Part shown: one piece after another, positions 1 to 64,000 of the stretch
Layout: each line of letters opens with the position of its first letter
How positions within the stretch are numbered: the stretch's first letter is position 1
DNA from: Escherichia phage AV111
Length of the DNA: 64,000 nt
Sequence record: OR352941.1
Reading direction: 5' to 3' (one strand)
Made by a program: the position numbers and the translations under genes
Notes under the pieces: model-generated
Seen by the model: the letters and a program-made list of their open reading frames with translations, nothing else
The model's database searches: none
Told to the model about the DNA's origin: nothing

Positions 1-100
1 CAATAAACTCATCACGACGTTGCATGATGTCTTCACAATCCGTTTTAATTAAAATAGAAACAATAGTGGCAATTTCAGAAACGATTTCAATTTTAGTCAT
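1..100 (-). CDS. asiA: anti-sigma70 AsiA, N-terminal part (gene runs off the window edge)
   Basis: ATG at 98-100 (complement); translation MTKIEIVSEIATIVSILIKTDCEDI resembles the T4 AsiA N-terminus as recalled; position next to motA. Confidence 0.55.
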   Translation of the reverse strand, partial: MTKIEIVSEIATIVSILIKTDCEDIMQRRDEFI

Positions 101-148
101 TTTAATTTACTCAAGTATTCAATAGGACGTTCATTATTCAATAAGAAT

Positions 149-177
149 ATTGTAACACTATTCTTCTAGGTTGTACA
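149..177 (-). promoter_or_regulatory. early-type promoter (minus strand: -35 TGTACA, 17 nt, -10 TACAAT) upstream of asiA; -10 flanked by AAGAATA/TATTCTT inverted repeat
   Basis: hexamers read from sequence; same architecture as other early promoters in the window. Confidence 0.45.
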
Positions 178-411
178 TATGATTTTTCATCCGTACAACA
201 TATTCCTGATATATCTCTTCTACTGGTTCCTGGAACTTAAAATCAGCTCCCAGGAATTCCTCAAAGCACTCCTGCTCACGTGTACGCATACCTGATATAG
301 TATTCTCTAAGTTATGACTAATAGCCTTTACCCTTATGTTTCTGTTTACGCTTAGACTCTTTAAAGTTTTTCTTCTTGTCCTTATGGACAGACGCCTTAT
401 TGAAATCGTGC

Positions 412-693
412 TTAGCTACCAGATTGTTCATGCAATCTCCTTAATTGATATTCGAGAGAACTAATAATTTCTTTATTAGTTGCGATATACATATCACGCA
501 GGAAAGGCTTCAATCCTACCATGCTTTCATAAAATGTCTTAGAACTAATATCCTTTATATATTCATGGTCTAAAGCGTCCCATGCCGGTTGGTTAACATA
601 AGTACCCCAGTTATCTTCCATCATAGCATTCAGGCGTTTGATATGATTAATGTGGGCTTCGATTGCGTCAATTTGGAGTTGTTTAAGATTCAT
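412..693 (-). CDS. hypothetical protein (93 aa), asiA-motA interval
   Basis: ORF in track, tight packing with neighbours. Confidence 0.5.
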   Translation of the reverse strand: MNLKQLQIDAIEAHINHIKRLNAMMEDNWGTYVNQPAWDALDHEYIKDISSKTFYESMVGLKPFLRDMYIATNKEIISSLEYQLRRLHEQSGS

Positions 694-1154
694 TAGTAAA
701 GGTCCTCAGAGTAAAGTTCTTTTTCACTACCACCACGTTCAATACGAACTTGATTAGCATATGTTGCAATAATCATTGCTTCTTCACGCGTCCAGTAATT
801 AGAGTATTGGTCAATAAAACCTTGGTCGTCACCACAAACTTGTTGCGAGACTAATTGAGGACCAACTATATCAAGTACTTCAGCCATATCTTTAGAGTAA
901 TGACGAACTCCAGGAATAATCAGAGTTCCGCCGCTCTTCAATTTAAACCTATTAGCTGCACATACTATAACACGTTGAACTTTTTGGTCATTGTTCCAAT
1001 AGCACGTTTGCCAACAGATTTCAGGAACTTCATTCATTATATCATCAGCAGAATAATTATAACCGTAGGACTGGAATTTTTCTGCTAGACTTTCAGGAGT
1101 CTCACGAGACAAGGCCAAATCTAATAGCTCTAAACGTTCTTTAAATGATTTCAT
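693..1154 (-). CDS. hypothetical protein (153 aa)
   Basis: ORF in track; 4-nt overlap with downstream gene. Confidence 0.5.
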
Positions 1155-1480
1155 TTAAACCATTCCTTAATACGTTGCCAAATAGATTTTTGTGCTTGTT
1201 TATTTACACCAATCGAACGAATAACCGGTTGTGACTGCTGATATTCTTTATAATCTTCTTTATAGATTTCGTAAGCCGCATCAACAAATGAACTGATCGC
1301 TGCCATGTAGTTTTTACGAAGGCCAAATGGCGCATCATTATTTTCACGAATAACCATATATTGGCCTGCTTTAATCTTTACAATTGTCCCTAAATAAGCC
1401 CCGTGGTACCAAATATCCCATCCTTCCTGAGTAGGTTCTGCACATTTACGAAGTTCGTTAATAATATTCAGCTTATTCAT
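1151..1480 (-). CDS. hypothetical protein (109 aa)
   Basis: ORF in track; overlaps upstream stop. Confidence 0.5.
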
Positions 1481-1490
1481 TATGTATTCC

Positions 1491-2123
1491 TCACAGTACG
1501 TTAGTTACAAGGGTAATGATTTCTTTGGACACATTAGGGAAGTCAATGTAAGTATATTTACCACCGATCTTAATCTTAACATCATTTTCAAGAGAAGTAA
1601 ACAGCTTTGATTCAGTTTCTGACATGTTGTATGCAAAGATTCTAAGAGCACCATCTCGACGAATTTCGATCTGACGAATACCTAGAACTCGTTTTGCAAA
1701 TCGAACTTCTAAGTTACTACGGTTTTCACCAATTTCTTTAACTTCAACTTTATCTTTAATATTTTCAAAAACAAAGTTTGCTAATTCATGCATTTCAGGA
1801 GTAACTCCACGTGCTTTTCTGGTGTTACGTTTCTGAAGAAGTTCTGGAGCATTTTCTTGGGCAAATAGGTCTGCAGCTTTTTGGATAATATCCATTGCTT
1901 CGCCTGTTGCTATAAGTCCATCACCAGATTTTTCGACTAAACCTTTCTTAATCAATACACCAATGTTAGAGTTAACAACTGATGCATTGTATTCTGCTTC
2001 CAGAGCTTCACGGACATTGGCAGCAGTGGTGAAGTTGTTCTTAATGATATAAACCATTATTGCAGCAGTTTTTTCATTCAGAACGTTTTCAGAAGCTTTG
2101 ATGATGTAAGTAACTTTAGACAT
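1491..2123 (-). CDS. motA: middle-transcription activator MotA
   Basis: 210 aa; MSKVTYIIKAS...NSNIGVLIKKGLVEKSGDGLI closely matches T4 MotA as recalled; GGAG RBS. Confidence 0.9.
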   Translation of the reverse strand: MSKVTYIIKASENVLNEKTAAIMVYIIKNNFTTAANVREALEAEYNASVVNSNIGVLIKKGLVEKSGDGLIATGEAMDIIQKAADLFAQENAPELLQKRNTRKARGVTPEMHELANFVFENIKDKVEVKEIGENRSNLEVRFAKRVLGIRQIEIRRDGALRIFAYNMSETESKLFTSLENDVKIKIGGKYTYIDFPNVSKEIITLVTNVL

Positions 2124-2162
2124 TTTATTTCTCCAATTTGGTTGTTTTGTTTTGATAGGTCT

Positions 2163-2191
2163 ATAATATCATGTTTGAAGCACATGTAAAC
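2163..2191 (-). promoter_or_regulatory. early promoter upstream of motA (-35 GTTTAC, 17 nt, TGnTATTAT)
   Basis: plus-strand gtaaac at 2186-2191 and ataata at 2163-2168. Confidence 0.55.
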
Positions 2192-2219
2192 TGTTTTGTG
2201 AGGAAAAAAATGCACAAAA

Positions 2220-2235
2220 GGGAGCCGAAGCTCCC
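2220..2235 (-). terminator. intrinsic terminator-like hairpin GGGAGC-UUCG-GCUCCC followed by a U-rich tract, downstream of gene 52
   Basis: perfect 6-bp stem with UUCG tetraloop on the minus-strand RNA. Confidence 0.6.
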
Positions 2236-2311
2236 TAATCATGCATGTCCAACCAATACAGCCAAATCACTAGTGCAGCTATTGCACCGAGAAATCCTAA
2301 GGCTAGGGCAC

Positions 2312-3637
2312 TCAAAGTGCCTCCAAGTCTTTAGTGTACTCTGTCACAACATCAGTAGACTTCCAATACTCATTTTCTTCTTTCTTAGCTTTAGCTTCTT
2401 CTGCTAGTTTACGTGCTTCATCGGAAGTGATATGGAAGATGTTAAGACCTACCAGTTTATCGACATGTTCTTTATACATTTCGATTTGTGCTAGCTCTTC
2501 AGTCAAAGCTTTACGAGTCTTGCCCTGAATCACAATTTCGCCGCTGATAACTTTTTTGATGAAGTGTGCCTTAGCAAAAGCAAGTTTAAATGCTTTTTCA
2601 GATTCAATGATTTTGTTATCAATACGTTTCTGAACGTAAGTCTTACGGACTTCAACAAAATCTTTGATTAAGTCCACTACGTTATCATAGACCGCTAATT
2701 TACCCTTTTCATTAATCACTGTGATGTTTTGTGAACGACGTTCTATGAGACTAAAATCTTTCATGATTTTTTCATGACGTAGCTCTTCATCATCAGGAAG
2801 CGAGTACTCTTTACGGAACTTCACCTTAAACCCAAAGCCGTGTTCACCGCAATCATCTTCCCATGAGATTAGACCTTTGTCTTCCAACGGGTCAAGAACC
2901 TTACTCACATACGTTTCACGGTCGAATTTATATGGGATTTCAGTTATCTGCATTTGAGTGCGAGATGTGAACTTATATGTTCCGTGAATCTCATAACGCC
3001 CATCAACTTCATGTACTTCACCACGGAATTCCGGGAATTCAACTTTTGGCTTAGTGACATTTTTACCTTGAAGAGCTTGTAATACAGCCTTTTTTACCGA
3101 TTTAAAACTATGAGGCAGAATATTTGTTGCGTAACCGGTTGCAATACCAGAGACGCCATTCAAAAGAACTGTCGGAATAATAGGAAGATAGAATTTTGGT
3201 GGAATGTGTTCTTTATCTTCATGAGCTGGAGCATATTCAGTATCTTTATATACGTTATAGAAATTTTTACTTACACGAGCAAAAATATAACGAGATGCTG
3301 CAGCTTTTTGGACTGTTCGAGAACCAAAGTTGCCTTGGCCATCTAACAGTGGATAGTTGTTGTTCCATGTGTTAGCCATCAATGCACCTGCATCTTGTGC
3401 AGAAGATTCACCATGGTGATAACCTAAATCTGCAACACCGCCTGCAATTGACGCAAGTTTATGAAATTTTTCTTTATTGCCACGAGCCAAATCTAACGCA
3501 CGATGAACCACAAAACGTTGAACCGGCTTAAATCCATCAATCATGTTTGGGATTGCACGGTTTTCAACGGTGTACATCGCATATGCTAAGGCTTCGTTAT
3601 CAATAATACTTTTTAGATTACGAGAATTCAATTGCAT
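2312..3637 (-). CDS. 52: DNA topoisomerase II medium subunit gp52
   Basis: 441 aa; GyrA-like; matches T4 gp52 length and synteny. Confidence 0.9.
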   Translation of the reverse strand: MQLNSRNLKSIIDNEALAYAMYTVENRAIPNMIDGFKPVQRFVVHRALDLARGNKEKFHKLASIAGGVADLGYHHGESSAQDAGALMANTWNNNYPLLDGQGNFGSRTVQKAAASRYIFARVSKNFYNVYKDTEYAPAHEDKEHIPPKFYLPIIPTVLLNGVSGIATGYATNILPHSFKSVKKAVLQALQGKNVTKPKVEFPEFRGEVHEVDGRYEIHGTYKFTSRTQMQITEIPYKFDRETYVSKVLDPLEDKGLISWEDDCGEHGFGFKVKFRKEYSLPDDEELRHEKIMKDFSLIERRSQNITVINEKGKLAVYDNVVDLIKDFVEVRKTYVQKRIDNKIIESEKAFKLAFAKAHFIKKVISGEIVIQGKTRKALTEELAQIEMYKEHVDKLVGLNIFHITSDEARKLAEEAKAKKEENEYWKSTDVVTEYTKDLEAL

Positions 3638-3641
3638 ATTT

Positions 3642-3782
3642 TCACCATATTAATGAACGAATAACCATTATAACATCCGAAATGAAAAGCACTACTTGGA
3701 TTAGTCCAAACATCACACCGTAGTACAGAACCGTAAGCAACAACAAGAGCCCGAAGGCTCCTGCTAAGATTTTCTTAATCAT
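3642..3782 (-). CDS. small hydrophobic protein (46 aa), ac/52.1-like position
   Basis: ATG at 3780-3782, ends 3 nt before gene 52 ATG; below ORF-track length cutoff. Confidence 0.4.
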   Translation of the reverse strand: MIKKILAGAFGLLLLLTVLYYGVMFGLIQVVLFISDVIMVIRSLIW

Positions 3783-3928
3783 TACTCGCCTTTTAACACG
3801 TTAAAAAGAGCTAAGACCGCTAAGGTGCCTTGTGATACGGCCTGTTGAAATACCGTTGTTTCGCCTGTAACTAAAGTGTTAACGAATAAAAACGACCAAC
3901 ACAACAATGCAATAATCCATGATACCAT
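3782..3928 (-). CDS. small hydrophobic protein (48 aa)
   Basis: GAGGT RBS; stop overlaps the next ATG (TAATG). Confidence 0.4.
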   Translation of the reverse strand: MVSWIIALLCWSFLFVNTLVTGETTVFQQAVSQGTLAVLALFNVLKGE

Positions 3929-3980
3929 TTTAATTACCTCAAAAATAAATTAAAGGCCCAACTTAATAGGCCTGTATAAA

Positions 3981-4427
3981 TTAGTAACTCTGCAGAATGA
4001 ATTTGAAATTATCTGCCAGAAGACGGTTCATTTCAGTGAGTGTTTGATATTCTGATGTATGGTTGCGAGTGAATGCCAGAGCCAATTGACCTTTACCATA
4101 ACCAGTGGTCAGTGGTTTCATGTTCTTAGCTGCAACAAAGATTACATCATATTCAATATTGTTAGTGCCCATGGTACGGGCTAGTTGTGAACGGCCTTGA
4201 CGAATGTGAGAAAGAATTGCATCCAACCCTTGTTTAGAACGTTGACGTCCTACAAAGAATCGTGCTGCTACTTGTCGCCAATCAGATGAACCTTTAACAA
4301 AGAAGTAAAAACCTTCACGAGAACGAAACTCTTTAGAAACTTCAGAACCGTATTCGCCATTACGAACTACTGCAACAACTTCACCACCAACTGCCAGAAG
4401 GTCTTTACGAGTTAAATATTTGGACAT
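3981..4427 (-). CDS. ndd: nucleoid disruption protein Ndd
   Basis: 148 aa; RQRSKQG...[20 protein letters not shown]...[17 protein letters not shown] matches T4 Ndd as recalled. Confidence 0.9.
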
Positions 4428-4471
4428 GCTAATTTCCTCAATTGATTAATGTTTTTGTAATCCATGAGAGC

Positions 4472-4500
4472 ATTATACTCTGCTCTCAAGAGTTTGTACA
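4472..4500 (-). promoter_or_regulatory. early promoter upstream of ndd (-35 TGTACA, 17 nt, -10 TATAAT)
   Basis: hexamers read from sequence. Confidence 0.55.
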
Positions 4501-4503
4501 ATT

Positions 4504-4704
4504 TTATTCGGCTATATCAGAACGTTCAAAAAGCTCTTCAACAGTTAAACATTCAGTGTCATCTTCAATAAAGAATCGAGTCCAACACGTTGGGGCGATA
4601 CAGTTATGAGTTTGTCCGGCTATAGAAGCTACACGAATAAGCTGCTGGCCATTATTCAGGACAAATTTTTCACCAATTTCAACATCTTTAAAAAGCTTAG
4701 CCAT
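4504..4704 (-). CDS. hypothetical protein (66 aa)
   Basis: ORF in track, ATG start, RBS, own promoter. Confidence 0.5.
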   Translation of the reverse strand: MAKLFKDVEIGEKFVLNNGQQLIRVASIAGQTHNCIAPTCWTRFFIEDDTECLTVEELFERSDIAE

Positions 4705-4732
4705 TTTGTTTTCCTCTTGATTTGATGTGATT

Positions 4733-4762
4733 ACTATACCATAATCCTATCGTGATGTAAAC
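4733..4762 (-). promoter_or_regulatory. early promoter (-35 GTTTAC, 18 nt, -10 TATAGT)
   Basis: read from sequence; -10 flanked by GATTA/TAATC repeat. Confidence 0.5.
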
Positions 4763-4764
4763 AA

Positions 4765-4875
4765 TTAAATTACATTAAAATATGTTAAAGCCAACCATGT
4801 TCCAGTGAACGAACATGCAATGTAAAAACCAGTATCACAAATTGTTCTTAGTACAATAAGAAGTGCATTTTTCAT
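4765..4875 (-). CDS. tiny hydrophobic protein (36 aa)
   Basis: ATGA overlap with upstream tiny ORF; GAGGT RBS. Confidence 0.3.
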   Translation of the reverse strand: MKNALLIVLRTICDTGFYIACSFTGTWLALTYFNVI

Positions 4876-4958
4876 AAGTACCTCAATGCAATTGAAAATA
4901 TTATACAAATCATAGGGATACTAAGCAACCATATTCCAATCCACATTTTAGAGCTCAT
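4872..4958 (-). CDS. tiny hydrophobic protein (28 aa)
   Basis: ATG overlaps stop of ORF 4955..5218 (ATGA). Confidence 0.3.
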   Translation of the reverse strand: MSSKMWIGIWLLSIPMICIIFSIALRYL

Positions 4959-5218
4959 ATCTCAACTTCCGCGAGTTCCATATATCCTTTGTTGATAACC
5001 TCTTTAAGGTCTTTAGAAAGAATGACATTAAAATGGTCGTTCATATGTCCATTAACTAAACGAGTTATTTCGGCTTCAGATGACATATAAGGCACGTCCG
5101 AGTCCCAATGAGATAGACCCAAATGGGTATAAATCATCCCTTCGTCGTCTGCAGTGTTGTACATTGAAACAAATTCGCCTGTTACTTTATGTTTTGCGTA
5201 GAAAAATTTAAATTTCAT
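4955..5218 (-). CDS. hypothetical protein (87 aa)
   Basis: ORF in track, ATG start, own promoter. Confidence 0.5.
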   Translation of the reverse strand: MKFKFFYAKHKVTGEFVSMYNTADDEGMIYTHLGLSHWDSDVPYMSSEAEITRLVNGHMNDHFNVILSKDLKEVINKGYMELAEVEI

Positions 5219-5244
5219 GATGTTATCCTCTTTTAGATAGGACT

Positions 5245-5274
5245 ACTATATCATAGTCCTACTTAGTTGTAAAC
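5245..5274 (-). promoter_or_regulatory. early promoter (-35 GTTTAC, 18 nt, -10 TATAGT) with AGGACTA/TAGTCCT repeat around the -10
   Basis: read from sequence. Confidence 0.5.
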
Positions 5275-5286
5275 ACTTTTATGAAA

Positions 5287-5844
5287 TTAAAGATGAAGAT
5301 ACCACCCGTTGTAGTTGCTCTTGCGGACGATTTTCTTTAGGTCTTCATGGTCTCCCACGAACTTTATAGAATAGGAGAAGACGTCAGGTGAGGTTTCTTT
5401 GACATCTAATATAATAATGCAATCTGCGACTCGATGGTTCAAGAAGGGCCCTATATTGATTCCATTACCACCAGGATAATCACCACTGTATCCTGTGGTA
5501 ACCGAAATCCATTTAGAATCTATCTGGTGCGTCTTGACTTCGACACGCAACCCGCAATATTTAGGATGAGCTAACACGTCCCATGCATACGTGTACGGGT
5601 CTTCTACGTCTTCAATACCTTTATTAACATATCCATCTAGCCAATTTGCTACTACATACTCTGCAAAGACCGCAACCTTACAACGTCGAACAACGTCTTC
5701 TTTTATTTGACCTGGATCTTGTTTCAACGAGTACCGAGCAGTATCAGCGATCTTAACCTTCATTTCGCTAGTCAAAAACTCATTCGACAGGATAAATGTC
5801 GGAAGACTCTTCAGCCTCAACAGCCCCAAGTTCGTCTTTACCAT
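5287..5844 (-). CDS. denB: endonuclease IV DenB-like
   Basis: track ORF is 206 aa; internal ATG at 5844 with AGAGG RBS gives 185 aa, the T4 DenB length; synteny between ndd and rIIB. Confidence 0.7.
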   Translation of the reverse strand: MVKTNLGLLRLKSLPTFILSNEFLTSEMKVKIADTARYSLKQDPGQIKEDVVRRCKVAVFAEYVVANWLDGYVNKGIEDVEDPYTYAWDVLAHPKYCGLRVEVKTHQIDSKWISVTTGYSGDYPGGNGINIGPFLNHRVADCIIILDVKETSPDVFSYSIKFVGDHEDLKKIVRKSNYNGWYLHL

Positions 5845-6067
5845 AGATACCTCTGATGTGTAGTTCGCCAAAATAAATGCGGTCACCTTCTTCAAGATAT
5901 TCTGCATCTACAGGCGGAATTTCAATAACAACTTCGTCGCATTCTAACCAGCCGTAGTGTGCATCACCAGGATGTTTTACCAATTTAGCGCAATAAACTG
6001 ATTTACACTTATGATGACCACGAAGATTAGCAATTTTGGATTCTGATACGTCAAATGGATGAATCAT
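5780..6067 (-). CDS. hypothetical protein (95 aa), overlaps denB 5' end
   Basis: ATG at 6067 with RBS; overlap makes it uncertain. Confidence 0.3.
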   Translation of the reverse strand: MIHPFDVSESKIANLRGHHKCKSVYCAKLVKHPGDAHYGWLECDEVVIEIPPVDAEYLEEGDRIYFGELHIRGIYGKDELGAVEAEESSDIYPVE

Positions 6068-6087
6068 AATTACCCCTAAAGAAAAAA

Positions 6088-6103
6088 GGGGACCGAAGTC
6101 CCC
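6088..6103 (-). terminator. intrinsic terminator GGGGAC-UUCG-GUCCCC plus U6 tract, downstream of rIIB
   Basis: perfect 6-bp stem, UUCG loop, UUUUUUCUUU tail on minus RNA. Confidence 0.65.
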
Positions 6104-6108
6104 AATTA

Positions 6109-7044
6109 TTATTCTGCAAATAATTCAGTAACGTCTGAAATTACTTCATAACGACAAGTACGCATCTTAGCATCACCATAGTCAACTGGGATAGATACAA
6201 CATCACGTGGATGAACTTTAACCTTAACAACTTTATCTGAGCTAGAACCAAAGTAACGAATATATGATTTAGCACAAACATGTAGACCACGGGAGCAGGT
6301 TTGAGTATCATCATCGTTAACACGAGTACGAGGCATTGAAACAACTTTACCAGGCGAGTTATCAAATGTGCCGCTATAGCAATCTAAATAGTCTTTACGA
6401 ACTACTTTCCACGCATAGAAATGCCCATCTTCAGTGATTTCAATATCGTTTGCAACCAAGAAGTCGAATAAACGTTGTACAGCTTTTTCGCTTGGGTTTT
6501 CTAACAGGTTTTCAAGGAACGGCAGATAGAATTTAAAGTCTTCGCCTTTTTCCATGGAATCAATAATACGATTAACCAGTCCTGAACGAATCTCTATACC
6601 TTGATAAAATAAACTACCACCTTCAATAGTAACATTACCATCAACAAACTTAGTAATAGCTTTCTTGATGTTAATAAGTTCGACAGCTTTACTAAGGTTT
6701 CCTGCGACCAGATTAGCTTTAATTTCTTCAAAATTTGCATGACTTGATGGGGTCGCATTGTATGCTACGCGTCCTTCAATAATTGAAATAAATTTAGATG
6801 ACGCGTTCCATACGATTTCAGGACGATGTCCGCCGATAATAGGTTCATCATTTTCTGGGACCTGTTCTTCGTCTTCAAATTCAGCTGCTTTCTCTTCAGC
6901 TTTAAAATTCTTAACAATCTTACGAAGAGTATCTGTTGAAATGTCAAAGTAATCGGCAATTTCTTTACGGGTCCATTTGCCTGATTTAACCAGGCCATAA
7001 GCTTCTAACTGTTCTTCTTGGGACAAGCATTTGATATTGTACAT
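6109..7044 (-). CDS. rIIB: rIIB protein
   Basis: 311 aa; MYNIKCL... N-terminus and length match T4 rIIB; coupled to rIIA. Confidence 0.9.
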   Translation of the reverse strand: MYNIKCLSQEEQLEAYGLVKSGKWTRKEIADYFDISTDTLRKIVKNFKAEEKAAEFEDEEQVPENDEPIIGGHRPEIVWNASSKFISIIEGRVAYNATPSSHANFEEIKANLVAGNLSKAVELINIKKAITKFVDGNVTIEGGSLFYQGIEIRSGLVNRIIDSMEKGEDFKFYLPFLENLLENPSEKAVQRLFDFLVANDIEITEDGHFYAWKVVRKDYLDCYSGTFDNSPGKVVSMPRTRVNDDDTQTCSRGLHVCAKSYIRYFGSSSDKVVKVKVHPRDVVSIPVDYGDAKMRTCRYEVISDVTELFAE

Positions 7045-7053
7045 AATGTTTCC

Positions 7054-9267
7054 TTATTTGGCCGCTTCCACGGCCTTCATGAATTTAACGATTTGAGCGA
7101 CCTGTTCTTTGGAAAGAGTACCACGTCGTCCCATGTATTCTGACACAATATGATAATTGGTTTCGAATTCAATAACCATTTTATCATCATTATCGTAAGC
7201 ATTATCTTTAAGCTTATCGAAAATTTTAGCACACAATTCTAACTTCCTGTTCAGGTCTCTGTTATCAGCGCCTGCGAATCGATTCCATCCCCAGCGATTA
7301 TTTACTGTTGAGAGTTTTGCAAAGTCTTTACTGATTTCTTTGTTCTTAGAGCTAAAATACTTACTAAGGAAGTTAAGCTCTTCATTACGAGTAATATGAT
7401 TCAAATAAGGCTGTGCTCTACGACTTGGTGATACATACTCATCATAATCTACTTTATCGATTAGCATAATATAGTCATTAATTGATTTTTCAAACAAGCA
7501 TTCTACTTCACCAAGTTTACGAACTTTCTTAGCAATCTGTGGGCGAACTACAGTGAACTCTTTAATACCTGACAAATCGGCAATACGAGTCAAGAAACTA
7601 GAATCATAGTTCAACCAACCTTTATCTGCGTCAAGACATTCGGCGTTAGAACGATTACGAATTACAACATAACCTTGAATCTCATCAGCTTTACCGGCCG
7701 GAATAAAGAGATCTTCTGATACCCAAACATCGTTTTCATTCTTAAAGAACCGATGAGCACTTGGGGATTTAGGACGAGGTTGCGATGAACGTTCTTTAAC
7801 TTCAATCCACGGTTTAACTAATGCAAGAATTTCAGAGGTCTTATAAAATTTAAGGCTATCACCAGCGAAAATAACCTTTAATCGTTCCAGAAGTTTCATT
7901 GCAACTTCATCTTCCGGGTTAATGAATAATACGCTACTACCCCGTCCGGAAGGAACCTTATCAACGAGTGTTGATGCATCTGTGGAAGTCAAAGCATCGT
8001 TCAGAGCACGCATCATGGGTACGCGGCCTTTCACATCGTCAATAACAATATCAATATGCTTACGACTAATACCTAGCAGGCTATTAATTGAAATAGTTGC
8101 AGACGAGCTTCCGCTTTCACGAATACGACGAAGTCGTGGGTCTGAAACGATATCGTATACAACACCAAGGTTGCACCATTCAGGTCCCATTTTAAAACGT
8201 TTGTACAACTCGGAATAAGTTAGTTGTTCTTTAGAGTATTTCAGTGATTCAATATTAGACCCGGCTTTTTCCATGTATTTACGAGCAGAGTAACCAAGAG
8301 AATCGATTTCACGGAATACATGACGTGGATATTCACAATCAATCCATTTCTTAGAATCTTCAGCAAATAATTTTGCATCGATTTCTGCAACGCGTTTATG
8401 GATATTTGCTACTGTACGTTTATCAAATGACAATGCTTCACGAGACGGGGCTACATCTAGTTCACCCATAGGGAATTTAATATAAGCTGTAGTGCATCGC
8501 GTCATCATCCATGTTTGTTCTTTAATAACACTTCCAATTGGATATACAATACCACCGTAAACAGCCATGATATTACCACGTTCACCCCATGGAGCTTCCT
8601 TGGCCAAATATACATCGTCAAATTCAGGGAAGTATTTAATATCTTTAACACCACGAACTTCTGCAATATCACCTAGAGGACGCATAACATATGCAATTTC
8701 GGATGCGAACTTTTCAAAATCTTCTGGGTTAACAGGCACAACTACTTCAACGCCGGTCCGGTCATCAGGACCCATCTTATCTACAAAGGTCGGCTTAATT
8801 TGTGGACCCGTGTCATCTTGGTAGATTACGTAACCACGAACTTCGCCGTTGTGATAAGACGTAAGGTTAAACGTATCGGTATATGCTAGCGGAGCTTTAG
8901 AGCCGAGTCCGAATCCACCAATGAAATCGTTACTCGATGTTTTAGTTGAAGCAAAATATGAGTTATAGATTCCTGGCTCTTCGTCATTACCTCGAATGGT
9001 GAAATCACTCATACCAGGACCAAAGTCTCGAACTACAAAACGTGGGTCTAAACGACCTGGAGCCTGAACAATAAACTTATCAGTGCAACCATTAAGAATT
9101 TGTCCATCAATACAGTTTGTGATTAATTCACGTACACAAGCCAATTCTTTGTTTGTATAAAGGTCGTTAGACAAAATCTTATAAACTTTGCTATTGCCTT
9201 GAATAGTGAATGCTGTGCTCTTACCGCCTGAACCAATAATCGTTTCTTTAGCCGTTTCAATAATCAT
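7054..9267 (-). CDS. rIIA: rIIA protein (GHKL ATPase-like N-terminus)
   Basis: 737 aa; synteny and N-terminal similarity to T4 rIIA. Confidence 0.92.
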   Translation of the reverse strand: MIIETAKETIIGSGGKSTAFTIQGNSKVYKILSNDLYTNKELACVRELITNCIDGQILNGCTDKFIVQAPGRLDPRFVVRDFGPGMSDFTIRGNDEEPGIYNSYFASTKTSSNDFIGGFGLGSKAPLAYTDTFNLTSYHNGEVRGYVIYQDDTGPQIKPTFVDKMGPDDRTGVEVVVPVNPEDFEKFASEIAYVMRPLGDIAEVRGVKDIKYFPEFDDVYLAKEAPWGERGNIMAVYGGIVYPIGSVIKEQTWMMTRCTTAYIKFPMGELDVAPSREALSFDKRTVANIHKRVAEIDAKLFAEDSKKWIDCEYPRHVFREIDSLGYSARKYMEKAGSNIESLKYSKEQLTYSELYKRFKMGPEWCNLGVVYDIVSDPRLRRIRESGSSSATISINSLLGISRKHIDIVIDDVKGRVPMMRALNDALTSTDASTLVDKVPSGRGSSVLFINPEDEVAMKLLERLKVIFAGDSLKFYKTSEILALVKPWIEVKERSSQPRPKSPSAHRFFKNENDVWVSEDLFIPAGKADEIQGYVVIRNRSNAECLDADKGWLNYDSSFLTRIADLSGIKEFTVVRPQIAKKVRKLGEVECLFEKSINDYIMLIDKVDYDEYVSPSRRAQPYLNHITRNEELNFLSKYFSSKNKEISKDFAKLSTVNNRWGWNRFAGADNRDLNRKLELCAKIFDKLKDNAYDNDDKMVIEFETNYHIVSEYMGRRGTLSKEQVAQIVKFMKAVEAAK

Positions 9268-9279
9268 ATTTTTCTCTCA

Positions 9280-9480
9280 TCACAAGTTACGTTTAAAAAT
9301 TTCTGCTACTTCAAGAAGTTCTTCTTTAGTAGCTGTATCGGTTTGTATTTTATATCGAATTTCCTTAAAGCGTTCTTTAAAGGCTTCAGCTGATTCGATA
9401 TCAAAAAATCTTTGGATAAGCCGGAATTCCCGGAGCACTGCTTTATCAAAAAGTTCCAAGTCCACGTTATACGTTCTCAT
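9280..9480 (-). CDS. hypothetical protein (66 aa), rIIA.1 position
   Basis: ORF in track, GAAGAG RBS. Confidence 0.5.
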   Translation of the reverse strand: MRTYNVDLELFDKAVLREFRLIQRFFDIESAEAFKERFKEIRYKIQTDTATKEELLEVAEIFKRNL

Positions 9481-9505
9481 AATATTCTCTTCAGTAGATT
9501 CCTAG

Positions 9506-9556
9506 GGCACTATTACTAAAGACCATATAATTTATCATCTTATGTGTAATAGTGCC
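9506..9556 (-). promoter_or_regulatory. perfect 11-bp inverted repeat GGCACTATTAC/GTAATAGTGCC with a 29-nt loop containing a TATAAT-like element
   Basis: seen in sequence between glycosyltransferase gene stop and ORF 9280..9480 start. Confidence 0.4.
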
Positions 9557-9572
9557 TCAGGCGATTCAGGAT

Positions 9573-10673
9573 TTACGCTGTGAAGATTTTATCCCACATC
9601 GCAACAACTGCATCTCGATTATACTTCTTCCATACTGCTTCAGCACGTTTAACTCGAGCTTCGTATGTGTCAGTGAATTCTAATACAGCTTTTGTGTAAA
9701 GCGCAACTACTTCTTTCTTAGGAGTAGAGGAATCAATTTCTACACGCACAGTATCTGGGTCGTATTCGAATGTCGCATGAGGATAATCCTTAAAAACTAA
9801 CTGGATTACAGGGACACCTTTAGAAATGGCTTCAATAGAACTATTCTCTACCGTACCTGTGTCAGGACACGTATTAATAAGTGCTTTAGCTGTTTTAAGA
9901 CGTTCCATGATTTCACTGTGTGGAGCATCAATAATAACAGGATATTTAGCTGGTGGTGCCCATTTGCTTGGACAATAACCAATACCATTTTCGCCTAGTG
10001 CTTTAATTGCTTCAAGAGCAACATCAGTGCGACGCATCTTAGTGTCATAACGTTGAGCACTAATAATCAAATCAGTTGCCGGGAGAACTTCTGGCTTTTC
10101 AGACAAACAAATAACCGGGTAGTCATCAGGTTCAAATAATGGATTTTCGCGCCAGTAGTCATAATCAATTTTGTCAGTCAGACCTGAAGTCATATAACAA
10201 TATTTGCGTTCAAATTCACGGAAGGCTTTAGTAGGAGCATAGCTCTTCCCGCCGTTCTTGTGAATCTGGATAGTCTGATCCCAAATTTGAACAATACCAC
10301 GAGACACCGGTTCAAACGGCGTAGCCATAAAATTCTTATGAACTTTAGAGAGTCCAGCATCTTTAATTGCCTGAACGGTTAGTTTAGTCGGTTCCATAGT
10401 AACAACAAAATCGTATTCATGGATGCCGGCTAGTTCAACAATCTTACGAGCCATAGTATAACTCATACCTAGACTGAATTTAGTCAGATGACCAACAGGA
10501 TGATGATTAACCTTCCAATCACCAAACGTGTCATTATCAAAGCCGATATAATCAATATCAGCACCGATGGACACAAGATATTTCAACACATTTAAATGTA
10601 CTGCTTCAAGACCACCTTGTACACGGTCAGGATTAAATGGGACTGCACGAGATGGGATAAACATAACTTTCAT
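9573..10673 (-). CDS. GT-B fold glycosyltransferase-like protein; candidate DNA (hydroxymethylcytosine) glycosyl/arabinosyl-transferase
   Basis: 366 aa; C-terminal motif TGTVENSSIEAISKGVPVI resembles the GT4/GT-B donor-binding motif; lies next to rIIA where the proposed RB69 arabinosyltransferase maps (recollection). Confidence 0.55.
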   Translation of the reverse strand: MKVMFIPSRAVPFNPDRVQGGLEAVHLNVLKYLVSIGADIDYIGFDNDTFGDWKVNHHPVGHLTKFSLGMSYTMARKIVELAGIHEYDFVVTMEPTKLTVQAIKDAGLSKVHKNFMATPFEPVSRGIVQIWDQTIQIHKNGGKSYAPTKAFREFERKYCYMTSGLTDKIDYDYWRENPLFEPDDYPVICLSEKPEVLPATDLIISAQRYDTKMRRTDVALEAIKALGENGIGYCPSKWAPPAKYPVIIDAPHSEIMERLKTAKALINTCPDTGTVENSSIEAISKGVPVIQLVFKDYPHATFEYDPDTVRVEIDSSTPKKEVVALYTKAVLEFTDTYEARVKRAEAVWKKYNRDAVVAMWDKIFTA

Positions 10674-10699
10674 AATTAAGCCTTATTAAAATTAAAATG

Positions 10700-10717
10700 A
10701 AGCTCCCGAAGGAGCTT
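10700..10717 (-). terminator. terminator-like hairpin AAGCUCC-UUCG-GGAGCUU overlapping the HNH gene stop
   Basis: 7-bp stem, UUCG loop, U-rich tail. Confidence 0.55.
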
Positions 10718-11513
10718 AGGACATCCAACACATTTTATAACCTTTGCAGGTTCTGTTAGGATTATTTAATGCTTTCAATATATTAGAAGACCCTATATCT
10801 AAATACTCTCTTAATTCATAAAGATAGTTAAAATCAATAGTTTCACCTGTTTTTACACTTGTGATTCTTATAGGCCTTCTTTCATATTTAGATTTATACA
10901 ACTCTCTAGTCTTAGCTTTAGTTTCTTCTGACCTAGGAGTGTATGGTTTAAATCCTTTTGTTTTAAATGTTTCCATTCTTGATTTAGTTATTTTATCCCG
11001 GTGTTCTTTTGTTTTTACAGGTGCTTTTCGCCCATTCTCCCGAGATAACTTGTTGGCCTGTATTATTTTATCTATTGCTTCTTGCGTATGAGTTTTACCA
11101 TAAAATGGATTTAATTCGCCTATACGTTGTGAAGCAATATGTGACATTAATTCTCTTGTTGCTTTAGTATGTTTTTTACCTTTAAATGGGTTGCCATTTT
11201 TAGCAATCCATTCTTTCATAAATCTAGAGTGCTCTTTAGAGAATTCTTGTTTAAGCCAATCATAATCTCTAGAATTTCTAGCTCCCATGTAAAAAGCTCT
11301 AATAGCCATAAGCATAGAACGGTTCTTATGAATTTTATAAAGCAATAAATGGGCGATAAAATGCTCTCTAGGGGTCATTTTAACTAGATTTGATTTAGCA
11401 TTACTCCCGCCCATAGATTTAGGCAAAATATGGTGAGTTTCAGTATAATTAGGAATAGTGCTGCGGTTTTTAGCCGCAGCGATAAGTTTATCATAAATTT
11501 TACGATAATTCAT
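10716..11513 (-). CDS. HNH homing endonuclease (Mob-like, NUMOD repeats)
   Basis: HHILPKS...NLV..T..EH HNH motif; ATG at 11513 overlaps gene 39 stop (TAATG); track ORF start is an upstream alternative codon. Confidence 0.8.
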   Translation of the reverse strand: MNYRKIYDKLIAAAKNRSTIPNYTETHHILPKSMGGSNAKSNLVKMTPREHFIAHLLLYKIHKNRSMLMAIRAFYMGARNSRDYDWLKQEFSKEHSRFMKEWIAKNGNPFKGKKHTKATRELMSHIASQRIGELNPFYGKTHTQEAIDKIIQANKLSRENGRKAPVKTKEHRDKITKSRMETFKTKGFKPYTPRSEETKAKTRELYKSKYERRPIRITSVKTGETIDFNYLYELREYLDIGSSNILKALNNPNRTCKGYKMCWMS

Positions 11514-13333
11514 TATCCTAGCATCCAATCTTTACGGAGTTCAGGGTCGTTACCCATGAGCATTTCAAATAGTTCTTTCCAATTTTCAGGAAGTTTAACT
11601 ACGTCGTACACAGGGTTTTGAATCATTTCTTTATATTCATCTCGCTGAAGTGAGCCCAATCCCTTGATGTATCGAATACTATGCTTAGGCAGTGTATCTT
11701 TAACTTCTTCATACTCAGCTACAGTATAAAACCATTTTTGAGTTTTGCCAATTTGTGCAATAATTACAGGCGTTTTAACAAAGCGAATACGTCCTTGTTC
11801 AAACAATTCAGGCCAATTACTAAAGAAAGCAAGCAAAGCCGGATAAATGCTTCCAAGACCGTCATGATCGGCATCGGTCATAATTGCAATATTACGATAG
11901 TTCGTATTCTCTGCCTTTTCACCAAGAATAAGACCTGTGATAGCACAGATATCAAAGAGCTCTTTGTTCTTCATCATATCAGCATATGACATACCCCAGC
12001 TATTCATCACCTTACCACGTAATGGGAATCCGCCGTGTAGTTCACGGTCACGAACATCAATGAGATAACCAATTGCCGAATCACCTTCTGTTAAGAACAA
12101 TGTTGTATCTGCATCTTTACCACATTGGTTAGCTTTAATATGCTTATGAACCTTAGCTTTAGTTGCCTTTTTAGCTGCTTTAGTTTCTGCAGCCTTTTCT
12201 GCTGCCAATTTACGAGCTAATGCTGCTTCAACAATAGGCATAATCAAGGCTTCGTTTTTAAGAAGTGCCTGAGCAATTTTCTTAGCATCTAATTGGATAT
12301 GATTACGAATATCACCATACGTTGACGTTAAACGTTCTTTAGTCTGAGAATCAAAACGCATGTTGCTCATGTCTCTAATAAACATCAACATTGTGAGACA
12401 TTCTTTAACACGAGCTTTAGTGACTTCAATACCCTTATATTTCTTTTTAATACCTGGCAAAAGATGTTCGCAGATATCATCCATTACGCATTCAACATGA
12501 TGACCGCCGTTTTTAGTATGGATGTTATTCACATAAGTTAAATGACGGAAGCCATCTGGTGATGTTGTGAATGCTATAGAGACTTTATCATTTTCTTGAA
12601 TGATGTTATCTTCACCAAATTGTTTAGCAAATCGTTTAAAATTACCATCAACCTTTTTACCATTAAATGTGAACTTGATATCAGGATAAACGACTGCCAA
12701 TGTTTGAAGTCGATCTAAAGTAATATCTAAATAAATTTGAGATAAATTATGCTCTTCAAATGAAGAGAAATCAGGAGTGAAGATTACTTTAGTGCCTTTA
12801 CATTTAGATTTCTTAGAAGACCATGATTTGTTTTCCATTCCGTTTGAACAGTTAACAGTGATTTCATTTTCGCCATCTGACGTGATGCCTGTAAACAACG
12901 TAGAGAAGATATTAGTTAAACTACTCCCGACGCCGTTCATACCACCAGTCTTGCGTTCAGAATCATCACCAAAGTTACCACCAGCCTTTGGAATAGTCCA
13001 GGCTGCTACAGGCCCAGGAATTTGTTCACCTGTTTGGTCGGTAACTAAACCTTGAGGAATACCACGTCCGTTATCTTCCACCGAAACTTGATTATTTTTA
13101 ATTTGCACGTCAATTTTATTTGCAAACTTAAATGATGTACGAATAGCTTCATCAACCGAGTTGTCAATAATCTCATCGATTAATTTAACCAGACCAGGAA
13201 CATATTCAACTTGTTGATATTTACCAAACAAAAAACGCTCGTGGGCTTCTTTGGCCGAAGAACCAATATACATGCCACTACGTTTCTTAATATGTTCTAC
13301 ATCTGACAGTACCTTAATTTCATTTTTAATCAT
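11513..13333 (-). CDS. 39: DNA topoisomerase II large subunit gp39 (fused 39+60 ORF)
   Basis: 606 aa GyrB-like; MIKNEIKVLSDVEHIKKRSGMYIGSS matches T4 gp39; single ORF covers the region split into 39 and 60 in T4. Confidence 0.93.
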   Translation of the reverse strand: MIKNEIKVLSDVEHIKKRSGMYIGSSAKEAHERFLFGKYQQVEYVPGLVKLIDEIIDNSVDEAIRTSFKFANKIDVQIKNNQVSVEDNGRGIPQGLVTDQTGEQIPGPVAAWTIPKAGGNFGDDSERKTGGMNGVGSSLTNIFSTLFTGITSDGENEITVNCSNGMENKSWSSKKSKCKGTKVIFTPDFSSFEEHNLSQIYLDITLDRLQTLAVVYPDIKFTFNGKKVDGNFKRFAKQFGEDNIIQENDKVSIAFTTSPDGFRHLTYVNNIHTKNGGHHVECVMDDICEHLLPGIKKKYKGIEVTKARVKECLTMLMFIRDMSNMRFDSQTKERLTSTYGDIRNHIQLDAKKIAQALLKNEALIMPIVEAALARKLAAEKAAETKAAKKATKAKVHKHIKANQCGKDADTTLFLTEGDSAIGYLIDVRDRELHGGFPLRGKVMNSWGMSYADMMKNKELFDICAITGLILGEKAENTNYRNIAIMTDADHDGLGSIYPALLAFFSNWPELFEQGRIRFVKTPVIIAQIGKTQKWFYTVAEYEEVKDTLPKHSIRYIKGLGSLQRDEYKEMIQNPVYDVVKLPENWKELFEMLMGNDPELRKDWMLG

Positions 13334-13355
13334 GTTGTCTCCTCGTTATGAAGGT

Positions 13356-13380
13356 ATTCTATCATCCGAAATCTAAAGCA
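13356..13380 (-). promoter_or_regulatory. MotA-dependent middle promoter for gene 39 (MotA box TGCTTTA, 12 nt, -10 TAGAAT)
   Basis: read from sequence; fits the T4 middle promoter pattern. Confidence 0.55.
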
Positions 13381-13384
13381 AAAA

Positions 13385-13395
13385 GGGCCGAAGCC
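13385..13395 (-). terminator. short GGC-UUCG-GCC hairpin plus U5, downstream of ORF 13397..13822
   Basis: seen in sequence; weak stem. Confidence 0.4.
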
Positions 13396-13396
13396 A

Positions 13397-13822
13397 TTAT
13401 TTAAATTTAATTTTCTGAAGTGCATCAATTGCAGCCAGGCGCCCTTGTTCACTTTTAACTGTAATGACCACATCGCCTGATACGATCACCGAACCATCAA
13501 CAAATTCTATAGAGCCTTTTTTGAAATCGACAGCTGTATCTGGTTCCTGAACTTCTTCAAAGAATTTAAATTCTGCACCATAAAGCATAATATCACCTTG
13601 CATACTATGAATAGTTCGGCCATAATCGCCTACGGCTTCTACAGCAATAACCGAAACACCGTAACCAATCATCTCTTCCACAATAAAATCTTTGGACAAT
13701 AAAGTAGTATGCAGATTAGTATTAAGACGTTTACCAGTTGTATTAAGAATTCTCAAGAAATTATCTTCCTGCCCTTTGATAATACGATATTTCTTACCAA
13801 CTTCAAAACCTTTAAAAGCCAT
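13397..13822 (-). CDS. hypothetical protein (141 aa)
   Basis: ORF in track, ATG start. Confidence 0.5.
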   Translation of the reverse strand: MAFKGFEVGKKYRIIKGQEDNFLRILNTTGKRLNTNLHTTLLSKDFIVEEMIGYGVSVIAVEAVGDYGRTIHSMQGDIMLYGAEFKFFEEVQEPDTAVDFKKGSIEFVDGSVIVSGDVVITVKSEQGRLAAIDALQKIKFK

Positions 13823-13824
13823 AA

Positions 13825-14004
13825 TTAACCCTTCTTAAGTAAGTCGTAAAAACCACCGTTCACATGTTTAGGAGCAGAAACCCGACGAGTAGACAGACGA
13901 TGACATTCAGGGCAAACATCGTTTTCTCGTTCAGAAATCCTTTTAATTTTTTCATATTCATGTCCGCAATCTTCAGATTGGCATTTATAGTCGTATAACG
14001 GCAT
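13825..14004 (-). CDS. FmdB-like zinc-ribbon protein (59 aa)
   Basis: [18 protein letters not shown]...CPEC; ATG overlaps upstream stop (TAATG); below ORF-track cutoff. Confidence 0.55.
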   Translation of the reverse strand: MPLYDYKCQSEDCGHEYEKIKRISERENDVCPECHRLSTRRVSAPKHVNGGFYDLLKKG

Positions 14005-14435
14005 TATTGTTCCTTAAAGTGAGCTTTCAACATTTGATACAAAGACCATGCCTGGTCGCTATTTTCGATAGTAATCGACATCACAGGAAATTCAGACAAT
14101 TCATCAAGTTCTCCAGAGTCTTGCTCTTCAGACGCTTGATATGGATTTCCTACTTCATCGAAGAACTCAGCTTCGCATGTAGAAAGCCAGATAAAGTTTT
14201 CATCAAGGATATCACCACCTGTAGCGTATCCGACCATGCCAGTAGATGTCACAATTTTAGTAGGACGTCCAAGATGGTCAACATCTAATACTTTAAACGG
14301 TTCCATGCCAAGACGTCGTGCATAAATCCCATTATCAGTGTGGTCTTTAATAAACTCTTCTTGGGCACGTTTATCTATAAATTGATACCATGAGTTAACG
14401 CGGAATTTATTAGCCATTAGTAAGTTTCCTTCCAA
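14004..14435 (-). CDS. hypothetical protein (143 aa; start may be internal)
   Basis: ORF in track. Confidence 0.5.
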
Positions 14436-14644
14436 TAAGTTGTACCGTTTTCAGTGATTTCACGGAAGATACCATAGATAGGCATTTCATCGCCGAGTTT
14501 TTCGTAAACGTAAACCACTTCTGTGTAGCATAAAAATTCGGTCCAGTTTTTCTGTACAACAACTAAATCAGGATTAAACAGAACATCTTCAAACTCATCG
14601 ATGTTTGAATCAGTAGTTACGTTTTTAATGATTTGACGTTTCAT
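14417..14644 (-). CDS. hypothetical protein (75 aa)
   Basis: ATG at 14644 with AAGAGGAG RBS; track ORF over-extended into the promoter. Confidence 0.5.
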
Positions 14645-14672
14645 AATATTCTCCTCTTGTTTTGATAGGTCT

Positions 14673-14701
14673 ATAGTATCATAGACCATAGTTGTTGTAC
14701 A
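14673..14701 (-). promoter_or_regulatory. early promoter (-35 TGTACA, 17 nt, -10 TACTAT) inside hairpin GGTCTAT-N6-ATAGACC
   Basis: read from sequence. Confidence 0.5.
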
Positions 14702-15226
14702 TCATTTTAGCAAAATAAAATCAACTTGTTCTGCCAATGAACGTCTAAACATTAATTGACATCTTCCGAGGATGAAATCAGGTGCTTCATAGACCGCTAT
14801 GTAGTATCCTTTGGCTTTCAGGAGTTCAACATCCACCTGGTCATCAAACCATGCATAAACCGCGACAACACTTTCAAATCCAAAATAGAACTCTTGAGCC
14901 CAATCTTCGTTCAATTCAAATGTGTGCTCAACTCTATAGTATCTTAAGATATTTTGTTCAAGGAGTTTGTCTTCATTTACTGTAGGACGATTAGGGACAT
15001 TATAGTTGTCGCCGTGATGGTAGAAGTTACCTGAGAGTATTCCATGCTTATCAAGGAACTCCCATGTTTCTTCAGAGTTGTCGGTGCCTGACCAACCGTA
15101 CGGCGAGCGAGGTTCTTTATTCCAAGAGGTTTCCCAAATTCTGACGGCTTTACCATCTTCGATAGCAATTCCTGGTAATGATTCACGTTGAGTACAAAAA
15201 CTACGTTCTACGCGGTAAACTAACAT
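14702..15226 (-). CDS. hypothetical protein (174 aa)
   Basis: ATG start; promoter and RBS upstream. Confidence 0.55.
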   Translation of the reverse strand: MLVYRVERSFCTQRESLPGIAIEDGKAVRIWETSWNKEPRSPYGWSGTDNSEETWEFLDKHGILSGNFYHHGDNYNVPNRPTVNEDKLLEQNILRYYRVEHTFELNEDWAQEFYFGFESVVAVYAWFDDQVDVELLKAKGYYIAVYEAPDFILGRCQLMFRRSLAEQVDFILLK

Positions 15227-15252
15227 ATTATTCTCCTCTGGTTGATGTGGTT

Positions 15253-15281
15253 ATAATATCAAAACCAGAGGAGAAGTAAAC
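15253..15281 (-). promoter_or_regulatory. early promoter (-35 GTTTAC, 17 nt, -10 TATTAT); spacer arm pairs with the RBS
   Basis: 11-bp perfect inverted repeat TTCTCCTCTGG/CCAGAGGAGAA spanning 15231..15275. Confidence 0.55.
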
Positions 15282-15285
15282 AACT

Positions 15286-15705
15286 TTATGCAAAAGATGC
15301 TGGACAATATTTTTTGATTTGGAACTCAGGAACTACCATGAACTGTCCAGCGAAAACGATGTTATAAAGCTTAACACCATCTTCTACCCATTGGTCCGAA
15401 ATAAAACCAGCAACTTGATTCGTTGTCCACGGTGTTCCATCTGTTGCCGCAGCAATGGTGAACTCGTGGTCTTTTACAACTAAAACCGATCTGCACAGTT
15501 TCCATTTGAACGCGCGTTCTTCTGGCTCGATGAATTGGCTTTTAACGTAACCAATGTTACCATCAGCGTCACGAACTTTAACTTCGTTACGTCCAAAAAC
15601 CGGATCACTCACAGAAAGAACTTCGACCAACTTACCAGCAACTTTAGAGCGAGAAGCATCTGATACGTGTACATAATCACCAATAGAGAGATTTGCAATA
15701 TTCAT
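15286..15705 (-). CDS. hypothetical protein, DQW(V/I)EDG paralog family member A (139 aa)
   Basis: shares N-terminal and C-terminal motifs with the next two genes. Confidence 0.6.
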   Translation of the reverse strand: MNIANLSIGDYVHVSDASRSKVAGKLVEVLSVSDPVFGRNEVKVRDADGNIGYVKSQFIEPEERAFKWKLCRSVLVVKDHEFTIAAATDGTPWTTNQVAGFISDQWVEDGVKLYNIVFAGQFMVVPEFQIKKYCPASFA

Positions 15706-15714
15706 AATAATTCC

Positions 15715-16212
15715 TTAAGCTTTACGAGGAGACACATAGCGAGTGATTTCAGATTCTTCAACAACTCGGAAGTCACCTAAGAATACAATATTGTATAACT
15801 TTTTACCATCTTCAACCCATTGGTCACTAATGAAGCCGCACATAGTATCAGTTTTGCTTGGATAACCGTATTCGTCGATGTAATCAAATTCTTTATCGGT
15901 TATAAATTCAACGCCTTTGCAAAGGGCCCATTTGAACTGTGTAGTAGGCTCAACGATATCGTTTGAAGCAAAGTGTGCAGGTGCAACTTCTTCGCTTGAA
16001 GCAAATTGGACTCGTATATGTTTTTCCAGGAATTTAGGACTTACGTAAGCATACTGGGCATCTTGTCCGCCAAAACTCGGGATGATTCGAACTTTAACTT
16101 CTTTAACACGTCCCATGCCATTAGTACGAAGCCCTGCTACTTCAACCAGACGACCTGCAGCTTTAGAACGAGAAGCAGGAGATACACGAAGGATTTCACC
16201 AATAGTAATCAT
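15715..16212 (-). CDS. hypothetical protein, paralog family member B (165 aa)
   Basis: start moved to ATG at 16212 (MITIGEILRV...) by alignment with paralog A. Confidence 0.6.
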   Translation of the reverse strand: MITIGEILRVSPASRSKAAGRLVEVAGLRTNGMGRVKEVKVRIIPSFGGQDAQYAYVSPKFLEKHIRVQFASSEEVAPAHFASNDIVEPTTQFKWALCKGVEFITDKEFDYIDEYGYPSKTDTMCGFISDQWVEDGKKLYNIVFLGDFRVVEESEITRYVSPRKA

Positions 16213-16242
16213 AATTTCTCTCTCTTTGTTTAAATTGAATTC

Positions 16243-16271
16243 ACTATACTCCATCCATCCTTGGATGTACA
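16243..16271 (-). promoter_or_regulatory. promoter (-35 TGTACA, 17 nt, -10 TATAGT) with spacer palindrome CATCCA-TCCT-TGGATG
   Basis: read from sequence. Confidence 0.5.
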
Positions 16272-16274
16272 ACA

Positions 16275-16769
16275 TTAATTAAGGATATTAACCACAGCAC
16301 TACGTGGAACTACACTAAAATCACCTGCATGAACAACGTTCAGAAGTTCAACGCCGTCTTCAATCCATTGGTCAGTTACCCATCCACTCACTGGTCCTGC
16401 GAACGGACGTCGAATTGAAACAGCTTTACACAACAAATCAGTAGGCTCAATAGGCTTAATCAGAGTACCGTACATACAAGCGATATCCATATCAAAGTGG
16501 AGACCATCTTTAACAGGTGCTTCTTCAATCAACAGTTCAAAGTCTGTGCTTGGAAGGGCGGTAGTAGAAATTGTACCGTATGAATTTTTAATTTCTAAGA
16601 ATAACCAAGGGCCTTCCGTTTGTTTGATGAAGTTAACAATAGTGAAACTATTACCTTGAGTGGCACCTAAAATTTCACAAAACTTTTCATAAGCTCGCAC
16701 TGAAGCACCATACCAGTTAATTTGTTTTTCGTCTTTCAGGATGTAAGTAGCCGTAGTATTGATATTCAT
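16275..16769 (-). CDS. hypothetical protein, paralog family member C (164 aa)
   Basis: C-terminal GWVTDQWIEDG...AGDFSVV motif shared with A and B. Confidence 0.6.
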   Translation of the reverse strand: MNINTTATYILKDEKQINWYGASVRAYEKFCEILGATQGNSFTIVNFIKQTEGPWLFLEIKNSYGTISTTALPSTDFELLIEEAPVKDGLHFDMDIACMYGTLIKPIEPTDLLCKAVSIRRPFAGPVSGWVTDQWIEDGVELLNVVHAGDFSVVPRSAVVNILN

Positions 16770-16800
16770 AATGTTTTTCCTGTTTAGTTAAGATAAAAAG

Positions 16801-16830
16801 ATTATACTACAACCAAGGATGGTTGTAAAC
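16801..16830 (-). promoter_or_regulatory. promoter (-35 GTTTAC, 18 nt, -10 TATAAT) with spacer palindrome CAACCA-AGGA-TGGTTG
   Basis: read from sequence. Confidence 0.55.
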
Positions 16831-16835
16831 TGGTT

Positions 16836-17513
16836 TTATCGCTGTTTTACACTTAACGGGTCAGGATTCTCAGGGACATCTTCAAGGCCAAGCGCATAAC
16901 GCTGAGCATATTTTAACATCAAAATATCTTTAGCACAATCATGAATACTATCATGGGCAACGAATCCTTTTAGCGTACCCATCGGTAATGGACACATACT
17001 TAATCCTCGTGTCAACGAGTAAGCTTCGATTGCCGTACGAATATCACGTTGAGCCCAGAATTTAACCGGTTCTAATTTATCAGTATCAATATCTGGTTCA
17101 AGAACACCTTCATCACGATAGAGGTCACGAATCAAATCGACCAAGATCGGGAAGTCAAAGCTCATACCACGGCACCACATCTGTGATTTCCATTGGTCAA
17201 CTTTATTAGCTCGACAATAATCTAAAAAGATTTTAATGCCTTCAAGCGTAGTGACATCGTCTTCAGACGGGGCCAAGTTTTTACGTGCTTCTGCTGATTG
17301 TTCTTTCCACCATTTCATAGTGGATTTAGCGAAAACTCGCTTCCCTTTCTGAGAAGCTAAATTAAATTTAATTCGCTTACCTCGTTGAACAAGTTCTTCA
17401 AATGATTCAACAACTTCAGGGTCGGAATTATATGCAATAACCGCAAGGTCAATAACAGCCGCTTTTGATGTATTGCCGAATGTTTCAAAATCTATAATAA
17501 CATCAGTGCTCAT
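16836..17513 (-). CDS. dexA: exonuclease A (DEDD 3'-5' exonuclease)
   Basis: 225 aa; IIDFETFG motif; synteny with dda. Confidence 0.85.
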   Translation of the reverse strand: MSTDVIIDFETFGNTSKAAVIDLAVIAYNSDPEVVESFEELVQRGKRIKFNLASQKGKRVFAKSTMKWWKEQSAEARKNLAPSEDDVTTLEGIKIFLDYCRANKVDQWKSQMWCRGMSFDFPILVDLIRDLYRDEGVLEPDIDTDKLEPVKFWAQRDIRTAIEAYSLTRGLSMCPLPMGTLKGFVAHDSIHDCAKDILMLKYAQRYALGLEDVPENPDPLSVKQR

Positions 17514-17522
17514 AATTTTCTC

Positions 17523-18836
17523 TCAAATAAAATGGACGTCAAAACGACCACGAGTCGTGCCGACATATAGTAATTGTTTGGCTAATTCTGAATCGGCATA
17601 ATGGATACACGGTGTATAAACAAAGGCCGTGTCAACAGATATACCCTGGGCCTTATGGAAGGTTGATACAGGTAGTGCCTTCACCTTAGTGAACATGCGT
17701 TTAGCATCCCAGAATTCGCTCCATGGAGCTTTACCGCCTTTATTCCAGAATTTGTATGTTTCTGCGGTCTTAGCCAAAAACAAATTGAATTTATAAAGCT
17801 CTTCTTCAGAAGAAATAACCTTTATATCCTCTCGGACGTATTCCTCATCATCACCATATGTTTCTACTGTAAGATTCCAGTATCGTATCATATATTCGCC
17901 TGAAACACCACGTGCTTTAACGAATGTAGACGTTTCTACAGCATCTCGAATACGAACGAATTGCCCATTATTGAAAAGCATTTCGGTCATATTTTTACCG
18001 TCTAGCTTATATGTCTTAGTAAATGGCTCTTGTAGAACAATGACTTCGTCTTTAATAAATGGTTTTTCTGTTTCAAGAAGTTTTCGGCGAATAATTGAAT
18101 TTAACTTGTCCACCGACTTATTTGTGAATGCCATCATTCGATTTTCGAAAAGGTCTTCAGGAGTTTTAACGACGTTAAAATAGTTCATCATATACGATTT
18201 AAGGTCTGTATATCCATGAACGCCGTGCCCATCAACTACTTTATCGTAAATCCATTTGCCATTACGAATATCAGTCGCAACATCAATAATTGGTGCATTG
18301 CTACGTTTAACTTCTGTAAGGTTGCATTGCACGAAGTCTTTGTGAGTGAAGAAAGGACTTAGATACGCAGTTGATTCGCCTGGGTCTACCGGACGAATCT
18401 GGCATCGGTCGCCGATTCCAATTACTGTACACCATTTAGGGATACTAGCTAACATTATTTTAAACAGAGAACGGTCGCACATTGACGCTTCATCAAATAA
18501 CAGTACACGACACAAGGCTAAGTCGGGAACCTTTTTCTGTTCAAACAATACGTTTTCTTCGTATGTAGTTGGGTTGATTTTAAGAATGCTATGAATAGTC
18601 GATGCTTCTTGACCCGCAAGTTTGCTTAGAACCTTTTTAGCGGCATGTGTAGGGGCTGCTAAAATAATACCTGATTCTCCTGAAGAAATAAGAGCTTCAA
18701 CAATAAATCTAGTAAGGGTTGTTTTACCTGTACCAGCCGGTCCATTAATAGTTACATGATGTTTCTTTTCTTTAATAGCTTCCATAACAACGTTGAAGGC
18801 GTTTTTCTGGCCTTCAGTCAAATCATCAAATGTCAT
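17523..18836 (-). CDS. dda: Dda DNA helicase (SF1)
   Basis: 437 aa; Walker A GPAGTGKTT; length and synteny match T4 Dda. Confidence 0.9.
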   Translation of the reverse strand: MTFDDLTEGQKNAFNVVMEAIKEKKHHVTINGPAGTGKTTLTRFIVEALISSGESGIILAAPTHAAKKVLSKLAGQEASTIHSILKINPTTYEENVLFEQKKVPDLALCRVLLFDEASMCDRSLFKIMLASIPKWCTVIGIGDRCQIRPVDPGESTAYLSPFFTHKDFVQCNLTEVKRSNAPIIDVATDIRNGKWIYDKVVDGHGVHGYTDLKSYMMNYFNVVKTPEDLFENRMMAFTNKSVDKLNSIIRRKLLETEKPFIKDEVIVLQEPFTKTYKLDGKNMTEMLFNNGQFVRIRDAVETSTFVKARGVSGEYMIRYWNLTVETYGDDEEYVREDIKVISSEEELYKFNLFLAKTAETYKFWNKGGKAPWSEFWDAKRMFTKVKALPVSTFHKAQGISVDTAFVYTPCIHYADSELAKQLLYVGTTRGRFDVHFI

Positions 18837-19144
18837 CGTAAAGTCCCTGCAATTGGAATACTAACAATACGGCCAGTGTCCAGGATTCGTTGATACAATC
18901 TTTGCGTCTCCGCATCTAGTTTAATGTGTTTCATTTCAAGCTTATTAAACCAGAACTTACGCGGAGTTTCGACCATTCTTAGAACTCCCATTTTTAAATC
19001 TGTTTTATACTGTGTTTTCAAAGTATCGAAAACTTTATCTGCAATATCCTTTCTAAAAAATACTGCAGGACGATGCTCATCAAGTGGAACCGGGACAGTA
19101 AATCCTTCCATATCTCGATAAACTATTGCATATACATAAACCAT
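18833..19144 (-). CDS. hypothetical protein (103 aa), dda.1 position
   Basis: ORF in track; ATGA overlap with dda. Confidence 0.5.
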   Translation of the reverse strand: MVYVYAIVYRDMEGFTVPVPLDEHRPAVFFRKDIADKVFDTLKTQYKTDLKMGVLRMVETPRKFWFNKLEMKHIKLDAETQRLYQRILDTGRIVSIPIAGTLR

Positions 19145-19146
19145 AA

Positions 19147-19893
19147 TTAACCTTTAATCAGTTGGAATAATGATGCGCTAAGTGGTAAGCCACGTTTCAA
19201 TTTTAATTTACCAATGAAACCAATCTTTTCAAAACGTTGCAGACCTTGGATAACTTTATCATATGTATCGAAAAGCGATTCAGCGTCAGTTAATTTAGTT
19301 TTAGTTTTCCAGTCAGAGCCTTTAAGAAGAACGTTGAGTTTAGTAAGTTCATGGCCTTCTGCTTGATGTGAGCCATTAATGCGTGCTTTCAAAGCAACAA
19401 TTCTAAGTTTAGATTCGTTAGATAAAGGTTGATTTTTCATCATGTTCGCCATATGCTTAACACGATTTTCACGTTTTGCTCGGATTTTTAAAATAGTATC
19501 ATAAACCTTTTTAATTTGGGCCCATTTCTTCTCGTCGAGATTAAGTTTCTCTACTTTACGGGCAGAAGGATTAGCAATACGTCTTGCAACAGCGTCACGT
19601 TTCTCAATAAGTTCTTCTAATGTTAAATCAGAACGAGCCGTGTTATATTTTTTCTTAACTGGGATAACATTACCTTTAATGTAGCCGATATCGTTATTAA
19701 AACGTTCTAAGGATAATTTCTCACCTTCAACAGAGTTATTAAAGGATTCGCCTGAGTAAGCGCAGACCTTTTGATCAAGAATGTTTTTAAGGTAATTAAA
19801 GTCTAAGTTAAAATCCTTAGAGCGTCTCTTCGCAGAAGCTCTGGTGTGGTCAAGACGACGATTGATTTTGTTAATTTTATTATTTGATAACAT
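19147..19893 (-). CDS. srd: Srd-like protein
   Basis: 248 aa; position between dda and modA as in T4; sequence not independently recognised. Confidence 0.5.
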   Translation of the reverse strand: MLSNNKINKINRRLDHTRASAKRRSKDFNLDFNYLKNILDQKVCAYSGESFNNSVEGEKLSLERFNNDIGYIKGNVIPVKKKYNTARSDLTLEELIEKRDAVARRIANPSARKVEKLNLDEKKWAQIKKVYDTILKIRAKRENRVKHMANMMKNQPLSNESKLRIVALKARINGSHQAEGHELTKLNVLLKGSDWKTKTKLTDAESLFDTYDKVIQGLQRFEKIGFIGKLKLKRGLPLSASLFQLIKG

Positions 19894-19944
19894 AATATTT
19901 TCCTCTGTCTTACGGACGTTAAGGTCATTTAGCTGATAAGTCTA

Positions 19945-19970
19945 TAATATCATGCCCTCAGGTAGTGTAC
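19945..19970 (-). promoter_or_regulatory. early promoter (-35 GTGTAC, 17 nt, TGnTATTAT) upstream of srd
   Basis: read from sequence. Confidence 0.5.
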
Positions 19971-20046
19971 ACTCTTTTTTCGTAAAATGCTTTAATTTTT
20001 TATGTGTTATAATGGTTCTGAGTTCCATCCGGTTATTCCAATTCAG

Positions 20047-20655
20047 TCAGTAACTGACAATAGACAGATTCCAGATTGTATAACGTCCATCTTGAATAAT
20101 AGAATCTACACGCAGTGTAGTCCCTATAGGGAGCATAAATTCACATTCGTCAGATATAAGTCTAGCATTAGACCGTCTTGTCGCTTCAGGGAAAGCTCCA
20201 TTGAACTCACAAGATGGCGCAGCCAGAATCATGTTAAGCATATGTTCACGGAAGTTGAAAGCAAATGGTGCATCTTTGATGCAGAACATATTAAATGTTC
20301 CGTAAAAATTATACGAAGCAAAGTTACGTGCTACACCGAACACTGGGCTGAAGCTCATTACTCTGTCAAATTTAATAATACTACCAATGCCTTTATCATC
20401 AAGTGTGGCCATAGTTTTCTTAGAGATTCCACGATACATTGTCTCAGGAACAGAAGACGTCCAATTTCTACGAACGATTGAACTTAACTCCTGTTGAATA
20501 CAGTCTGGCTTGTTTTCCATACACTGCCAAAGGATGCTTTGTTCATTATCGTTGAATTGACTATCAATTTCGTACTGCAATACATCTTGATATTCGGGGG
20601 TTTGAGCACGACGAACCATTTCTTCAATTTCACACTCGTTATACGGCATAAACAT
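20047..20655 (-). CDS. modA: ADP-ribosyltransferase ModA-like
   Basis: 202 aa; YRG motif; paralog of the adjacent gene; synteny. Confidence 0.7.
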   Translation of the reverse strand: MFMPYNECEIEEMVRRAQTPEYQDVLQYEIDSQFNDNEQSILWQCMENKPDCIQQELSSIVRRNWTSSVPETMYRGISKKTMATLDDKGIGSIIKFDRVMSFSPVFGVARNFASYNFYGTFNMFCIKDAPFAFNFREHMLNMILAAPSCEFNGAFPEATRRSNARLISDECEFMLPIGTTLRVDSIIQDGRYTIWNLSIVSY

Positions 20656-20683
20656 TTAGGTTTCTCCTGTGGTTGATAGAGGT

Positions 20684-20712
20684 ATAGTATCATCATCGGA
20701 AGAGTTTGTACA
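20684..20712 (-). promoter_or_regulatory. early promoter (-35 TGTACA, 17 nt, -10 TACTAT) upstream of modA
   Basis: read from sequence. Confidence 0.5.
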
Positions 20713-21294
20713 CTAAAAATTCAACATTTTCAAATGAATGATTTTGTATAATCGAGATAAAGGGTCATATTCTAAGTCTTCAATTTCCACAATCTCAAAT
20801 CTAGAGATACCTGAGACCATGTACTCTTGTTCAGATTCAATCATATCTAGGACGTCAACACGCTTTTCTTCCATAATATGCTTAGGGTTCTTTCCGGCGA
20901 GTACAATGTTAACCATGTTTTGGTAGTAATCAAAAATGAATGGAGCATTCCTGAGACTAAGAATAGTGTACGTCTGATACTCCCAACTCCCAGAGAATTG
21001 ACGAGCTGTACTGAAATCAGTTGTGAACGATGTTACTCGTCCAGGAGACCAATGACATCCAACAGAAAGAAGTGAAAGACGTTCTACTTCTTCTGGAGTT
21101 ACACCACGGTAGAGTTCTACTGGTACTGTAGAAGTCATATGCTTACGAACAAGATGGTCTAATTCATAGTGGAAATCCGGGTCTTCCTTAGAATCGGTGC
21201 AAGCCCAGAGAATGTTTTGTTCTTGTTTAGTGAATTTGCTATCAATCAGATTTGTTAGGTATTCACGTTCTTGAAGTTCAGATTGACATGTCAT
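20713..21294 (-). CDS. modB: ADP-ribosyltransferase ModB-like
   Basis: 193 aa; YRG motif; paralog of modA. Confidence 0.7.
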   Translation of the reverse strand: MTCQSELQEREYLTNLIDSKFTKQEQNILWACTDSKEDPDFHYELDHLVRKHMTSTVPVELYRGVTPEEVERLSLLSVGCHWSPGRVTSFTTDFSTARQFSGSWEYQTYTILSLRNAPFIFDYYQNMVNIVLAGKNPKHIMEEKRVDVLDMIESEQEYMVSGISRFEIVEIEDLEYDPLSRLYKIIHLKMLNF

Positions 21295-21321
21295 GATAGA
21301 CCTCCATTTAAAGATAAGCCT

Positions 21322-21350
21322 ATCATAACACGAGAGGAGGGAATGTAAAC
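21322..21350 (-). promoter_or_regulatory. early promoter (-35 GTTTAC, 17 nt, -10 TATGAT) upstream of modB
   Basis: read from sequence. Confidence 0.5.
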
Positions 21351-21514
21351 TACTTTTTAAGCTTTCCTACTAAAGGTCCATCAGGGCCAGGTTGTTCTAA
21401 CATGAATAACGATGCTTTAAAAAGCAATGTTAACCCTTTCACCATTCGATACCATGTCTCAAAGTCTTTTTCCTTGATTTCTAGTAAAAATTTCTCTTTC
21501 AATTTATCTTTCAT
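21350..21514 (-). CDS. small protein (54 aa)
   Basis: ATG overlaps stop of ORF 21511..21699 (ATGA); below ORF-track cutoff. Confidence 0.3.
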   Translation of the reverse strand: MKDKLKEKFLLEIKEKDFETWYRMVKGLTLLFKASLFMLEQPGPDGPLVGKLKK

Positions 21515-21699
21515 TTCCAAGGACTCCATGGTGGAGGGTCGTCATAATAAGAGGCAAGGTCTTTCAGGGCTTCAACAGGTAAACTAAAGCCGTGTCGTTG
21601 TATAATACTATCTAGTTCATCAACAAGTTCACTACGATGCACTTTAGGAGCCTCAACTTCAGGCTCGTCAAACATACTCATAAGGTCCATATTATTCAC
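21511..21699 (-). CDS. hypothetical protein (62 aa)
   Basis: ORF in track. Confidence 0.45.
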   Translation of the reverse strand: MNNMDLMSMFDEPEVEAPKVHRSELVDELDSIIQRHGFSLPVEALKDLASYYDDPPPWSPWK

Positions 21700-22156
21700 C
21701 TAAATAAAAACTAGGCTGCTCGGAGAATGTTTCTAGCGCTACACCTTTTGTCTTAAAAAATTTCCAAATAGCTCGTTGCAAATGGATTAAATCTGCTAAT
21801 GATGTAATAAAGTATTTTTTGGCAAAATACTTATGGTCTCGATTTTCAAACAAGTCTAAACGCTTTTCAGGATTCACATAAACGGCATTTTCCGTAGATT
21901 CATAACCTAAGTCCTTTATGCCTTCTTCAAGACTAAACGGAGAATTTTTAGAATGAGTAATAGCTCCAACTCGCTCTACACGAATTTTGTAACCTTTAGG
22001 AATCTGCAATTTGCAGAATTCTTCTACGATATATTGCGGATTATTTAGACTTTTGTTAATGAGAATAGCTATTTCTAGTGGAGTCTTATCTTCTACTGGT
22101 ATATGTTTAAATGACTTGGCTTCAAGCAAATACATTTTAAATAACATAGCATCCAT
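21692..22156 (-). CDS. hypothetical protein (154 aa), mrh position
   Basis: ORF in track. Confidence 0.5.
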   Translation of the reverse strand: MDAMLFKMYLLEAKSFKHIPVEDKTPLEIAILINKSLNNPQYIVEEFCKLQIPKGYKIRVERVGAITHSKNSPFSLEEGIKDLGYESTENAVYVNPEKRLDLFENRDHKYFAKKYFITSLADLIHLQRAIWKFFKTKGVALETFSEQPSFYLGE

Positions 22157-22331
22157 TATAATTTCCTCGATGGTTCACCCATATAAAGTTTTACAATACG
22201 TTCGCCTTCATCTTCGACGAGCTTTTCTTCATGTTTCTGGAATTCTTTAGCCATATTCTCTTCAAGAACATCCAGCCAATCTTCTGGTCCGACACCATCA
22301 TTCCAGCTTTTAAACCATTTTACTATTCTGT

Positions 22332-22520
22332 TCATTCGCAGCTCCCTGAGTCCGAACTACAATCGGAATAACTTGAACCAGAATCTCCAGACCAGGATGA
22401 TACGTAAGAATGATTATAACTTGAAGAGTTTGAAGCAGACTTAGGACGAATAACTTCTTCCATCATGCCGTCACCAATGTATTCCCAACTTTTTTCATGT
22501 GTATCAGGAATAGGCATCAT
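22332..22520 (-). CDS. hypothetical Ser-rich protein (about 62 aa)
   Basis: internal ATG at 22520 downstream of the stop of ORF 22534..22761; track ORF over-extended. Confidence 0.35.
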   Translation of the reverse strand: MMPIPDTHEKSWEYIGDGMMEEVIRPKSASNSSSYNHSYVSSWSGDSGSSYSDCSSDSGSCE

Positions 22521-22533
22521 ACCTTCGCCTGGT

Positions 22534-22761
22534 TTAGCAGCAAACAACTTCTTCAGCATCGTAAGCATTAATTGTTCCTCGAACAAAACGAACACCACCA
22601 TCATCCCAACGGATTTCGGCATTAAATTTGACGTCTTCACCATCCATCATGAATGAGTGTACGACTACGTCATCATAATATCCAAGACCGTATTTCAACG
22701 AAACTTCTTGTGCAATCAAAGCGCCTAATGTGTTATTAGGTTTAATCCAACGATTTAACAT
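22534..22761 (-). CDS. hypothetical protein (75 aa)
   Basis: ATG start, AAGAGGAA RBS, promoter upstream. Confidence 0.5.
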   Translation of the reverse strand: MLNRWIKPNNTLGALIAQEVSLKYGLGYYDDVVVHSFMMDGEDVKFNAEIRWDDGGVRFVRGTINAYDAEEVVCC

Positions 22762-22789
22762 ATTGTTTTCCTCTTGAGTAAGTAAGAAT

Positions 22790-22819
22790 ATCTTAACACA
22801 GTTTTTAGTGGATGTAAAC
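22790..22819 (-). promoter_or_regulatory. early promoter (-35 GTTTAC, 18 nt, -10 TAAGAT)
   Basis: read from sequence. Confidence 0.45.
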
Positions 22820-22835
22820 TCTAGAAACGAAAAAA

Positions 22836-22853
22836 GGAATCCCGAAGGATTCC
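22836..22853 (-). terminator. intrinsic terminator GGAAUCC-UUCG-GGAUUCC plus U6, downstream of soc
   Basis: perfect 7-bp stem, UUCG loop, U-run. Confidence 0.65.
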
Positions 22854-22862
22854 TTAAATTAT

Positions 22863-23099
22863 TTAACCACCTACTTCCGTGGGTGTGAACATTGCTTTGT
22901 TCTTAGTACGCCAATCTGCTGCGTCAGTCACCACAGTAGTGTAAGCAGCTTTTTCAGACGGGAAAGTCTGATAATGAGCATCAGCAATTCGGTGCTCATT
23001 TGAGTAAATCTCAAACGGTACAGAAACTTCCATACCTTTAACTTCTTTACCTTCACCAGCAGGATGCGTAAAGGTTTTGATGTTTACATAACCACCCAT
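22863..23099 (-). CDS. soc: small outer capsid protein Soc
   Basis: 78 aa; GYVNIKTF...AHYQTFPSEKAAY matches T4 Soc as recalled. Confidence 0.9.
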   Translation of the reverse strand: MGGYVNIKTFTHPAGEGKEVKGMEVSVPFEIYSNEHRIADAHYQTFPSEKAAYTTVVTDAADWRTKNKAMFTPTEVGG

Positions 23100-23130
23100 A
23101 ATTAACTCCTTTGTTGTTTAATTACAGGTG

Positions 23131-23138
23131 TATTTATA
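23131..23138 (-). promoter_or_regulatory. late promoter TATAAATA (minus strand) about 32 nt upstream of the soc ATG
   Basis: exact T4 late consensus octamer. Confidence 0.6.
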
Positions 23139-23144
23139 ACTTAA

Positions 23145-23666
23145 TTAGTAACCATTATCCTGACGTTCAAAGTTGTGTTGGTTTTTCAAGTAGTAAAGTT
23201 TAAAGATTTCTTCTGCTGTAAGACCAAGACCCTGGAACATATTCAGAACGAAATGAAGAATATCAATCATCTCAAATTTAATTTCAAGCTGGTCTTCAGG
23301 AGACAGTTCATCGATACGACGATTTCGATATTCAGCATGTTGTGCTTTCCATGGCTTCCATACAGAGCTAGCGGCTTTTTCACCATTGCTCATACCGCCA
23401 AGTGAAGTCAGCAGTTCACGGAATTCGTCATCAATATAATCTTTCTGATTACGCAGCCAATCAACAACATCGCCTGCAGTGGCCAATTCATCAGGATGTT
23501 TGTTATGTTCAGGCTTGTCATTTGCCAGACGAACCTGTAAAGATTTCTGCATATCAAGCATTACCTGCAGTGGGTCTTTATCTTCGTGAATCAGAGCATT
23601 AAAATAAGCTTCTTCTGCTTTATCAACGCCTTCGATCAGTTGACTACATTCGTTGAAATGTGGCAT
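23145..23666 (-). CDS. 56: dCTP pyrophosphatase gp56 (MazG-like)
   Basis: internal ATG at 23666 with AAGGAA RBS; MPHFNECSQLIEG...WKPWKA...LEIKFEMIDILHFVLNMF matches T4 gp56 as recalled; about 173 aa. Confidence 0.85.
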   Translation of the reverse strand: MPHFNECSQLIEGVDKAEEAYFNALIHEDKDPLQVMLDMQKSLQVRLANDKPEHNKHPDELATAGDVVDWLRNQKDYIDDEFRELLTSLGGMSNGEKAASSVWKPWKAQHAEYRNRRIDELSPEDQLEIKFEMIDILHFVLNMFQGLGLTAEEIFKLYYLKNQHNFERQDNGY

Positions 23667-24317
23667 GTTATTTTCCTTTCTTATGAAGTTTTCTATCATA
23701 TGTCTATAGCAGATATTAGGATAACCTGCCTTGACAGCTATTTTATTAAATTTTGTGCGCTTAGGTCTATTATTATAAACCCATAATTCATAAAGCGCAT
23801 CATAACTATTCCATATTTCTCCTCGCCTAGGATTTGGTAAACCATATCGAGGCGAATTTTTACCGCTAAATCTTCCTTTTCGGGCTTTACTCATATTAGC
23901 CTTGGCTTCATCGGATATAATTTTACCTTTATGAGCTAGACGCATTTTAGCTTTAGTTTCTTCTGGAGTCTTTTTACCTTTAATCCATGACGGCTTGCCA
24001 TATCTAGGATTATTTTCACCCGAGAAAAGAACAGAGTTTTGGATTTTAAGGGTTTCTATTAATCTACTTGTTAATTTAACACCTTTATTATATCGCATTA
24101 AATTTACAGCATAATGCAATCCTCTCACATCTGGATATATTTTAGTTAATAATCTATGAGCTATAAAATGCTCACGCGCAGTTAACTCAACAAGATTGTT
24201 TTTGCCATCTGCTCCTCCCATACATCTAGGAATTATATGATGGCGTTCTTTATATCCGCAAAGCCGCCGGCATTTAGCTTTTGTAATTAAAGCAGAGTAA
24301 ATTTTTTGGTAATTCAC
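23667..24317 (-). CDS. HNH homing endonuclease, in frame with gene 56 (no stop before 56)
   Basis: N-terminus MNYQKIY...HHIIPRCMGG..NLVELTAREH is paralogous to HNH 10716..11513; initiates at GTG 24317; the adjacent ATG at 24319 is out of frame. Confidence 0.6.
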
Positions 24318-24405
24318 ATATATCCTTTCAATTCAGTATAAAAGAGTTTAATTCTAACATTAATTTTATAAAGCGTAATAAATAATAGGTAACTAAGGAG
24401 ATATT

Positions 24406-24603
24406 ATGTTTAAACTTCCGTCGTTAATCAACGCTATTAAAGGCAATAAAAAGAAAACTGCTATCGCTGCAATAGTTGTAGGTGGCATTATTTCATGGAA
24501 CTTCGGGATTGCACCATTGTTAGTTGCCCATGGTATTATAGTTCCTTCCGTTCCATTGGATACTGTAGTTGATTTGGCCTTTGCTATTATAGGGCTTGTT
24601 TAA
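24406..24603 (+). CDS. small hydrophobic protein (65 aa) on the plus strand
   Basis: AAGGAG RBS 5 nt before the ATG; intergenic between 56 and 61; convergent with gene 61. Confidence 0.45.
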   Translation: MFKLPSLINAIKGNKKKTAIAAIVVGGIISWNFGIAPLLVAHGIIVPSVPLDTVVDLAFAIIGLV

Positions 24604-25622
24604 ATCTTCGAATAACGAGATAATCTCATTTTAGCATGCAACCCACTTGAAATATTCTGTTTCATATATTCTAAAATTTCTTGTGGTGTTGCATTTTCTT
24701 TCATTACCATATCATTCACATCCTTTGATCTCCATGGAGCTAGGTCCCAGAACATGACACGTTCGCCTGCATCAACTAATCGCTTCATGCGAGCTATAGT
24801 ATCCGGATGCCTAGGTTCATTATCCATTACCCATACCCGACGTTCTTTAAATGGTACCACATCTAAATCTATTGAGCCGCCTGTAATAGCGATTGCATTG
24901 GGTATGAATAAACTATCAATAGGGCCTTCCATTACCCAGACGTCTCCTTCCTTAACACGTTCAACACCATAAATTTTTGTTGCAGACTCAAACGCTTTAA
25001 TAGTGATATATTTCTGAGGAGCATCTTTGCGAAGTGCACGTCCTTGAAATGACTCGGCCTTCCCATCTTTATTAAAAATAGGAATCACTAAACGTGGTTC
25101 AGGAATCTCTTTCTTATACGTACCCGGTTGAATCTTGTTGACCAATTTGGGCCATTCTAATGTGAACCATAATCTGTTCCATGATTCTTTAGGAATACAC
25201 CGAGACTTAACATATTTCACAATAGGATGCTCTTCAGGCAACTTGTCTAGACGAGAACAAGACGGCAAAGAATTTATAGTCTTTTTCTCTGGCTCCGGTT
25301 TAGCTTCAGGAACCTTTTCAATCTTTGGTTCCATTCTAGCTTTTTCTTTACGAACTTCCATTAGATATTCGCGATAAAGCTCTTCATCATACTCTTTTAA
25401 GTATCCGGAAATTGTATTGTGGTATTGACAGTTATAGCAATGCACATTACCAGGAGTACCGCCATAATACCATCCGCGAGCTTTCATTGCATCTGTCTGG
25501 GAGTCGCCACAAACTGGACATCGAAATGTTAATTTAAATGTGCTTGAATTATTGATTTGTCTAAAACGAGGTAGGTGAGAAAACGCACGATAAGCAAATT
25601 CATTATCTATCCATTCAGCCAT
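24600..25622 (-). CDS. 61: DNA primase gp61
   Basis: 340 aa; zinc ribbon CPVCGDS...CYNC plus TOPRIM; matches T4 gp61. Confidence 0.9.
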   Translation of the reverse strand: MAEWIDNEFAYRAFSHLPRFRQINNSSTFKLTFRCPVCGDSQTDAMKARGWYYGGTPGNVHCYNCQYHNTISGYLKEYDEELYREYLMEVRKEKARMEPKIEKVPEAKPEPEKKTINSLPSCSRLDKLPEEHPIVKYVKSRCIPKESWNRLWFTLEWPKLVNKIQPGTYKKEIPEPRLVIPIFNKDGKAESFQGRALRKDAPQKYITIKAFESATKIYGVERVKEGDVWVMEGPIDSLFIPNAIAITGGSIDLDVVPFKERRVWVMDNEPRHPDTIARMKRLVDAGERVMFWDLAPWRSKDVNDMVMKENATPQEILEYMKQNISSGLHAKMRLSRYSKI

Positions 25623-25635
25623 AGTATTCTCCAGA

Positions 25636-25655
25636 GGCCTTAAATTAATAAGGCC
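25636..25655 (-). promoter_or_regulatory. hairpin GGCCUUA-N6-UAAGGCC in the gene 61 leader, just upstream of its GGAG RBS
   Basis: 7-bp perfect inverted repeat seen in sequence. Confidence 0.4.
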
Positions 25656-25661
25656 ATCTTA

Positions 25662-26156
25662 TCACAACTTATTAATATTTACTTTAATTCGCTTTCTTTT
25701 CTTGGAAGGAATTTGTTCGGGACCTTTATTTACGACTGCACCTGTAGTTGTTCCTGATGCAATAGCTTGAGGGCTGCCACCTGAATCGCCAGCAACCATA
25801 TCCTCAAATAAAGGGAGCTCTTTAAATATTTCTTTCTGTTGTTCTTCCGTAATGTTATAGCGTGAAGCTACAGCACTCCAGGCAGACATCATTGAGGCCA
25901 TTCCATTAAGACCTGGAACAGTGCTCATCATTCGCTTCATTGAACGAACTGAAGCATGAAAAGGTGTATACGCCGCTTTTTCTTCGGGAGTAGAAGGACG
26001 TTTAAGAACACTTCCACGTTCATCGATGATTTTGGCTTCGTATGCTTTCCATTCGGTAAAAGGTTTTTGCATTAGTCGAATAAACTTATATGCGTAAACA
26101 GAATCTATTGCAGTGTTAATAATACCCATAGGTACCTCCTGAGTATATTTAATCAA
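25662..26156 (-). CDS. hypothetical protein (164 aa)
   Basis: ORF in track. Confidence 0.5.
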   Translation of the reverse strand: MIKYTQEVPMGIINTAIDSVYAYKFIRLMQKPFTEWKAYEAKIIDERGSVLKRPSTPEEKAAYTPFHASVRSMKRMMSTVPGLNGMASMMSAWSAVASRYNITEEQQKEIFKELPLFEDMVAGDSGGSPQAIASGTTTGAVVNKGPEQIPSKKRKRIKVNINKL

Positions 26157-26347
26157 TTACAAAGATTGCTTTGTCACCATTTATATCTGTGACTTCATAT
26201 GTAGTGCCTTCATACTGTGGAATATTCCAAATTACACCGTCATTAGCTTTTACGCTAATATGGCATTAGTGTTTTGAAACAACTTCATAATCTTCAAAAC
26301 TTGTAAAAACACTAATTTTAGAACCAGTGCAAATTGCAGTAGTCATT

Positions 26348-27007
26348 TTAACCTCGATTCATAAATGCATTAAATATTTGGTCATCAACAGAAATTTCTA
26401 ATTCAACTTCAATTGCTTCAGCCTTTTCTTCAGGTGGTAATTCGTATCCACACACTACAATTTTTTCATCGATATCAAAATATACAGAAGCAATACGATT
26501 AATGTTACTTTCAGTTAAGTCTAAATCAACATCAACATCTTTTTGACCTACGCTTAAAGGATAACTAATACGAGTTATTTTATTATCTTTAACAAAGAGT
26601 CCACCAACATACTCTGTGCTACGTTTGAAGTTTACACGTTTCCGAATTGAAAGATATGATACATCTTTACCGTGAGCTCGGCTCATAGGACATAATGAAT
26701 AGCTAGAATAAGAGATGTCAAATCCTACACCTTCAATATGAGCCAACGTGTCATGATTAAACCAATTATAATCATATGCCAAATCCATTATATTGTAATA
26801 TGTGAAAGGCACAGGATTAACATCATATGTTGTACCTTTAAAATCTGCCCAGGCAACGATTTCGTTATCTTTAACAATTACAAAAATTACACCAATATGG
26901 TATCCGTTATTATTTTCATTCGGCGTTATATTATAACATTGTGCATTAGGAAATTTACCATATTTAAATGGCGCGTTTTTGTGCATATAATAAATCATAT
27001 TATTCAC
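26348..27007 (-). CDS. hypothetical protein (219 aa)
   Basis: ORF in track. Confidence 0.5.
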   Translation of the reverse strand: MNNMIYYMHKNAPFKYGKFPNAQCYNITPNENNNGYHIGVIFVIVKDNEIVAWADFKGTTYDVNPVPFTYYNIMDLAYDYNWFNHDTLAHIEGVGFDISYSSYSLCPMSRAHGKDVSYLSIRKRVNFKRSTEYVGGLFVKDNKITRISYPLSVGQKDVDVDLDLTESNINRIASVYFDIDEKIVVCGYELPPEEKAEAIEVELEISVDDQIFNAFMNRG

Positions 27008-27293
27008 CTGTGATTTCGGTTACGATATCTTTGTTATCGAAATTAGGGTCACAATACAAAACATAGTTGTACTGCATGATACCGCCAGACTTAAGTTGTT
27101 CAACAACTTTATTAACCATATTAGGACGGTCTCGTTTAGTGATGTTCATGATATCAGAGAAGATTTGTTGTTCAACATCTTCTTGATTTGCAGTCATTGA
27201 CCACTCACAGAGGTCTTTATCATAACCTGCCGTAACTGGAGCCGGTGCACATGATACTGCAAGTAAGATTGCTGCCAATGATAACTTTTTCAT
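27000..27293 (-). CDS. sp: periplasmic spackle-like protein (signal peptide)
   Basis: 97 aa with N-terminal signal peptide; position between 61 and 41; T4 Sp is 97 aa. Confidence 0.55.
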   Translation of the reverse strand: MKKLSLAAILLAVSCAPAPVTAGYDKDLCEWSMTANQEDVEQQIFSDIMNITKRDRPNMVNKVVEQLKSGGIMQYNYVLYCDPNFDNKDIVTEITGE

Positions 27294-27322
27294 TTTAACT
27301 CCTTAGTTGATTTGATAGGACT

Positions 27323-27352
27323 ACTATACCATAGTCCATCTATAATGTAAAC
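27323..27352 (-). promoter_or_regulatory. early promoter (-35 GTTTAC, 18 nt, -10 TATAGT) with AGGACTA/TAGTCC repeat
   Basis: read from sequence. Confidence 0.5.
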
Positions 27353-27356
27353 AAGT

Positions 27357-27605
27357 TTATTCTTTTTCGCGAATAATAATTACTTGTTGAGGCTGCTGAG
27401 CAGATTTCTTTTCGGCGACGATAGACCAAATTAAAGTTCCAATCCAACCAATCATCGTCCAGTTAAAGAGTAAAGATACAAAGAAGATTGCTGTTGTGCT
27501 TTTTGTGCCACGAATAAGTGCGATTACCCAAGGCAACATGTAAATGATGATTGAACCAATACCTGCGATTAAAACTGCTACTGAACTAGCTACGAATAAT
27601 TCCAT
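27357..27605 (-). CDS. small membrane protein (82 aa)
   Basis: two hydrophobic segments. Confidence 0.5.
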   Translation of the reverse strand: MELFVASSVAVLIAGIGSIIIYMLPWVIALIRGTKSTTAIFFVSLLFNWTMIGWIGTLIWSIVAEKKSAQQPQQVIIIREKE

Positions 27606-27666
27606 GTTAATTTCCTCTTGATTTGTTATGTTTATAGTATCTTGTTTTAACTTTGGTGTAAACCAA

Positions 27667-28035
27667 TTAATTAAATTTGTTTAAACGTTCAATACACTGG
27701 ACGTAGTTATTCGCGATTTGTTTCTGGGTAGGCTCTTTACCAGTTGTTTCAACATAGCGAATGAATGCGATTTCAGTAGCCTGTAGACAATGTTCTTTAA
27801 CGCGTTGTTCTTTTGACAATGCTACGGTATCAGAGTCACGATAACGTTGAGCATGGGCATCAGCTTGAATCATTCGATTACCTACAGTAACCGGGTCTTC
27901 CACTTCAACTTTAGGTTGGTCGTACTGTTTAACATTCGGATTGTAAATCAATTGGCCGACGTTATTAGGGATAAAGCCATGGGCACCACATCCGGTTAAT
28001 CCAAATACCATTGCTAAAGCGATTAATTTTTTCAT
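27667..28035 (-). CDS. putative lipoprotein (122 aa)
   Basis: signal peptide with lipobox LTGC. Confidence 0.55.
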   Translation of the reverse strand: MKKLIALAMVFGLTGCGAHGFIPNNVGQLIYNPNVKQYDQPKVEVEDPVTVGNRMIQADAHAQRYRDSDTVALSKEQRVKEHCLQATEIAFIRYVETTGKEPTQKQIANNYVQCIERLNKFN

Positions 28036-28063
28036 TTCAATTTCCTCTGTAGTTGATAGAAAG

Positions 28064-28093
28064 ATAGTAACACAGTATGTGGTGCTTGTAAAC
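28064..28093 (-). promoter_or_regulatory. early promoter (-35 GTTTAC, 18 nt, -10 TACTAT)
   Basis: read from sequence. Confidence 0.5.
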
Positions 28094-28095
28094 AG

Positions 28096-28308
28096 CTATT
28101 TTAAACTTTTTCGAAATTTGCGTTTTTCTTGACGAATCTGTCGTTTAGTCGGACGTACAGCAAATTTAACGAAGTCTACTTTGCCGTGTGGAAACTTTTC
28201 AGATGCTTCGCAGTCCATCATTAGTTCCCATCCTTCCAGAATAAGAGCTTTCCATTGTGTAGTTGATGCAAATTCGTATGTTGATGGTTTAAACACAGTT
28301 GAATACAT
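28096..28308 (-). CDS. small basic protein, RPTKRQ-tail family (70 aa)
   Basis: ATG at 28308 with GAGGA RBS; C-terminal VRPTKRQIRQEKRKFRK. Confidence 0.5.
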   Translation of the reverse strand: MYSTVFKPSTYEFASTTQWKALILEGWELMMDCEASEKFPHGKVDFVKFAVRPTKRQIRQEKRKFRKSLK

Positions 28309-28309
28309 A

Positions 28310-28501
28310 TTATCCTCTGAAATCAGCTTCAAAAACTTTCTCGTCATTAATAAATGCTTTAACTAATGCATTGTTCACTTCAGCAAGTTGTACCGTAACC
28401 CACTCGATTTCTTCGCGATCACCTGATAACATGATATCTTTAGTGAACATCTCACCGCTTTTAAACCAACCGATAAAAGTAACTTTAGTTAATTTGCTCA
28501 T
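28310..28501 (-). CDS. dmd: Dmd-like protein (63 aa)
   Basis: ATG at 28501; position upstream of 41 region; recollection of T4 Dmd is weak. Confidence 0.45.
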   Translation of the reverse strand: MSKLTKVTFIGWFKSGEMFTKDIMLSGDREEIEWVTVQLAEVNNALVKAFINDEKVFEADFRG

Positions 28502-28815
28502 ATTTCCTCGCAAAAGGCCCATTCAGCGTGATAAACTGTAGCACCTTTAGTATTATTCATTTGAACTACGTCTACCGGAGAAATTACTCGATAGAGACGT
28601 GGTTCACCTCCATAAGAGCGTGCTGCTCGTCCTGCATAAATCTTTGCTAAACCGATATCTTCAGTAAAGAATACACGATCCAAGTTTTTCTTACGTCCAG
28701 TTTCAGACAGAACTCCTGTTTCTTCAGGAGGACAAAGCATGTTTTCGATGTTAGCTGAACTACTTGAACCGTGATAAAAAATCTTAAATTCTGCTTTACA
28801 ATCGATGGTTTTCAT
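28498..28815 (-). CDS. hypothetical protein (105 aa)
   Basis: ATG start, GGAG RBS. Confidence 0.5.
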   Translation of the reverse strand: MKTIDCKAEFKIFYHGSSSSANIENMLCPPEETGVLSETGRKKNLDRVFFTEDIGLAKIYAGRAARSYGGEPRLYRVISPVDVVQMNNTKGATVYHAEWAFCEEI

Positions 28816-28841
28816 TTTGTTCTCCAGTAGTTGATAGGTCT

Positions 28842-28870
28842 ATAATAACACAACTACTGGAGAAGTAAAC
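28842..28870 (-). promoter_or_regulatory. early promoter (-35 GTTTAC, 17 nt, -10 TATTAT) inside a 14-bp inverted repeat that pairs the spacer with the RBS
   Basis: TTCTCCAGTAGTTG/CAACTACTGGAGAA perfect repeat spanning 28820..28864. Confidence 0.55.
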
Positions 28871-29245
28871 TTAAAAACGTAATTTAGATATATCCGCGTT
28901 GATTTCGTTTTGGTTTGCGTCGTATGCAATTAAACGAACCGCTTTAGATGGGTCATTCAATGCATAGAAATGATGGAACATTGCTCGAACGATATCACCA
29001 TTTACGAGTTCTACCTGGATAGGAGAACCTTTTTCGAGTTGGAAATGTTCATAAGCTTTGATGGTTCGTAGATAATCAAGTTTTTGATTTCCAGCTCCAA
29101 CTATTTGTACGATACGTTTGCCTGTGTTTTCCATATGAGATACAATAGTTTTAGGAGCAAGAATAACGTAGGTTGCCAGCGGAGAAACTACTTCAACAGT
29201 TGTGTTTTCGGTGATTGCAGTAAAAATTGCTTGAGACATATTCAT
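28871..29245 (-). CDS. hypothetical protein (124 aa)
   Basis: ORF in track, ATG start. Confidence 0.5.
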   Translation of the reverse strand: MNMSQAIFTAITENTTVEVVSPLATYVILAPKTIVSHMENTGKRIVQIVGAGNQKLDYLRTIKAYEHFQLEKGSPIQVELVNGDIVRAMFHHFYALNDPSKAVRLIAYDANQNEINADISKLRF

Positions 29246-29274
29246 AATGTTTTCCTCTTGGTTTGTGTAAGTAC

Positions 29275-29304
29275 ATCATATCATGCCTAGAGGAAGATGT
29301 AAAC
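29275..29304 (-). promoter_or_regulatory. early promoter (-35 GTTTAC, 18 nt, -10 TATGAT) with imperfect spacer/RBS inverted repeat
   Basis: TTCCTCTAGG vs CCAAGAGGAA, 9 of 10 pairs. Confidence 0.5.
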
Positions 29305-29311
29305 CCCGAAA

Positions 29312-29327
29312 GGAGACCGAAGTCTCC
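29312..29327 (-). terminator. hairpin GGAGAC-UUCG-GUCUCC immediately downstream of gene 41
   Basis: perfect 6-bp stem, UUCG loop; short U tail. Confidence 0.5.
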
Positions 29328-29333
29328 TTTTTA

Positions 29334-30776
29334 TTAAAATTTTAACTCATTGGCTAAGCTATCTAGGTCAGCACGTGTTGCTTTGGCTTTACCTACGCGT
29401 TCCGTACGATTCACCTCTGCCTGACGCATCTGAGCACCTGCGTTTTCATTTACTGTGTTAGGTGTGTTCATGCCTTCTTGCTCAATCTCAACCCATTTCT
29501 GATTGCCTTTACGTACACCCATCAGGAATTTATTCCACTTATTCTTATCGCCGTATCGTGATTTGATTTGTTTGATAAGTTGTTGTTCAGCTTGTGCAAG
29601 TTCTTCGGTTTCAATTACAGCCAACATGAAATCTGCCGTTGCTGGTAAACCTGCTGATTCTGCGATATCACTCATGTTCATGTCTGAAGCATCCCATGCT
29701 GCACGTCCTACTTGAGCTGCAGTCCATAGAACTGTTTCAGATTCTACTGCTAATGCACGAAGTTCTTCTGCGATAGCTTTAACTAATGTGTAGCTATTTT
29801 CAGTGTAAACTCTGATACGACAAGACCCACAAATACCTAAGTAATCAACCATGATTACAGACGGCACAAAGTTCTTCTTAAGTTTTAACTCATTAAGCAA
29901 TGCACGAAATGTATTAGCATTAGCTCCACCAGTAGGATACTGTTTAACTACTAAACGTCCTAATGTGGATTTTGAACGCCATTTTTCCATCTTGGCTTTA
30001 TATTCAGCATAAGATACGTTACCATCATCGATATCATCGAGTGATACGTCAAGCATGTTTGCATCTATACGCTTAGCACAAACTTCTTCAGCCATTTCCA
30101 TGGAAATATAAAGAACATTATGACCTGTTTGAAGATAATCTGCAGCAAGTGAACAAAGGCCTAAAGATTTACCGACGTTAACACCAGCCATTAAAACGTT
30201 TAGTGTACCTGTTTCAGCACCACCTTTGGTGATTTTATTCAAAATGTTTAATTTGAACGGGACCTTACGTGCTTTATTTAGATAAGAAAGCCAGCGTGCT
30301 TCGTAGTCTTCCATCCAGTCGTGTCCAACATAACTATCGAACGAAATTGAAAGTGCTTGACGCATAATATCAGGAATAGCTCCTACGTCAGGCATTTTCT
30401 TGTTACGTTGTTCTGGAGGTAGTTCAGCATTAGACTGAATCTCAATGATTTTGGATGTAGCATTATACATCGCTTTTTGCTGGACATATTTCTCAGTTTC
30501 TTTAACCAACCATTCGTGGTCTTCAGGAGTATCAGCCAATTTTTCAATTAGGTCTGAAGTTCCTTTATATTCGGCTTCAGTTAAAGAACTGTTATCTAAA
30601 GCCACCTTTAACGCATTGATAGATGGCATTGCATTATATTCGTTAACGTGGCTCTTTATAATTTTAAAGACATTTTTTGCCGGTCCACGCTCAAAATACT
30701 CAGAATCCATATAAGGCCAGACCTTAGAAAAATAAGCCTGGTCATATACGAGATGAGACAAAATAATTTCTACCAC
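29334..30776 (-). CDS. 41: replicative DNA helicase gp41 (DnaB-like)
   Basis: 480 aa; strong match to T4 gp41 throughout as recalled. Confidence 0.95.
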   Translation of the reverse strand: MVEIILSHLVYDQAYFSKVWPYMDSEYFERGPAKNVFKIIKSHVNEYNAMPSINALKVALDNSSLTEAEYKGTSDLIEKLADTPEDHEWLVKETEKYVQQKAMYNATSKIIEIQSNAELPPEQRNKKMPDVGAIPDIMRQALSISFDSYVGHDWMEDYEARWLSYLNKARKVPFKLNILNKITKGGAETGTLNVLMAGVNVGKSLGLCSLAADYLQTGHNVLYISMEMAEEVCAKRIDANMLDVSLDDIDDGNVSYAEYKAKMEKWRSKSTLGRLVVKQYPTGGANANTFRALLNELKLKKNFVPSVIMVDYLGICGSCRIRVYTENSYTLVKAIAEELRALAVESETVLWTAAQVGRAAWDASDMNMSDIAESAGLPATADFMLAVIETEELAQAEQQLIKQIKSRYGDKNKWNKFLMGVRKGNQKWVEIEQEGMNTPNTVNENAGAQMRQAEVNRTERVGKAKATRADLDSLANELKF

Positions 30777-30785
30777 GATAACTCC

Positions 30786-31127
30786 TTAAAAGAATTTAAA
30801 TTTTTTCTTGGTTCGTTCATTAAAAGCTTGTTGTACTTGCATTGTAACACATTTTTCAACATGTGGTGCAAGTTCTGCTTTTCTGTCCTGGTCAAGAACT
30901 GCAAAGTCCATTACGATTTTACCACCAACCCAGTCTAGTTTTGTAATATAGACTATATGATGGGAACCGTCTTCAAGTGTAATCAGAATCTCTTGAATGA
31001 CATTTTCCATTGCTGAACGGATAATTTTAAGAGATTCATTAAACACTCGTTCTTTGCGAATGTCCTCCCCTTCCGAAGAAGGGGATTCATCAACGATTTC
31101 TAGATTTAAATCATCGAGATTATTCAT
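30786..31127 (-). CDS. 40: gp40-like protein
   Basis: ATG at 31127 overlaps uvsX stop (ATGAATAA); about 113 aa; synteny. Confidence 0.6.
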   Translation of the reverse strand: MNNLDDLNLEIVDESPSSEGEDIRKERVFNESLKIIRSAMENVIQEILITLEDGSHHIVYITKLDWVGGKIVMDFAVLDQDRKAELAPHVEKCVTMQVQQAFNERTKKKFKFF

Positions 31128-32292
31128 CGAAATCTTCCATTTCGTCAAGGTCGTTTTCAATATCTGCTGCAGACGGAGCATCAGAAGTTTTAACCGGAAC
31201 TTTAGTTGTTGCTTTGCAATTAATAAGGTCATTAACAGCGTCATCAACTTCTTTAATAGAAGAGATAGCACCTAGTTTATATTTAGTTTCAATTGCATCT
31301 CGGAAAGGCTTATGTTTAAACAACGGCCCCCAGAATTCTACACAATCAGTAGCTTTAGCACGCCATGATTTCTCTTCACGAATCATTTCGCCTGTTTCTT
31401 CGTCAAGGAATTCGCGAGCATACCAACCGGCTTTAGGCTTAACCACAAAACCGATTTCAGTTGCCATTTCTAGCAAGCCGCTGAATGGGTCGATACCACC
31501 ATCAAAATTAACCGTGATCGGGAAAGTAGATTTCTCTTTAACTGTACGAGATTTTTCTGCTTTCAACGTGAAGTCATAACCGGTCAATTCTGTACCTTCT
31601 TTAACCTGACGTTTAGAGATAAAAAATACCGTGTTGGCAGAATAAAGAATACCTGTACCACCACCCATAATCTCTTTAGGATATAGTCCGCCGATTTCCA
31701 TTGCTGTATGGTTGATTGCAACACATGGAATATCTTTAATAGTCAGATAAGGAGTCACAATGCGGAACAGAGATTTAAGTGCCTTAGCACGAGACATATC
31801 ACCTACAACTTTCTCGTTCAACGCATCTTCGGTTTCTTTCTTAGATGCAGTATTACCGATTGAATCGATAAAGATAATAACTTTATCACCGCGTTCAATC
31901 GCGTCAAGCTGATTAGTCATATCAACTTTAAGTTGTTCGACAGATTGAATCGGAGTATGAACTACACGGTCTAAATCAACACCCATTGAACGAAAATAAG
32001 ATTCTGAAGCACCAAATTCTGAATCATAGAACAAACAAATTGCATCTTTATATTTCTTCATATATGCTGCAACCATGGTCAGTCCAAACAACGTTTTAAA
32101 GTGTTTAGAAGGAGCAGCAAAAATAGTCAAGCCTGATTGCAATCCTGCATTCAGAGCACCACCTAGTGCAATATTCAACATCGGAATACGAGTAGGGACT
32201 TCATCACGATTATTAAACAGCTTAGACTTAGTCAAGTCTGCAGTCATTTTAGAAGTAGAAGCTTTAATCAGACGAGATTTTAAATCAGACAT
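31120..32292 (-). CDS. uvsX: UvsX recombinase (RecA-like)
   Basis: 390 aa; matches T4 UvsX length and N-terminus. Confidence 0.95.
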   Translation of the reverse strand: MSDLKSRLIKASTSKMTADLTKSKLFNNRDEVPTRIPMLNIALGGALNAGLQSGLTIFAAPSKHFKTLFGLTMVAAYMKKYKDAICLFYDSEFGASESYFRSMGVDLDRVVHTPIQSVEQLKVDMTNQLDAIERGDKVIIFIDSIGNTASKKETEDALNEKVVGDMSRAKALKSLFRIVTPYLTIKDIPCVAINHTAMEIGGLYPKEIMGGGTGILYSANTVFFISKRQVKEGTELTGYDFTLKAEKSRTVKEKSTFPITVNFDGGIDPFSGLLEMATEIGFVVKPKAGWYAREFLDEETGEMIREEKSWRAKATDCVEFWGPLFKHKPFRDAIETKYKLGAISSIKEVDDAVNDLINCKATTKVPVKTSDAPSAADIENDLDEMEDFDE

Positions 32293-32345
32293 TGTATTTT
32301 TCCATAGGCATCATTATATTTTACTCATGTTTAAAAGATAAGATG

Positions 32346-32370
32346 ATTATATACTAAGAGTTATACAGCA
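32346..32370 (-). promoter_or_regulatory. middle-type promoter upstream of uvsX (MotA-like box TGCTGTA, 12 nt, -10 TATAAT)
   Basis: read from sequence; box deviates from TGCTT by one base. Confidence 0.45.
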
Positions 32371-32390
32371 TTTAAAACTTTAAATGGCTC

Positions 32391-32939
32391 TTAACGAGCC
32401 CATTTAATGATTTCTGTAATCAAATTATTACGTTCGCTTGCATTAAATCCTATAACTTTGTTAGAACCATCATGATTAAGTAATTGATACGTTTGGATTT
32501 TGTTATGAATTGCAAACTCTTCAAAATGTGAAATGACTGTATTAAAACCGAATGAAGACAAAGTAATAAGGTCGTCTTCAAAACTTTCAGACATTTCGTT
32601 ACGTGTTAAAATAATTGTGAACACATCATGGTTTTGGCAAAGACGAACATAATCCTGTTCATAAACGTCAAGAACCGAGTCCGCATCTTGTCGAATACGT
32701 CCATAAACCCAGTTACTAATATATCCACGGTCTAACAGATAAATCTTAGTAGGGTCTAAATAATTCAACATCGTTTCGAAACAGCCAACTTCATTTCGAG
32801 ACTTAACATCGAAACGTCCATCAACTGTTCGTTTAGGGAAATCAATCTTTACATATCTTTCACTAATTTCCATTATGTCATTAATGAAAGTTGTTTTACC
32901 AGCATTATCTGGGCCATCTACTAAAATAATTTTAGCCAT
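32391..32939 (-). CDS. P-loop kinase-like protein (182 aa)
   Basis: Walker A DGPDNAGKTT at the N-terminus; sits where T4 has beta-gt. Confidence 0.55.
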   Translation of the reverse strand: MAKIILVDGPDNAGKTTFINDIMEISERYVKIDFPKRTVDGRFDVKSRNEVGCFETMLNYLDPTKIYLLDRGYISNWVYGRIRQDADSVLDVYEQDYVRLCQNHDVFTIILTRNEMSESFEDDLITLSSFGFNTVISHFEEFAIHNKIQTYQLLNHDGSNKVIGFNASERNNLITEIIKWAR

Positions 32940-32940
32940 T

Positions 32941-33840
32941 TTATTCCTCGATTACGACATCTTCATATTTAGGTATATTATACGGCGAAGAAATTAAAGC
33001 GTTAAAGTAGATGAACTCACCAAGACCTGGATGGAATACTTCTTCAGGATTTTCGAAATATTGAATCTTCGGACGTCCTTTAAGAATTTGATAGTACTCA
33101 GTTTTAGTTGGATTAAAAATTCGAATCAGCGCTTCTTCAGGATACTTATTTCTGTCGAAACTATTATTTGGATCAGTTATATAAAGCGGTTGACCTAATT
33201 GAATTGCGCATTCAACCACTTGTTCAAAACGATAGCATGGGTCACTAATTCGAAATGGATGAAAAATACCATCTAGATGAATAGGAGCCAAATCACCTAC
33301 AAGACGCTGCATGACGGAAGGACGTATAACTTTCTGCGTTACGATAATCTTATTACCATCTGCACCTGCGTTAACCAGCACTTCTTTTTGACGTTCATTC
33401 AACACAGTAGTTTGAAGTGAACGATTAACAGACAACATGTCGGTTTTTAAGAATTCATCAATATAAAAACGTGGTTTATTAGGGTCTGCAGTGATATTGA
33501 AATTGAATTCTACATCAAAAGCGCCGTCATATCCAGTGATATCTGTGATTAGAAAATCGCAATCATAATAAGCAATTAATGAATCAACTACAAATTCATT
33601 TTCAGACCAGAAATATTTACGAGTGTTATACGCGTTATCTTTATACCATAATGGAACAAACTTAAATTCTGGAAAAAGACGTTCGCATTCTTTAATATCA
33701 GATGCATTACGTGGATATGTAATCACATCACCCGGATTAGCACGGTGCAAATGAAGTTGGAAGTTGCCATCCTTAAGGATAGCATACTGTCCAGTTTCAT
33801 AAGACCGCATACTCAAGATAGGTACGCGGAAAATAGCCAT
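32941..33840 (-). CDS. hypothetical protein (299 aa)
   Basis: ORF in track; part of the cassette between uvsX and gene 43. Confidence 0.5.
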   Translation of the reverse strand: MAIFRVPILSMRSYETGQYAILKDGNFQLHLHRANPGDVITYPRNASDIKECERLFPEFKFVPLWYKDNAYNTRKYFWSENEFVVDSLIAYYDCDFLITDITGYDGAFDVEFNFNITADPNKPRFYIDEFLKTDMLSVNRSLQTTVLNERQKEVLVNAGADGNKIIVTQKVIRPSVMQRLVGDLAPIHLDGIFHPFRISDPCYRFEQVVECAIQLGQPLYITDPNNSFDRNKYPEEALIRIFNPTKTEYYQILKGRPKIQYFENPEEVFHPGLGEFIYFNALISSPYNIPKYEDVVIEE

Positions 33841-34556
33841 TAGTCAAGGAATCCTTTAACATAATCAAAATCACGTTCAAACACATGGGCACTTACCATG
33901 GTATGAGTATAATCACCAACTTCTACACCACATTCGTTAGCGATATAATGAAGTAATTTTCCTTGGAGATAAAAATCCAACTGCATAACAACAGCACAGT
34001 TCTGAGAACGCATATGACAGTGGGTATAAAGCTTACCATCACGAATATAATAAGTCACTGAGTCAGTACATGGATATTCAAGCGTTTCGTCTGAATCAAG
34101 CAAAGCCTGATCAGAACTTTCTAGAATTTGGAACACAACTCTTCGAGAGTTAGGCTTCTCTTTAAGTTCTTTTAGAAGAGCTGGTAATTGAGCCGCAATG
34201 CGAGGACCATAGAAAGTGTTGAAGTTCGCCGGCAAAACATCTGATTTTGGTTTAGAAATAAATTTAGCGACATTAGGATATGCCTTAAACGCTTCTTCTG
34301 CGTTGGTACCACCAGAAATCATAAACTTCCAGAAGTCTTCGGCATATTCATAAGAGATGCGGTTAATACGTGGGTCGGTCATTTTGAATGATGACGGAGT
34401 GTCAACAACTACTGTCATAGACCCAATTTCATTACAACGTCCAATACGAGAATCAGTTACGAATTCCGGGTTTTCTAAAATTTCACGATTGACTGCTTTA
34501 AATGCGGTTTGAAAATCTGCGGCTTTGATATATTTCATTGTGTTATGTTTTCCCAT
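33840..34556 (-). CDS. thymidylate-synthase-family pyrimidine hydroxymethylase, divergent gp42-like
   Basis: motifs NSRR, EYPCT (catalytic Cys), YYIRDGK, HMRSQN align with T4 gp42 DSRR, FMCT, YLIRDKK, MRSND but overall identity is low. Confidence 0.65.
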   Translation of the reverse strand: MGKHNTMKYIKAADFQTAFKAVNREILENPEFVTDSRIGRCNEIGSMTVVVDTPSSFKMTDPRINRISYEYAEDFWKFMISGGTNAEEAFKAYPNVAKFISKPKSDVLPANFNTFYGPRIAAQLPALLKELKEKPNSRRVVFQILESSDQALLDSDETLEYPCTDSVTYYIRDGKLYTHCHMRSQNCAVVMQLDFYLQGKLLHYIANECGVEVGDYTHTMVSAHVFERDFDYVKGFLD

Positions 34557-34597
34557 GTTTACCTCAATACAATTATTATATACTCAATTCGTAAAGC

Positions 34598-34837
34598 TTA
34601 TTTGAATTTCTTGGCAGTGTTGATATAACGTAAAGCTTCAGCATCGATACTTCCAAGAACACTATGAAGAAATGCATCAGCGTAGTATTCCAATTGAACA
34701 GATTCTTTAATCACTTTAGCCGCTTTAGTTTCAAACAGGCCCATCAGGGCCTTTTTAAGAATTTGTTCATTAGTGTTCAGTTTCATAGTCAAAATCTCTT
34801 CATTAAGTTGGTGGTTAAAAGTTTTTCTAGAAATCAT
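34598..34837 (-). CDS. hypothetical protein (79 aa)
   Basis: ORF in track. Confidence 0.4.
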   Translation of the reverse strand: MISRKTFNHQLNEEILTMKLNTNEQILKKALMGLFETKAAKVIKESVQLEYYADAFLHSVLGSIDAEALRYINTAKKFK

Positions 34838-35994
34838 TCCGGGTACCTCAAAGCGTCATCAGAGTTAGTTATATCAATAATAGATATAGAGTTTTCTGCT
34901 AACCCGTTTTTAGATAATTGACGTTTATAATATCTTTCACAATATGTACACGTCGTCCCGCAGATTTCATTAGCACAATCGAAATCTGGATGTCTGAACC
35001 ACCTTTTTTCTAAAAAGCCATCTAACAAAGAGGTTTCAATATTTACTGTATGTGAAAACTCAGTTTCGTTTTCAAGAGTGAAAATAGTCTCTAAAGGCTT
35101 CCACAGTTCTAACAAATTACCTTCAAACTTTTCAGAAGCGTATGCTTCAAGAACTTTCAAAATGTAGTCTGTGCTACCTGTACGTCCTGAAACTTTGAAT
35201 TGAGTGATACCAATATCATTATAAAGTTTCAAATCTTGAGGACGAACAAAACGAGTTCTCAACCAGTTAAATGGGTCTGTATCACGAGCTTTAATACAGT
35301 GCTGCATAGGATATCCGTTTAAGGATTTAGCATCATCAGCTGTAACATCAGTACTATGGAAAATATAGCAAGAGTCACGATAGCTACAATGTGTTGTATA
35401 CCCTTTACCAGCATTAGAACAGAACTCATTTACAAGAACTTCAAATATTATATTGTTCTTATTGCAAAACTCTGCTGCACGCTTCAGGAAAGAAACTGAA
35501 CGGTTCTTATGAATTCCACAGCAGACCTTTTTGATATTATATTGGTCATGCAAGTATTTGATTTGAGTTACAGCATCGACATGTAGAATTGTTGAAACTT
35601 CAATCTCAATGTCTTTATTGACTTCACGAACAATTTCCATAACAACAGGGTTAGCGATAGTAATACGCCATACGCCTATTGACCAAAGATACTGAACATA
35701 ATCCTGAATAGCTTTCTTCTTCCACTCAACTAGTTCTCTTTTTGAACCAGGATTTATCGTGTTGAGTGTATAGTTAAAGCAAATACCTAATTCGTTACAA
35801 CGTTTAACGTAATCTTCTAACATCTTTTTGTCAACGTCAGGAAGCCTAAAATCAGGTCTGGCTGCTACAAAAGCCATTTCTCTTGTAGAGCCGTATACTT
35901 CGTTTATCAAGCTATTAGGATAGGTTTTATTGAGCTCTACGATTTTATCAAGAAGAGCTAAATCAAAATTCGTTCCGATTTTAAAAGTATTCAT
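34834..35994 (-). CDS. Cys-cluster protein (386 aa), possible Fe-S enzyme
   Basis: C-terminal CX4CX3CX2C cluster and an EFCSNAGKGYTTHCS segment reminiscent of the peptidase U32 signature. Confidence 0.5.
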   Translation of the reverse strand: MNTFKIGTNFDLALLDKIVELNKTYPNSLINEVYGSTREMAFVAARPDFRLPDVDKKMLEDYVKRCNELGICFNYTLNTINPGSKRELVEWKKKAIQDYVQYLWSIGVWRITIANPVVMEIVREVNKDIEIEVSTILHVDAVTQIKYLHDQYNIKKVCCGIHKNRSVSFLKRAAEFCNKNNIIFEVLVNEFCSNAGKGYTTHCSYRDSCYIFHSTDVTADDAKSLNGYPMQHCIKARDTDPFNWLRTRFVRPQDLKLYNDIGITQFKVSGRTGSTDYILKVLEAYASEKFEGNLLELWKPLETIFTLENETEFSHTVNIETSLLDGFLEKRWFRHPDFDCANEICGTTCTYCERYYKRQLSKNGLAENSISIIDITNSDDALRYPE

Positions 35995-36056
35995 TTTTTT
36001 TGCATCTCGCGTTAATTGATGCGATGGTTTTTTTTTTGCAGGTCTTACTTAAATTA

Positions 36057-36458
36057 TTATAGATTCGGTTTATATGATTTAAATGTTTCGAATTCGCCTT
36101 TATTCATAAGAGCTTTGAATTCATCAGGACGCATAGCTTTGTCGTCGATAATCCAATCATATACTGGTTTATGTGTTAGCAAATTATGGTACTTCAAACC
36201 AATGTTTTCCAAGTTCTGAATAAGACTTGGGAGAATGTCAATTGCTATACGACCAGGACCTACTGACTTCATACCACGAGCAGTGTAAAGCGTTATGGTA
36301 TGCCCTGCATCATACAGGGCATTAATGGCAGACACCATTTCGACGTCTGGTTTGAAGTTCACGTAATCACGATTGTTATTCCATTCCGTGATGCAATCAT
36401 CGACATCAAAACAAAGATTAAGCATGTTTTCTACACAGTGCATTAGATTCGTTCCCAT
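36057..36458 (-). CDS. HAD-superfamily phosphatase (133 aa)
   Basis: motif I FDVDDCIT (DxDxT), motif II TARG, motif III WIIDDK. Confidence 0.65.
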   Translation of the reverse strand: MGTNLMHCVENMLNLCFDVDDCITEWNNNRDYVNFKPDVEMVSAINALYDAGHTITLYTARGMKSVGPGRIAIDILPSLIQNLENIGLKYHNLLTHKPVYDWIIDDKAMRPDEFKALMNKGEFETFKSYKPNL

Positions 36459-38128
36459 TGATGAGTGATATCGCCACCGATTGGACGATAAGAAACACCA
36501 GTTTCTTTATCAGTTAGTACCCATTTACCAGGATTTTTTGTAATCAGAGTAGCCGTTACAGGTTCTGCTACGTCATAACTAATAGAGCCGTCTTGAAGTA
36601 CACGGCCCATGTTACGTAATTGCTTAGTCAGAAGTTCCATACCTTTATAATATGCTGCTACCGCTTTAAGTGGATTATTCTTGAAATAACCACCTAATGC
36701 AATCCAGATAATTGCTACAGCCAAATGATGATACTCGTTAAACGAACTCATCTTTCCATATTTGTAAACTAATGGATTGATGTTAATAGTCACATTACAA
36801 GTTGTTTCATCAATAGTAAACTGTCCCCAGGCCGGATTAGCATTGAATTCATCATAACCTGAAACAGCATAAAGCACTTTAGCTTCATCATACAATTTTG
36901 GCCCGTAAATCTTGGTTTCGCCAAAATATCCACGAGGGTCGATAAACTTGACTTCGCCGTTATCAGTAATCATAGTATTACTGAAGTTCGGGTCACCATG
37001 AATAACAGAGTACTGTCCCTGAGAACGGTTATGATAACGAATAAGGTGTTCTAAAGCTTGTTTCAGCATTGGCTTCAGACGTCCAATCTTAGTGTAGTTC
37101 ACATGTGTGATTTTACCAAATGAATCAATCAATGGTTGAATACTTTCACAACGATCAATAACTTTCGTATAGAATTCTTTAGTGAAATCACGACGAACAG
37201 TTTCAGGACTTACAAAATAAGTGTCTGTGCTGAATTTCAGTGCATCTAAAATTGCATCAACAATTTGTGGACGAGCAAGACTTGATTTGGATTTAATATA
37301 TTCAAATGCCGGCTTACCTTTAATGCGTTCCATTTCAAAGTTATTTTCATTAACAGAAACTAACTGAGGAACTGAATCTGATTTCACTTTAAGATACCAC
37401 GAAATCTCATCTTTCTGAAGAGCTCGACCCTGTTCGGTTAATGCGAATTTAGTTACAGTTTCTTCACCAATTTCAACTGCATTAAAACTACGATTAAGTT
37501 CACGAACTTCATGAGCTTTTTCAAGTTTAGGCATATCACCTAAATCAATTAGATTCATAAGCTCTGATTTATTGAATGCGCTGCCGTAAAGGAATTCTAC
37601 GAAATCACGTCCTTTGCAGTATTCATGAATTTCCTCATCGGTAGAACCCATATAGAATTCCCAGTCTTTGAACTGATAAATTCCTACAACATTACCACCT
37701 GTTGAACCTACGTTAGTGATATTTTCACCGTCGAAATTATATCGACATTCATCACCCTTAACATAGATTGCGTTAACATTCCAAGACCATGAACCAAAAT
37801 CAGGAATAATATCACACCAGTTAACAATTACGTTATGGCCGTCTAAATCTTTGTGTAATTTAGCAAGAGCATAAGCAGAACCATACGCTTCATCAACTGT
37901 ACGAATAGTCACATTGAACCCTTCTTGCTCACAATAAGCTCGAACAGTTTCAGCAAATTTTGAATGAACTACTACAATAATTTCATCTGCGCCAAGGTCA
38001 GAATAAATTGTATACAAATTGCTCAGAATAGTGTCTTGTTTATAGTTAACAAGCACCTTAGGAATATGATGCGTTATTGGATACAAACGAGTTGCCAGTC
38101 CAGCACCAAGAATAACAGCTTTTTTCAT
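36443..38128 (-). CDS. bifunctional sugar-1-phosphate nucleotidyltransferase / kinase (561 aa)
   Basis: N-terminus MKKAVILGAGLATRLYPIT (GxGTRLxPxT); C-terminal HGDPNFSN (HxDxxxxN) kinase motif. Confidence 0.7.
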   Translation of the reverse strand: MKKAVILGAGLATRLYPITHHIPKVLVNYKQDTILSNLYTIYSDLGADEIIVVVHSKFAETVRAYCEQEGFNVTIRTVDEAYGSAYALAKLHKDLDGHNVIVNWCDIIPDFGSWSWNVNAIYVKGDECRYNFDGENITNVGSTGGNVVGIYQFKDWEFYMGSTDEEIHEYCKGRDFVEFLYGSAFNKSELMNLIDLGDMPKLEKAHEVRELNRSFNAVEIGEETVTKFALTEQGRALQKDEISWYLKVKSDSVPQLVSVNENNFEMERIKGKPAFEYIKSKSSLARPQIVDAILDALKFSTDTYFVSPETVRRDFTKEFYTKVIDRCESIQPLIDSFGKITHVNYTKIGRLKPMLKQALEHLIRYHNRSQGQYSVIHGDPNFSNTMITDNGEVKFIDPRGYFGETKIYGPKLYDEAKVLYAVSGYDEFNANPAWGQFTIDETTCNVTININPLVYKYGKMSSFNEYHHLAVAIIWIALGGYFKNNPLKAVAAYYKGMELLTKQLRNMGRVLQDGSISYDVAEPVTATLITKNPGKWVLTDKETGVSYRPIGGDITHQWERI

Positions 38129-38156
38129 GTTGAAGTCCTCATTGGTAAGTAGGAGT

Positions 38157-38181
38157 ATTGTACACTATTCTAGTTAAAGCA
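38157..38181 (-). promoter_or_regulatory. MotA-type middle promoter for the nucleotidyltransferase/kinase gene (TGCTTTA, 12 nt, -10 TACAAT)
   Basis: read from sequence. Confidence 0.5.
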
Positions 38182-38313
38182 TTCATACTTTGCTTGTAGT
38201 CCAATCATAATCCATCCAATTACAAGTGTTGGAATCATTACCGGAGCCGTTAAGCTCCAGTAGATAGTCATGACAAGCATCAATAGTAAAAGTCCTATTG
38301 TTATTGCTTTCAT
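38170..38313 (-). CDS. small hydrophobic protein (47 aa)
   Basis: ATG overlaps SIS gene stop (ATGA); below ORF-track cutoff. Confidence 0.35.
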   Translation of the reverse strand: MKAITIGLLLLMLVMTIYWSLTAPVMIPTLVIGWIMIGLQAKYECFN

Positions 38314-38945
38314 TGTTCGCCTCGTAACATGGCACCTAGTGCACCGCCTGGATGGAACTTAAGGAAATCATTAGAGGTAAATCCACGTTCAGACGAAAGG
38401 TTGATAGCAAACGTATCGATAAGCGCTAACAACAATGTAGTGGACATTGTCGGAGCTAAAGAGTTCTCGTCAACTTCTACCGCGATACCGGTACAGAACG
38501 TATAATCAAAAAGAGCTTCGTATTCTTGTGGAATGTCAGGGTTACAATGTAACAGAATCTGTTTAACCTGAGGACGAATCATACGAAGATGTTTAGCAAC
38601 ACCTATCATTTCTTCAGTCTTACCAGAACGACTGATGTGAACTAATACATCATTAGGTGCAATAAATCCTGCGTCACCATGAGAATAATGCCCAGTGTTC
38701 AAGTACATACTCGGGATACCGAGTGAAGCAAATGTCTCAGAAGCTTTAGTTGCGATATTAGCATTCTTACCAACACCTGTAATAATTACCCGGCTTTCAT
38801 AATTGCTAAGTCCGGGGCGTCGAAGAGTTTCTAGAATAGCATTATAACGAGCAGGGTTTTGACTAATTACTTTGGCCATAGCGGCCAAAGAAGAAGCTTG
38901 TTTTATGATTGCGTCAATAGCGATAGTAATAGGAGTAGTTTTCAT
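38310..38945 (-). CDS. SIS-domain sugar-phosphate isomerase, KdsD/GutQ-like (arabinose-5-phosphate isomerase-like)
   Basis: ITGVGKN, HISRSGKTEE, APTMSTT, HPGGALG motifs align with the KdsD SIS domain as recalled. Confidence 0.75.
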   Translation of the reverse strand: MKTTPITIAIDAIIKQASSLAAMAKVISQNPARYNAILETLRRPGLSNYESRVIITGVGKNANIATKASETFASLGIPSMYLNTGHYSHGDAGFIAPNDVLVHISRSGKTEEMIGVAKHLRMIRPQVKQILLHCNPDIPQEYEALFDYTFCTGIAVEVDENSLAPTMSTTLLLALIDTFAINLSSERGFTSNDFLKFHPGGALGAMLRGEQ

Positions 38946-38985
38946 ATTTCTCTCATTTAATTAGTTTACCGTCCATGACATTATA

Positions 38986-41697
38986 TCAAAAATCGAACAT
39001 ATCGAACAGAGATGCTTTCTTCTCATAATCGAGTTTCGCTGCTGATGTGAATCCTTCAAGTGGTTTAATAAATGTCTTCTCAAGGAGAACAGTGTAGTCC
39101 ATCCAATGAAGTACATCGTCTTTAATTAAATCTGTGATTTCAGTACCAGAAGGCCATGCGATACATTTATCACCGAATGGGTTTCCTTCACGTAAAGGCA
39201 GAACATATACTTTTTCACCTTCTACAACTTGCGGCGCATCAATATTACCTTTGATAGCTCGGTTATATGTCAGAATTCCACGAATATGGAACGGGCATTT
39301 GGGGCCAGGGAATCCACCGACATCATATTTAGCAATGTTATTCGCAGAAGATACCGACGCGATGCTAATATAATTCAATTGACGGAATTCTTTTTCAAAC
39401 TCTTTAAAATATTCTTGTAATGATTCTTCACCTTCTTGAAGCATACGACGAATACATTCTTTAAGAGCTTTCTGTACTGCTTTAGGGGTCGAAGATTTCT
39501 GAGTCTCTAGACCCATGATTTTGAGTTTAGGCTCAGCGTAACGAGTGCCTTCCATATCCCACACGTTTAATGCATAACGTTTCTTACCAGTCCAGAATCC
39601 ACCAATACCTTTAGAACCGAGCGGAGGGCCAGCAATAGCTTCTCGGTCCATGAACATCAAATGTTGCTTATTATTCATGTATTCACACATTTCACGGAAA
39701 CCTCTATCAATAGCTGGTTCCATACGTTCACGTGCAAACTTATCTAAGAAGTCTACCCAATGGTTGGTATCACGGAATTTAGATTCACCAACCTTATCAA
39801 TAATTTTATCTGCAGATACGTAAATGGAGTCTGTATCACCATATAGAACGAAAGCTTCGCCTTCTGTACCACAAACTTCATTCAGATATTCATTAACTTT
39901 ACGTTCAATCCACTGTAAAGCCATTTGCCCAAATGTTGTGATTGCAGTTGCATTACGCAAATCGTAATAACGGAACCAAACGTTTCCAAGTGCACCATAA
40001 AGTGAGTTGATAAGCAATTTACGGTTAATCTGTGCAGTCATACCTGCAACTTCAGTACGTTGAGCTCTAAACAACATTTCATTAAGAGATTTAGCAGACA
40101 ACTTTTTAATCTTTTCTTTAATCTCATCACTGAAGTCGAAACGATAATCAACATCTAATGGTTCGTCAACAGAAAGATTAGGATTATGCAATGCCTCTTT
40201 AATTATTTCGCCATTACGTTGAGCTGCAAGCATGTAACCTTTATGTTCTTTACGTTGATTAAAGACCTTAGTGATTTCAGTTGGAACTACACCATCACGG
40301 TCTTTATAATACATCATGCCGTTAGGAGAGCAACTGTACACATCTGAAGGACGTTCAGCGATTGCGTTAATATAATCATGCAGTGGAGCTACTTTAAACG
40401 TTCCTGCTATTGTTTCAGGGCTAATATTCACTTGGCGAATAATACTTGGATACAGAGATGTAAGGTCGAAACTCATTACATATTTGTATCGATTTGGAAT
40501 AGGTTCCTTAACAAAAGCGCCAGGATAAGGTTGAACCGGGTGAGAACGACCTTGTGGAATCACCTTGTTCTGCTCTTTAAGGCTATTAAAAATAATAGCA
40601 TCCCATGTTTTAATTGGACTGAACACAGATTGAATCTGAATTTTAGCATAATAACCCATGTCCAAGCTCAAGTTAATGAACTGGCGTTTAGCATCAATTT
40701 GCAATACACGATATACGTCGATAATGTTATAAGAAATATATCGTTGGTGATTGCTTTCACGAAGCTTAGAAATAGGGCCGTCATATTTCAGTTTACCAAC
40801 GTTCAATTCAAATTCTGAAATGTAATCCAGAGAATACGACGGTTGGTTCGTGAAAGAGAACTTTTTGTAAAGGTCAATGTAATCAAGAACAGAGATACCG
40901 AACAATGTAATGATTTCACGAGAACCATACATGTTTTCGATAACTTTAACACGAGTTTTACGATGTGGTGATAAACGTTTCGCAGTAGATTCGCCAAAAA
41001 TATTCTTGATTCGGTTATACACATATGGAATATCAAATGACTCAACGTTCCATCCAGTCAAAATGACAGGAGTTTTCTGTTGCCAGAAGTTGAGATATTC
41101 CATCAACAATTCTTTTTCGTTATCGAACGGCATATAAATGATTTTATCGATAATTTCGGATGGAACTTCATCACCGCCTTGTTCTTGAAGCTTAGCAGCG
41201 ATTTCAATAGACCATTCTTCTACATTACCATATGGAGAATTCAATAGATCAAATACGTAGAACCTGTCGTCAATTGAGTCATAATGGGTGATAGCATCAA
41301 TCGGATGTTTTGCTTGTGACGGCTCAGGGAACCCATCCGGAGATGTTACTTCGATGTCGAAGTTAGCCACACGAATTTTTGTATGGTCGTATTTGATTTC
41401 ATAGTTATAAGTGTCAGACAAATACGCCAATTTGAAATCGTCCATGCCAAGTGCTTCAAGTCCGATATCTTCCATGCGTTTAATCCATTGAGACGCATCG
41501 CGCATATTAGCGAACAACTTACGAGTACACGGCTTACCGTAGATATCGAAATATTTCGTAGCCTGACTTTCTGGACAATGAGCAAACAGTGATGGTTTAT
41601 ATTCTACTTCACGAGTACGTTCACGGCCATTAGAATCGATGTAACGTTCAAAAATTGAATCACCAATCTGTTCAACCGTTAAGTAAAATTCTTTCAT
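38986..41697 (-). CDS. 43: DNA polymerase gp43 (family B), RB69-type
   Basis: 903 aa; N-terminus MKEFYLTVEQIGDSIFERYID and C-terminus LFDMFDF match the RB69 polymerase as recalled. Confidence 0.97.
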   Translation of the reverse strand: MKEFYLTVEQIGDSIFERYIDSNGRERTREVEYKPSLFAHCPESQATKYFDIYGKPCTRKLFANMRDASQWIKRMEDIGLEALGMDDFKLAYLSDTYNYEIKYDHTKIRVANFDIEVTSPDGFPEPSQAKHPIDAITHYDSIDDRFYVFDLLNSPYGNVEEWSIEIAAKLQEQGGDEVPSEIIDKIIYMPFDNEKELLMEYLNFWQQKTPVILTGWNVESFDIPYVYNRIKNIFGESTAKRLSPHRKTRVKVIENMYGSREIITLFGISVLDYIDLYKKFSFTNQPSYSLDYISEFELNVGKLKYDGPISKLRESNHQRYISYNIIDVYRVLQIDAKRQFINLSLDMGYYAKIQIQSVFSPIKTWDAIIFNSLKEQNKVIPQGRSHPVQPYPGAFVKEPIPNRYKYVMSFDLTSLYPSIIRQVNISPETIAGTFKVAPLHDYINAIAERPSDVYSCSPNGMMYYKDRDGVVPTEITKVFNQRKEHKGYMLAAQRNGEIIKEALHNPNLSVDEPLDVDYRFDFSDEIKEKIKKLSAKSLNEMLFRAQRTEVAGMTAQINRKLLINSLYGALGNVWFRYYDLRNATAITTFGQMALQWIERKVNEYLNEVCGTEGEAFVLYGDTDSIYVSADKIIDKVGESKFRDTNHWVDFLDKFARERMEPAIDRGFREMCEYMNNKQHLMFMDREAIAGPPLGSKGIGGFWTGKKRYALNVWDMEGTRYAEPKLKIMGLETQKSSTPKAVQKALKECIRRMLQEGEESLQEYFKEFEKEFRQLNYISIASVSSANNIAKYDVGGFPGPKCPFHIRGILTYNRAIKGNIDAPQVVEGEKVYVLPLREGNPFGDKCIAWPSGTEITDLIKDDVLHWMDYTVLLEKTFIKPLEGFTSAAKLDYEKKASLFDMFDF

Positions 41698-41701
41698 TTA
41701 A

Positions 41702-41725
41702 TTTCCTTTAGACGAGTTATTGTCT
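41702..41725 (-). promoter_or_regulatory. gene 43 translational operator candidate: hairpin AGAC-AAUAACUC-GUCU next to the AGGAAA RBS
   Basis: 4-bp stem with 8-nt loop directly upstream of the RBS, as described for T4 gp43 autoregulation. Confidence 0.5.
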
Positions 41726-41755
41726 TTTGTTTGTTGATGAACTTATTATACTCCA

Positions 41756-41775
41756 AATGGGACCGAAGTCCCATT
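41756..41775 (-). terminator. hairpin AAUGGGAC-UUCG-GUCCCAUU between regA and gene 43
   Basis: perfect 8-bp stem, UUCG loop; no strong U-run. Confidence 0.5.
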
Positions 41776-41778
41776 GCT

Positions 41779-42156
41779 TTAATTACCAATTGTATATTTT
41801 GCTTTCAAAGTCCAGTCATCTTTCTGTTTAAAAGAGATAACACGGAAGTTATTAGTCAGGCCAAACAGATCTTCACGAGCAGAGTCTTCAATAACAATCA
41901 ATCCCCAGTCTTCAAGCAACTGGGCAATCGAATCACGTCGCTGATAGTCTTCACCGTCAATATCAACCTGACGTCCATCCATACGCAACATTTCTTTAAA
42001 GTGGACGATGTAGTATTTACCTTGCTTTTGGAGGATATGACAGGACTGATAAAGAACTTTATCCTTGTTATTAGCGATGCCCATACGGGTCAAAGTCTCT
42101 TTGACTTTCAGAAAATCTTCGGGGTTCTTCAATTTAATTTCAATCATTTTTACCAT
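41779..42156 (-). CDS. regA: translational repressor RegA
   Basis: [25 protein letters not shown]...[11 protein letters not shown] matches T4 RegA as recalled; true start may be the ATG at 42147. Confidence 0.88.
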
Positions 42157-42713
42157 TCCAATGCTAATTTTTTAAATTGTTTTTGTTCTTTCACATTTTT
42201 TGTAACTTCTTTGAGAAACTCATCAGTGACCATGGCCTTCAGTTCTTTAAGGACTATTGGCAACTTGTTATTTTTTTCAAGGAGCCGCTTATACTCGGTA
42301 GCATCATTCATGTTGATTGTGTAACGTTTCATCAACAGTTTGATAACTAGTAACTCTGAAGTGTCTTCGACTAGTTTAGCCCATTTAGAGAATCGACGAC
42401 CACGTGGAATTGCCGCCATCATATAGTTGAAGTGCGCTTCATCACTTAATTCAGAACCGACTAAGTTCATCATGTAAACGGCTGGCATACATTCCGGGAA
42501 CTGGGATAATGAGTTCTCAACCATAAATTTTGAGTAGTCGACCTGAGCAATTGACATAGATTTCTTTTCATTAATAGCATTAATGATTTTAAAGAATTCA
42601 TTCTCAGGTTTTTCTTTAAACATGTCAGCACATTTTTGAATCGCATCAGCGTCATTAGACTTCCATGCAATTTGGTGCTCGTTAAGTTGGACGTCATCAT
42701 CAAATAAGTTCAT
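42150..42713 (-). CDS. 62: clamp loader small subunit gp62
   Basis: 187 aa; matches T4 gp62 length and sequence. Confidence 0.92.
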
Positions 42714-42714
42714 A

Positions 42715-43677
42715 TTATTTCCAAGTCAGTTCGCAGGTCAGTTGAAGAAGCATATACATAACATGTAATTCAATATTACTTGCTAATCCATGAAATTTAT
42801 TATTTTCGCCTGCGATTTCATAAAGCGAAATAATACTTTTACCAGGTGCAACTTGGTCATAACATTCTGAAACTAATTTATCGATGAACCATGAATAATC
42901 TGCGGCATATTTTGGAGCTAATGCACGAAGCTGTTTGATATCTTTGTTCTTCATTGCTTCGATAACATCATCTACCGTGCCACGATCATTGGTTACAATC
43001 GACAAAATACCTGCATCAAGAACACCTTTAGACGAGTACCTGTCTAATTGACCAATTGTACGTCGAAAGTCCGGGAAGTTCTTTTTAACCAGAGCTGCAA
43101 CAACTTTCATATCAGCGATTTCGATATTTTCGTTCTTACAGATTTCAACCATGCGATGAATCATTTTCTTCATCATTGAGATTTTATCTTCTTCGGTTGG
43201 ACGTCCGAATTCGATAACTCGACAACGACTACGTAATGGTTCAATAATTCCATCGATGTTGTTGGCAGTAATAATAATAGAACAGTTACTAGAGAATTCT
43301 TCCATGAATGTACGAAGGTGACGTTGTGATTCAGCGAGGCCACTACGGTCAAATTCATCGATAACAATAACTTTAGGCTTGCCTTCCATTGAGACTGAAC
43401 GAGCAAATGCAGTTAACGGACCGCGTACAAAATCAATTTTACAATCAGAACCGTTGACGAACATCATTTCAGCGTTGATATCGTTACATAGTGCTTTTGC
43501 CACGGTTGTTTTACCGGTACCAGGAGATGGAGAGTGTAAAATAATATGAGGAAGTTTTCCTTTAGATACTAAAGACTTGAATGTTTCATGGTCATACGCA
43601 GGCAGAATACATTCGTCAATGGAAGAAGGACGATATTTCTGTTCTAGAATGTGCTCTTTGGAATTGATAGTAATCAT
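42715..43677 (-). CDS. 44: clamp loader large subunit gp44 (AAA+)
   Basis: 320 aa; Walker [11 protein letters not shown]; matches T4 gp44. Confidence 0.95.
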
Positions 43678-43702
43678 GTAATTTTCCTCATTATCATTAA
43701 AC

Positions 43703-43720
43703 TGGAGGATTTCTCCTCCA
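43703..43720 (-). promoter_or_regulatory. gene 44 leader hairpin GGAGGA-GAAA-UCCUCC (GNRA loop) upstream of the AAUGAGGAAA RBS region
   Basis: 6-7 bp perfect stem seen in sequence. Confidence 0.4.
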
Positions 43721-43752
43721 TAATCGTACTACATTAAACGTAAAGCTTTGAC

Positions 43753-44439
43753 TTAGAAGTCGTGAGTAGAATCGGCTTCCATTGCAATAACATAACTTAC
43801 TTGAGAGCTTTCAAACTTGGCTGCAACTTTATCACCAGCTCCCCACAACATTACTTTATAGTTACCTGGCTGGATTTTCATATTAGCCATATTGATTACG
43901 AAGTTAAAGTTGTTAGAACCATCATAATCGGTAAGAGTCAAAGAATACTTAGGACGAGTTAGTCCGGAATCTTCAACTTTATTATAGCCATTGATAACAA
44001 TTTTACCATCTTTATTTGTAATAGCAATTATATCAATCTGAAGACCACGTGAAACTCGAAGCAATTGTTGAAGGTCTTCAGCTTTAATTTCAGTAATCAC
44101 AGAAGCCACTGGGAATTGAATTGGCTTATTAGGAAAAACAATGGTGCTCTTGTCAGCGGCAGGCCAATAAACTGTGGAACGTGTATCTGCAATTTTAATA
44201 TTGCCATCGGTGTGCATTGAAATTTCAGCATCATCGGACACTAGACTCAAAATGCTTAAGAAGCTATTCAAATCATAAAGTGCTACGTCAAAATCAATTT
44301 CATCAGAGATATTTGCTTCCGCATAAGTGGTGCCATTAACTGCACGAGTCATAATAAATTTACCTTGACTAAGCAGAATGCCAGAGTTAATAGAAGCGAA
44401 GTTTTTCAGAATATTTACGGTTTCACGGCTAAGTTTCAT
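43753..44439 (-). CDS. 45: sliding clamp gp45
   Basis: 228 aa; near-identical to T4 gp45 as recalled. Confidence 0.95.
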   Translation of the reverse strand: MKLSRETVNILKNFASINSGILLSQGKFIMTRAVNGTTYAEANISDEIDFDVALYDLNSFLSILSLVSDDAEISMHTDGNIKIADTRSTVYWPAADKSTIVFPNKPIQFPVASVITEIKAEDLQQLLRVSRGLQIDIIAITNKDGKIVINGYNKVEDSGLTRPKYSLTLTDYDGSNNFNFVINMANMKIQPGNYKVMLWGAGDKVAAKFESSQVSYVIAMEADSTHDF

Positions 44440-44711
44440 TTAGGTTTCCTATTAGCATAATAATTTGTCCAAGACCGGATAGCACCTTGGTATGATTCAT
44501 CATTAAAACCATGCTGAATTGCATGTTTTCTAAATGTAATATAACTTGGTTTTCCTAAAGCAATCCACAATTCCTTTAATTTTTGTTCATGAAATATCCA
44601 TGTACCTCTAGCTTTAGATTTTCTGAATTTATCCTTAAATTCTTTGGTTGCATTTCTTTTCGAAGCTGCGATAGAGGCCTTTGCTCTATTTTCAGGTTTA
44701 GACCAATACAA
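44436..44711 (-). pseudogene. ORF without any ATG; resembles a Seg endonuclease C-terminal module; possible frameshifted remnant (or rpbA-region gene)
   Basis: track start is TTG and there is no internal Met; by-eye similarity to the C-terminal part of the Seg protein at 56441..57262. Confidence 0.3.
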
Positions 44712-45325
44712 TGTTTTAGATATTTTATTTTATCTTTAACATTAGGAGAATTCATTATATCTTTAAATTTTAAAGCAAAATCTCTATCGCTAAACATTTT
44801 TTTAGAACGAATAGAAACTTTCTCTCTTCGTTCTTTGGTCCAATATGTTTTTTGAAATTCTCTAATTGCGTTTAAATGATTCTCCGACAATTTGCAATTT
44901 TTTCTAACACCGACGTAATCTTCATTTATTTCGTTTTTAGAAAGTTTTACTATTTTGCCTGTTTTTAAATTTTTATACGGTGCATATCCTTTAGCTGATA
45001 TTCTAGACTTCTCGTTAGCATAAGCCTTATTAAAATATTTTTCATTTGAAACGGCTTTAACATTGAGTTGGAATAGTCTTTCTATTCTTCTAGGGTCTAA
45101 TGTGGTTTCGCCTAAAATTTTTACAGAATATTCGCCTTGGTCTATTAATCTGTTATATAAAGGAGAATACGAGGAATTAACACTACCGGTATATATTTTA
45201 CCGGTAGAATCTTCAATAATATCCTTTCCATTAAAATGACACGAAACTTTAGAACCTATATAATAACACGGGTATTCATTTTTAATCTCACGATTATAAA
45301 AGGTTATAAGATATATTAAATTCAT
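44576..45325 (-). CDS. Seg-like GIY-YIG homing endonuclease
   Basis: N-terminal YYIGSK...NGKDII...YTGS motif; ATG at 45325; inserted between 45 and 46 regions. Confidence 0.6.
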   Translation of the reverse strand: MNLIYLITFYNREIKNEYPCYYIGSKVSCHFNGKDIIEDSTGKIYTGSVNSSYSPLYNRLIDQGEYSVKILGETTLDPRRIERLFQLNVKAVSNEKYFNKAYANEKSRISAKGYAPYKNLKTGKIVKLSKNEINEDYVGVRKNCKLSENHLNAIREFQKTYWTKERREKVSIRSKKMFSDRDFALKFKDIMNSPNVKDKIKYLKHCIGLNLKIEQRPLSQLRKEMQPKNLRINSENLKLEVHGYFMNKN

Positions 45326-45330
45326 AATTA

Positions 45331-45747
45331 TCAAGCAGCAACCATCTGCTTTTTAATAGCTTCAGGCAGTGATTCAATATATTCTGGAATTTTAGAAGCA
45401 ACAATTTCGCCAGCTGCAATTAGTTGTTCGTCGGCATCAACACAGTAAAAATCTTCAAGGCGTTCAGAACCGTCTTTATCAAGAACGATTTTAGCACCTG
45501 CTTCGATAGAATCTTTATAGTGCTTACGCATCAAATGAATCCACATATCAGACACATCGTTATCAATAAAACCATAAATCATAAAACGAGTTTCTTGTGG
45601 CAAAGATTGGAGTTTTTTAGCACTTGCGTCATCACAATGCAGGACCCATGCTTTACGAACACGATTATGGTTATGCGGGTTAGCGTCAGTACGGATAGAA
45701 GTAACTTTCAGATCAGCAGCGGTAAAACCTTTAGCAGTAGTAAACAT
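45331..45747 (-). CDS. hypothetical protein (138 aa)
   Basis: ORF in track. Confidence 0.5.
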   Translation of the reverse strand: MFTTAKGFTAADLKVTSIRTDANPHNHNRVRKAWVLHCDDASAKKLQSLPQETRFMIYGFIDNDVSDMWIHLMRKHYKDSIEAGAKIVLDKDGSERLEDFYCVDADEQLIAAGEIVASKIPEYIESLPEAIKKQMVAA

Positions 45748-45759
45748 ATTATTTCTCTC

Positions 45760-45960
45760 TTATTCGTAGAAGTCGGTAACTGTCCATGCGGAATTGCGAT
45801 TAGACATTATTTTATTATACTCATCTTTAAAAGCAGATTTGAGCATTTGTTCAGTGACAATATGTTCTTCACCTGAAAACGTATTGGTCAAAACATATTT
45901 TTTAATTTCAGGGACAACGAGAAGATGTTGTCCAGTTGAATACTCCATGTTGTTCTCCAT
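45760..45960 (-). CDS. hypothetical protein (66 aa)
   Basis: ORF in track. Confidence 0.4.
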   Translation of the reverse strand: MENNMEYSTGQHLLVVPEIKKYVLTNTFSGEEHIVTEQMLKSAFKDEYNKIMSNRNSAWTVTDFYE

Positions 45961-46002
45961 TTAATTTGATGTGGTCATTATAACCACATCGTGTTAAAGC
46001 GT

Positions 46003-47691
46003 TTATGAAACAGTCATTACAGTAAATCGTCCAACTTTGCTCATTTGCAAATGTTGTCCATAACGTTGAGGGTCATGGTCCCTATGAGAAATAATGAACA
46101 CGTTAGTATTTTGTAAACTTCCAAGAATGGTATCTATAGCCTTAACAGCTTCAGAATCAACTGCCCCATCAAAAACCTCATCAAGAATCAGAGTGTTGAT
46201 TTTAACACCAGAGACCTTTTCAGCAATATCTCGCCATGTAAACAACAACGCGATATCAATGCGTGCTTTTTCACCTTGACTAAATGAAGCATAACTAAAA
46301 TCTTCACGACCACGTGATTTTATAGATTCATTGAATTCTTCATCAATAGAAAACACGTAATCAGCTTCCATAATTTTAAGATAATGGTTAATCTGCTTGT
46401 TGAACAGAGGCACATATTTTTTAATGATAGCACCTTTAATACCAGAATCTTTTAACATATCTGTGATAATACCACGATGGTATTTTTCAAGAACGATATC
46501 CGATTTTGTTTTAATGATTTTATCAAGTTCTTTTTGAAGCAAAGCTATCTCATCGGCATGGTCGATAAATTCTGCTGAGGCTTGCTCTATTGCAGCTTTA
46601 ACTTTCTTAGCTTTATCAATAGTGGCAATCATTGCTTGTTTCTTGGTACGAATATCGGATGCAAGGTCCTGCTTAGTCTTAACATTAGCTCTATATTCGT
46701 CCACTAGGACACTCAGATTATCTCTGTGACAGGTAAGTTGCTCGAATGAGTGATTACATTCATGAAGCTTATCGGTAATCTTAGAGACAATAGGGTCACC
46801 CTGGTGCAATTGTGATGCACAAGTAGGACATGTGCCACCGTCATGATACATCTTAATAACTTTGTTATATGAGTCGATTTTAGATTTAATCAAGAATGCT
46901 TCTTGTCCTATCTTGTTGAATGCCTCAGTAGGGTCTTCATCAAGAACGATATTAAGTAGTCGCTCATTAGCTTCTTCGATTTCTGCTTTTAATGAACGAG
47001 CTTCTTTGGCTAGGTCGTCATACATATTCTGTAGACGCGCTACATTATCACCAGATAATTTCTTTTGACGTTCGATATTCTCGTTATAAATCTTAATTTG
47101 TTGGATAACACCATCTTTCTTGGCATCAAGAACTTGTCCCTGAGAATTAAGTTCGCGAACTTGAGACTTATTGATTTTATCCATTTCAGCGAGTGTGCCG
47201 ACTTCTAAAAGGTCTTCGACAAGTTTTCTACGAGCAGGGGTGCTAAGAGCCATGAAAGGGGTATACCCTGCCGTCCCAAGCACAACGATCTGTTTAAAAG
47301 ACGCGTATGACATTCCGATGCTACGTTCAAATTCTTCTTGGAAGTCACGACTGCTGGCAGATTCATCAAGACGAACACCGTCAACGGAGATTTCGAAAAT
47401 ATTGGGCTTTTGGCCTCGTTTAATGAAGTATTTTTTATCATCGAATTCCATCCAAAGCTCAACTAAGAGCTCTTTCTTGTTCGTGCTATTAATGATTTGT
47501 CCTTTCTTAACATCACGAAATGGTTTACCGAAAAGTCCGAAAGTAATGGCTTCTAACATCGTAGATTTACCACCGCCATTTTTACCGGTGATTAAGGTCT
47601 TTTGGACTTTATCTAATTGGATATCGATAGGATTCCCACCTACCGACATGATGTTTTGATAACGAACACGATTTAATTTAAATGATTTCAT
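46003..47691 (-). CDS. 46: recombination endonuclease subunit gp46 (Rad50/SbcC-like)
   Basis: 562 aa; Walker A GKNGGGKST; matches T4 gp46. Confidence 0.95.
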   Translation of the reverse strand: MKSFKLNRVRYQNIMSVGGNPIDIQLDKVQKTLITGKNGGGKSTMLEAITFGLFGKPFRDVKKGQIINSTNKKELLVELWMEFDDKKYFIKRGQKPNIFEISVDGVRLDESASSRDFQEEFERSIGMSYASFKQIVVLGTAGYTPFMALSTPARRKLVEDLLEVGTLAEMDKINKSQVRELNSQGQVLDAKKDGVIQQIKIYNENIERQKKLSGDNVARLQNMYDDLAKEARSLKAEIEEANERLLNIVLDEDPTEAFNKIGQEAFLIKSKIDSYNKVIKMYHDGGTCPTCASQLHQGDPIVSKITDKLHECNHSFEQLTCHRDNLSVLVDEYRANVKTKQDLASDIRTKKQAMIATIDKAKKVKAAIEQASAEFIDHADEIALLQKELDKIIKTKSDIVLEKYHRGIITDMLKDSGIKGAIIKKYVPLFNKQINHYLKIMEADYVFSIDEEFNESIKSRGREDFSYASFSQGEKARIDIALLFTWRDIAEKVSGVKINTLILDEVFDGAVDSEAVKAIDTILGSLQNTNVFIISHRDHDPQRYGQHLQMSKVGRFTVMTVS

Positions 47692-47942
47692 ATGTATTCT
47701 CTTCGAATGAAGTCCTCTACATATTTTAACATGTCATCTCTATCAGCAAAATATTCATCTAGTTCTGCATACATAACAACACCTGGTGCATACTCACAGG
47801 TAACATACATTGTTCCAAAGAAACGAGGAGTTGATTCCTCGTAATTCTCAGTCCATTCAACGATACCAATATAACCGTCACCAATACTAAATTCATGACG
47901 ATGGATTTCATAATCAGTCTTCGTCATTATACGCATCCTCAA
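47688..47942 (-). CDS. hypothetical protein (84 aa), 46.1 position
   Basis: ORF in track, coupled. Confidence 0.5.
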   Translation of the reverse strand: MRMRIMTKTDYEIHRHEFSIGDGYIGIVEWTENYEESTPRFFGTMYVTCEYAPGVVMYAELDEYFADRDDMLKYVEDFIRREYI

Positions 47943-48171
47943 TACACGCTTCAGCCATTTTAAGAATAGAGCCGGGAGTATCGTTGTCCATTATATTAAA
48001 GCTAAATTCAATAGCCCAGTCGGTGCAGACATGAACTGCTTTAACTTCATTGCCTTCAACGCGTAATGGCTCAATCCAATACTTGATAGTGTTCTCGAAT
48101 CCATCATCGTCTTTAACGTCCATTTCAACTTCAAGTCCAAGCCCAGCATTATTAAATTCATCTAAAGTCAT
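47914..48171 (-). CDS. hypothetical protein (85 aa), 46.2 position
   Basis: ORF in track, coupled. Confidence 0.5.
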   Translation of the reverse strand: MTLDEFNNAGLGLEVEMDVKDDDGFENTIKYWIEPLRVEGNEVKAVHVCTDWAIEFSFNIMDNDTPGSILKMAEACIEDAYNDED

Positions 48172-49187
48172 TGTGTTGCCTCAATATAAAGTTCGTTGGA
48201 ATATTTGACCAGCGCTTCTCTGTCTTCGTCTGAGATATCTGGAATCGCGTCAATATATTCTTTAATGATATCTTGAAGTGATTTAATCTCGATTTCCTGG
48301 TCGTCATCAGATTCAACACTGTTATCAACTTTAGAAACCATGCGAAGAGAGTGAACTACTTTTTCAAGTTCAGATTCAAACTTAGTCAACTCTGAATCAA
48401 TTTCTGATACTATAACACGTAAGGCTAGATTAGTATAATCAGAATAATTGATTTTGCCTTTAAACGGATAAGTGATTCGTCGATGCCATGTTGTTTCATT
48501 AGGAATAAATTCCATACGTTCAACATCAGTGTCAAATACCCAGAATCCGCGCGGGTCATTCTCATCACCTGCAGTAAGGGTCCATGGTGTCCCAATATAT
48601 TTGACGTTAGCAGCTTCAGAGATTGTGTGGAAGTGGCCGGACCAGACTTGTTTATAGGTCTTTAAGAAATCAGGTTCAAGCCCATGAGACTTCATTCCTT
48701 TATAGAAATAAAAGCCGTTAAGTTCCCAGTGACCAACACAATACGCAGCAGAAGAAGTCTTGATGTGCTCTAAGATTTCACCTGTATTTTCTTCACACAT
48801 CCATGGAACGATATCAATCAGACATCCGTCAAAATCTACAGTAGTCGGATGCTCGTAAATAGTAAAGTTTTCAAATTGAGTTAACAATTCAGAAACAGTG
48901 TTAGGTGTTATTGTATTCTTAAACGCCATGTCATGGTTTCCTATCGTGACATGAACGTGAATGCCTGCTTTAGAAATCATATCAACGATTTCACGATTGA
49001 ATTCCATTGTACGATGTGTTATTGCTTTACGGACGTCAAACCAATCACCGTACTGAATCCAAGTTTTAATCCCGTGTTTCTTAGAGTATTCAATTGCTTG
49101 TTGAATACCATCACGTTGAATATCTTGAACCCATGGGTCGTCTTGTTTGACTCCGATATGGAAGTCGCCTAAGTGCAAAATTTTCAT
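48168..49187 (-). CDS. 47: recombination nuclease subunit gp47 (Mre11/SbcD-like)
   Basis: 339 aa; phosphoesterase motifs GDFH, GNHD; matches T4 gp47. Confidence 0.95.
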   Translation of the reverse strand: MKILHLGDFHIGVKQDDPWVQDIQRDGIQQAIEYSKKHGIKTWIQYGDWFDVRKAITHRTMEFNREIVDMISKAGIHVHVTIGNHDMAFKNTITPNTVSELLTQFENFTIYEHPTTVDFDGCLIDIVPWMCEENTGEILEHIKTSSAAYCVGHWELNGFYFYKGMKSHGLEPDFLKTYKQVWSGHFHTISEAANVKYIGTPWTLTAGDENDPRGFWVFDTDVERMEFIPNETTWHRRITYPFKGKINYSDYTNLALRVIVSEIDSELTKFESELEKVVHSLRMVSKVDNSVESDDDQEIEIKSLQDIIKEYIDAIPDISDEDREALVKYSNELYIEATQ

Positions 49188-49210
49188 ATTATTTCCTCAT
49201 TAGTTAATTC

Positions 49211-49234
49211 ATTCTATCATCCGTTTATAAAGCA
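49211..49234 (-). promoter_or_regulatory. MotA-dependent middle promoter for gene 47 (TGCTTTA, 11 nt, -10 TAGAAT)
   Basis: read from sequence. Confidence 0.55.
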
Positions 49235-49239
49235 AAAAA

Positions 49240-49257
49240 GGAACTCCGAAGAGTTCC
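49240..49257 (-). terminator. intrinsic terminator GGAACUC-UUCG-GAGUUCC plus U6
   Basis: perfect 7-bp stem, UUCG loop, U-run; abuts the stop of the small ORF upstream. Confidence 0.65.
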
Positions 49258-49430
49258 TATCCACATAGTACACCGTACAGAGGCTCATTTGAACTTTTAA
49301 ATCGAATGGGCTTGTACGTAATAGTTCCTTCGGCTTTAGCTTTATCATAAGACTCTTTAAAACGTCTCATTCTTTCTGCTTTGCCTTTACGGATTTTATC
49401 GAAATTTTCAGAAGTCGGGATGTTCGTCAT
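49257..49430 (-). CDS. small protein (57 aa)
   Basis: ATG with GAGAGG RBS; below ORF-track cutoff. Confidence 0.35.
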   Translation of the reverse strand: MTNIPTSENFDKIRKGKAERMRRFKESYDKAKAEGTITYKPIRFKSSNEPLYGVLCG

Positions 49431-49469
49431 GCATAAGCACCTCTCAGAAAATGCCTAAATCGATTTCTC

Positions 49470-49676
49470 TCATCGTTTCCACCATTTCTTAACTTGAAAT
49501 GAATCAACCCACACGAGTTGTTTTGGGTCTGCCTTTACAATAGGCGGACAAATTTCTGTAATAGAACCGTCGTGATATTCCTTTTCAGAAATTTTAACAC
49601 AAAGAGGACCACCCAATTTAACGGTGAACCCTGCGTTCAGCTTCAGACGTTTAAACTTTGTTTGAACTAGCGCCAT
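49470..49676 (-). CDS. hypothetical protein (about 68 aa)
   Basis: track ORF starts at TTG; first ATG at 49676. Confidence 0.4.
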   Translation of the reverse strand: MALVQTKFKRLKLNAGFTVKLGGPLCVKISEKEYHDGSITEICPPIVKADPKQLVWVDSFQVKKWWKR

Positions 49677-49974
49677 TAATGATGTCCTCAATAGCCTGTC
49701 GAGTAGTAACCCATTGGATTTTAATTAACTTGTCATTGTATGGTTGTCGTAGAATATCCCGAGATTTCTTAATAGCATATTCGTAAGCTTCGAAGTTGTT
49801 TTTAATTGCTGCTTCTTGAGCATGGGCATAAAGACGGTTTAGTTCAAAACGATTCTTTTTAAGAATCTTTTCGGATTTTTTACGTGCTTCAGCTTCATTT
49901 TTCTTTTGGATTTCTTGTAGCATTTTAGCTACTGCATCTTCTGCTTCTTTATTTTCAATAATCTCGGTAGTCAT
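49651..49974 (-). CDS. hypothetical protein (107 aa)
   Basis: ORF in track. Confidence 0.5.
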   Translation of the reverse strand: MTTEIIENKEAEDAVAKMLQEIQKKNEAEARKKSEKILKKNRFELNRLYAHAQEAAIKNNFEAYEYAIKKSRDILRQPYNDKLIKIQWVTTRQAIEDIINGASSNKV

Positions 49975-49975
49975 A

Positions 49976-50191
49976 TTATCTCATTAAATTAAAATAAAAA
50001 CGTCCATCCTCTTCAATACAGAACTCATATTCAACTGGAGTCCCGTTTATCGAAAATGACACGTCATGTGGGTTCAAAGGGTCGATGTCAAAATTAATTT
50101 TAAATTCACGACCCAACAGTTTTACCAAATAAGGGATTGCTTCGTCAAAAGGTTCTTCTAAGTAGTTAGAGATGTCAATTGTCATCCTCAT
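49976..50191 (-). CDS. hypothetical protein (start uncertain)
   Basis: track ORF 49976..50269 overlaps gene 55 3' end; internal ATG at 50191. Confidence 0.4.
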
Positions 50192-50732
50192 ATAAAAAAT
50201 CCAAACTAGGCGAATCGCTAACAACTTCCTTCTTTTCAGCCCCAGGAGCTTTATAAGCGGATTCTTCATAATGCGTCATTTTATCGTAGATGTCTTGAAT
50301 AAATGTTTCATCTACCAACGCTACCATATCATCGTCATGACTGTCGTAGACATTATGAACGAAGTAACTATATTTCTTTGCAACTTCCTTACGTTCTTTT
50401 TTGATACGTTGGACAAAAGCATTAAAACAAGCTCGAGTTATGTATGCATGTGGGTTATTGTACTTAGTTTCGTCGAAATTATGAAGTCCCTTAATAGAGG
50501 CTTCAATCCCATCTGCAATCATCTCCTGCTTCCAAGACTGGGTATATCCTGAAAAGTTGAAACGTTTGGACAGGCCTTCGGCGATAAGCATAATTGCTAA
50601 ACCGATGGTATCATTCTGACGAATAATTTTGTTTGGGTCTTTATTATTTAAGAGCTCCTTTTTCCACTCGATTATAGCGGCGAGAAGCTCTTTATTATTC
50701 ACATAGTTATTTTTAGGTTTTTGTTCAGTCAT
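50175..50732 (-). CDS. 55: late sigma factor gp55
   Basis: ATG at 50732 with AAGAGG RBS (track start is TTG); near-identical to T4 gp55 as recalled. Confidence 0.92.
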
Positions 50733-50760
50733 AAGTACCTCTTGGCTCAATTCATAGGTC

Positions 50761-50800
50761 TATTATATCATAATATTTAGAGACCTATCTTAAAGCACGA
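50761..50800 (-). promoter_or_regulatory. promoter region upstream of gene 55 with TATAAT, MotA-like box GTGCTTTAA and inverted ATAGGTCT/AGACCTAT elements
   Basis: read from sequence; exact promoter type unresolved. Confidence 0.4.
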
Positions 50801-50804
50801 GATA

Positions 50805-51074
50805 CTATCGGAGCAAACAATAAGCCTGAAACACTTTTTCCATTAAACGTTTGAACTCATGGATATCGATATAAAGCTCAGTAAGACCGGCATTATAAAG
50901 AAAATCTAAAAAGTTCTCATGTGTTTCGTTATAGACGCCTTCGTTTAATTGAGATACATGAGTTTCCCAAAAACCAACACCTTTAACGAATGGAAAATAC
51001 GTGACTTTCATGTATTCGTCAACATAAAATTCGCCCAGCTTTTCTTCAGTTATACTGATTCGAGTTAATTTCAT
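50805..51074 (-). CDS. hypothetical protein (89 aa)
   Basis: ORF in track. Confidence 0.5.
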   Translation of the reverse strand: MKLTRISITEEKLGEFYVDEYMKVTYFPFVKGVGFWETHVSQLNEGVYNETHENFLDFLYNAGLTELYIDIHEFKRLMEKVFQAYCLLR

Positions 51075-51298
51075 TCTAGTTCCTTTGCTGCTTCAAGAGC
51101 AACATCCAGCGAATCAAATTGGTCAACGAAATCAATATTCAACGCATCGTCAACCGTAGCATATAACCACCATTGTTTGAATTCGTATTCTAGAATAAAT
51201 CCAGGACCTTCAATCTGAGGAAGACCTAGACTATTTGTACCAACTTCGTAACCAGCTAGACGCAGGTCATTAATCAAAGTTTCTGTTAATACGCTCAT
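51071..51298 (-). CDS. hypothetical protein (75 aa)
   Basis: ORF in track. Confidence 0.5.
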   Translation of the reverse strand: MSVLTETLINDLRLAGYEVGTNSLGLPQIEGPGFILEYEFKQWWLYATVDDALNIDFVDQFDSLDVALEAAKELE

Positions 51299-51627
51299 TT
51301 TACCGCCTTAACAATTTTAAGGTCAACGAATTTTTTCTTACGTTGATTTTTCATACGACGGATAGTCTTTTCAGAGATTTCATGTTTCTGATAAGCTTTA
51401 GATTCAACACCAAATGCAGCAACGTCAAATTCAGAAAGAATATATTGTACTAGAATTTCACGAATAGAATTACGTCCAATTTTCTGGTCGTGTTTTTGCA
51501 TGATTTCATAAAGACGGAATTCCCACGCATCAAGAACTTGAGGAGTAACAATATTGCCAGATTCCAGAAGAGCAACAACTTTATCGAAAGCGAAAGAATT
51601 AACTACGTTTTTGATTTTAGTAGACAT
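51295..51627 (-). CDS. hypothetical protein (110 aa)
   Basis: ATG at 51627 with GAGGAAAA RBS; track ORF extends into the promoter. Confidence 0.5.
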   Translation of the reverse strand: MSTKIKNVVNSFAFDKVVALLESGNIVTPQVLDAWEFRLYEIMQKHDQKIGRNSIREILVQYILSEFDVAAFGVESKAYQKHEISEKTIRRMKNQRKKKFVDLKIVKAVK

Positions 51628-51664
51628 ATTATTTTCCTCGGTTATTTTATTATCCAACGAGAGA

Positions 51665-51693
51665 ATTATACTCATCTCTCAAGAGTTTGTATA
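51665..51693 (-). promoter_or_regulatory. early promoter (-35 TATACA, 17 nt, -10 TATAAT)
   Basis: same CTCTCAAGAGTTTGTA element as the ndd promoter. Confidence 0.5.
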
Positions 51694-51933
51694 CTATTTT
51701 TTAAGCATGAAAAGTAAGTAATTTGTATCACGTGGAGTAATATCAACACCCATATCAAAGATGCCTTTATAGATTGGGTATTTGTTTTCGGTTGTATCGA
51801 AGCTGAAACTATTTCCATCACAACTAACAGTAATAGCATCTGTTAAAATGTCATACTCAATCCTAACAATTGAATCCCCAATTTTAACGTCGAGGTGTTT
51901 TTTGAATTTGATAAAATCTAATTCTTGGGCCAT
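51694..51933 (-). CDS. hypothetical protein (79 aa)
   Basis: ORF in track. Confidence 0.45.
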   Translation of the reverse strand: MAQELDFIKFKKHLDVKIGDSIVRIEYDILTDAITVSCDGNSFSFDTTENKYPIYKGIFDMGVDITPRDTNYLLFMLKK

Positions 51934-51996
51934 GATATTTTCCTCATTTTAAGACGATAGGAAGATAATAACATGTCTTCCTATCATTGTACATTA

Positions 51997-52197
51997 TTAA
52001 CCGAACTTTTTAGCGCCTTTCCAGCCTTCGTACATAACTGCACAAGTCAGTAGTACAGCTTGCTGGCATTCTTTGTATTTGTAAATCCAGAACCAGCGTA
52101 AGAAGTCTTCATCCTCAACGCCGTTGAGTTTCATATTGGCAAAGAATTCGGCACGTTCTTCACGAAGCTTTTGCGATAACATAGATTCAGGATTCAT
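51997..52197 (-). CDS. hypothetical protein (66 aa)
   Basis: ORF in track. Confidence 0.45.
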   Translation of the reverse strand: MNPESMLSQKLREERAEFFANMKLNGVEDEDFLRWFWIYKYKECQQAVLLTCAVMYEGWKGAKKFG

Positions 52198-52328
52198 TTT
52201 GTGTTCCAGGCCCCATTTTCATCGATGAACTTAATCCAGTCATTTACAGACCATTTAGTTGTATCACCCTTTGGATTAACATTTAAAGTATATAATCCCT
52301 GCTTAAAAAGCATTCGTTTGATATTCAT
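52194..52328 (-). CDS. small protein (44 aa)
   Basis: ATG at 52328 with GAGGAAATT RBS; track ORF over-extended. Confidence 0.4.
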   Translation of the reverse strand: MNIKRMLFKQGLYTLNVNPKGDTTKWSVNDWIKFIDENGAWNTK

Positions 52329-52335
52329 AATTTCC

Positions 52336-52656
52336 TCAACTGTAACGATAACATTCGTTAGCTTTACGTTTGGCTTCAGTATGAGAAGTATTATAATCAT
52401 ACTCTTCTTTACTGTAAACATCTTTTTTCAACTTATGAACTTCTTTGCGGAGTTGTCGATTCATTTCATTCTTGACTTCAGAATCAACGCCTTTCATACG
52501 TTTCCATTTATCTGAGCGGAAAATGTTTTCAACCATGTCTTTGTGGCTAACACCGTCAGGAGCTTTACGCTTACCAAAATAGTCATAATCGCGAACTTTC
52601 AAATCTTTACGACGATACGTTTTACCCATAAGTACCTCAGAGGTTGATTGATACAA
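52336..52656 (-). CDS. hypothetical basic protein (106 aa)
   Basis: ORF in track. Confidence 0.45.
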   Translation of the reverse strand: MYQSTSEVLMGKTYRRKDLKVRDYDYFGKRKAPDGVSHKDMVENIFRSDKWKRMKGVDSEVKNEMNRQLRKEVHKLKKDVYSKEEYDYNTSHTEAKRKANECYRYS

Positions 52657-52885
52657 CGCGTTTGATAAAATTCACTTCACTTACTGAAAGGTCTTTAAGA
52701 CCGATTGATTCTAAACGCTGAGTAAGCGTCAACATCGGGATATAATCCCAATGAGTTTTAGTTGCTTGATAAGTACGAACTCCATTAGCAATTTCAACGT
52801 TCAAATCGGAAATGGTAATGAATATCGGACGTTCGTTATTTACATTAAGAGATAGAACAACTTTCTTTGAATCTAAACTAATCAT
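52637..52885 (-). CDS. hypothetical protein (82 aa)
   Basis: ORF in track. Confidence 0.45.
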   Translation of the reverse strand: MISLDSKKVVLSLNVNNERPIFITISDLNVEIANGVRTYQATKTHWDYIPMLTLTQRLESIGLKDLSVSEVNFIKRVVSINL

Positions 52886-53064
52886 GGCTTAATTTCCTTC
52901 GCAATTGAACAGAAGATACCACGGTCACAAAGCATTTCACCAATTTCTGGATATTTGATTGAACGGTACCAAACATCCAGGCTTGAAACTCTGGTTATCT
53001 GTACGGCATTACCATTGACAGAATAGTACTGGTCAACCTTAATTTCTTTATCTTCAATTGTCAT
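52882..53064 (-). CDS. small protein (60 aa)
   Basis: ATG at 53064 with GAGGAAAA RBS; track ORF over-extended. Confidence 0.45.
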   Translation of the reverse strand: MTIEDKEIKVDQYYSVNGNAVQITRVSSLDVWYRSIKYPEIGEMLCDRGIFCSIAKEIKP

Positions 53065-53092
53065 TTTATTTTCCTCTATAGCAGATGGTTTA

Positions 53093-53121
53093 ATCTTAAC
53101 ACATCTATTGAGGATGTAAAC
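53093..53121 (-). promoter_or_regulatory. early promoter (-35 GTTTAC, 17 nt, -10 TAAGAT)
   Basis: read from sequence. Confidence 0.45.
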
Positions 53122-53213
53122 TGTTTTATGAAAATATTTTTTGATTTGAGAGGGGCACAAGGAGATAGTGAAGTGAAGATTCCAATGGATTATATTAGAA
53201 ATGAGATAAAGAA

Positions 53214-53232
53214 GACCAGGCGGCACCTGGTC
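53214..53232 (-). terminator. GC-rich hairpin GACCAGG-N5-CCUGGUC overlapping the nrdH stop codon
   Basis: 7-bp perfect stem; stands out in AT-rich context. Confidence 0.45.
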
Positions 53233-53554
53233 AATCTTCTATGATATCAGAGTCATATCCTAATGAAATCAAGGACTTTTTAAACTCTGCAATATTCTTT
53301 TGTTTCTTATCATTTAAAAATATGACAGGATAACGAATATTAAGTGAAGTGAATCCTGCACGTTTAGCAAGAGATACGATTAAAGGACGGTCATATTCAA
53401 TCTTACCATTATTAGTGAGGACTTTATAAAATGTATAAGGAGCATTGAGCTCCTTTAAAAGTTTTGTAACAGTATAACATCCTGGACAACGTCCAACTTC
53501 TTCAGGGATGCCATAAATTTCAATCTTGTTCTTTAAGTTCGAGTTTTGTTCCAC
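53231..53554 (-). CDS. nrdH: glutaredoxin-like protein NrdH-like
   Basis: CPGC active site preceded by KIEIYG; probable GTG start at 53554 with AAGGA RBS. Confidence 0.6.
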   Translation of the reverse strand: MEQNSNLKNKIEIYGIPEEVGRCPGCYTVTKLLKELNAPYTFYKVLTNNGKIEYDRPLIVSLAKRAGFTSLNIRYPVIFLNDKKQKNIAEFKKSLISLGYDSDIIED

Positions 53555-53837
53555 GAGAAATAATTCCTTGGTAAGCCCAATAAGGAGGATTAACAGAATC
53601 CTCACCAGAGTTTTCTTCAGGAAAATAAACCTGGATAACGAAGCCGGATTCATCAAAGGTAAAATAAACCGTAGGCAGTTCACCTAACAAATCGGCACGA
53701 GCGTTGATTTCTTCGAGGTCTTGTTCACGTCCAGCCCAGAAGCTTGGGTTCAGACTACATTCATAGAAATAATAGTCATTACCGAACATATCAAAACCAT
53801 TCCAACTCTCTACTACATACCGCTCAAAACTAATCAT
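53520..53837 (-). CDS. hypothetical protein (105 aa)
   Basis: ORF in track. Confidence 0.45.
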   Translation of the reverse strand: MISFERYVVESWNGFDMFGNDYYFYECSLNPSFWAGREQDLEEINARADLLGELPTVYFTFDESGFVIQVYFPEENSGEDSVNPPYWAYQGIISRGTKLELKEQD

Positions 53838-53839
53838 AA

Positions 53840-54055
53840 TTAAGCCTTTTTATCAAGAACAGAATTCAGTTTATTAGTAATTTTGTCCAAACGTTCATTG
53901 AATTCGCTGGAGGATAAACCCTTTTCTGGAGAAATTAAACTAATCACGAAAAATACACCAGTAAAAGGAATAAGAAAAATAGCTCCAACTGCCATAAACA
54001 AAAAGAACGTTACAGTTGTAAGAAAATCAGCTAAACCTTTACGAAATTTGTACAT
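53840..54055 (-). CDS. small membrane protein (71 aa)
   Basis: single hydrophobic span. Confidence 0.5.
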   Translation of the reverse strand: MYKFRKGLADFLTTVTFFLFMAVGAIFLIPFTGVFFVISLISPEKGLSSSEFNERLDKITNKLNSVLDKKA

Positions 54056-54165
54056 ATTTACCCTTAATTAACTAAGCATTGATAATCATTAAACTATATT
54101 GCGAATAAAATTCTGGACCAAAACGAAAAATCATATCATTTATAGTATCCATAATGTAATTCAAT

Positions 54166-54636
54166 TTAATCATGTTTCCACACCCCATCGGTATTTGACC
54201 AAAGTCGCTGATTATCTGATCCTCGCCACAGCTTTTTAGTCGGAAGATTTTTCTCATACTTCCCATCAATAATAACATCAACATATTTAAGCATTTCTAG
54301 TTGTTTAATATCTTCAAACTTATATCCTGTCCACAACCAAATGCTTTTATTGGGATAAAGATTTTTTACTGTTTGAACAATGCAATGAATAACATCTCGA
54401 TTATCAGGATAGAGAGGGTCTCCTCCGGTTATAGTCAATCCTTCTATATAATCGTTATTCAAACATTCAATTAATTGTTCTAGTGTTTCACCAGTGAATG
54501 GAATACCATTTCTAGCATTCCATGTTGATTTATTATAGCACCCTTCACATTTATGCAAACAACCTGTAACGAAAAGAACGACCCTGCATCCAGGGCCATT
54601 CACAAAATCGCAAGGATAAAATCTATCATAATTCAT
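54166..54636 (-). CDS. nrdG: anaerobic ribonucleotide reductase activating protein NrdG (radical SAM)
   Basis: 156 aa; CX3CX2C motif CLHKCEGC near the N-terminus; synteny with nrdD. Confidence 0.9.
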   Translation of the reverse strand: MNYDRFYPCDFVNGPGCRVVLFVTGCLHKCEGCYNKSTWNARNGIPFTGETLEQLIECLNNDYIEGLTITGGDPLYPDNRDVIHCIVQTVKNLYPNKSIWLWTGYKFEDIKQLEMLKYVDVIIDGKYEKNLPTKKLWRGSDNQRLWSNTDGVWKHD

Positions 54637-56450
54637 TGGTGTTTAACCCTATGCATGATTTCTTTATTTTTGCCGAGATTAAATCCGCGTTCGTTCGGGT
54701 TTCCCAAATAACCGCATGTTCTTCTTATGGTGTTCATCTTTTTAGGATCAGTTTCTCCGCAAACTGAACAAACAAATCCGTTTTCAGTAGGAGTCATTTC
54801 ATGGGTACTTCCACATGTAAAACATTTATCTACTGGCATATTAACACCAAAATAATCTAAATGTTGTGCAGCATAATCCCACACGGCCTCAAGTCCTTTT
54901 AAGTTATTTTTCATATCAGGAAGTTCAACATAAGAAATGTGACCACCTGTCGCAATGAAATGATATGGCGCTTCACGAGAAATCTTTTCAAACGGAGTAA
55001 TATTTTCTTCTACTGAAACGTGGAAACTGTTAGTGTACCAGCCTTTATCGGTAACATCTTTTACACTTCCATATTTTTCTGTATCGAGTTTACAGAAGCG
55101 ATAACAAAGGTTTTCAGCAGGAGTAGAATACAAACTAAAAGCAAAACCAGTTCTTTCAGTCCACTGCTTAAGATGAGCATTCATTTTAGTTAAAATTTCT
55201 TGCCCAATATCACGGCCGACAAGAATATTCAATTCGTGAATACCAATGTATCCTAAAGACACTGAACTTCTACCGTTTTTAAATAACTCAATTATGTCGT
55301 CATCAGGTTTAAGACGAACCCCGAATGCACCTTCTTGGTAAAGAATAGGAGCTACAGTTGCTTTAACTCCTTTTAAGGAACTAATTCTACACATCAAAGC
55401 TTCAAAACACAGGTCCATTCGTTCGTTAAATAGCTCAACAAATTTCTGTTCATTGAACTGTGTTCCAATATAAGAATCTAACGCAATACGAGGAAGATTC
55501 AGTGTTACAACACCAAGATTATTACGTCCATCAAGAATTTCATTACCAGTCGAATCTTTCCATACGCTCAAGAAACTACGGCAACCCATTGGAGAAACTG
55601 GAACTGAAGAACCGGTAATAGCTTTATTATTCTTAACCGAAATAATGTCAGGATACATTCTTTTGCTTGCACATTCTAACGCAAGTTGTTTAATATCATA
55701 GTTTGGATCATCTTTATAAAGATTAACACCTTCTTCAACAAACATAACAAGTTTAGGAAAAATAGGAGTTATTCCATCACGACCAAGACCTTTAATGCGG
55801 TTTTTAAGAATTGCCTTCTGAATCATTCGTTCAGTCCAATCGGTTCCCGTACCAAATGTAATTGTTACAAAAGGAGTTTGTCCGTTTGAACTAAAGAGAG
55901 TGTTTACTTCATATTCATAAGCTTGGAATGCATCGTATACGTCTTTTTCTGTTTTAGATTGAGCATAATTCAACGCGTCAGCGATTTGCCATTTTTCTGC
56001 ATCTTCAACATGTTTAGCGTATGTACGTTTAACATAAGGAGAAAGAACTTTATCGACATTCGCAAAAGTCGTTCCGCCGTATTGGTGTGAAGCAACTTGT
56101 GCAGTAATTTGTGCCATAATTGCAGTAGCAACACCAATCGATTTAGGCGTTTCAATTTGAGCATTGCCTAATTTAAATCCGTTCTCAAGCATCCCTTTTA
56201 AATCTACTAAACAACAATTAGTAAAAGGCAATGATATACTGTAATCTAAATCATGAAAATGAATTAACCCGGCATTATGAGCATTTACAATATGGCTTGG
56301 AAGAATACTGCAAGCGATATGTTTAGAAACAATACCGGCCATTAAATCTCTTTTTGTTGGAAAGACACGAGAATCTTTGTTGGCGTTTTCGGTATTTAAT
56401 TCTTTATCTTTATTTGAAATAAAATTTAAAACATCTTTCTCTAAAGACAT
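54633..56450 (-). CDS. nrdD: anaerobic ribonucleoside-triphosphate reductase NrdD
   Basis: 605 aa; C-terminal glycyl-radical motif RTCGYLG; uninterrupted ORF. Confidence 0.95.
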   Translation of the reverse strand: MSLEKDVLNFISNKDKELNTENANKDSRVFPTKRDLMAGIVSKHIACSILPSHIVNAHNAGLIHFHDLDYSISLPFTNCCLVDLKGMLENGFKLGNAQIETPKSIGVATAIMAQITAQVASHQYGGTTFANVDKVLSPYVKRTYAKHVEDAEKWQIADALNYAQSKTEKDVYDAFQAYEYEVNTLFSSNGQTPFVTITFGTGTDWTERMIQKAILKNRIKGLGRDGITPIFPKLVMFVEEGVNLYKDDPNYDIKQLALECASKRMYPDIISVKNNKAITGSSVPVSPMGCRSFLSVWKDSTGNEILDGRNNLGVVTLNLPRIALDSYIGTQFNEQKFVELFNERMDLCFEALMCRISSLKGVKATVAPILYQEGAFGVRLKPDDDIIELFKNGRSSVSLGYIGIHELNILVGRDIGQEILTKMNAHLKQWTERTGFAFSLYSTPAENLCYRFCKLDTEKYGSVKDVTDKGWYTNSFHVSVEENITPFEKISREAPYHFIATGGHISYVELPDMKNNLKGLEAVWDYAAQHLDYFGVNMPVDKCFTCGSTHEMTPTENGFVCSVCGETDPKKMNTIRRTCGYLGNPNERGFNLGKNKEIMHRVKHQ

Positions 56451-57262
56451 AATTCTAATTTATCCTTTTGAAATTCTTCGTCTAAATATGGGTTCCAACC
56501 CATTTTAAACCTTTTGATGAAATTATCAATTCTAAATTTCGGTAAGTTTAAATCCGCAAAAATAGATGATTTACTTTTAAAATCTGGACCTAAATAATCA
56601 TATAAAATTTCTGCGTATTTTAACCATAATATATAAGTACCAGATTTAATTGCTCTCGGAGTTTTCCAAGGTTTTACACCATACATCGGATTTCCACTTC
56701 CTTTATGCCTGATAGAAGATGAAATTCCAATTTTAATTTTAGCTTCCTCTGTATGCGAAAATCCATGATGTGGATTTTCTTTCCAGTATTTTTTAGAAGC
56801 TTCTGATATTTTCTTTCTGGCTAAATTAGTATGATGCTTTCCATAAAATCCATGATTTTTACCTTTATTACGATTTCTTTTAATCATGGTTATTGATTGC
56901 TTTTTTCTAGTTTCTTTAGAAGGAGAAACACCATACGTTGTAAATTGACCATTAGCATATGCTAAATTAAAATACTCTTTATTCCATATATCTTTTTCTA
57001 TATTCTTTTGAAATTCAGCTTCAATGCTAGTTATTTGCTCATCTCCGACTAATTGAAAATATAATATTTCAACTTTCGGCGTTTCTTTCAACAGGGCTTT
57101 TTGAAATTCGGAAGATGACGAAGACGAATAATAAAATTTACCATTTTTATCAATAATATTCGTTCCGTCAAAAGTGCAATTAGTTTTACTTCCAATGTAA
57201 TAATATGGCGGGGTTTTAGCATTAATTCTATTAATAAATGATAGTTTATATACTACATTCAT
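56441..57262 (-). CDS. Seg-like GIY-YIG homing endonuclease
   Basis: YYYIGSK...NGKFYY N-terminal motif, NUMOD-like repeats; ATGA overlap with gene 49 stop and overlap with nrdD start. Confidence 0.7.
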   Translation of the reverse strand: MNVVYKLSFINRINAKTPPYYYIGSKTNCTFDGTNIIDKNGKFYYSSSSSSEFQKALLKETPKVEILYFQLVGDEQITSIEAEFQKNIEKDIWNKEYFNLAYANGQFTTYGVSPSKETRKKQSITMIKRNRNKGKNHGFYGKHHTNLARKKISEASKKYWKENPHHGFSHTEEAKIKIGISSSIRHKGSGNPMYGVKPWKTPRAIKSGTYILWLKYAEILYDYLGPDFKSKSSIFADLNLPKFRIDNFIKRFKMGWNPYLDEEFQKDKLELCL

Positions 57263-57732
57263 TTTAAACTCTTTCTAAGCTGCTTTTTGAATGAAGCTAT
57301 TAATTGTGTTTTAGTATCAGATTCATTATATTCAAATCCTCTTTGAAGCATCTCAGCCATCATTTCCTCTTTGCCTAGTCTTGAGAACTCTTTAGTTTTG
57401 TCTGGAACAAAATTAGGATGGATATTATTATCAGAATAATCTTGTTTCAAATAAGCAAGAAGAGCTTCAAGCCATTCGAGGTAGTCAACATCACGTCCTT
57501 TAAGACCGGAACGATTGAACTTATGCTTCATTTGGCCTTCTGCTGCGTTGCACAGAGAACAGAGTAACCCACGAACTCTACCGGCTTTTGGCCCGTTTAA
57601 TTCGTGGTCGTGGTCAAGATGGTTACCTTGAACATCAGGGTCTAATTCACGGTGGCAAATAGGACACTTACCATTCTGTGCATCATAAAATTTTTGTTTT
57701 TCTTCTTTGTATAATTTGCCAGATAATAACAT
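57259..57732 (-). CDS. 49: endonuclease VII gp49 (Holliday junction resolvase)
   Basis: 157 aa; near-identical to T4 gp49 as recalled. Confidence 0.95.
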   Translation of the reverse strand: MLLSGKLYKEEKQKFYDAQNGKCPICHRELDPDVQGNHLDHDHELNGPKAGRVRGLLCSLCNAAEGQMKHKFNRSGLKGRDVDYLEWLEALLAYLKQDYSDNNIHPNFVPDKTKEFSRLGKEEMMAEMLQRGFEYNESDTKTQLIASFKKQLRKSLK

Positions 57733-57762
57733 AATAAACCCTTACCATATATAAGATAAGGG

Positions 57763-57770
57763 TATTTATA
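57763..57770 (-). promoter_or_regulatory. late promoter TATAAATA (minus strand) about 31 nt upstream of the gene 49 ATG
   Basis: exact late consensus octamer. Confidence 0.55.
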
Positions 57771-57772
57771 AT

Positions 57773-57952
57773 TTAGTAAACGTTATAAAAGTCTCGATGA
57801 AAACGTTTATACTGTCGAATCATTCTTTTAGTAGGACGTGTTACCGAAATGATTGAAGTCCTCATGTTCGGATTGTTTGGAGCCCCAATCATAATAAATT
57901 TCCAGGATTTTTGGCCGTTTGTTCTTTCGCCATAAAATAGTTCAGTTTTCAT
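57773..57952 (-). CDS. small basic protein, RPTKRQ-tail family (59 aa)
   Basis: C-terminal VTRPTKRMIRQYKRFHRDFY; below ORF-track cutoff. Confidence 0.4.
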   Translation of the reverse strand: MKTELFYGERTNGQKSWKFIMIGAPNNPNMRTSIISVTRPTKRMIRQYKRFHRDFYNVY

Positions 57953-57961
57953 AATAAACCT

Positions 57962-58375
57962 TTAACTTAAACGTCTTTCTAAATATTCAATGTATTCCGC
58001 TGCGGCTTGCATCAGATTACCTTCATAACCGTCATTATTTTCTTGGGCGGCTAATTTAGCTAAAGCATAAGAAATACGTTCACCTTCGAATTCGCCAAGT
58101 CCACCATCACAAACTACTTGGTCAATTTCTTCGAGTTCATCTATTGAATGGGATTCCCAGAAGCACCAAAGAGAAGTATCACGGTCATAGATGCAAAGTT
58201 TCTCACCTGTGTTCAACATCACTTCAATAATGCCATGGTCGCCATAACCATCTTCGGTAGTAGTGCCAATTACCTTGATGATTGTTCCTTTCTTTAATTC
58301 AGGAAACTTATCTTGGAGTTCTTCGTCATCTTTAACAATCTTGAACCACTTACCACGTGTGTCAGAAATATTCAT
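57962..58375 (-). CDS. hypothetical protein (137 aa)
   Basis: ATG at 58375 with GAGGA RBS; track ORF over-extended. Confidence 0.5.
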   Translation of the reverse strand: MNISDTRGKWFKIVKDDEELQDKFPELKKGTIIKVIGTTTEDGYGDHGIIEVMLNTGEKLCIYDRDTSLWCFWESHSIDELEEIDQVVCDGGLGEFEGERISYALAKLAAQENNDGYEGNLMQAAAEYIEYLERRLS

Positions 58376-58376
58376 A

Positions 58377-58547
58377 TCAATATCCTCTATAAAAGTTGCG
58401 ATGCGTGCGTTTCGCTTTGCGAAGCTGACGTTTAGTTGGTCGAACCGTAAATGGTCGTCCGGAGAAAAAATTCGGATCGGTTTTAATAAGCAAATACCAA
58501 TCATGCTTGCCATTTTTTAATAAACGGTACAATAATTTAACTTGCAT
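58377..58547 (-). CDS. small basic protein, RPTKRQ-tail family (56 aa)
   Basis: ATG at 58547; C-terminal TVRPTKRQLRKAKRTHRNFY. Confidence 0.4.
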   Translation of the reverse strand: MQVKLLYRLLKNGKHDWYLLIKTDPNFFSGRPFTVRPTKRQLRKAKRTHRNFYRGY

Positions 58548-58675
58548 AATAATCTCTTCCCATCTCCATATCAATTAATTCATTTATTGAAGGTTCATCA
58601 TAACACGTTTCTTCGTCGTTGTAAACTGTTTCGACGTCTGGCTCGACTGTCTCCCATCGAGCCGAATACCATGGC

Positions 58676-59032
58676 TTAACCCCGGAGTTTATTGAGCTCT
58701 TCATAATCAATCCAGGATTCTAGCCCTGACGGCAGGTCACATTCAATGTTCCACAGAAGCTCTTCAATGGCTTGCAGGCGATTATATTCTTCAACGGTAA
58801 TGGTAACCATTGGTGCAACCGGTTCTGCCTTTTTAACCATCATGTCGTTCATCAGGACGTAAAGGTCATCACGAACGACAGTGTCGTTCCATCCCCATGA
58901 TTTGGCTTCGTAAGCTAATGATGAAGGGAGCACATTTAAAACTTCAATAATAGTTGGAGCATCAGGACCAAGTTCATTGGCACAAACTTCGTATACATCT
59001 TGGAAATCTTTAAGATTTAATGAATATGTCAT
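58676..59032 (-). CDS. hypothetical protein (118 aa)
   Basis: ORF in track. Confidence 0.5.
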   Translation of the reverse strand: MTYSLNLKDFQDVYEVCANELGPDAPTIIEVLNVLPSSLAYEAKSWGWNDTVVRDDLYVLMNDMMVKKAEPVAPMVTITVEEYNRLQAIEELLWNIECDLPSGLESWIDYEELNKLRG

Positions 59033-59050
59033 TTAAAATTTTCTCGCAGG

Positions 59051-59347
59051 TTATTGTTCTACCCATGAACAAGAGACTTCAAAATCAGGACCACCGTATT
59101 CCCAGTGATATTCACCAACAGGAATCCAGTCACCGTGCTCGTTTTCTTCATAGTCCTCAGGCTCAAGGCCAACGAATCGCCATTGGACACCGATGATTCG
59201 ATTACCCATCATTACTCGAAATTCGCCCCATGGATTATCGATAGCATACTGAATATCGTTCTTGGCACGAGAGCACATTTCTTGATATAATAAAGCTTCT
59301 AATTCACCCTGGTCATAAGGGCCAGGGAAAGTTAAATCAATACTCAT
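59051..59347 (-). CDS. hypothetical protein (98 aa)
   Basis: ORF in track. Confidence 0.5.
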   Translation of the reverse strand: MSIDLTFPGPYDQGELEALLYQEMCSRAKNDIQYAIDNPWGEFRVMMGNRIIGVQWRFVGLEPEDYEENEHGDWIPVGEYHWEYGGPDFEVSCSWVEQ

Positions 59348-59607
59348 TTAAAATATTCTCGCAGTTGATCAAATCCGCCAATGTGACTTCCGTCAGGAGC
59401 AAACACTTGAGGCATAGTCAATCCAACTTGTGATTCACGTCCAAGCTTAACCAGAAGCTCAGTAATTTTCTCATCATCGAACACACCTTTTTCTGGCATA
59501 ACATTAATGAATTCGAATGGCTGTTTCTTAACAGTCAGCAATCGTTTCGCATTATCACAATAAATGCATTTATGAATAGTAGAGTCATAACCGTACACTT
59601 TAAACAT
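59344..59607 (-). CDS. nrdC: thioredoxin/glutaredoxin NrdC
   Basis: ATG at 59607 with AAAGGA RBS; MFKVYGYDSTIHKCIYCDNAKRLL matches T4 NrdC as recalled. Confidence 0.9.
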   Translation of the reverse strand: MFKVYGYDSTIHKCIYCDNAKRLLTVKKQPFEFINVMPEKGVFDDEKITELLVKLGRESQVGLTMPQVFAPDGSHIGGFDQLREYFK

Positions 59608-60013
59608 TATTTTTCCTTTCATCGATTAAATATGCAACACCAAATACAATACATGTAATAAAACCTGTGATACCGATAGAGAACATCAACACTGTACCAA
59701 AGAACCAAATCAAGTTATCTTTGGTAGTTTGTTTGATATCCATCTCACGAATTTCTATAGCTATCGTATCACCTTTATTCAGAAGCGTATAAAACGATGG
59801 CGATACACGCCTGTCAAAAACTCGTCCTTGTTCATCTTTATAAACTGCAATAAATTCCAGTTTAGAATATTTTCCTGTAGATTGGCCTGAGATTAATTCT
59901 ACTACCTCCACAGGAATTACTTTAGTTTCCATGTAAGTATTCTGGCTGTTCCAAATGAATGGAATGATGGCAAAAACTAAAGCTGCAATAAAACAACGAA
60001 GGCTATATCTCAT
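59600..60013 (-). CDS. membrane protein (137 aa)
   Basis: two hydrophobic segments. Confidence 0.5.
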   Translation of the reverse strand: MRYSLRCFIAALVFAIIPFIWNSQNTYMETKVIPVEVVELISGQSTGKYSKLEFIAVYKDEQGRVFDRRVSPSFYTLLNKGDTIAIEIREMDIKQTTKDNLIWFFGTVLMFSIGITGFITCIVFGVAYLIDERKNNV

Positions 60014-60318
60014 TATAATGTTCTCTCAAATTTGTGGAAGCATTTACGGCATTTCAATTTCAAGTTATCAGTGGTCCAGTTAACCAGTTGGACTTGGATA
60101 GTTCCACATTCCGGGCATGGATGTTTTGCTGCCGATTTGGCAGCATTTTCACGTCGTTCAACCATTTTCATTATTTCGTTCCATGCCGGAGGAACGAACT
60201 CTTCTTCACCGTGGATTTTATCTCGCTGAACAAATTCAATCTTTGAACTATCGTCAATAAACTTAACCAAGCCATGATTAGTGCTCATATCAATATCCTC
60301 TAAAAGACGTAGTTTCAT
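60013..60318 (-). CDS. zinc-ribbon protein (101 aa)
   Basis: CPECG...CRKC cysteine pairs. Confidence 0.5.
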   Translation of the reverse strand: MKLRLLEDIDMSTNHGLVKFIDDSSKIEFVQRDKIHGEEEFVPPAWNEIMKMVERRENAAKSAAKHPCPECGTIQVQLVNWTTDNLKLKCRKCFHKFERTL

Positions 60319-61268
60319 TATAACACCTCAATGGCATTTCGTAAACCGTCCGCTTTCGCATTCAGAGCTTTTAACGATTTAGTTTGTTCTGCAATCTGGG
60401 CTTCGACTTCTTTCAGACGAGATTTGAGGTACTCACGTTCTTCGCTCAAGTTGTCAACTTTTTCTACTTTAGGTTCTTTAATAGTCTTAAGTTTATACTC
60501 GTTAGGGTTCTTCAACTTAATTCGGGTACGAGAACTATATAACATTGAACCGTTATCTTCGGATTCGTCGAACGTTTCAACAACATCCATAGTCTCTAAC
60601 AATGTAATAAGTTTATAAGACAACGAACGAATAGTTTTGTTGTGCTTATTAATTTCTTCGGCTTTCATAGTACCGAGATTACGTGAGTAGTAATAAGGAA
60701 CCTGGATATCAATTGACAATGATGCGTTACCATTACCAGTTGGTTTGAATACTGCAGTAACCCAATCTTTAACATGAACTTTATTTGTACGGCCATCACC
60801 GCCAGTGAATAATTTACGAGAATGTTTAAAAAGCATATTCACTTGTTTATTGAATTCACAAGCAAATTTATCAGCAAATTTAGTTTCAGGAATGGTAGAT
60901 AACCAATCAGCCAAATGAGTCTTTTTAACATCATTAACAATAGTGAATTCAACCAAATCGGTTTTAGATGTCACAGATTTAATAAAGCTCGGTTTCATAA
61001 AGTTTTTAATGTTATCGCGAGCTACAGTAGAAGATAATAAACGAGAACGTTTGAACCATTGAAGCAGCGTCCCTAGTGAATGAGAATATGCATTTTGAGT
61101 ATCTTTACAGATATGATTTTCTTGGCCTGTGTATGTACCAAAATCGCGAAGAATACCACTTACTACATCTCGGTGTGGAACATCAAATCCTAGTGCACCA
61201 ACAGCGCGCTGGGCACGAACGTTAGCGATAAGACCGGCAAAGTATTCAATGTAATGTGAACGTGTCAT
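60318..61268 (-). CDS. hypothetical protein with C-terminal coiled coil (316 aa)
   Basis: ORF in track; own promoter carrying the shared palindrome. Confidence 0.5.
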   Translation of the reverse strand: MTRSHYIEYFAGLIANVRAQRAVGALGFDVPHRDVVSGILRDFGTYTGQENHICKDTQNAYSHSLGTLLQWFKRSRLLSSTVARDNIKNFMKPSFIKSVTSKTDLVEFTIVNDVKKTHLADWLSTIPETKFADKFACEFNKQVNMLFKHSRKLFTGGDGRTNKVHVKDWVTAVFKPTGNGNASLSIDIQVPYYYSRNLGTMKAEEINKHNKTIRSLSYKLITLLETMDVVETFDESEDNGSMLYSSRTRIKLKNPNEYKLKTIKEPKVEKVDNLSEEREYLKSRLKEVEAQIAEQTKSLKALNAKADGLRNAIEVL

Positions 61269-61296
61269 AATATTTTCCTCTCGTTAAGATAGATTC

Positions 61297-61326
61297 ATTA
61301 TACTCCAACCATCCTTGGTTGTAAAC
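61297..61326 (-). promoter_or_regulatory. promoter (-35 GTTTAC, 18 nt, -10 TATAAT) with spacer palindrome CAACCA-TCCT-TGGTTG
   Basis: read from sequence. Confidence 0.55.
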
Positions 61327-61330
61327 CGTT

Positions 61331-62287
61331 TTATGATTTTAATGCATTCATTGCGTTAAAAAGTTTAGAATACTGCAACTGGAGATTCGTTACAACACTT
61401 TGAGCATCACGAAGCTTAGCTTGTGCTTTGTCAAGTTCAACGGACAGTTGGTCTACAGTAGCCTTGATTTGGTTGTAATAATAATCTTCGGCCGGAAGAA
61501 GGTCATTAGAAACATTTAGTTTTACTGCCGACAGTTTGCACACATTTGGCAAACCTTTAAACATATCGGGTTGTGCCGGAGAATATGCGCTTAGAACCTC
61601 TGCATTACCGACTGGTGTTGCTGTGATATTGCCTTCGAACGTTGCATTTTCCTTTTTAAGATTTTGATAGTATTCAGAGTCTTTGTGCCACCATGGCGCA
61701 GGAACCTTTTTACCAATAGATACACGAGCCTGGATAGCGATATGGCCCTTATTCTTGATAATGTCGATAATATTAAGCTCACGAGAATAAATCGCTTTAA
61801 TCTGGTGGATATTATCACCTAAAACTTCCAACGCTTGGTGGAATACACGAGCAACGTTATCATTCTTAGGTTTATACGTAAGAGTGAACTCATTCTCACT
61901 GATAACCATGATTTCCAACTTATCGTAAGTATATTTCAAATGTTTCATGTTAATTGCTTGAGGACGAATACGAGAAGCAATGGCCATCAAATTGTTAAGG
62001 TTATTTCTGAACTGTTTAGCAAAATATTGTCCGGTGCCGCCGATACAAAAATTACGAAGTTTCTGTTTGGCTAATAAACGGCTGAACTCACCATTTTTAA
62101 TGAACTCTTTAACGGGTGTGTTGGTAACGCATTCAAATTGAGTAAACTTACGAGAAGTAATCCCATAATATGAACAGATTTCCTCAATCTCTTCAGGAGT
62201 CTTTACAGGCATACGGATAGGATTAGGTCCTGGAGTATATGCGTTCGAGGTAAATTCTTTAATAAGTTCTCTACGTGTAATAGCCAT
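61331..62287 (-). CDS. hypothetical protein with C-terminal coiled coil (318 aa)
   Basis: ORF in track; own promoter carrying the shared palindrome. Confidence 0.5.
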   Translation of the reverse strand: MAITRRELIKEFTSNAYTPGPNPIRMPVKTPEEIEEICSYYGITSRKFTQFECVTNTPVKEFIKNGEFSRLLAKQKLRNFCIGGTGQYFAKQFRNNLNNLMAIASRIRPQAINMKHLKYTYDKLEIMVISENEFTLTYKPKNDNVARVFHQALEVLGDNIHQIKAIYSRELNIIDIIKNKGHIAIQARVSIGKKVPAPWWHKDSEYYQNLKKENATFEGNITATPVGNAEVLSAYSPAQPDMFKGLPNVCKLSAVKLNVSNDLLPAEDYYYNQIKATVDQLSVELDKAQAKLRDAQSVVTNLQLQYSKLFNAMNALKS

Positions 62288-62313
62288 TTTATATTCCTCA
62301 TGTTGAAAAATTT

Positions 62314-62342
62314 ATTATACTCCAACCATCCTTGGTTGTACA
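62314..62342 (-). promoter_or_regulatory. promoter (-35 TGTACA, 17 nt, -10 TATAAT) with the same spacer palindrome CAACCATCCTTGGTTG
   Basis: read from sequence. Confidence 0.55.
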
Positions 62343-63338
62343 TCATTCCTTAAGAAGTTTTACTACCTGAATAAGATTAGCTCGTTCTGTTTTATTTTTA
62401 CCGTTTAAGCCTGCTAATCGTGAGATTTCATCGTCAGTCTGCTGAATAGTTACATTAAGTTCGTTAATCAAAGCTTCAAAGTATTTGATTTGCTCAGCAT
62501 GTTTTGATTCAAATTTCTGAACCGGAATAACGTCTTGGTTTAGTTCATCAATAAGGTCTTTAAGAGCATCTTCTTGGTTGATATCATATTCAACTTCTTT
62601 TATTTCTTCAACGAGCTCGTCTTTATATCTAACGTCTTTTAGTCCTGGTGCGGGTCCCGAAATCTCTTCTTTAAGAGTACAAACATATCCAATACGATAT
62701 CCAATGCCATCTCGCTTGATATCAACTTCGTCGATAAATCCACAATGTTTAAGTCCAGAGCCGATTATGTCAAAATATCCTTGACGTCGCCCTTCAAACG
62801 TTACACGAACTACTAAGACGGTTTTACCTGCAACCTTTTGAAGCTCACATTTATAAAAGTCAGTTGAACCTGAATAACGTGGATGAGTTTTAAAGTTCAT
62901 CTGACGATCTAGGCCCATTTGTAAACGTGCTGATACAGCCAGAAAACGTGTTTGGTTCTCGTTAAGATGAGCAACAATCTGTTTCAAAGGCATTTTACCC
63001 TGTTCACGACCGAACAAATCGGTACGTCCTAAATTACGCAGGATATTGTTAGAGTTAATCATCGACAGAACGTTAAGTTTATTCAGCGCGCTGAAGATTC
63101 CATCAGCCATTGATTTTCCATAACCTTTACACGCTTTAATAAGTGCTCGCGGCAGATTAGTATAAATTTCAGACGGCATATGAAAATCAAATTTTCTAAC
63201 CAATAATTGATGAACTTGGATAGCAATTTGCTCATAATTAAGTGCTCTGCGATCGTTATGGTCTTTAAACCACACTTTAATCTGTGAAGCACATAAACCG
63301 TTAATTTCATGTTTTACCGCATCAGATGTAATGCTCAT
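62343..63338 (-). CDS. hypothetical protein with C-terminal coiled coil (331 aa)
   Basis: ORF in track. Confidence 0.5.
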   Translation of the reverse strand: MSITSDAVKHEINGLCASQIKVWFKDHNDRRALNYEQIAIQVHQLLVRKFDFHMPSEIYTNLPRALIKACKGYGKSMADGIFSALNKLNVLSMINSNNILRNLGRTDLFGREQGKMPLKQIVAHLNENQTRFLAVSARLQMGLDRQMNFKTHPRYSGSTDFYKCELQKVAGKTVLVVRVTFEGRRQGYFDIIGSGLKHCGFIDEVDIKRDGIGYRIGYVCTLKEEISGPAPGLKDVRYKDELVEEIKEVEYDINQEDALKDLIDELNQDVIPVQKFESKHAEQIKYFEALINELNVTIQQTDDEISRLAGLNGKNKTERANLIQVVKLLKE

Positions 63339-63373
63339 AACTATTTCCTCAGATTGAATTGGAACTCAAAACC

Positions 63374-63397
63374 ATTATAACCCGTCCTTGGGTAAAG
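63374..63397 (-). promoter_or_regulatory. TATAAT -10 preceded by degenerate palindrome ACCC-AAGGAC-GGGT; no clear -35
   Basis: read from sequence. Confidence 0.35.
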
Positions 63398-63400
63398 CGT

Positions 63401-63928
63401 TTATGCGTGAACCGTCTTTAAACGTTCTTCAAATTTCCGAAGAGTACTAATACGTTCTGCTTTCTGTTTTGTATAGTTTGCAATACGTTCTGAAGTGAGA
63501 GCGTATCGTTCGTTTACTGTTTCTTTCATGAAGTCAGGGATTTCACGAGAAGCTTTAATTTCATCAAACTTATCGAGTACCGCCTGGTCTTCAGCGATTA
63601 AATTTTCGTACATCTCGATATCTTTCTTGATAAACTCGATATCTTCCTGGGTTACTTTGGATAAACGAGATGCTTTATCCTTTTTGTACTGATCGTTAGT
63701 TTCACGAGACCAGAATAATGTACGTTTTTTGTTAGTGTTTTTGTAGACTTCCACAATTCCAACTGAATCGATGATAGCAATCCAATTCCAGCGAGATTTG
63801 AAAATCTGACCTCCGTCCACGGTAATCTCGTTACCATAAGCAATGTCATTAAAGAACTTACTTTGTGCTTCAGATTTAAATTTACCGTCGTTATAATTTA
63901 CCAGGTTGAAAATATCTTTAGCGTTCAT
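63401..63928 (-). CDS. hypothetical protein (175 aa)
   Basis: ATG start, GGAGG RBS. Confidence 0.5.
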   Translation of the reverse strand: MNAKDIFNLVNYNDGKFKSEAQSKFFNDIAYGNEITVDGGQIFKSRWNWIAIIDSVGIVEVYKNTNKKRTLFWSRETNDQYKKDKASRLSKVTQEDIEFIKKDIEMYENLIAEDQAVLDKFDEIKASREIPDFMKETVNERYALTSERIANYTKQKAERISTLRKFEERLKTVHA

Positions 63929-63955
63929 GTTTTACCTCCAGTAGTTGATAGGTCT

Positions 63956-63984
63956 ATAATAACATAACCATAGACCTTGTAAAC
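63956..63984 (-). promoter_or_regulatory. early promoter (-35 GTTTAC, 17 nt, TGnTATTAT) with AGGTCTAT/ATAGACCT repeat
   Basis: read from sequence. Confidence 0.5.
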
Positions 63985-64000
63985 AACTAAAAGAAACTTT

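Follow-up and report, generated by a model that had tools for sequence, protein, structure and literature searches.

C(UUCG)G hairpins of the T4 class at or just past cistron ends in the early/middle gene region of a T4-like phage

The window analyzed here, a stretch of 64,000 nucleotides, covers the early/middle gene region of a T4-like phage and keeps the gene order of T4: motA, 52, ndd, denB, rIIB, rIIA, 39, a goF-like gene, motB, dexA, dda, and onward. PHROG searches identified soc, the helicase gp41, UvsX, gp40, RegA, the DNA polymerase gp43, and gp47, and genes 39 and 60 are fused. The first 20 kb is 95 to 96% identical to Escherichia phages a20, p000v, and phiC120, and the annotated relative p000v is assigned to Straboviridae, Tevenvirinae, genus Mosigvirus. 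The minus strand bears all real genes, with the motA homologue, for example, at 1491-2123, so that minus-strand RNA is the message. A crude gene model assigns 91.7% of the window to coding sequence and leaves 8.3% noncoding.

A first-pass annotation of this DNA had listed eight minus-strand stems closed by a UUCG loop. To count such elements we preferred our own hairpin census to a built-in terminator scan, because the scan was too permissive (20 hits against 12.4 expected). The census took each TTCG with complementary flanking bases on both strands and kept stems of at least 3 bp. Twelve such hairpins lie on the minus strand, 10 of them with a C-G closing pair. All eight stems listed earlier are perfect and C(UUCG)G closed; the total, however, is ten, the additional sites being 3747-3760 and 31066-31085. 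A UUCG loop, C-G closure, and a Watson-Crick stem were found at 10 of 10 sites. Stems measure 5 to 9 bp, with the exception of 13385 (3 bp), and at 2219-2236, 22834-22855, 29309-29330, and 49239-49258 the perfect stem reaches 1 to 3 bp past the ends given earlier. The ten stems have no sequence in common and are therefore not copies of a repeat. Folding energies, a check proposed in the first-pass annotation, were calculated with nearest-neighbor parameters that have a UUCG tetraloop bonus built in; nine bare hairpins fall between -7.5 and -13.5 kcal/mol, and 13385-13395 is at -3.8 kcal/mol. The CUUCGG hairpins at T4 gene ends, a textbook case, are those in which the stability of the UUCG tetraloop first came to attention.

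The hairpins are far more numerous than the base composition predicts. In 300 dinucleotide-preserving shuffles of the window, the control suggested with the original listing, stems of at least 5 bp appear at a mean of 0.28 and a maximum of 3, against 9 observed; for stems of at least 6 bp, 8 are observed against 0.05 expected, so that UUCG hairpins are enriched about 30-fold or more. That the set consists of chance inverted repeats is scarcely credible. Shuffled sequence does contain a mean of 4.4 hairpins with 3-bp stems, and 3747 (5 bp) and 13385 (3 bp), each taken alone, are within chance reach, but the excess at 5 bp and above excludes chance for the set as a whole, and these two weak sites are both kept as hairpins in relatives. 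The hairpins also have a strand. The 9 stems that reach 5 bp all belong to the minus strand and none to the plus strand, where stems never exceed 4 bp in the window. The bare hexamer CTTCGG has no such bias (12 minus, 14 plus), and yet 10 of the 12 minus-strand copies lie within hairpins compared with 1 of the 14 plus-strand copies. Further, UUCG is the most frequent loop among perfect tetraloop hairpins of the window, accounting for 8 of 33 at stems of at least 6 bp.

Eight of the ten hairpins are noncoding, though only 8.3% of the window is (binomial P of ~9e-8), and these eight begin -2 to +7 nt from a stop codon, in agreement with the earlier description of the hairpins as sitting just after stops. 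Several also lie 20 to 60 nt upstream of the next start codon. T4 does use hairpins that sequester ribosome-binding sites (PMC2988022), and the present hairpins could be imagined to regulate translation by hiding the downstream site, as in T4 soc, e, 49, and I-TevI. We consider this very unlikely, since a downstream Shine-Dalgarno sequence or start codon lies in the stem of 0 of the 10 hairpins, and position follows the upstream stop rather than the downstream start.

We scored as terminator-like a GC-rich stem-loop followed by at least 5 U in 8 nt. The hairpin at 6088..6103 (minus strand, as are all of those below; 6 bp) lies 5 nt past the rIIB stop and is followed by UUUUUUCUUU, with 7 of 8 U, and would be a canonical intrinsic terminator by sequence. 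The same can be said of the 9-bp hairpin at 22834..22855, located 7 nt past the soc stop and followed by UUUUCGUUU, and of the 8-bp hairpin at 49239..49258, which overlaps the stop of a 57-aa open reading frame (ORF) upstream of gene 47 and is followed by UUUUU; both have 6 of 8 U. Also at 6 of 8 are 3747..3760 and the weakened hairpin at 13385..13395, which lies 1 nt past the stop of the goF-like ORF and leads into UUUUU. Two sites are borderline at 4 of 8: 2219..2236 (7 bp, -12.4 kcal/mol), where the U-run is broken up (UUUGUGCAUUUUUUU), and 10700..10717 (7 bp), which has a weak U-tract (CAUUUUAAUUUU). Below the threshold are 29309..29330 (9 bp; 3 nt past the gene 41 stop; a poor U-tract, CGGGGUUU) and 41756..41775 (8 bp; 3 nt past the regA stop; no U-tract), both at 3 of 8, and 31066..31085 at 2 of 8. 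The earlier statement that most of the listed stems lead into a U-run thus applies to 6088, 13385, 22834, and 49239, and loosely to the interrupted run at 2219; it does not apply to 10700, where the run is weak, or to 29309 and 41756.

For some sites, the neighboring gene is not the one first assigned. The hairpin at 2219 had been placed after gene 52; a membrane ORF of 26 codons, however, overlaps the stop of gene 52, and it is the stop of this ORF that the hairpin directly follows. In relatives L135-139 the site is occupied by GGAACC.UUCG.GGUUCC plus a U-run. A longer outer helix around hairpin 2219 was also considered and set aside as incidental, as it is lost in the 99%-similar relative L132. 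The hairpin at 10700, described earlier as following an HNH gene, does overlap the stop of that gene. However, in the region 10700-11528 the HNH homing-endonuclease gene sits exactly between the gene 39 stop (a TAATG overlap) and the UUCG hairpin, and in L133, a 98%-similar relative that does not carry the HNH gene, the hairpin lies directly 3' of the gene 39 stop. From this comparison, hairpin 10700 is the native 3' hairpin of gene 39, with the HNH gene inserted upstream of it. Relatives similarly account for the short stem at 13385. L132 and L133 have a 6-bp stem (AAGGGC/GCCCTT) where the window has AATGGC, with one mismatching base, and the stem at the equivalent T4 site is 7 bp. By alignment, the present phage appears to carry a weakened allele, one base change cutting 6 bp to 3, and at -3.8 kcal/mol it may be too weak for confidence in continued function.

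Six of the ten hairpins abut a promoter motif. We searched for MotA-type middle promoters with a box of (a/t)(a/t)TGCTT(t/c)A 11 to 13 bp upstream of a TAnnnT -10 element, a stringent pattern with 7 coding-strand matches in the window and 2 on the opposite strand, and for early promoters with TTTACA, 16 to 17 nt, and TAnnAT, for which there are 26 coding-strand matches and 3 on the opposite strand. The MotA pattern was found after 13385 and 49239. The predicted middle promoter of gene 39 (TTTGCTTTA, 12 nt, TAGAAT) is at 13356..13382, minus strand, and that of gene 47 (TTTGCTTTA, 11 nt, TAGAAT) is at 49211..49236, minus strand; each begins 2 nt past its hairpin, and at both sites the T-run ahead of the MotA box is the terminator U-tract. 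Early-type promoters, all on the minus strand, are predicted at 2163..2190 (TTTACA, 16 nt, TG-TATTAT), 28 nt past hairpin 2219 and upstream of motA; at 22790..22818 (TTTACA, 17 nt, TAAGAT), 15 nt past the soc hairpin; and at 29275..29303 (TTTACA, 17 nt, TATGAT), 5 nt past the gene 41 hairpin. The two terminator-promoter units proposed at first pass, with MotA boxes directly past the hairpins before genes 39 and 47, are therefore upheld, and four further junctions join them, the three early-type ones and a P43-like one past regA.

The T4 map has the same arrangement. The mapped T4 middle promoter starts P39 (5349), P43 (29933), P47 (36576), and PmobB (38682), taken from Hinton's table, lie 32, 19, 31, and 33 nt, respectively, downstream of C(UUCG)G hairpins at 5381-5398, 29952-29969, 36607-36626, and 38715-38734. 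In the window, the sequence past the regA hairpin is GGAGTATAAT, and the TATAAT at 41745..41750 (minus strand) probably represents the -10 element of a middle promoter for gene 43, the equivalent of P43. Relatives keep TATAAT 5 to 9 nt past the regA hairpin. A RegB site at this position (GGAGUAUAAUA against the consensus GGAGAAUAAAA) was considered as the conserved feature and rejected: relatives vary the GGAG (GGGG, GUAG, CUGGG) and keep GTATAAT, which fits a P43 -10 element rather than a RegB site. A separate element farther downstream is the gp43 translational operator hairpin, AGACAAUAACUCGUCU at 41710-41725. It lies some 14 nt ahead of where gene 43 starts and agrees with the 16-base gp43 operator of the RB69 type, including the UAAC loop motif (PMC3014915).

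Some further matches around these promoters were noted. The loop DNA of the T4 hairpin at 29952-29969, GCTTCG, falls at about -30 of the P43 start at 29933, which is the position of a MotA box, and the loop DNA of 41756-41775 in the window, ACTTCG, resembles the unusual ACTT box of P46. As a general rule, a UUCG loop whose DNA doubles as the P43 MotA box was rejected, because relatives place TATAAT anywhere from 13 to 17 nt away from the loop, and CTT is missing from some loops; the placement may be a coincidence. On the plus strand, 41773-41800 carries ATTGCTTTA, 12 nt, and TATATT, a MotA-promoter-like match that is antisense to regA and abuts the regA hairpin and is probably due to chance. 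Seven other perfect intergenic hairpins on the coding strand (4465-4488, 5238-5261, 27318-27337, and 45968-45990; also 16252-16267, 61306-61321, and 62323-62338) either enclose a TATAAT-like -10 element in a loop of 8 bases or have AGGA as the loop, with GAGTATAAT after it. These look like promoters embedded in palindromes, in which read-through RNA would fold and promoter-proximal RNA would not.

The first-pass annotation had likened the hairpins to those first described in T4 intercistronic regions, and the comparison is apt. T4 intergenic regions are rich in CUUCGG hairpins at which reverse transcriptase stops (Tuerk et al. 1988, PNAS 85:1364, as cited in PMC8948821), and later summaries of that work (PMC8948821; bioRxiv 10.1101/2022.08.31.505936; PMC1702504) treat these hairpins as a class that, in the words of one, "act as a transcriptional terminator or stabilize RNA" (bioRxiv 10.1101/2022.08.31.505936). 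We found at least 15 C(UUCG)G hairpins in the 74 kb of T4 examined, and they occupy orthologous junctions: after soc, regA, and rIIB, inside gene 40, and before genes 39 and 47. In the T4 tail-fiber region, the sole plus-strand hairpin with a stem of at least 4 bp lies between the plus-strand genes 37 and 38. The present hairpins share with those of T4 the loop, the closing C-G pair, the transcribed strand, the intercistronic preference, and the gene junctions, and differ in belonging to another genus (Mosigvirus) and in their stem sequences. Individual sites differ as well. A hairpin follows gene 41 in the present phage and not in T4; the 45/44 junction has a GAAA-loop hairpin in the window (UGGAGGA.GAAA.UCCUCCA, 43703-43720) and a UUCG loop in T4 (31899-31914); and the gene 60 take-off (bypass) hairpin of T4 is absent here because genes 39 and 60 are fused.

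To compare the junctions more widely, we used 46 loci of about 21 kb each around gene 41 from T4-like phages in IMG/VR, 965 kb in all. Of the UUCG hairpins whose stems reach 5 bp or more, the coding strand bears 104 and the opposite strand 5. At the soc junction, the hairpin is kept in 30 distinct orthologous sequences with 96.3% of cells paired; both bases differ at 5 of 9 pairs, and the observed covariation score was reached in 0 of 500 shuffles. The regA junction yielded 12 distinct orthologous hairpins, the rIIB junction five further stems in relatives, and the gene 41 junction 7 different stems in some lineages only. Where such lists were drawn up by a hairpin finder, their lack of unpaired positions is by construction, and only the diversity of stems at a fixed junction is informative. 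T4-type phages lack the hairpin after gene 41, which is therefore dispensable. Loops drift at orthologous sites (UCCG, UUUG, UUAG, UUAC, GAAA). By sequence comparison, then, what persists at a given junction is a capped hairpin of high stability, with pairing kept rather than sequence, and the selected property would be the stable hairpin and not UUCG as such, because orthologous sites sometimes bear GAAA or other loops.

These comparisons also bear on whether the palindromes act in the DNA, be it by binding proteins, forming cruciforms, serving as targets of recombination or homing, or making up a mobile repeat of the REP kind. As DNA, they are inverted repeats without a mismatch, one adjoins a homing-endonuclease insertion, and loop inversions between close relatives point to the palindrome affecting mutation. 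Such a role is nonetheless highly improbable for the set: the asymmetric loop is oriented with transcription (the 104 against 5 above), stems differ from site to site, pairing and not sequence is kept between phages, and there is no match to a repeat family or, in an Rfam 15 scan of the whole window, to any family at the gathering score. The loop inversions themselves were seen at the soc terminator. Between L122 and L092/L117 the loop changes from UUCG to CGAA, and between L101 and L102 from UUCU to AGAA, the stem being unchanged in both cases; exact reverse-complementing of the loop between close relatives suggests inversion by strand switching at the palindrome.

Two of the ten hairpins lie in translated sequence. 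The hairpin at 31066..31085 (8 bp, -13.5 kcal/mol) occupies codons 15 to 21 of gene 40 (SPSSEGE), 34 nt past the uvsX stop, which the gene 40 ATG overlaps, and has no U-tract. That at 3747..3760 has a perfect stem of 5 bp, or 11 bp with its extension, and occupies codons 7 to 12 of the 46-codon membrane ORF 52.1. Both are far more stable than synonymous recodings of the same peptides. In 3,000 trials of synonymous-codon resampling with the phage's own codon usage, the stability of the native gene 40 hairpin was reached by 0.07% of resamples in the window (P = 0.0007) and by 0 of 3,000 in T4, and that of ORF 52.1 by 0 of 3,000 in the window and 0.4% in T4; both hairpins use rare CCC and GGG codons. 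Further, a hairpin is present at the equivalent codons of gene 40 in about 40 of the 46 loci, with energies of -10 to -19 kcal/mol and with 16 distinct stems and 11 loop sequences across relatives (loci L085-L130), and the peptides encoded there differ (ESPSSEGE, TPSQEGE, EEGPSDPR, EESSDEDS, EAPKGAS). Similarly, ORF 52.1 carries a hairpin in relatives (T4 165,2xx; L135-L148) with other stems and other peptides. In L106 and L112, an intergenic spacer follows uvsX, and a canonical UUCG terminator lies right after uvsX instead.

For the gene 40 site, T4 offers a published counterpart. According to Kim et al. (2025, PMC12152347), the 358 nt upstream of gene 41 include "the stem-loop" just past which an in vivo RNA 3' end maps; rho(nusD) hosts have more RNA ending at this point, and the suppressor GoF(D25Y) is reported to act posttranscriptionally. 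In this 358-nt region of T4, the CUUCGG hairpin, at -15.9 kcal/mol, is the only strong one, with nothing else below about -6 kcal/mol; the T4 gene 40 hairpin is thus probably the published stem-loop.

With these sites in hand, we can ask whether all ten hairpins could be simple intrinsic terminators and nothing more. In T4, terminators are described as GC stems with a 4-nt loop, accompanied by poly(U) (PMC2988022); the stems and loops here fit that description, at five sites U makes up 6 or more of the 8 nt past the stem, and T4 terminators with weak poly(U) still stop about 30% of transcripts (PMC2988022). Against this stand the 2 to 3 U at 29309, 31066, and 41756, the rIIB-junction hairpin of several relatives, which abuts the ribosome-binding site for the next gene and has no U-run, and the two hairpins in translated sequence, where ribosomes would melt the stems. 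The effect at the T4 gene 40 site, moreover, is reported by Kim et al. (PMC12152347) as posttranscriptional. A purely terminator set is therefore unlikely. The alternatives named at first pass, terminators or RNA-stabilizing elements, are together well supported by the T4 class and the orthologous junctions, with a terminator-grade U-run at only about half of the sites.

Known systems resemble the hairpins in different respects. Like Rho-independent terminators of E. coli and T4, they have a GC-rich stem and a 4-nt loop, lie past stop codons, and are followed by a U-run at five sites, and several positions are conserved across T4-like genomes, as for RB69 and others (PMC1524935); unlike them, half of the present sites do not have the U-run that defines that class. 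Some T4 terminators lie in the 5' ends of coding sequences, terminate partially, and are followed by middle promoters (PMC2988022). The gene 40 and ORF 52.1 hairpins recall the T4 mobE and segF terminators (Edgell et al. 2010, PMC2988022) in lying within the first 10 to 20 codons of a gene whose start is at or overlaps the previous stop, although mobE has poly(U) and about 30% measured termination and the gene 40 hairpin has no U-run. Bacterial 3' stabilizing hairpins such as REP stem-loops are likewise stable cistron-end stem-loops without a U-run, and the T4 gene 40 site, with its reported 3' end and posttranscriptional effect (PMC12152347), is similar to them; REP elements, however, form a dispersed repeat family, whereas each stem here is unique and much shorter. 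A literature search for Term-seq or 3'-end maps of T4 returned nothing usable.

Taken together, the evidence makes it very probable that the window carries ten T4-class C(UUCG)G hairpins at or just past cistron ends, of which about half are terminators and the rest set or protect 3' ends, with six abutting promoters. In minus-strand transcripts, GC-rich hairpins with a very stable C(UUCG)G cap would form at cistron ends, the cap favoring fast and stable folding of a 6- to 9-bp stem in a genome of 37% G+C. Going by stem and U-run, factor-independent termination is predicted at 6088, 22834, and 49239, in weakened form at 13385, and with an interrupted run at 2219. For the hairpins at 10700, 29309, and 41756 and the intragenic ones at 3747 and 31066, the most likely role is to fix or shield the 3' terminus of the message upstream. 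They would do so either by halting 3'-to-5' exonucleases once the RNA has been cleaved or by acting as sites of pausing or weak termination, two routes that would look alike in sequence. Where hairpin and promoter adjoin (6 of 10 sites), the junction would close one transcription unit and open the next, and U-run sites together with the following promoter may insulate adjoining units. Where start and stop codons overlap, the hairpin may have been pushed into the first codons of the next gene.

A more specific and tentative reading, which we regard as possible but doubtful, is that the hairpins without a U-run, above all those of gene 40 and ORF 52.1, form a distinct class conserved across the T4 subfamily, kept by RNA-level selection against codon preference and determining where the preceding message (uvsX, ac) ends or how long it lasts, in places where start/stop overlap leaves no intergenic room. 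Such a class has so far had no systematic description.

The hairpin class itself, the T4 orthologues, and the adjoining T4 promoters are already published and ordinary for this phage family, and the set carries little weight as a discovery. The present analysis contributes two sites overlooked earlier, four further promoter junctions, an account of where the hairpin at the HNH gene comes from, and comparative evidence on the intragenic hairpins. For annotation, the ten hairpins and six promoters delimit the transcription units of the early region, and the sites form a clean test set for whether a hairpin lacking a U-run ends transcription or impedes decay of the RNA.

Follow-up and report, generated by a model that had tools for sequence, protein, structure and literature searches.

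A genus-wide hairpin upstream of rIIA.1 in Mosigvirus phages, a possible structured element of the polycistronic message

RNase III hairpins are found in phage T7, as the R-sites of the early mRNA, and in phage lambda, at the sib and N-leader sites, and after cleavage there the upstream RNA keeps a hairpin that protects its 3' end. To our knowledge, such sites have not been established as a feature of T-even mRNAs. T4-like phages carry PeSLs, promoter-early stem-loop cassettes in which an early promoter is combined with a stem-loop and which often lie at indel boundaries (Arbiol et al., 2010, PMC2839356; Comeau et al., 2014, PMC4122927). Degraded half-PeSLs, with the stem-loop kept and the working -10 gone, have been described near indels (PMC4122927). 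In T4, hairpins sequester the translation initiation regions of genes e, soc, 49 and I-TevI (reviewed in PMC3014915). For RB69, 58 early and 32 middle promoters were predicted, none of them between 156 and 5498 (Nolan et al., 2006). Here we compare with these systems a hairpin upstream of rIIA.1 in Escherichia phage AV111 (OR352941.1); the window referred to below is the whole stretch of 64,000 nt that was analysed. A literature search found no paper on the spacer that contains the hairpin, RB69 arabinosylation papers included, and no Mosigvirus transcript-mapping paper.

Locus and predicted fold

A 1.8-kb query around the hairpin retrieved 163 phage records at 90-99% identity, nearly all of them Escherichia or Shigella Mosigvirus, and by these matches the source genome is a Mosigvirus, an RB69-like T-even phage. 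Genes on the minus strand follow each other in the order 60plus39, homing endonuclease, RB69ORF003c-like gene, spacer, rIIA.1 and rIIA. The gp60plus39 topoisomerase subunit is encoded at 11513-13333, the NUMOD3/HNH homing endonuclease at 10716-11528 and the RB69ORF003c-like protein of 366 aa at 9573-10673 (stop codon 9573-9575). A spacer of 92 nt (9481-9572; RB69 equivalent 2428-2519) separates the stop codon of this glycosyltransferase gene from the ATG (9478-9480) of rIIA.1 (9280-9480, 66 aa), the first gene past the hairpin, which is followed by rIIA (7054-9267) and rIIB (6109-7044). Near the hairpin the minus strand carries every gene, and in the whole window the plus strand has 4 of the 101 crudely called genes. 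A Pfam search with the RB69ORF003c-like protein returned no family; its counterpart in phage AlbertHofmann is annotated as a putative hmC-arabinosyltransferase, and among coliphages the gene is found in Mosigvirus only. The rIIA.1 protein matches Pfam family PF24210 (T4_RIIA1, E = 3.7e-30). Just upstream of the RB69ORF003c-like gene, the minus strand holds a UUCG-tetraloop hairpin with a U-rich tail (10700-10717), which equals the RB69 TransTerm terminator 'RB69ORF003c<--60plus39'.

The spacer contains a perfect 11-bp inverted repeat, GGCACTATTAC at 9506-9516 and GTAATAGTGCC at 9546-9556, with 29 nt between. A sequence-only reading of the window had reported such a repeat between the glycosyltransferase stop and a small ORF before rIIA; the repeat was recovered at exactly these positions and the small ORF is rIIA.1. 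Complementarity reaches 16-nt arms (9501-9516 and 9546-9561), interrupted by a single A.C mismatch and including one G.T pair. In the sense RNA, transcribed from the minus strand, CCTGAGGCACTATTAC (9546-9561, perfect core 9546-9556) is the 5' arm and GTAATAGTGCCCTAGG (9501-9516, perfect core 9506-9516) the 3' arm. Within the 29-nt loop (9517-9545) an inner helix is predicted between 9533-9541 and 9519-9527, with 5 + 3 bp around a G.G mismatch and an apical loop of 5 nt at 9528-9532. Outer stem and inner helix together would form an irregular helix of ~24 bp. In the predicted 61-nt hairpin, stems of 4, 11, 5 and 3 bp follow each other from base to tip; a 1x1 mismatch separates the first from the second, a 4/2 internal loop the second from the third and a further 1x1 mismatch the third from the fourth, and 5 nt form the terminal loop.

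For the 98 nt of sense RNA that reach from the stop codon to the start codon, the folding energy is -27.6 kcal/mol (z = -4.7), and none of 200 shuffles folded as well. The MFE structure of this RNA is also the centroid structure, and the hairpin was retained when 301 nt were folded. The other forms fold somewhat less well (z = -3.2 for the antisense RNA and -4.1 for ssDNA). The hairpin starts 11 nt past the ORF003c stop and ends 20 nt ahead of the rIIA.1 start codon. Its 5' flank, ATCCTGAATCG (9562-9572), runs from the glycosyltransferase stop to the hairpin base and has a common C/A polymorphism at 9563. The 3' flank, AATCTACTGAAGAGAATATT (9481-9500), is the rIIA.1 translation initiation region; it lies outside the helix and contains an SD-like GAAGAG at 9487-9492.

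Across the window, perfect repeats of 11 bp are by themselves not rare: with loops of up to 60 nt, four were observed, and dinucleotide shuffles gave 1.43 ± 1.48. From the shuffle expectation, the probability that one falls inside this 92-nt spacer was calculated arithmetically as ~0.002. Three of the four lie in short non-coding spacers, and two of these three (15231-15275 and 28820-28864) are clearly regulatory cassettes. The fourth (26265-26316) has the same geometry as the spacer hairpin, but is not a clean parallel because it lies inside DNA annotated as ORF033c in RB69.

Compared with the RNase III sites of T7 and lambda, the spacer hairpin as predicted is likewise an irregular helix of about two turns with an asymmetric internal loop between cistrons. 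Helices at such sites have ~20 bp or more and often an internal loop, and the predicted fold provides 4 + 11 + 5 + 3 bp and the 4/2 loop; there is no sequence similarity between them and the spacer hairpin. With the T4 hairpins that sequester translation initiation regions it shares an intercistronic position and a 5' strand that can be excluded from transcripts starting inside, and two cassettes of the window (15227-15285 and 28816-28870) fit that design. The spacer helix, however, ends at 9501, leaving GAAGAG and ATG unpaired in both the MFE and the centroid structure; the rIIA.1 SD and AUG are 8-20 nt outside it, and no promoter was found in its 5' strand or loop. Searches of Rfam 15 gave only chance-level matches (E >= 1) in 9000-10000 and none at gathering score anywhere in the window, and a tRNA search returned nothing.

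Search for promoter and terminator signals in the spacer

The loop holds a perfect TATAAT at 9526-9531, which the sequence-only reading had linked to a promoter for the rIIA operon. The element is present, but on the plus strand, antisense to rIIA.1 and rIIA, and a -35 partner is absent (TAGGGC at 17 nt). It is invariant in the 30 sequences inspected, which is not significant on its own. On the minus strand, 9529-9537 reads as an extended -10-like string, TGATAAATT (TGATAGATT in most Mosigvirus), with an A/G polymorphism at hexamer position 3. It is similar to GATGATAGAAT, which occurs in two MotA-type promoters of the window, but has neither MotA box nor -35. An alternative sense-strand reading is ATTACA-N17-TATGGT. 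Both candidate -10 hexamers are polymorphic (TAAATT/TAGATT and TATGGT/TATAGT/TACGGT/TACAGT), and a consensus sigma-70 scan of 9200-9800 gave no promoter-like site and no 9/12 match on either strand.

The promoters of the phage itself served as a standard. Inter-gene gaps of the window were catalogued, and 19 early promoters were extracted and turned into a two-block matrix (PWM). These promoters are stereotyped, with an A-rich tract, (G)T[TG]TAC[AT], a 16-17 nt spacer often ending in TGn, TAnnnT and 'ag.cctatca', and in 16 of the 19 the ATG is 27-32 nt past the -10. They scored 13.4-41.4 bits (median 31) in leave-one-out analysis, and the T4 site upstream of rIIA.1 scored 12.6 bits on the same Mosigvirus matrix. 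The best score in the Mosigvirus spacer was -6.9 bits, and 412 distinct sense-strand sites in the 64 kb are as good, about one per 155 nt. The candidate -10 is 41-48 nt from the ATG, and upstream of the candidate promoter the sequence is CGCCTGAGGCAC, which is GC-rich and not A-rich. An early promoter in the loop was rejected on the basis of this matrix and the consensus scan. The MotA box (a/t)(a/t)(a/t)TGCTT(t/c)A, placed 11-13 nt ahead of TAnnnT, was found at 11 sense-strand sites in the window and at none in the spacer, and GCTT is absent from 9481-9572. The T4-type late box TATAAATA is on neither strand of the spacer, which reads GATAAATT (GATAGATT in most genomes) in sense and TATAATTT/TATAATCT in antisense orientation. 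Lacking these boxes, a MotA middle promoter and a late promoter were both rejected. The spacer is among neither the 58 early nor the 32 middle promoters predicted for RB69, and the proposed rIIA-operon promoter in the hairpin was not upheld on either strand. A TATAAT in a hairpin loop is no evidence of a promoter when the strand is wrong and the promoters of the phage are highly stereotyped.

The sequence-only reading had also likened the hairpin to promoter-embedded hairpins elsewhere in the window. Such cassettes exist, and ~20 are clearly of the PeSL type, but the spacer lacks their stereotyped layout. In local alignments with 24 cassettes its best score was 22, versus 20.0 ± 2.5 for shuffles (P = 0.23), and a decayed copy of an early-promoter cassette was rejected since the alignment is no better than with shuffles. 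The motif GATGATAnnnT, picked after it had been seen, has seven sense-strand copies and no antisense copy in the window: three in real promoters, three in coding DNA and one in the loop. In common with PeSLs, the hairpin is a stable intergenic stem-loop of the early region next to a lineage-specific gene, ORF003c and the spacer both being specific to Mosigvirus, and -35- and -10-like strings overlap its arms and loop. It differs in its 16-bp stem and 29-nt loop (usually 6-9 bp and 4-8 nt in PeSLs), its longer leader, the missing A-rich upstream tract, its single copy and a family similarity that is not significant. A sigma-70-type early promoter of the form TTTACW/TTGACA - N16-17 - TAYWAT/TATAAT is absent, as are the AT-rich tract and the stereotyped distance to SD and ATG. 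Because the promoter, the upstream tract, the spacing and the family similarity are all wanting, we did not file the hairpin as a PeSL.

Nor is the hairpin a classical terminator; the sequence-only reading had offered a terminator or a processing site for the glycosyltransferase transcripts as possibilities. Intrinsic terminators combine a GC-rich stem and a loop of 3-8 nt with a U-run directly 3' of it; here the loop is 29 nt long, and both strands lack a U-run after the stem (sense CCCUAGGAAUCUAC, antisense CUCAGGCGAUUCAGG). A scan for intrinsic terminators in 9200-9800 found zero terminator-like sites, and TransTerm called none at the spacer in RB69. The recognisable terminators of the phage are UUCG-tetraloop hairpins followed by U-runs, for example at 10700-10717 and, after rIIB, at 6088-6103. 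These terminators or stabilisers resemble the spacer hairpin in lying just past stop codons in the same operon, but their stems are GC-rich and 6-9 bp long, their loops have 4 nt and a U-run follows, none of which applies to the spacer hairpin.

Distribution, variation and alternative explanations

The spacer DNA is confined to Mosigvirus (154 records, 94-100% identity, one copy per genome), and the hairpin is present in all 154 matching records. The hairpin arm has no second copy in the window; with this and the single place per genome, a repeated or mobile element was rejected. A metagenome scan for further hairpin variants yielded only four extra copies, all near-identical. At 15 loci of other T-even genera, whose rIIA.1 proteins are 64-76% identical, rIIA.1 abuts or overlaps the upstream CDS, leaving no spacer and no hairpin. 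An equivalent hairpin upstream of rIIA.1 was found in none of the other T-even genera, most of which are without any spacer. T4 is the exception with a 54-nt spacer between gene 60 and rIIA.1 (AF158101 2404-2457), TAG TTTACT ttaccacaaggatgtgg TATAAT ... ATG, which is a canonical early promoter (TTTACT-N17-TATAAT) with a small hairpin of 7 bp and a 4-nt loop (TACCACA/TGTGGTA) between -35 and -10. The T4 spacer thus shares with the Mosigvirus spacer the genomic position and the presence of a hairpin, but there is no detectable homology between the two, and the upstream gene is 60 in T4 and ORF003c here. The closest ORF003c homologues outside Mosigvirus are in Acinetobacter phages, 43% identical and at a different genomic location, with an ordinary UUCG-tetraloop hairpin downstream. 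A hairpin travelling with the glycosyltransferase gene was rejected because these homologues are followed by a UUCG hairpin instead, and for the same reason the large hairpin belongs to the Mosigvirus-specific ORF003c/rIIA.1 junction.

To follow variation, 30 Mosigvirus versions besides that of the window were collected, the most divergent being picked on purpose. Over 13 distinct sequences 98.3% of the cells are paired and 18 of 23 pairs never vary. Compensatory changes on both sides of a pair were not seen among them (0), and at the low divergence of these sequences proof by covariation is impossible. Pairs are broken in RB69 (A-U to A.C), GADS24 (C-G to C.A), WFbE185 (C-G to A.G), three genomes with a basal C-G to C.C change (G>C), and moha and MM02 (A-U to A.C in the inner helix). 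Two changes are tolerated in the sense RNA, namely G-C to G.U in ESCO47 and A-U to G.U in HY126. The 5' arm has two variants among the 30 genomes, C22A, which breaks a pair, and A23G, which gives G.U; an apparent invariance of the left arm in the first 16 genomes failed on wider sampling. The inner helix is invariant in the 13 distinct sequences, with one disruptive variant, T51C, in the wider sample. In the AV109 lineage, five phages of one study, a CT>TC change in the 3' arm removes both imperfections and produces a perfect 16-bp palindrome. G.U-compatible transitions showed no strand preference (three fit the sense RNA and four the antisense RNA).

Selection was assessed by comparing site classes within the same 20 genomes. 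Third-codon positions of the two flanking genes, the reference, were variable at 39 of 128 sites (30%). Unpaired hairpin positions (5/15, 33%) did not differ from this reference, whereas paired positions varied about threefold less (5/46, 11%; OR 0.28, P = 0.0096). The spacer outside the hairpin, mostly the rIIA.1 initiation region, was variable at 1 of 31 positions (3%, P = 0.0009 versus third-codon positions), and 9481-9500 showed no variation in any genome inspected. The constraint on paired positions is, if anything, underestimated, because the genomes had been chosen for hairpin variation. Within the hairpin the difference between paired and unpaired positions is a trend only (P = 0.10). 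Constrained stems with free loop bases are what is expected of a structural element; from a sequence signal in the loop, a -10 box for instance, the reverse would be expected. As paired positions vary less and unpaired positions vary in a neutral-like manner, the structure and not the loop sequence is conserved, and from these comparisons the hairpin appears to be structurally constrained. Templated correction of one arm by the other in the DNA could lower arm variability by a route free of selection, and the AV109 lineage represents one event of this kind.

That the hairpin is a relic without present function, a quasi-palindrome at the ORF003c/rII junction kept by recent ancestry and templated correction, is the strongest of the rival explanations, although we consider it unlikely. 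At a divergence of only 1-5% within the genus here, the occurrence of the hairpin in every member proves little; single disruptive changes are found in several isolates, and no compensatory change accompanies them; the two-base change that perfects the palindrome in the AV109 lineage is a classic signature of template switching; and chance alone would give ~1.4 repeats as good as this one in 64 kb. Against a relic are the low variability of paired relative to third-codon positions of the same genomes, which unpaired positions do not share, and the conservation of the inner helix as well. The low chance of a repeat within these 92 nt and the company of the comparable repeats, three of four in short non-coding spacers and the other two of these three regulatory, also speak against it. 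A site acting at the DNA level, bound by a dimeric protein, targeted by recombination or a nuclease as a cruciform or hairpin, or used as a crossover point for module exchange, appears quite improbable to us. Its perfect symmetry, reading the same on both strands, the unusually stable ssDNA fold, the lack of an RNA-strand preference in the G.U analysis and the position at a genus-specific gene boundary, which fits the recombination role proposed for PeSL stem-loops (PMC2839356), would suit such a site. A single copy per genome, however, offers no recombination partner, half-sites 40 bp apart with a conserved inner helix are unlike an operator, and gene content has no breakpoint at the hairpin, the nearest being the presence or absence of the homing endonuclease 1.1 kb away. 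A replication origin was rejected, as T4 oriA maps near soc and not at the rIIA.1 spacer (PMC3016281).

Among explanations based on transcription signals, which rank around the DNA-level site in our confidence (relic, PeSL-like promoter, DNA-level site, intrinsic terminator, antisense promoter, in falling order), a PeSL-like composite comes first and is doubtful. It would place a weak, atypical promoter for rIIA.1-rIIA inside the hairpin, at TGATAAATT/TGATAGATT or at ATTACA-N17-TATGGT, with the stem attenuating read-through from upstream, and so moves the promoter of the sequence-only reading to the correct strand. Points for it are the T4 early promoter with its embedded hairpin at the same position, the many window cassettes with a hairpin around an early-promoter -10, the sense-strand bias of GATGATAnnnT with one copy in the loop, an indel-boundary site as for PeSLs together with the degraded '1/2 PeSLs' of the literature (PMC4122927), and the lack of any other predicted promoter between the terminator after gene 39 and rIIA. 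Set against these are a matrix score that hundreds of sense-strand sites equal, a simple scan without a 9/12 sigma-70 match, no MotA box or -35 at the right distance, GC-rich DNA upstream, an ATG too far from the candidate -10 when compared with real cassettes, polymorphism of both -10 candidates in a loop that evolves neutral-like, and a likeness to real cassettes that is not significant. We regard an intrinsic (Rho-independent) terminator closing the glycosyltransferase transcripts as very improbable. A stable hairpin does follow soon after the stop codon, and an RB49 PeSL stem-loop lowered expression of a downstream reporter (PMC2839356); besides the long loop, the missing U-runs and the negative scan and TransTerm results, termination at the hairpin would strip rIIA.1 and rIIA of any predicted promoter. 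Least probable of all is a promoter at the plus-strand TATAAT, yielding a short transcript that would be antisense to the glycosyltransferase gene at its 3' end. Its -10 hexamer is perfect and unchanged in all 30 sequences inspected, but the invariance of six positions, two of them paired, is not significant at the site-class rates found, the -35 is absent (2/6 at 16-18 nt), there is no TG extension, the scan did not call it, it is unlike the T4-type late box, and the plus strand carries few genes.

A possible element of the polycistronic message

We tentatively favour, at somewhat less than even confidence, a functional structure of the sense RNA in the polycistronic mRNA, serving as a processing site, a decay barrier or an attenuator; for any specific enzyme acting on it our confidence is much lower. 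The processing site suggested in the sequence-only reading comes close to this view and is plausible. The hairpin is best filed with the intercistronic mRNA stem-loops of T-even phages. According to this model the element would be part of an early/middle message that runs on the minus strand through 60plus39, (the homing endonuclease), ORF003c, rIIA.1 and rIIA. The nearest predicted upstream promoters lie before gene 39 (window 13334-13396; RB69 Pm:5538 and Pe:6863). Read-through transcripts would start at the middle promoter there, which corresponds to RB69 Pm:5538 (13334-13396), and at more distant early promoters upstream, pass the leaky terminator at 10700-10717 and then enter the spacer. 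They must cross it because no promoter is detectable between that terminator and rIIA, and the sense RNA must contain both arms because all genes of the region are on the minus strand. RNA rather than DNA would then be the active form, and the sense strand the relevant one. The 61 nt of message would fold into the long irregular hairpin and leave the rIIA.1 ribosome-binding site free. Since the inner helix does not vary in the 13 distinct sequences, the whole ~24-bp helix, and not just the 11-bp core, is likely to matter.

Such a structure may be a double-stranded site processed in the manner of RNase III sites, may block 3'-exonucleolytic decay or may partly attenuate read-through, and in each case the accessory glycosyltransferase message would be uncoupled in fate and abundance from the conserved rII message. 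Some observations point away from the favoured reading: compensatory changes are missing and single disruptive changes are tolerated in several isolates, the G.U transitions are strand-neutral, the comparison of paired with unpaired positions stays at P = 0.10, and arm templating is possible. A more specific version, in which the hairpin is a dedicated dsRNA processing site or 'insulator' that came in together with the arabinosyltransferase gene or evolved once this gene had been inserted, strikes us as distinctly unlikely. The message would in that case be cut or shielded at the hairpin, giving the DNA-modification gene and the conserved rII genes different mRNA lifetimes, and Mosigvirus would hold an intercistronic site of the RNase III type, a kind of site not established in the mRNA control of T-even phages.

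The wider significance is limited, as the element is single-copy, belongs to one genus and has a predicted role. If the favoured reading is true, the RB69 regulatory map, which in this region now consists of promoters and U-tract terminators only, would gain a post-transcriptional signal. A processing or stability element at this junction would also illustrate how a newly acquired DNA-modification gene may be fitted into an old conserved operon with rII expression undisturbed, T4 providing the contrast of a promoter placed at the same spot.

The hairpin upstream of rIIA.1 and its gene neighborhood

A variant of the hairpin upstream of rIIA.1, with a CT>TC change in the 3' arm, was found in one lineage consisting of AV109 (OR352939; positions 301-371), AV114, AV115, AV116, and AV118. 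With this change the repeat loses its imperfections and becomes a perfect 16-bp palindrome, a pattern characteristic of quasi-palindrome template switching. An in-frame TAG is also lost through the same change, and as a result the annotated rIIA.1 of this lineage is lengthened upstream to a GTG within the hairpin; the lengthened gene carries the label 'rIIA lysis inhibitor'. Another perfect inverted repeat of 11 bp, with an inner helix and a 30-nt loop, is present at 26265-26316, and its geometry is the same as that of the hairpin upstream of rIIA.1. It lies inside a 218-nt stretch in which the window has only ORFs of 32 amino acids or fewer. This stretch corresponds to ORF033c in the RB69 annotation and shows 60-80% identity in Dhakavirus-type phages.

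The proteins encoded on either side of the rIIA.1 region, the ORF003c-like putative arabinosyltransferase (9573-10673) and rIIA (7054-9267), are each widely conserved among phages, and neither gave a Pfam-A match at E ≤ 0.01. In phage LH01 (PP434429, 2520-2696) the annotated gene in the place of ORF003c is 177 nt long, compared to 1101 nt elsewhere; the glycosyltransferase gene could be truncated or frameshifted there, or the annotation could differ. Between the glycosyltransferase gene and 60plus39 lies a NUMOD3/HNH homing-endonuclease gene (10716-11528, minus strand) that is present in some Mosigvirus genomes only. The matching records are of two kinds: those that cover the full query and have 'homing endonuclease' annotated, and those that end at query position 1728, where the topoisomerase gene immediately adjoins. 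As listed, the homing-endonuclease ORF has a TTG start and shares 16 nt with the end of 60plus39.

PeSL-type cassettes and related promoters

Seven minus-strand spacers of the window (4428-4503, 5219-5286, 16770-16835, 27294-27356, 51934-51996, 61269-61330, and 62288-62342) clearly form one family of the promoter-early stem-loop (PeSL) type. These cassettes are short (55-76 nt) and contain an early promoter, T[TG]TACA-N16/17-TATAAT/TATAGT/TATTAT, with a 6-10-bp hairpin that is located either between the -35 and -10 elements or wrapped around the -10. After the promoter comes a conserved start region, 'ag.cctatca', and the ATG is found 27-32 nt downstream of the -10. PeSLs are on record for RB49/phi1, T4/PST, and nt-1/KVP40 (PMC2839356, PMC4122927); no description for Mosigvirus was found in the literature.

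The promoter subtype with the hairpin in the spacer is common to Mosigvirus and T4. The window version (16801-16829, 61297-61325, and 62314-62342), TTTACA ACCAAGGATGGTTGGAG TATAAT, resembles the T4 version upstream of rIIA.1 (AF158101, 2404-2457), TTTACT TTACCACAAGGATGTGG TATAAT, and the loop region CAAGGATG is found in both.

Terminator units and long-armed cassettes

Two near-identical minus-strand units (13334-13396 and 49188-49256) consist of a MotA-type middle promoter, TTTTTGCTTTA ... GGATGATAGAAT, preceded by a UUCG-type terminator hairpin and its T-run. The unit at 13334-13396 lies upstream of gene 60plus39 and matches RB69 Pm:5538.

Two further minus-strand cassettes (15227-15285 and 28816-28870) have long, perfect arms, 13 bp with a 19-nt loop in the first and 14 bp with a 17-nt loop in the second. 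In both, TTTACT lies directly upstream of the 5' arm and TATTAT within the loop, and the 3' arm includes the Shine-Dalgarno sequence (GAGGAG and GGAGAA, respectively) of the gene that follows. The ribosome-binding site would be sequestered in read-through RNA and would not be sequestered in RNA begun at the internal early promoter. These cassettes share the logic of T4 genes e, 49, and I-TevI, in which, however, the promoter is late instead of early.

Follow-up and report, generated by a model that had tools for sequence, protein, structure and literature searches.

A gene of 366 codons stands between gene 39 and rIIA in Escherichia phage AV111 (record OR352941.1), and the question it raises is whether its product modifies the phage DNA and, if so, which sugar it transfers to which acceptor. 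We studied the locus in a window of 64,000 nucleotides, which is the whole stretch of DNA analysed here and the basis of all AV111 coordinates (Table 1). The source phage is an RB69-like T-even phage of the Mosigvirus group. A 2.4-kb region around the open reading frame (ORF) shows 96.5–97.6% identity with phages including ECO111 5-P, phi25-307 and p000v, and the stretch from 30 to 55 kb of the window is ~98% identical to phages including APCEc01 and JK42.

Thomas et al. (2018) detected arabinose in RB69 DNA, proposed the product of RB69 ORF003c as an arabinosyltransferase of GT-B fold, naming G20, Arg-207 and E281, and suggested the gene-43/uvsX cassette as the source of UDP-arabinose (PMC6024577). 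According to later work, the modified cytosine of RB69 is β-D-Araf-(1→3)-α-D-Araf-5-hydroxy-2'-deoxycytidine (PMC13326640; also PMC13390438); it does not derive from hmC but from 5-hydroxy-dCMP, through a ThyA homolog that depends on flavin (PMC13326640). This hypermodification of phage DNA, the arabinosylation of 5-hydroxycytosine, has been resolved recently. It is a block to type II restriction, to some type IV enzymes, to glycosylases and to type I CRISPR-Cas. The gene studied here would be one of the two transferases for this modification in RB69-like phages, and the field is already working on their order of action, on the stereochemistry and on whether the first sugar is added on DNA or on the nucleotide. 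An earlier note on this DNA had called the ORF a candidate DNA glycosyl- or arabinosyltransferase; the arabinosyltransferase idea stands but is not new, having been published in the same form by Thomas et al. in 2018 and refined in 2025–26. The acceptor named there, hmC, has to be replaced, since in Mosigvirus the modified base is arabinosylated 5-hydroxy-dC (PMC13326640, PMC13390438).

Table 1. Positions of the transferase gene, its neighbours and the arabinosylation cassette in the window
Feature	Position	Strand	Remarks
rIIA (7054–9267) and rIIA.1 (9280–9480), downstream neighbours	7054..9480	-
Conserved inverted repeat between transferase gene and rIIA.1	9501..9561	.	Arms 9501–9516 / 9546–9561
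366-aa GT-B glycosyltransferase; proposed second (β-1,3) DNA arabinofuranosyltransferase	9573..10673	-	Ortholog of RB69 ORF003c/gp3 and HY126 glycosyltransferase
Shine-Dalgarno AAGG	10681..10684	-	7 nt upstream of the 366-aa ORF ATG, read from sequence
Terminator-like hairpin AAGCUCC-UUCG-GGAGCUU, then CAUUUUAAUU	10700..10717	-	7-bp stem, UUCG loop, U-rich tail; overlaps HNH stop codon
HNH homing-endonuclease gene, insertion polymorphism	10716..11513	-	PHROG 655, E 1e-55; ATG overlaps gene 39 stop
Gene 39, topoisomerase II large subunit, fused 39+60 form, 606 aa	11513..13333	-
182-aa ORF, counterpart of RB69 gp45 / DLP3 gp78 nucleotide-kinase-like protein	32391..32939	-	By position only, without Pfam match; function from PMC13326640
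299-aa second GT-B glycosyltransferase, candidate initiating (α) arabinosyltransferase	32941..33840	-	Ortholog of RB69 gp46:47, DLP3 gp79; adjoins ThyA-like gene
ThyA-family enzyme, ortholog of HY126/RB69 gp48 5-hydroxy-dCMP synthase	33840..34556	-	Structure match; PMC13326640
Peptidase-U32-like protein, RB69 gp50 counterpart	34834..35994	-
133-aa ORF, counterpart of RB69 gp51 / HY126 AfhF (Araf-1,5-P2 phosphatase)	36057..36458	-	By position only; function from PMC13326640
561-aa bifunctional NTP-transferase and kinase, RB69 gp52:53 / HY126 AfhE counterpart; makes UDP-Araf	36443..38128	-	PMC13326640
SIS-domain arabinose-5-phosphate isomerase, RB69 gp55 counterpart	38310..38945	-	PMC13326640

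A conserved gene of a very narrow family

The ORF opens with an ATG at 10673–10671 and is a true gene under strong purifying selection. It is not a chance frame because PHROG 8302 matches it over its full length (E 5e-222, residues 1–366 of 366), because tblastn against 50,697 phage records finds the family in 211 of them, with an intact reading frame in 209, and because dN/dS is low (0.037 versus RB69 and 0.075 versus Bas47). PHROG 8302 is a family of “unknown function” and the sole kind of PHROGs match for this ORF. A Pfam search at E ≤ 10 returned no family, so that the HMM check for Glycos_transf_1 suggested in the earlier note came out negative, and an NCBIfam search at E ≤ 1 returned no match. 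The family is very narrow, comprising five and then 10 clusters in a word-indexed search of a 5.8-billion-protein index and 12 matches when a profile was run exhaustively against 1.84 billion representatives, and its alignment is necessarily shallow. Scanning for promoter consensus sequences yielded eight sites compared with 9.3 expected in shuffled sequence; only 26 nt separate the upstream UUCG hairpin from the ATG, too short for a promoter.

The protein is known from other phages. RB69 ORF003c/gp3 (NP_861693.1) is identical to it in 360 of 366 residues (98%), and the HY126 glycosyltransferase (PDB 9iqz and 9ir0) aligns over all 366 residues with ~98% identity (phmmer E 1e-247 for 9iqz). The Bas47 record labels its copy “putative hmC-arabinosyltransferase”. 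This is, in short, a published gene for which a near-identical crystal structure has been solved. The conserved arginine that Thomas et al. (2018) numbered Arg-207 falls at R208 in our alignments (PMC6024577).

GT-B fold and a divergent GT4 motif

An AlphaFold2 model built from an alignment of 11 sequences reached a pLDDT of 90.2 and a pTM of 0.87 and has two domains of Rossmann-like β/α/β type, one on either side of a central cleft. Foldseek searches of the PDB ranked 9ir0 and 9iqz at the top (98% identity, TM 0.94–0.97), followed by the GT4-type enzymes PimA, BshA, MshA, WaaG and tetrahydrobiopterin glucosyltransferase. The GT-B fold read earlier from the letters is thereby borne out; the call is right because the model is confident and the HY126 structures are 98% identical. 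The entry 9ir0 is titled “phage HY126 glycosyltransferase” and contains UDP, while 9iqz is without UDP. Judged by this near-identical protein, the donor would be a nucleotide-diphosphate sugar, and the 366-residue protein can in effect be regarded as already solved experimentally.

Conservation in the family is highest in the segment TGTVENSSIEAISKGVPVI (residues 272–290), in which T272, G273, T274, V275, E276, N277, S279, E281, A282, I283, S284, G286, P288 and V289 show little or no variation. The GT4/GT-B-like character that the earlier note had ascribed to this C-terminal segment is real: profile–profile alignment places it on KETFGISNFEAAQRGIPIV, the EX7E region of a distant relative, P0016 (hhalign probability 97.9% over 340 columns). 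This relative matches Pfam Glyco_transf_4 at 31.9 bits, above the cut-off, and Glycos_transf_1 weakly, and its canonical E-x7-E (KETFGISNFEA) is aligned with DTGTVENSSIEA of the 366-residue family. The family is GT4-like in fold and ancestry yet stands outside the GT4 motif and HMM tests; it keeps the second Glu (E281), has T272 at the position of the first, and carries its own invariant E276, which gives E-x4-E with E281. Its link to Glycos_transf_1 (PF00534) and Glyco_transf_4 (PF13439) is only indirect, through P0016.

Gene neighbourhood

On the minus strand of AV111 the order is gene 39 – HNH – 366-codon ORF – rIIA.1 – rIIA, whereas in RB69 and Bas47 the HNH gene is absent and the ORF lies next to gene 39. 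Both the HNH gene and the UUCG hairpin that had been noted between gene 39 and the ORF are present. In phages without the HNH insertion the hairpin is found directly 3' of gene 39, and it is simply the terminator-like hairpin of that gene. The RB69 annotation states that gene 39, fused here, is split in T4 into 39 and 60. The claim that no T4 gene occupies the site is accurate in so far as tblastn found T4-type phages to be without a homolog, but the T4 interval from gene 39 to rIIA is itself occupied, by gene 60, mobA and rIIA.1.

The insertion itself measures ~800 bp; in RB69 and Bas47 just 42 bp separate gene 39 from the transferase gene. The ATG of the HNH gene overlaps the gene 39 stop in the sequence TAATG (11511–11515), and CATCCA is found at both insertion junctions (region 10716–11528). 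Gene 39 of AV111 ends in ...DWMLG*, and the end of the HNH gene, ...CWMS*, re-creates the ...EWMS* end and UUCG hairpin seen at gene 39 of Bas47. A 2.4-kb query including the HNH gene is covered to at least 80% in only 19 of 179 matching records.

Towards rIIA, the 11-bp inverted repeat described earlier is likewise present; its perfect 11-bp core extends to 16 nt at 88% complementarity. The region folds at −27.6 kcal/mol (z = −4.7) into a long hairpin without a U tail, and an element of this kind ahead of rIIA.1–rIIA probably has a regulatory or RNA-processing role. The intergenic stretch 9481–9572 differs from RB69 and Bas47 at just one to three of 92 positions, even though synonymous divergence of the adjacent gene from RB69 is 0.25.

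The arabinosylation cassette and a second transferase

The cassette lies between uvsX (31120–32292) and the DNA polymerase gene (38986–41697), and the full 5hodC/UDP-Araf pathway is present within the window. The ThyA-like protein matches the HY126 enzyme structures PDB 9iqc and 9ir2, and also 9iqu (E about 1e-160); these codes are numbered in one series with those of the HY126 transferase. The 366-codon gene thus co-occurs with a 5-hydroxy-dCMP synthase, a UDP-Araf cassette and a 299-residue glycosyltransferase, from which it is ~22 kb away in Mosigvirus. The 299-residue protein is itself a confident GT-B protein. The earlier note overlooked it and regarded the 366-residue protein as the most plausible transferase for the pentose; for the first sugar, the 299-residue protein is the better candidate. 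RB69 gp46:47 and gp3 have been assigned as “arabinosyltransferase 1” and “β-arabinosyltransferase 2”, respectively (PMC13326640). We also considered whether the two transferases are paralogs and rejected this (BLASTP between them, E 2.1).

Distribution and copy number of the two families

We compared both transferase families across the 50,697 phage records. The 299-residue family occurs in 348 records, one copy each and always adjoining the ThyA homolog, in phages of Escherichia, Shigella, Klebsiella, Enterobacter, Edwardsiella, Yersinia, Serratia, Proteus, Pectobacterium, Erwinia, Shewanella and Acinetobacter; its gene is common to all arabinosylating phages. The distribution of the 366-residue family is essentially a subset of this one, covering phages of Escherichia, Shigella and Acinetobacter and one “Tegunavirus” record. 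Mosigvirus has one copy (about 155 records at ≥ 95% identity) and Acinetobacter phages have two (55 records), and tblastn found none in records named for Klebsiella, Serratia, Enterobacter, Proteus, Yersinia or Shewanella phages. About 137 records, Thanatos among them, lack the 366-residue family although they have the cassette with its 299-residue transferase and ThyA-like gene; lineages with the 299-residue transferase alone include Dhakavirus JS98 and Klebsiella and Serratia phages. The “Tegunavirus” member (< 60% identity) is the sole exception outside the Mosigvirus and Acinetobacter groups, and this phage could represent a further di-arabinosylating lineage.

In the Acinetobacter phage DLP3, gp77 and gp76 match the 366-residue protein over its full length (43 and 41% identity). 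Their genes sit within the cassette, where they immediately follow those of the kinase and the 299-type transferase and have the ThyA homolog beside them. In the Thanatos cassette the 299-type enzyme is the only transferase; TH1_065 (378 aa), which occupies the position of DLP3 gp77, was examined as a hidden family member, which would have upset the correlation with copy number described below, and rejected, being U32-peptidase-like (hhalign probability 0.1%). In Shewanella phage Thanatos-1 (18381–20781) a GIY-YIG Seg-like homing endonuclease (TH1_068) separates the two pieces (TH1_067 and TH1_070) in which a “recombination protein” gene is annotated. From its location beside the cassette this gene is probably the uvsX counterpart, and the arrangement is another homing-endonuclease insertion at an arabinosylation cassette.

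Copy number of the 366-residue family parallels the length of the arabinose chain, a comparison that covers only three chemically characterised lineages. Thanatos has no copy and mono-arabinosylated DNA, RB69, NP, Bas46 and Bas47 have one copy and di-arabinosylated DNA, and DLP3 has two copies and tri-arabinosylated DNA (PMC13326640, PMC13390438, PMC12923530); the double arabinosylation of Bas46 and Bas47 is given in PMC12923530 with reference to Mahler et al. 2025. The pattern supports the published assignment, in which the 299-residue protein initiates and the 366-residue protein extends.

Proposed role and alternatives

We propose that the 366-residue enzyme is a GT-B glycosyltransferase that uses a UDP-sugar and acts as the second, chain-extending DNA arabinosyltransferase, a reading to which we assign a probability of roughly 0.75. 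A role in DNA arabinosylation is well supported by way of the DLP3 paralogs, because these lie in the cassette and together arabinosylate RB69 DNA: purified gp76 and gp77 convert it with UDP-Araf to the tri-arabinosyl form in vitro (PMC13326640). That the ORF most likely encodes the extender follows from the family copies (0, 1 and 2) that track mono-, di- and tri-arabinosylation, and because the acceptor is based on 5-hydroxy-dC, not hmC, the protein is best read as the second transferase. In the proposed sequence of events, the ThyA-like enzyme would bring about the replacement of dC by 5-hydroxy-dC, the genes at 36057–38945 would provide UDP-arabinofuranose, and the 299-residue GT-B protein would place the first α-arabinofuranose on O5 of 5-hydroxycytosine. 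The 366-residue enzyme would then transfer a second arabinofuranose from UDP-Araf to the DNA-linked sugar, by a β-1→3 linkage in RB69, and the resulting di-arabinosylated cytosine would shield the genome from restriction and CRISPR. For the 366-residue enzyme we infer when it acts, which linkage it forms and that its acceptor is mono-arabinosyl-5hoC in DNA. The 299-residue protein stays only a candidate for the initiating step because no single DLP3 transferase, the 299-type gp79 included, was active on 5hoC DNA (PMC13326640); the first arabinose may instead be added on the nucleotide.

Some observations count against a chain-extending role. The DLP3 paralogs act only as a pair, whereas Mosigvirus has one family member, and its nearest relatives by structure are GT4 enzymes of the retaining type, whereas the linkage proposed for the product is β and that of the first sugar α. 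As Thomas et al. (2018) first proposed (PMC6024577), and as the earlier note read it, the 366-residue enzyme would be the primary transferase, adding the first arabinose straight onto the modified cytosine, which would leave the 299-residue protein to do something else. We hold this to be unlikely in view of the about 137 records that keep the rest of the pathway without the 366-residue family, among them Thanatos, whose DNA is pentosylated all the same (PMC12838424, PMC13326640), of the confident GT-B fold of the 299-residue protein, and of the action of gp76 and gp77 on DNA that is already arabinosylated.

The inactivity of DLP3 gp76 and gp77 when single, and their activity when combined (PMC13326640), would also fit an enzyme that works only in complex with the 299-residue transferase or another partner and may serve both additions, with no fixed second step. 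This is somewhat less probable still: the structure entry of the HY126 ortholog with UDP names no other protein, which suggests that the ortholog is stable and binds nucleotide alone, and in Mosigvirus the two genes are far apart. As lipids, small molecules or polysaccharides are the acceptors of the nearest structural neighbours, and the source of one metagenomic family member gives it the label “glycosyltransferase involved in cell wall biosynthesis”, a non-DNA acceptor such as a glycan, lipid or protein of the host envelope might be glycosylated instead, unrelated to DNA modification. We consider such a non-DNA acceptor highly improbable, given a family that is confined to phages with the 5hodC/UDP-Araf pathway, is embedded in the cassette of Acinetobacter phages and has paralogs that modify DNA in vitro (PMC13326640). 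Extension of a DNA-linked arabinose by the 366-residue enzyme is the reading that we retain.

Comparison with known systems

The closest counterparts are the RB69 and HY126 proteins, which share with the AV111 protein 98% identity over the full length, the neighbours gene 39, rIIA.1 and rIIA, and the genome-wide pathway, and differ from it by six to nine substitutions. DLP3 gp77 and gp76 (β-arabinosyltransferases 2 and 3) belong to the same family, and as a pair they extend DNA-linked arabinose from UDP-Araf in vitro (PMC13326640). In DLP3 two copies stand in tandem within the cassette, and the phage makes tri-arabinosyl-5hodC, whereas AV111 has its one copy ~22 kb off the cassette and belongs to a lineage with mono- and di-arabinosylated DNA.

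Retaining enzymes of GT4 type (PimA, BshA, MshA, WaaG and sucrose-phosphate synthase) share only 10–14% identity with the 366-residue protein. They have EX7E, in contrast to its T272 at the first Glu and its invariant E276, and the proposed reaction of the phage enzyme differs by a furanose donor and by an acceptor that is a sugar on DNA. The family might have branched off the retaining GT4 scaffold with an unusual mechanism and with a T272/E276 motif that fits a furanose donor and a DNA-tethered sugar acceptor in the major groove, and it might form the β linkage by a different stereochemical course or need a partner as the DLP3 paralogs do; we offer this as a tentative and rather doubtful suggestion.

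The glucosyltransferases of T-even phages stand further off. Sequence homology of the 366-residue protein with T4 α-glucosyltransferase (agt; PDB 1y6f) and β-glucosyltransferase (bgt) is undetectable, and Tequatrovirus yielded no matches. The T4 enzymes transfer glucose onto the hydroxymethyl group of hmC, whereas the AV111 enzyme most likely transfers arabinofuranose onto a sugar carried by 5-hydroxycytosine, and it accordingly falls outside the T-even hmC glucosyltransferases in homology and acceptor alike.

Follow-up and report, generated by a model that had tools for sequence, protein, structure and literature searches.

A probable homing cassette of the T4 Mob type within the last codons of topoisomerase gene 39 in Escherichia phage AV111

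Introduction

T4-like phages routinely carry homing endonuclease genes, and the question raised by the locus described here is how such a gene comes to lie at the extreme 3′ end of an essential topoisomerase gene, and how it relates to the element already described from that gene. The locus belongs to a stretch of 64,000 nucleotides of Escherichia phage AV111 (OR352941.1), here called the window, and all genes at the locus are on the minus strand. The known element, MobA, consists of an HNH endonuclease and a 50-nt bypass and splits Topo2L into genes 39 and 60, and mobA is a pseudogene in T4 itself (Manning and Atkins, bioRxiv 10.1101/2022.08.31.505936, where earlier work on MobA homing is also cited). 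A sequence-only reading of the window had proposed an HNH homing endonuclease gene, inserted as a discrete unit between an unsplit gene 39 and a glycosyltransferase gene. The ORF itself is already known, since GenBank relatives label it 'homing endonuclease' and it receives a one-line mention in the phiC120 paper.

Results

The two overlapping genes and the hairpin that follows them are placed as follows:

11513..13333, minus strand: gene 39, topoisomerase II large subunit, one fused ORF of 606 aa that corresponds to gp39 and gp60 of T4 together (GyrB/ParE-type domains, T4 alignment)
10716..11513, minus strand: HNH homing endonuclease ORF, 265 aa, ATG at 11513, C-terminus CWMS followed by the stop (phrog_655 and NUMOD3 matches; annotated likewise in relatives)
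10690..10717, minus strand: intrinsic-terminator-like hairpin with T-rich tail, gene 39's own terminator in insert-free phages (scan, fold, relatives)

In the protein alignment T4 gp39 matches residues 1-474 of the window's gene 39 at 79%, and T4 gp60 matches residues 473-604 in two pieces that lie on either side of T4's 50-nt gap. The DNA alignment with T4 gene 60 shows the 50-nt bypass to be absent from the window's gene 39, in which the T4 insertion point would fall at about 11862/11861. These alignments with T4 genes 39 and 60 uphold the earlier statement that gene 39 is here one 606-aa ORF, with no gene 60 and no bypass. The gene 39 stop, TAA at 11515-11513, shares one base with the endonuclease ATG at 11513-11511 in the string TAATG (CTAGGATAATGAATTAT), as had been read from the letters. 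The span of 10716-11528 then assigned to the endonuclease was right at its 10716 end, but 11528 is an upstream in-frame TTG of the maximal ORF and the ATG is at 11513. At the other end the endonuclease stop (TAA, 10718-10716) overlaps by 2 nt the stem of the hairpin at 10717..10700, which has a 7-bp stem and a UUCG loop (AAGCTCC-TTCG-GGAGCTT) followed by CATTTTAATT. This hairpin was found by a terminator scan, is reproduced by RNA folding and is annotated as a terminator in fPS-90.

A chance ORF is ruled against by the match to phrog_655 'homing endonuclease' (E=5.6e-55), by NUMOD3 (1e-9) and by tblastn matches in 1113 phage records. Two regions of the protein carry its recognisable motifs:

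11349..11441, minus strand: HNH catalytic core, residues 25-55, E-T-HH...GG...N-LV...EH..AH (alignments, profile, model)
11061..11201, minus strand: two NUMOD3 DNA-binding motifs, about residues 105-151 (NUMOD3 at 1e-9, in 2 stretches)

Eight residues (E25, H27, H28, G35, G36, N42, H51 and H55) do not vary between the endonuclease, T4 MobB-E and two MobA-type proteins when these are aligned. Across 46 homologues N42, H51 and H55 are invariant and H27 and H28 invariant or nearly so. The earlier HNH reading is thereby borne out, the catalytic residues whose loss would speak against it (H27, H28, N42, H51, H55) all being kept. The predicted model has a beta-beta-alpha arrangement at residues 25-62 (strands 25-28 and 43-46, helix 48-62), and a profile made from aligned Mob-type sequences matches HNH domains of PDB proteins, I-HmuI not being among those reached. 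The single protein gave only a marginal match to the McrA HNH domain with phmmer against the PDB, no Foldseek match of the model to an HNH structure reached significance (E about 0.3), and Pfam HNH_4 lies below its cut-off (16.7 against 22 bits, E=0.0073). The Mob-type HNH is a divergent subgroup of the HNH superfamily. Identity of the endonuclease to T4 MobB-E and MobA-type proteins is 29-37% and is concentrated in residues 1-70. The C-terminal half appears to resemble the DNA-binding region of I-TevI-type endonucleases, the whole protein matching TIGR01453 (NCBIfam, I-TevI-type) at 2.8e-11 with residues 111-253 as the best stretch, at a sub-threshold level. Judged by these similarities, the ORF encodes a Mob-type HNH homing endonuclease of predicted activity.

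The boundaries of the inserted unit were obtained by comparison with related phages, as had been suggested earlier, and this gave an 800-bp unit from 11521 to 10722:

10722..11521, minus strand: 800-bp insertion relative to insert-free relatives, CTAGGATAATG...TGTTGGATG (locus length 5501 against 4701)
10716..10721, minus strand: TCC TAA, ancestral last codon and stop of gene 39, now those of the endonuclease ORF (comparison with insert-free relatives)

Since TTGGATG flanks the insert at both 11528-11522 and 10728-10722, the boundaries slide by 6 nt. The insertion point lies inside gene 39, after codon 604 and before the last codon, and the insert provides gene 39 with two replacement codons and a stop (LG-stop). 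Insert-free relatives have a gene 39 terminus of the form ...TGGATG TCC TAA-hairpin, and the stop and terminator now used by the endonuclease are therefore gene 39's originals. Thus the UUCG terminator does overlap the endonuclease stop, as first proposed, but neither of them arrived with the insert. Likewise the proposed unit between gene 39 and the glycosyltransferase gene is indeed a discrete one, present or absent as 800 bp, but its site is inside gene 39 and not intergenic. The association is with gene 39 rather than with the glycosyltransferase, as the identical cassette is found 3′ of gene 39 in Tequatroviruses that have no glycosyltransferase gene.

In two scans no clear promoter came up directly ahead of the ORF, and the weak sigma-70-like matches inside it or just upstream were fewer than in shuffles. 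The late-promoter motif TATAAATA is absent from 9200-13600, and no Rfam family, group I intron included, was detected in 9000-14000. The gene is accordingly free-standing, promoterless and overlapping with the upstream gene, in the manner of Mob-type genes. Two MotA-box-like strings are located inside the endonuclease ORF. The overlap TAATGAATTAT is identical to the arrangement of T4 nrdA/mobE (UAAUGA), which has been read as translational coupling (PMC2988022). An AGGA is positioned 2 nt from the endonuclease ATG, and we may reasonably infer that translation of the endonuclease is coupled to that of gene 39. A hairpin that might sequester the ribosome binding site, an AU-rich stem over part of the AGGA and the A of the AUG, is weak (z = -2.2) and was not relied on.

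About 144 RB69-like records cover at least 80% of a 4.5-kb query, and among the matches listed the insert is present in at least 19, a patchy carriage of about 13% of close relatives. The protein is held at 98% identity or more by 27 phage records, in which it is annotated 'homing endonuclease', and in the window and nearly all of these records the ORF is intact at 265 aa, no catalytic residue being missing. In AV118 and ECO111 5-P tblastn returned the ORF in two pieces, which may reflect decay. Another 11 tblastn records at 60-80% identity fall outside the 60 best-ranked and were assumed to be short local matches. The carriers are at least 98% similar to one another, and CJY920 holds both an intact MobA with bypass and a window-type endonuclease.

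Presence or absence of the insert among close relatives is accompanied, as for Mob-type elements, by a co-converted flank:

11522..11651, minus strand: allele of the gene 39 3′ end that accompanies the element, with two substitution clusters relative to insert-free Mosigviruses (DNA alignment, identity profile)

The clusters lie at 11651-11619 (QRDEYK in carriers, EKSEYR in insert-free Mosigviruses) and at 11551-11528 (NDPELRKD and DDSELRKE, respectively). Compared with the insert-free AlbertHofmann and JK45, gene 39 is 96-100% identical except in its last ~200 bp (85-88%), while immediately downstream of the insert the identity is 98-100%, so that the divergent tract is one-sided. Carriers and non-carriers differ over the last ~140 bp of gene 39. 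The carrier allele is also found in phages that lack the endonuclease (NHEP36; LF82-4, OLB35 and four others), and for this reason the tract could be merely the allele of the sub-lineage in which the gene first landed, and not cleavage immunity. LF82-4 and OLB35 carry a 19-nt variant, CTTGGTTAATTGATAGATG, which may be an old deletion scar or a pre-insertion allele. Its origin as a single clean deletion of the 800-bp insert was rejected, as one indel plus four substitutions are needed.

An identical cassette is present in five Tequatrovirus genomes, with the downstream side read in four of them (fPS-90, F1, BYEP01 and FL12), and DNA on both sides has travelled with it:

11522..11930, minus strand: gene 39 stretch moved with the cassette into Tequatroviruses, ~400 bp (identity profile, alignment)
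10625..10673, minus strand: first 49 nt of a putative hmC-arabinosyltransferase gene, carried with the cassette (whole gene 10673..9573; homologue of RB69 ORF003c)

Gene 39 of the four genomes is 60-80% identical to that of the window up to ~11930, and from there through the terminator the identity is 95-100%. The transferred tract is Mosigvirus-like, at 92-94% as against ~78% for Tequatrovirus. Upstream crossovers differ among the five genomes (~11927 to ~11846), and one downstream junction is common to all four in which it was read. At this junction a CTGACC microhomology links the Mosigvirus 49 nt to native Tequatrovirus DNA, namely the final 26 nt of gene 39. These junctions show that the cassette passed from a Mosigvirus to Tequatroviruses and took adjoining Mosigvirus DNA with it. 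The ara-hmC Mosigviruses and glucosyl-hmC Tequatroviruses have been reported to be without gene exchange (Thomas et al. 2018, PMC6024577).

The sole full-length relatives of the protein are three metagenomic sequences (P0002, P0003 and P0004) at 41-46% identity. Each is encoded directly 3′ of a topoisomerase gene, of 606-607 aa in two contigs and cut by the contig end in the third. At one locus (L020) a remnant of the original gene 39 terminus again lies 3′ of the ORF, and the start/stop overlap occurs in three of four lineages. These proteins and that of the window appear from their similarity and position to form a separate lineage at the 3′ end of the fused topoisomerase gene, apart from MobA. 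The first 45-71 residues of the window protein are 53-61% identical to T4 and T4T MobA, yet the similarity does not extend beyond the HNH domain. The window protein scores 87 bits over 71 aa with T4T MobA, where true MobA proteins score 169-192 bits with one another and the members of its own group 139-216. Nor does the locus have a split at codons 466-473, a bypass cassette or full-length orthology with MobA.

Discussion

The organisation of the window element is shared in several respects with T4 MobE. The nuclease domain is alike (MNY...HHI..GG..NLV..EH..AH, 53% over 76 aa), both are promoterless cassettes with the identical UAAUGAAUUAU start/stop overlap with an upstream essential gene, and both would home without an intron into a target in the neighbouring gene. 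The differences are in the target gene and the C-terminal DNA-binding region. Moreover, MobE is intergenic (nrdA/nrdB), whereas the window element lies within gene 39 at its last codons and makes use of the stop and terminator found there, and MobE activity is known from experiment whereas that of the window enzyme is predicted. With MobA it has in common the identical host gene, the HNH superfamily, the Mob-type N-terminus, an element-encoded divergent replacement of displaced host codons (homR in MobA, the replaced 3′ end here) and the recent, repeated invasion of related phages. It differs in inserting at codon 604/605 instead of codons 466-473, which leaves the gene unsplit, in having neither bypass nor added N- or C-terminal extensions, and in a protein that clusters apart from MobA and coexists with it in CJY920. 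The HNH nicking enzyme I-HmuI of Bacillus phage SPO1 (PDB 1U3E) is more distant, being intron-encoded, where no intron was detected here, and ~11-18% identical.

In our judgement the insert is very probably a promoterless, free-standing HNH homing cassette of the T4 Mob type, of a lineage specific to the 3′ end of the topoisomerase II large-subunit gene. The endonuclease would be transcribed with gene 39, from the promoters of that gene, and ribosomes that terminate on gene 39 would translate it at a low level. During mixed infection the enzyme would nick or cut the 3′ end of a naive gene 39, the best candidate site lying around CTTCGTAAAGAATGGATG. Naive alleles of Mosigvirus and of T2/T4 conserve this string, and carriers have CTCCGTAAAGATTGGATG in its place. 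Recombinational repair off the carrier genome would then copy in the cassette together with the resistant allele, as in intronless homing.

One may instead regard the ORF as a decaying or inactive passenger, a former homing endonuclease now spread only by ordinary phage recombination. T4's mobA has ended as a pseudogene, the ORF is in two pieces in AV118 and ECO111 5-P, and the allele-bearing phages without endonuclease are what a cycle of gain and loss predicts. This explanation is nevertheless improbable, as nearly all of the 27 records retain an intact 265-aa ORF with every catalytic residue. Furthermore, the cassette entered a genus with 60-80% flanking identity through a microhomology join, for which a targeted break is a simpler explanation than general recombination. 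Less probable still is a domesticated enzyme that serves the phage, for instance by cutting the DNA of competitor phages or of the host (marker exclusion). Expression with an early/middle replication gene, as its position implies, would be at the right time to act against co-infecting genomes, and competitor exclusion and homing would employ the identical cleavage event, with which the data agree equally. A domesticated function does not fit well with carriage by only ~13% of close relatives among the matches listed, with the existence of loss variants or with the lack of a conserved partner gene, and the nearest relatives occur with a single target gene, not in a defence context.

There is very little probability that the insert represents MobA, the known element, displaced to a new position. 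The target gene is that of MobA and the N-terminal similarity is high, but this similarity stops at the HNH domain, at a score far below those within either group, and the locus has no bypass cassette, no terminal extensions and a site ~130 codons further downstream. The occurrence of both elements in CJY920 also speaks against it.

Beyond the homing cassette of Mob type preferred here, we give about an even chance to a wider proposition. The window element would then represent a second, undescribed lineage of topoisomerase-targeting HNH elements, which invades the extreme 3′ end, keeps the gene whole by means of replacement codons and the host's stop and terminator, and is active enough to carry ara-hmC Mosigvirus DNA into glucosyl-hmC Tequatroviruses. 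If true, 3′-end invasion would be an alternative to the gene splitting and ribosomal bypass of MobA. One essential topoisomerase gene would be the aim of two endonuclease lineages, the second independent of MobA and employing a simpler invasion that does not break the coding sequence. The comparison of naive and carrier alleles defines an 18-bp candidate target. The fossil in the Tequatroviruses (~400 bp of gene 39 and the first 49 nt of the arabinosyltransferase gene, both of Mosigvirus origin) is direct sequence evidence that genes have flowed between RB69-like and T4-like phages, whereas classical crosses suggested no recombination between the two groups.

Gene order and the fused gene 39

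Genes in this region of the window all lie on the minus strand, and the 4.5 kb around the endonuclease ORF is 97-98% identical to Mosigvirus (RB69-like) phages, e.g. phi25-307, phiE142, phiC120 and p000v. In order of transcription the genes are:

Upstream of gene 39, minus: 141-aa ORF at the position of goF in the T4 record, under a name other than goF in related records
13333..11513, minus: gene 39, topoisomerase II large subunit, 606 aa
11513..10716, minus: endonuclease ORF, 265 aa, as annotated in relatives
10673..9573, minus: 366-aa gene, homologue of RB69 ORF003c, proposed hmC-arabinosyltransferase
9480..9280, minus: rIIA.1 (Pfam T4_RIIA1, 3.7e-30)
9267..7054, minus: rIIA

The 366-aa gene is recognised by neither Pfam nor NCBIfam. 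JK45, filed as a Tequatrovirus yet ~97% identical to Mosigviruses in this region, has an extra 136-aa ORF between rIIA.1 and the arabinosyltransferase gene (L003, the JK45 region, 1074-1484, minus; no Pfam match), which is missing from the window and AlbertHofmann.

The gene 39 protein carries GyrB/ParE-type ATPase and Toprim domains. Residues 1-474 match T4 gp39 at 79%, T4 gp60 aligns to residues 473-604 in two pieces flanking the T4 coding gap, and in the DNA alignment the T4 50-nt bypass is an insertion without counterpart in the window (site ~11862/11861), T2 and all Mosigviruses. These protein matches and the alignment bear out the sequence-only reading of a single 606-aa gene 39 with no gene 60 and no bypass. 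The fused gene, named '60plus39' in the RB69 record, is the usual state among T4 relatives.

The endonuclease and its lineage

The endonuclease ORF matches PHROG 655 'homing endonuclease' (5.6e-55) and contains two NUMOD3 DNA-binding motifs, and its C-terminal half resembles the I-TevI-type DNA-binding region with a match under the curated cut-off. Alignment with T4 MobB, MobC, MobD, MobE and two MobA-type proteins revealed an invariant pattern over the first ~60 residues, M-N-Y...E25-x-H27-H28-I...G35-G36...N42-L-V...H51..A54-H55, of which N42, H51 and H55 are invariant in 46 database homologues. The HNH assignment is thus upheld, the catalytic residues being retained. The protein is about equidistant from all T4 Mob proteins, with likeness limited to the nuclease domain. 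It is an uncharacterised member of a well-known element type, and the first reading is essentially correct, with boundary and family now refined.

Full-length relatives number only three, all of them metagenomic proteins of 41-46% identity, and each directly follows a topoisomerase large-subunit gene in a T4-like contig. This upstream gene is complete in two contigs, at 606-607 aa, and two of the three relatives overlap its stop (GTGA, ATGA). Behind the relative in metagenomic contig L020 a remnant of the native gene 39 terminus, LRKEWMNQ-stop, is again present. On sequence comparison the endonuclease appears to be a lineage of its own. In L020 (SRR21291448) the topoisomerase gene stands between two nuclease genes, the downstream one being this 3'-end HNH relative (P0002) and the one directly upstream a 235-aa ORF (1144-1851) in which Pfam finds an Endonuclease VII domain (2.9e-17).

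True MobA proteins (T4T, Thanatos-1, AS-gz) group separately, and their genes occupy the known split site, upstream of gene 60. According to Manning and Atkins, MobA elements bring a bypass cassette and insert nowhere but at codons 466-473; the window element differs from them on both counts. Both elements occur in CJY920, a record flagged UNVERIFIED, in which an intact MobA and a gene 60 containing the 50-nt bypass hairpin are accompanied by a window-type HNH endonuclease gene immediately after gene 60 (L028, PQ349265.1 51000-56500; locus positions 712-2265, 2243-3061, ~3177 and 3574-4368). Its MobA is 99.6% identical to that of T4T and its HNH protein 99.2% identical to the window endonuclease. 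The records of Shewanella phage Thanatos-1 (L013, 3798-4326) and Aeromonas phage AS-gz (L014, 3821-4317) each divide the gene 60 equivalent, which follows a MobA-type gene, into two short ORFs; bypass cassettes left unannotated, like those in the catalogue of Manning and Atkins, would fit this pattern.

Anatomy of the insertion

In the window gene 39 ends ...TGG ATG CTA GGA TAA (stop 11515-11513) and shares one A, at 11513, with the endonuclease ATG (11513-11511), confirming the overlap first proposed. Of the original coordinates, 10716-11528, the 10716 end holds, whereas 11528 is an in-frame TTG of the maximal ORF and the gene starts at 11513. The endonuclease stop (10718-10716) reaches into the base of a 7-bp UUCG-loop hairpin with a T-rich tail (10717..10700), found by both terminator scan and RNA fold.

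The endonuclease ORF is missing from most Mosigviruses, whose match covers 82-83% of the 4.5-kb query. In the naive phages AlbertHofmann, JK45, RB69 and SHSML-52-1 gene 39 ends ...CGT AAA GAA TGG ATG TCC TAA, and this TAA sits in the same hairpin as the endonuclease stop. Comparison with these relatives, as had been suggested, defines the insertion boundaries: the window has exactly 800 additional bases, 11521..10722, which begin CTAGGATAATG and finish TGTTGGATG, with TTGGATG at each edge. Set against the naive gene 39 ends, these boundaries place the element inside gene 39, ahead of the last codon. It is therefore the discrete unit initially described, but not an intergenic one between gene 39 and the glycosyltransferase gene. 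The insert changes the gene 39 C-terminus from EWMS-stop to DWMLG-stop, and the endonuclease ORF runs on into the last codon, stop and terminator that originally belonged to gene 39, and so ends CWMS-stop. The UUCG terminator does overlap the endonuclease stop, but both are gene 39 originals and not the endonuclease's own.

Proposed expression and target

From the observed geometry and evolutionary footprints we infer transcription, coupling and target. Promoter scans found no late-promoter motif in the cassette and no clear match directly upstream of the ORF, so the cassette is probably transcribed together with gene 39. A MotA-box-like TTTGCTTTA, a pattern match only, lies at 13382 (minus), ~49 nt upstream of the gene 39 ATG, and the fPS-90 record has a predicted middle promoter at the corresponding position. 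AGGA stands 2 nt from the endonuclease ATG, a poor spacing for independent initiation, and the UAAUGAAUUAU junction is identical to that of T4 nrdA/mobE, interpreted as translational coupling that holds endonuclease levels low (PMC2988022). By analogy, endonuclease translation may be coupled to gene 39, which would keep levels low.

The candidate target probably lies in the naive gene 39 3' end. In the DNA alignment naive Mosigvirus, T2 and T4 alleles all read CTTCGTAAAGAATGGATG, where every carrier has CTCCGTAAAGATTGGATG. The Tequatrovirus junction falls at the 5' edge of this 18-mer, and the L020 remnant starts there as well.

Distribution and the linked allele

The insert is sporadic: at least 19 of the records matching the 4.5-kb region carry it, among the matches listed, and 144 records cover at least 80% of the region. 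The protein occurs at ≥98% identity in 27 records. Gene 39 is 96-100% identical to that of insert-free Mosigviruses save for the last ~200 bp (85-88%), where differences form two clusters (11651-11619 and 11551-11528), and DNA directly downstream of the insert is 98-100% identical. The divergent allele linked to the insert is thus confined to one flank.

The carrier-type allele is also found in seven insert-free phages, and it would be unsafe to treat the divergent tract as an immunity allele and nothing else. NHEP36 (L019, ~1650-1660) reads ...GATTGGATG TCC TAA with a clean TGGATG/TCCTAA join, as if the 800 bp either had been cut out precisely at the repeats or had never entered. In LF82-4 (L017, ~1650-1680) and OLB35 (L018), read directly, 19 nt, CTTGGTTAATTGATAGATG, replace the 800 bp within the same outer boundaries, and match extent and region length suggest the same filler in TH12, phiEC1, TH58 and CCU7. 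These 19 nt resemble both ends of the insert only with one indel and four substitutions, and may represent either an old deletion scar or the allele that originally received the gene.

In AV116 a 227-aa ORF with three NUMOD3 motifs (L004, 4830-5513, minus; Pfam 8.7e-12) overlaps the gene 39 start, and gene 39 is 62-80% identical to the window over its 5' ~1.1 kb and 98-100% in its 3' part. The pattern suggests a second insertion of endonuclease type, at the opposite end of gene 39 and with its own divergent tract.

Transfer into Tequatroviruses

The same cassette is present in the Tequatroviruses fPS-90, F1, BYEP01, FL12 and CJY920. In the first four, gene 39 is 60-80% identical to the window as far as ~11930 and then 95-100% through the terminator; the transferred tract is 92-94% identical to Mosigvirus and ~78% to native Tequatrovirus sequence. 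Past the terminator these four carry the initial 49 nt of the Mosigvirus arabinosyltransferase gene, and a CTGACC microhomology then connects this piece with the native Tequatrovirus gene 39, of which the final 26 nt, TTCGTAAAGAATGGATGAGCCAGTAG, remain. Such a shared downstream junction suggests that the cassette passed from Mosigvirus to Tequatrovirus once and was joined illegitimately on the side that lacked homology. Upstream crossovers vary in the five genomes (~11927 to ~11846), as expected if the cassette later spread within the genus by homologous repair. At ~3840-3915 of the fPS-90, F1, BYEP01 and FL12 regions (L006-L009) 16 codons of the arabinosyltransferase gene run in frame into what is left of the gene 39 end and form with it a 24-codon ORF, MKVMFIPSRAVPFNPDLRKEWMSQ and stop, which is probably meaningless debris.

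Sporadic presence, the one-sided divergent allele and the cross-genus tract with its junctions correspond to the standard intronless-homing signature described for T4 seg and mob genes (PMC2988022). The ORF already bears the label 'homing endonuclease' in relatives' records and receives a brief mention in the phiC120 genome paper; our literature search found no paper on its insertion site, lineage or cross-genus transfer. The interest of the element is modest, and its most notable part is the cross-genus fossil, as gene exchange between RB69 and T4-type phages is reported not to occur (PMC6024577).
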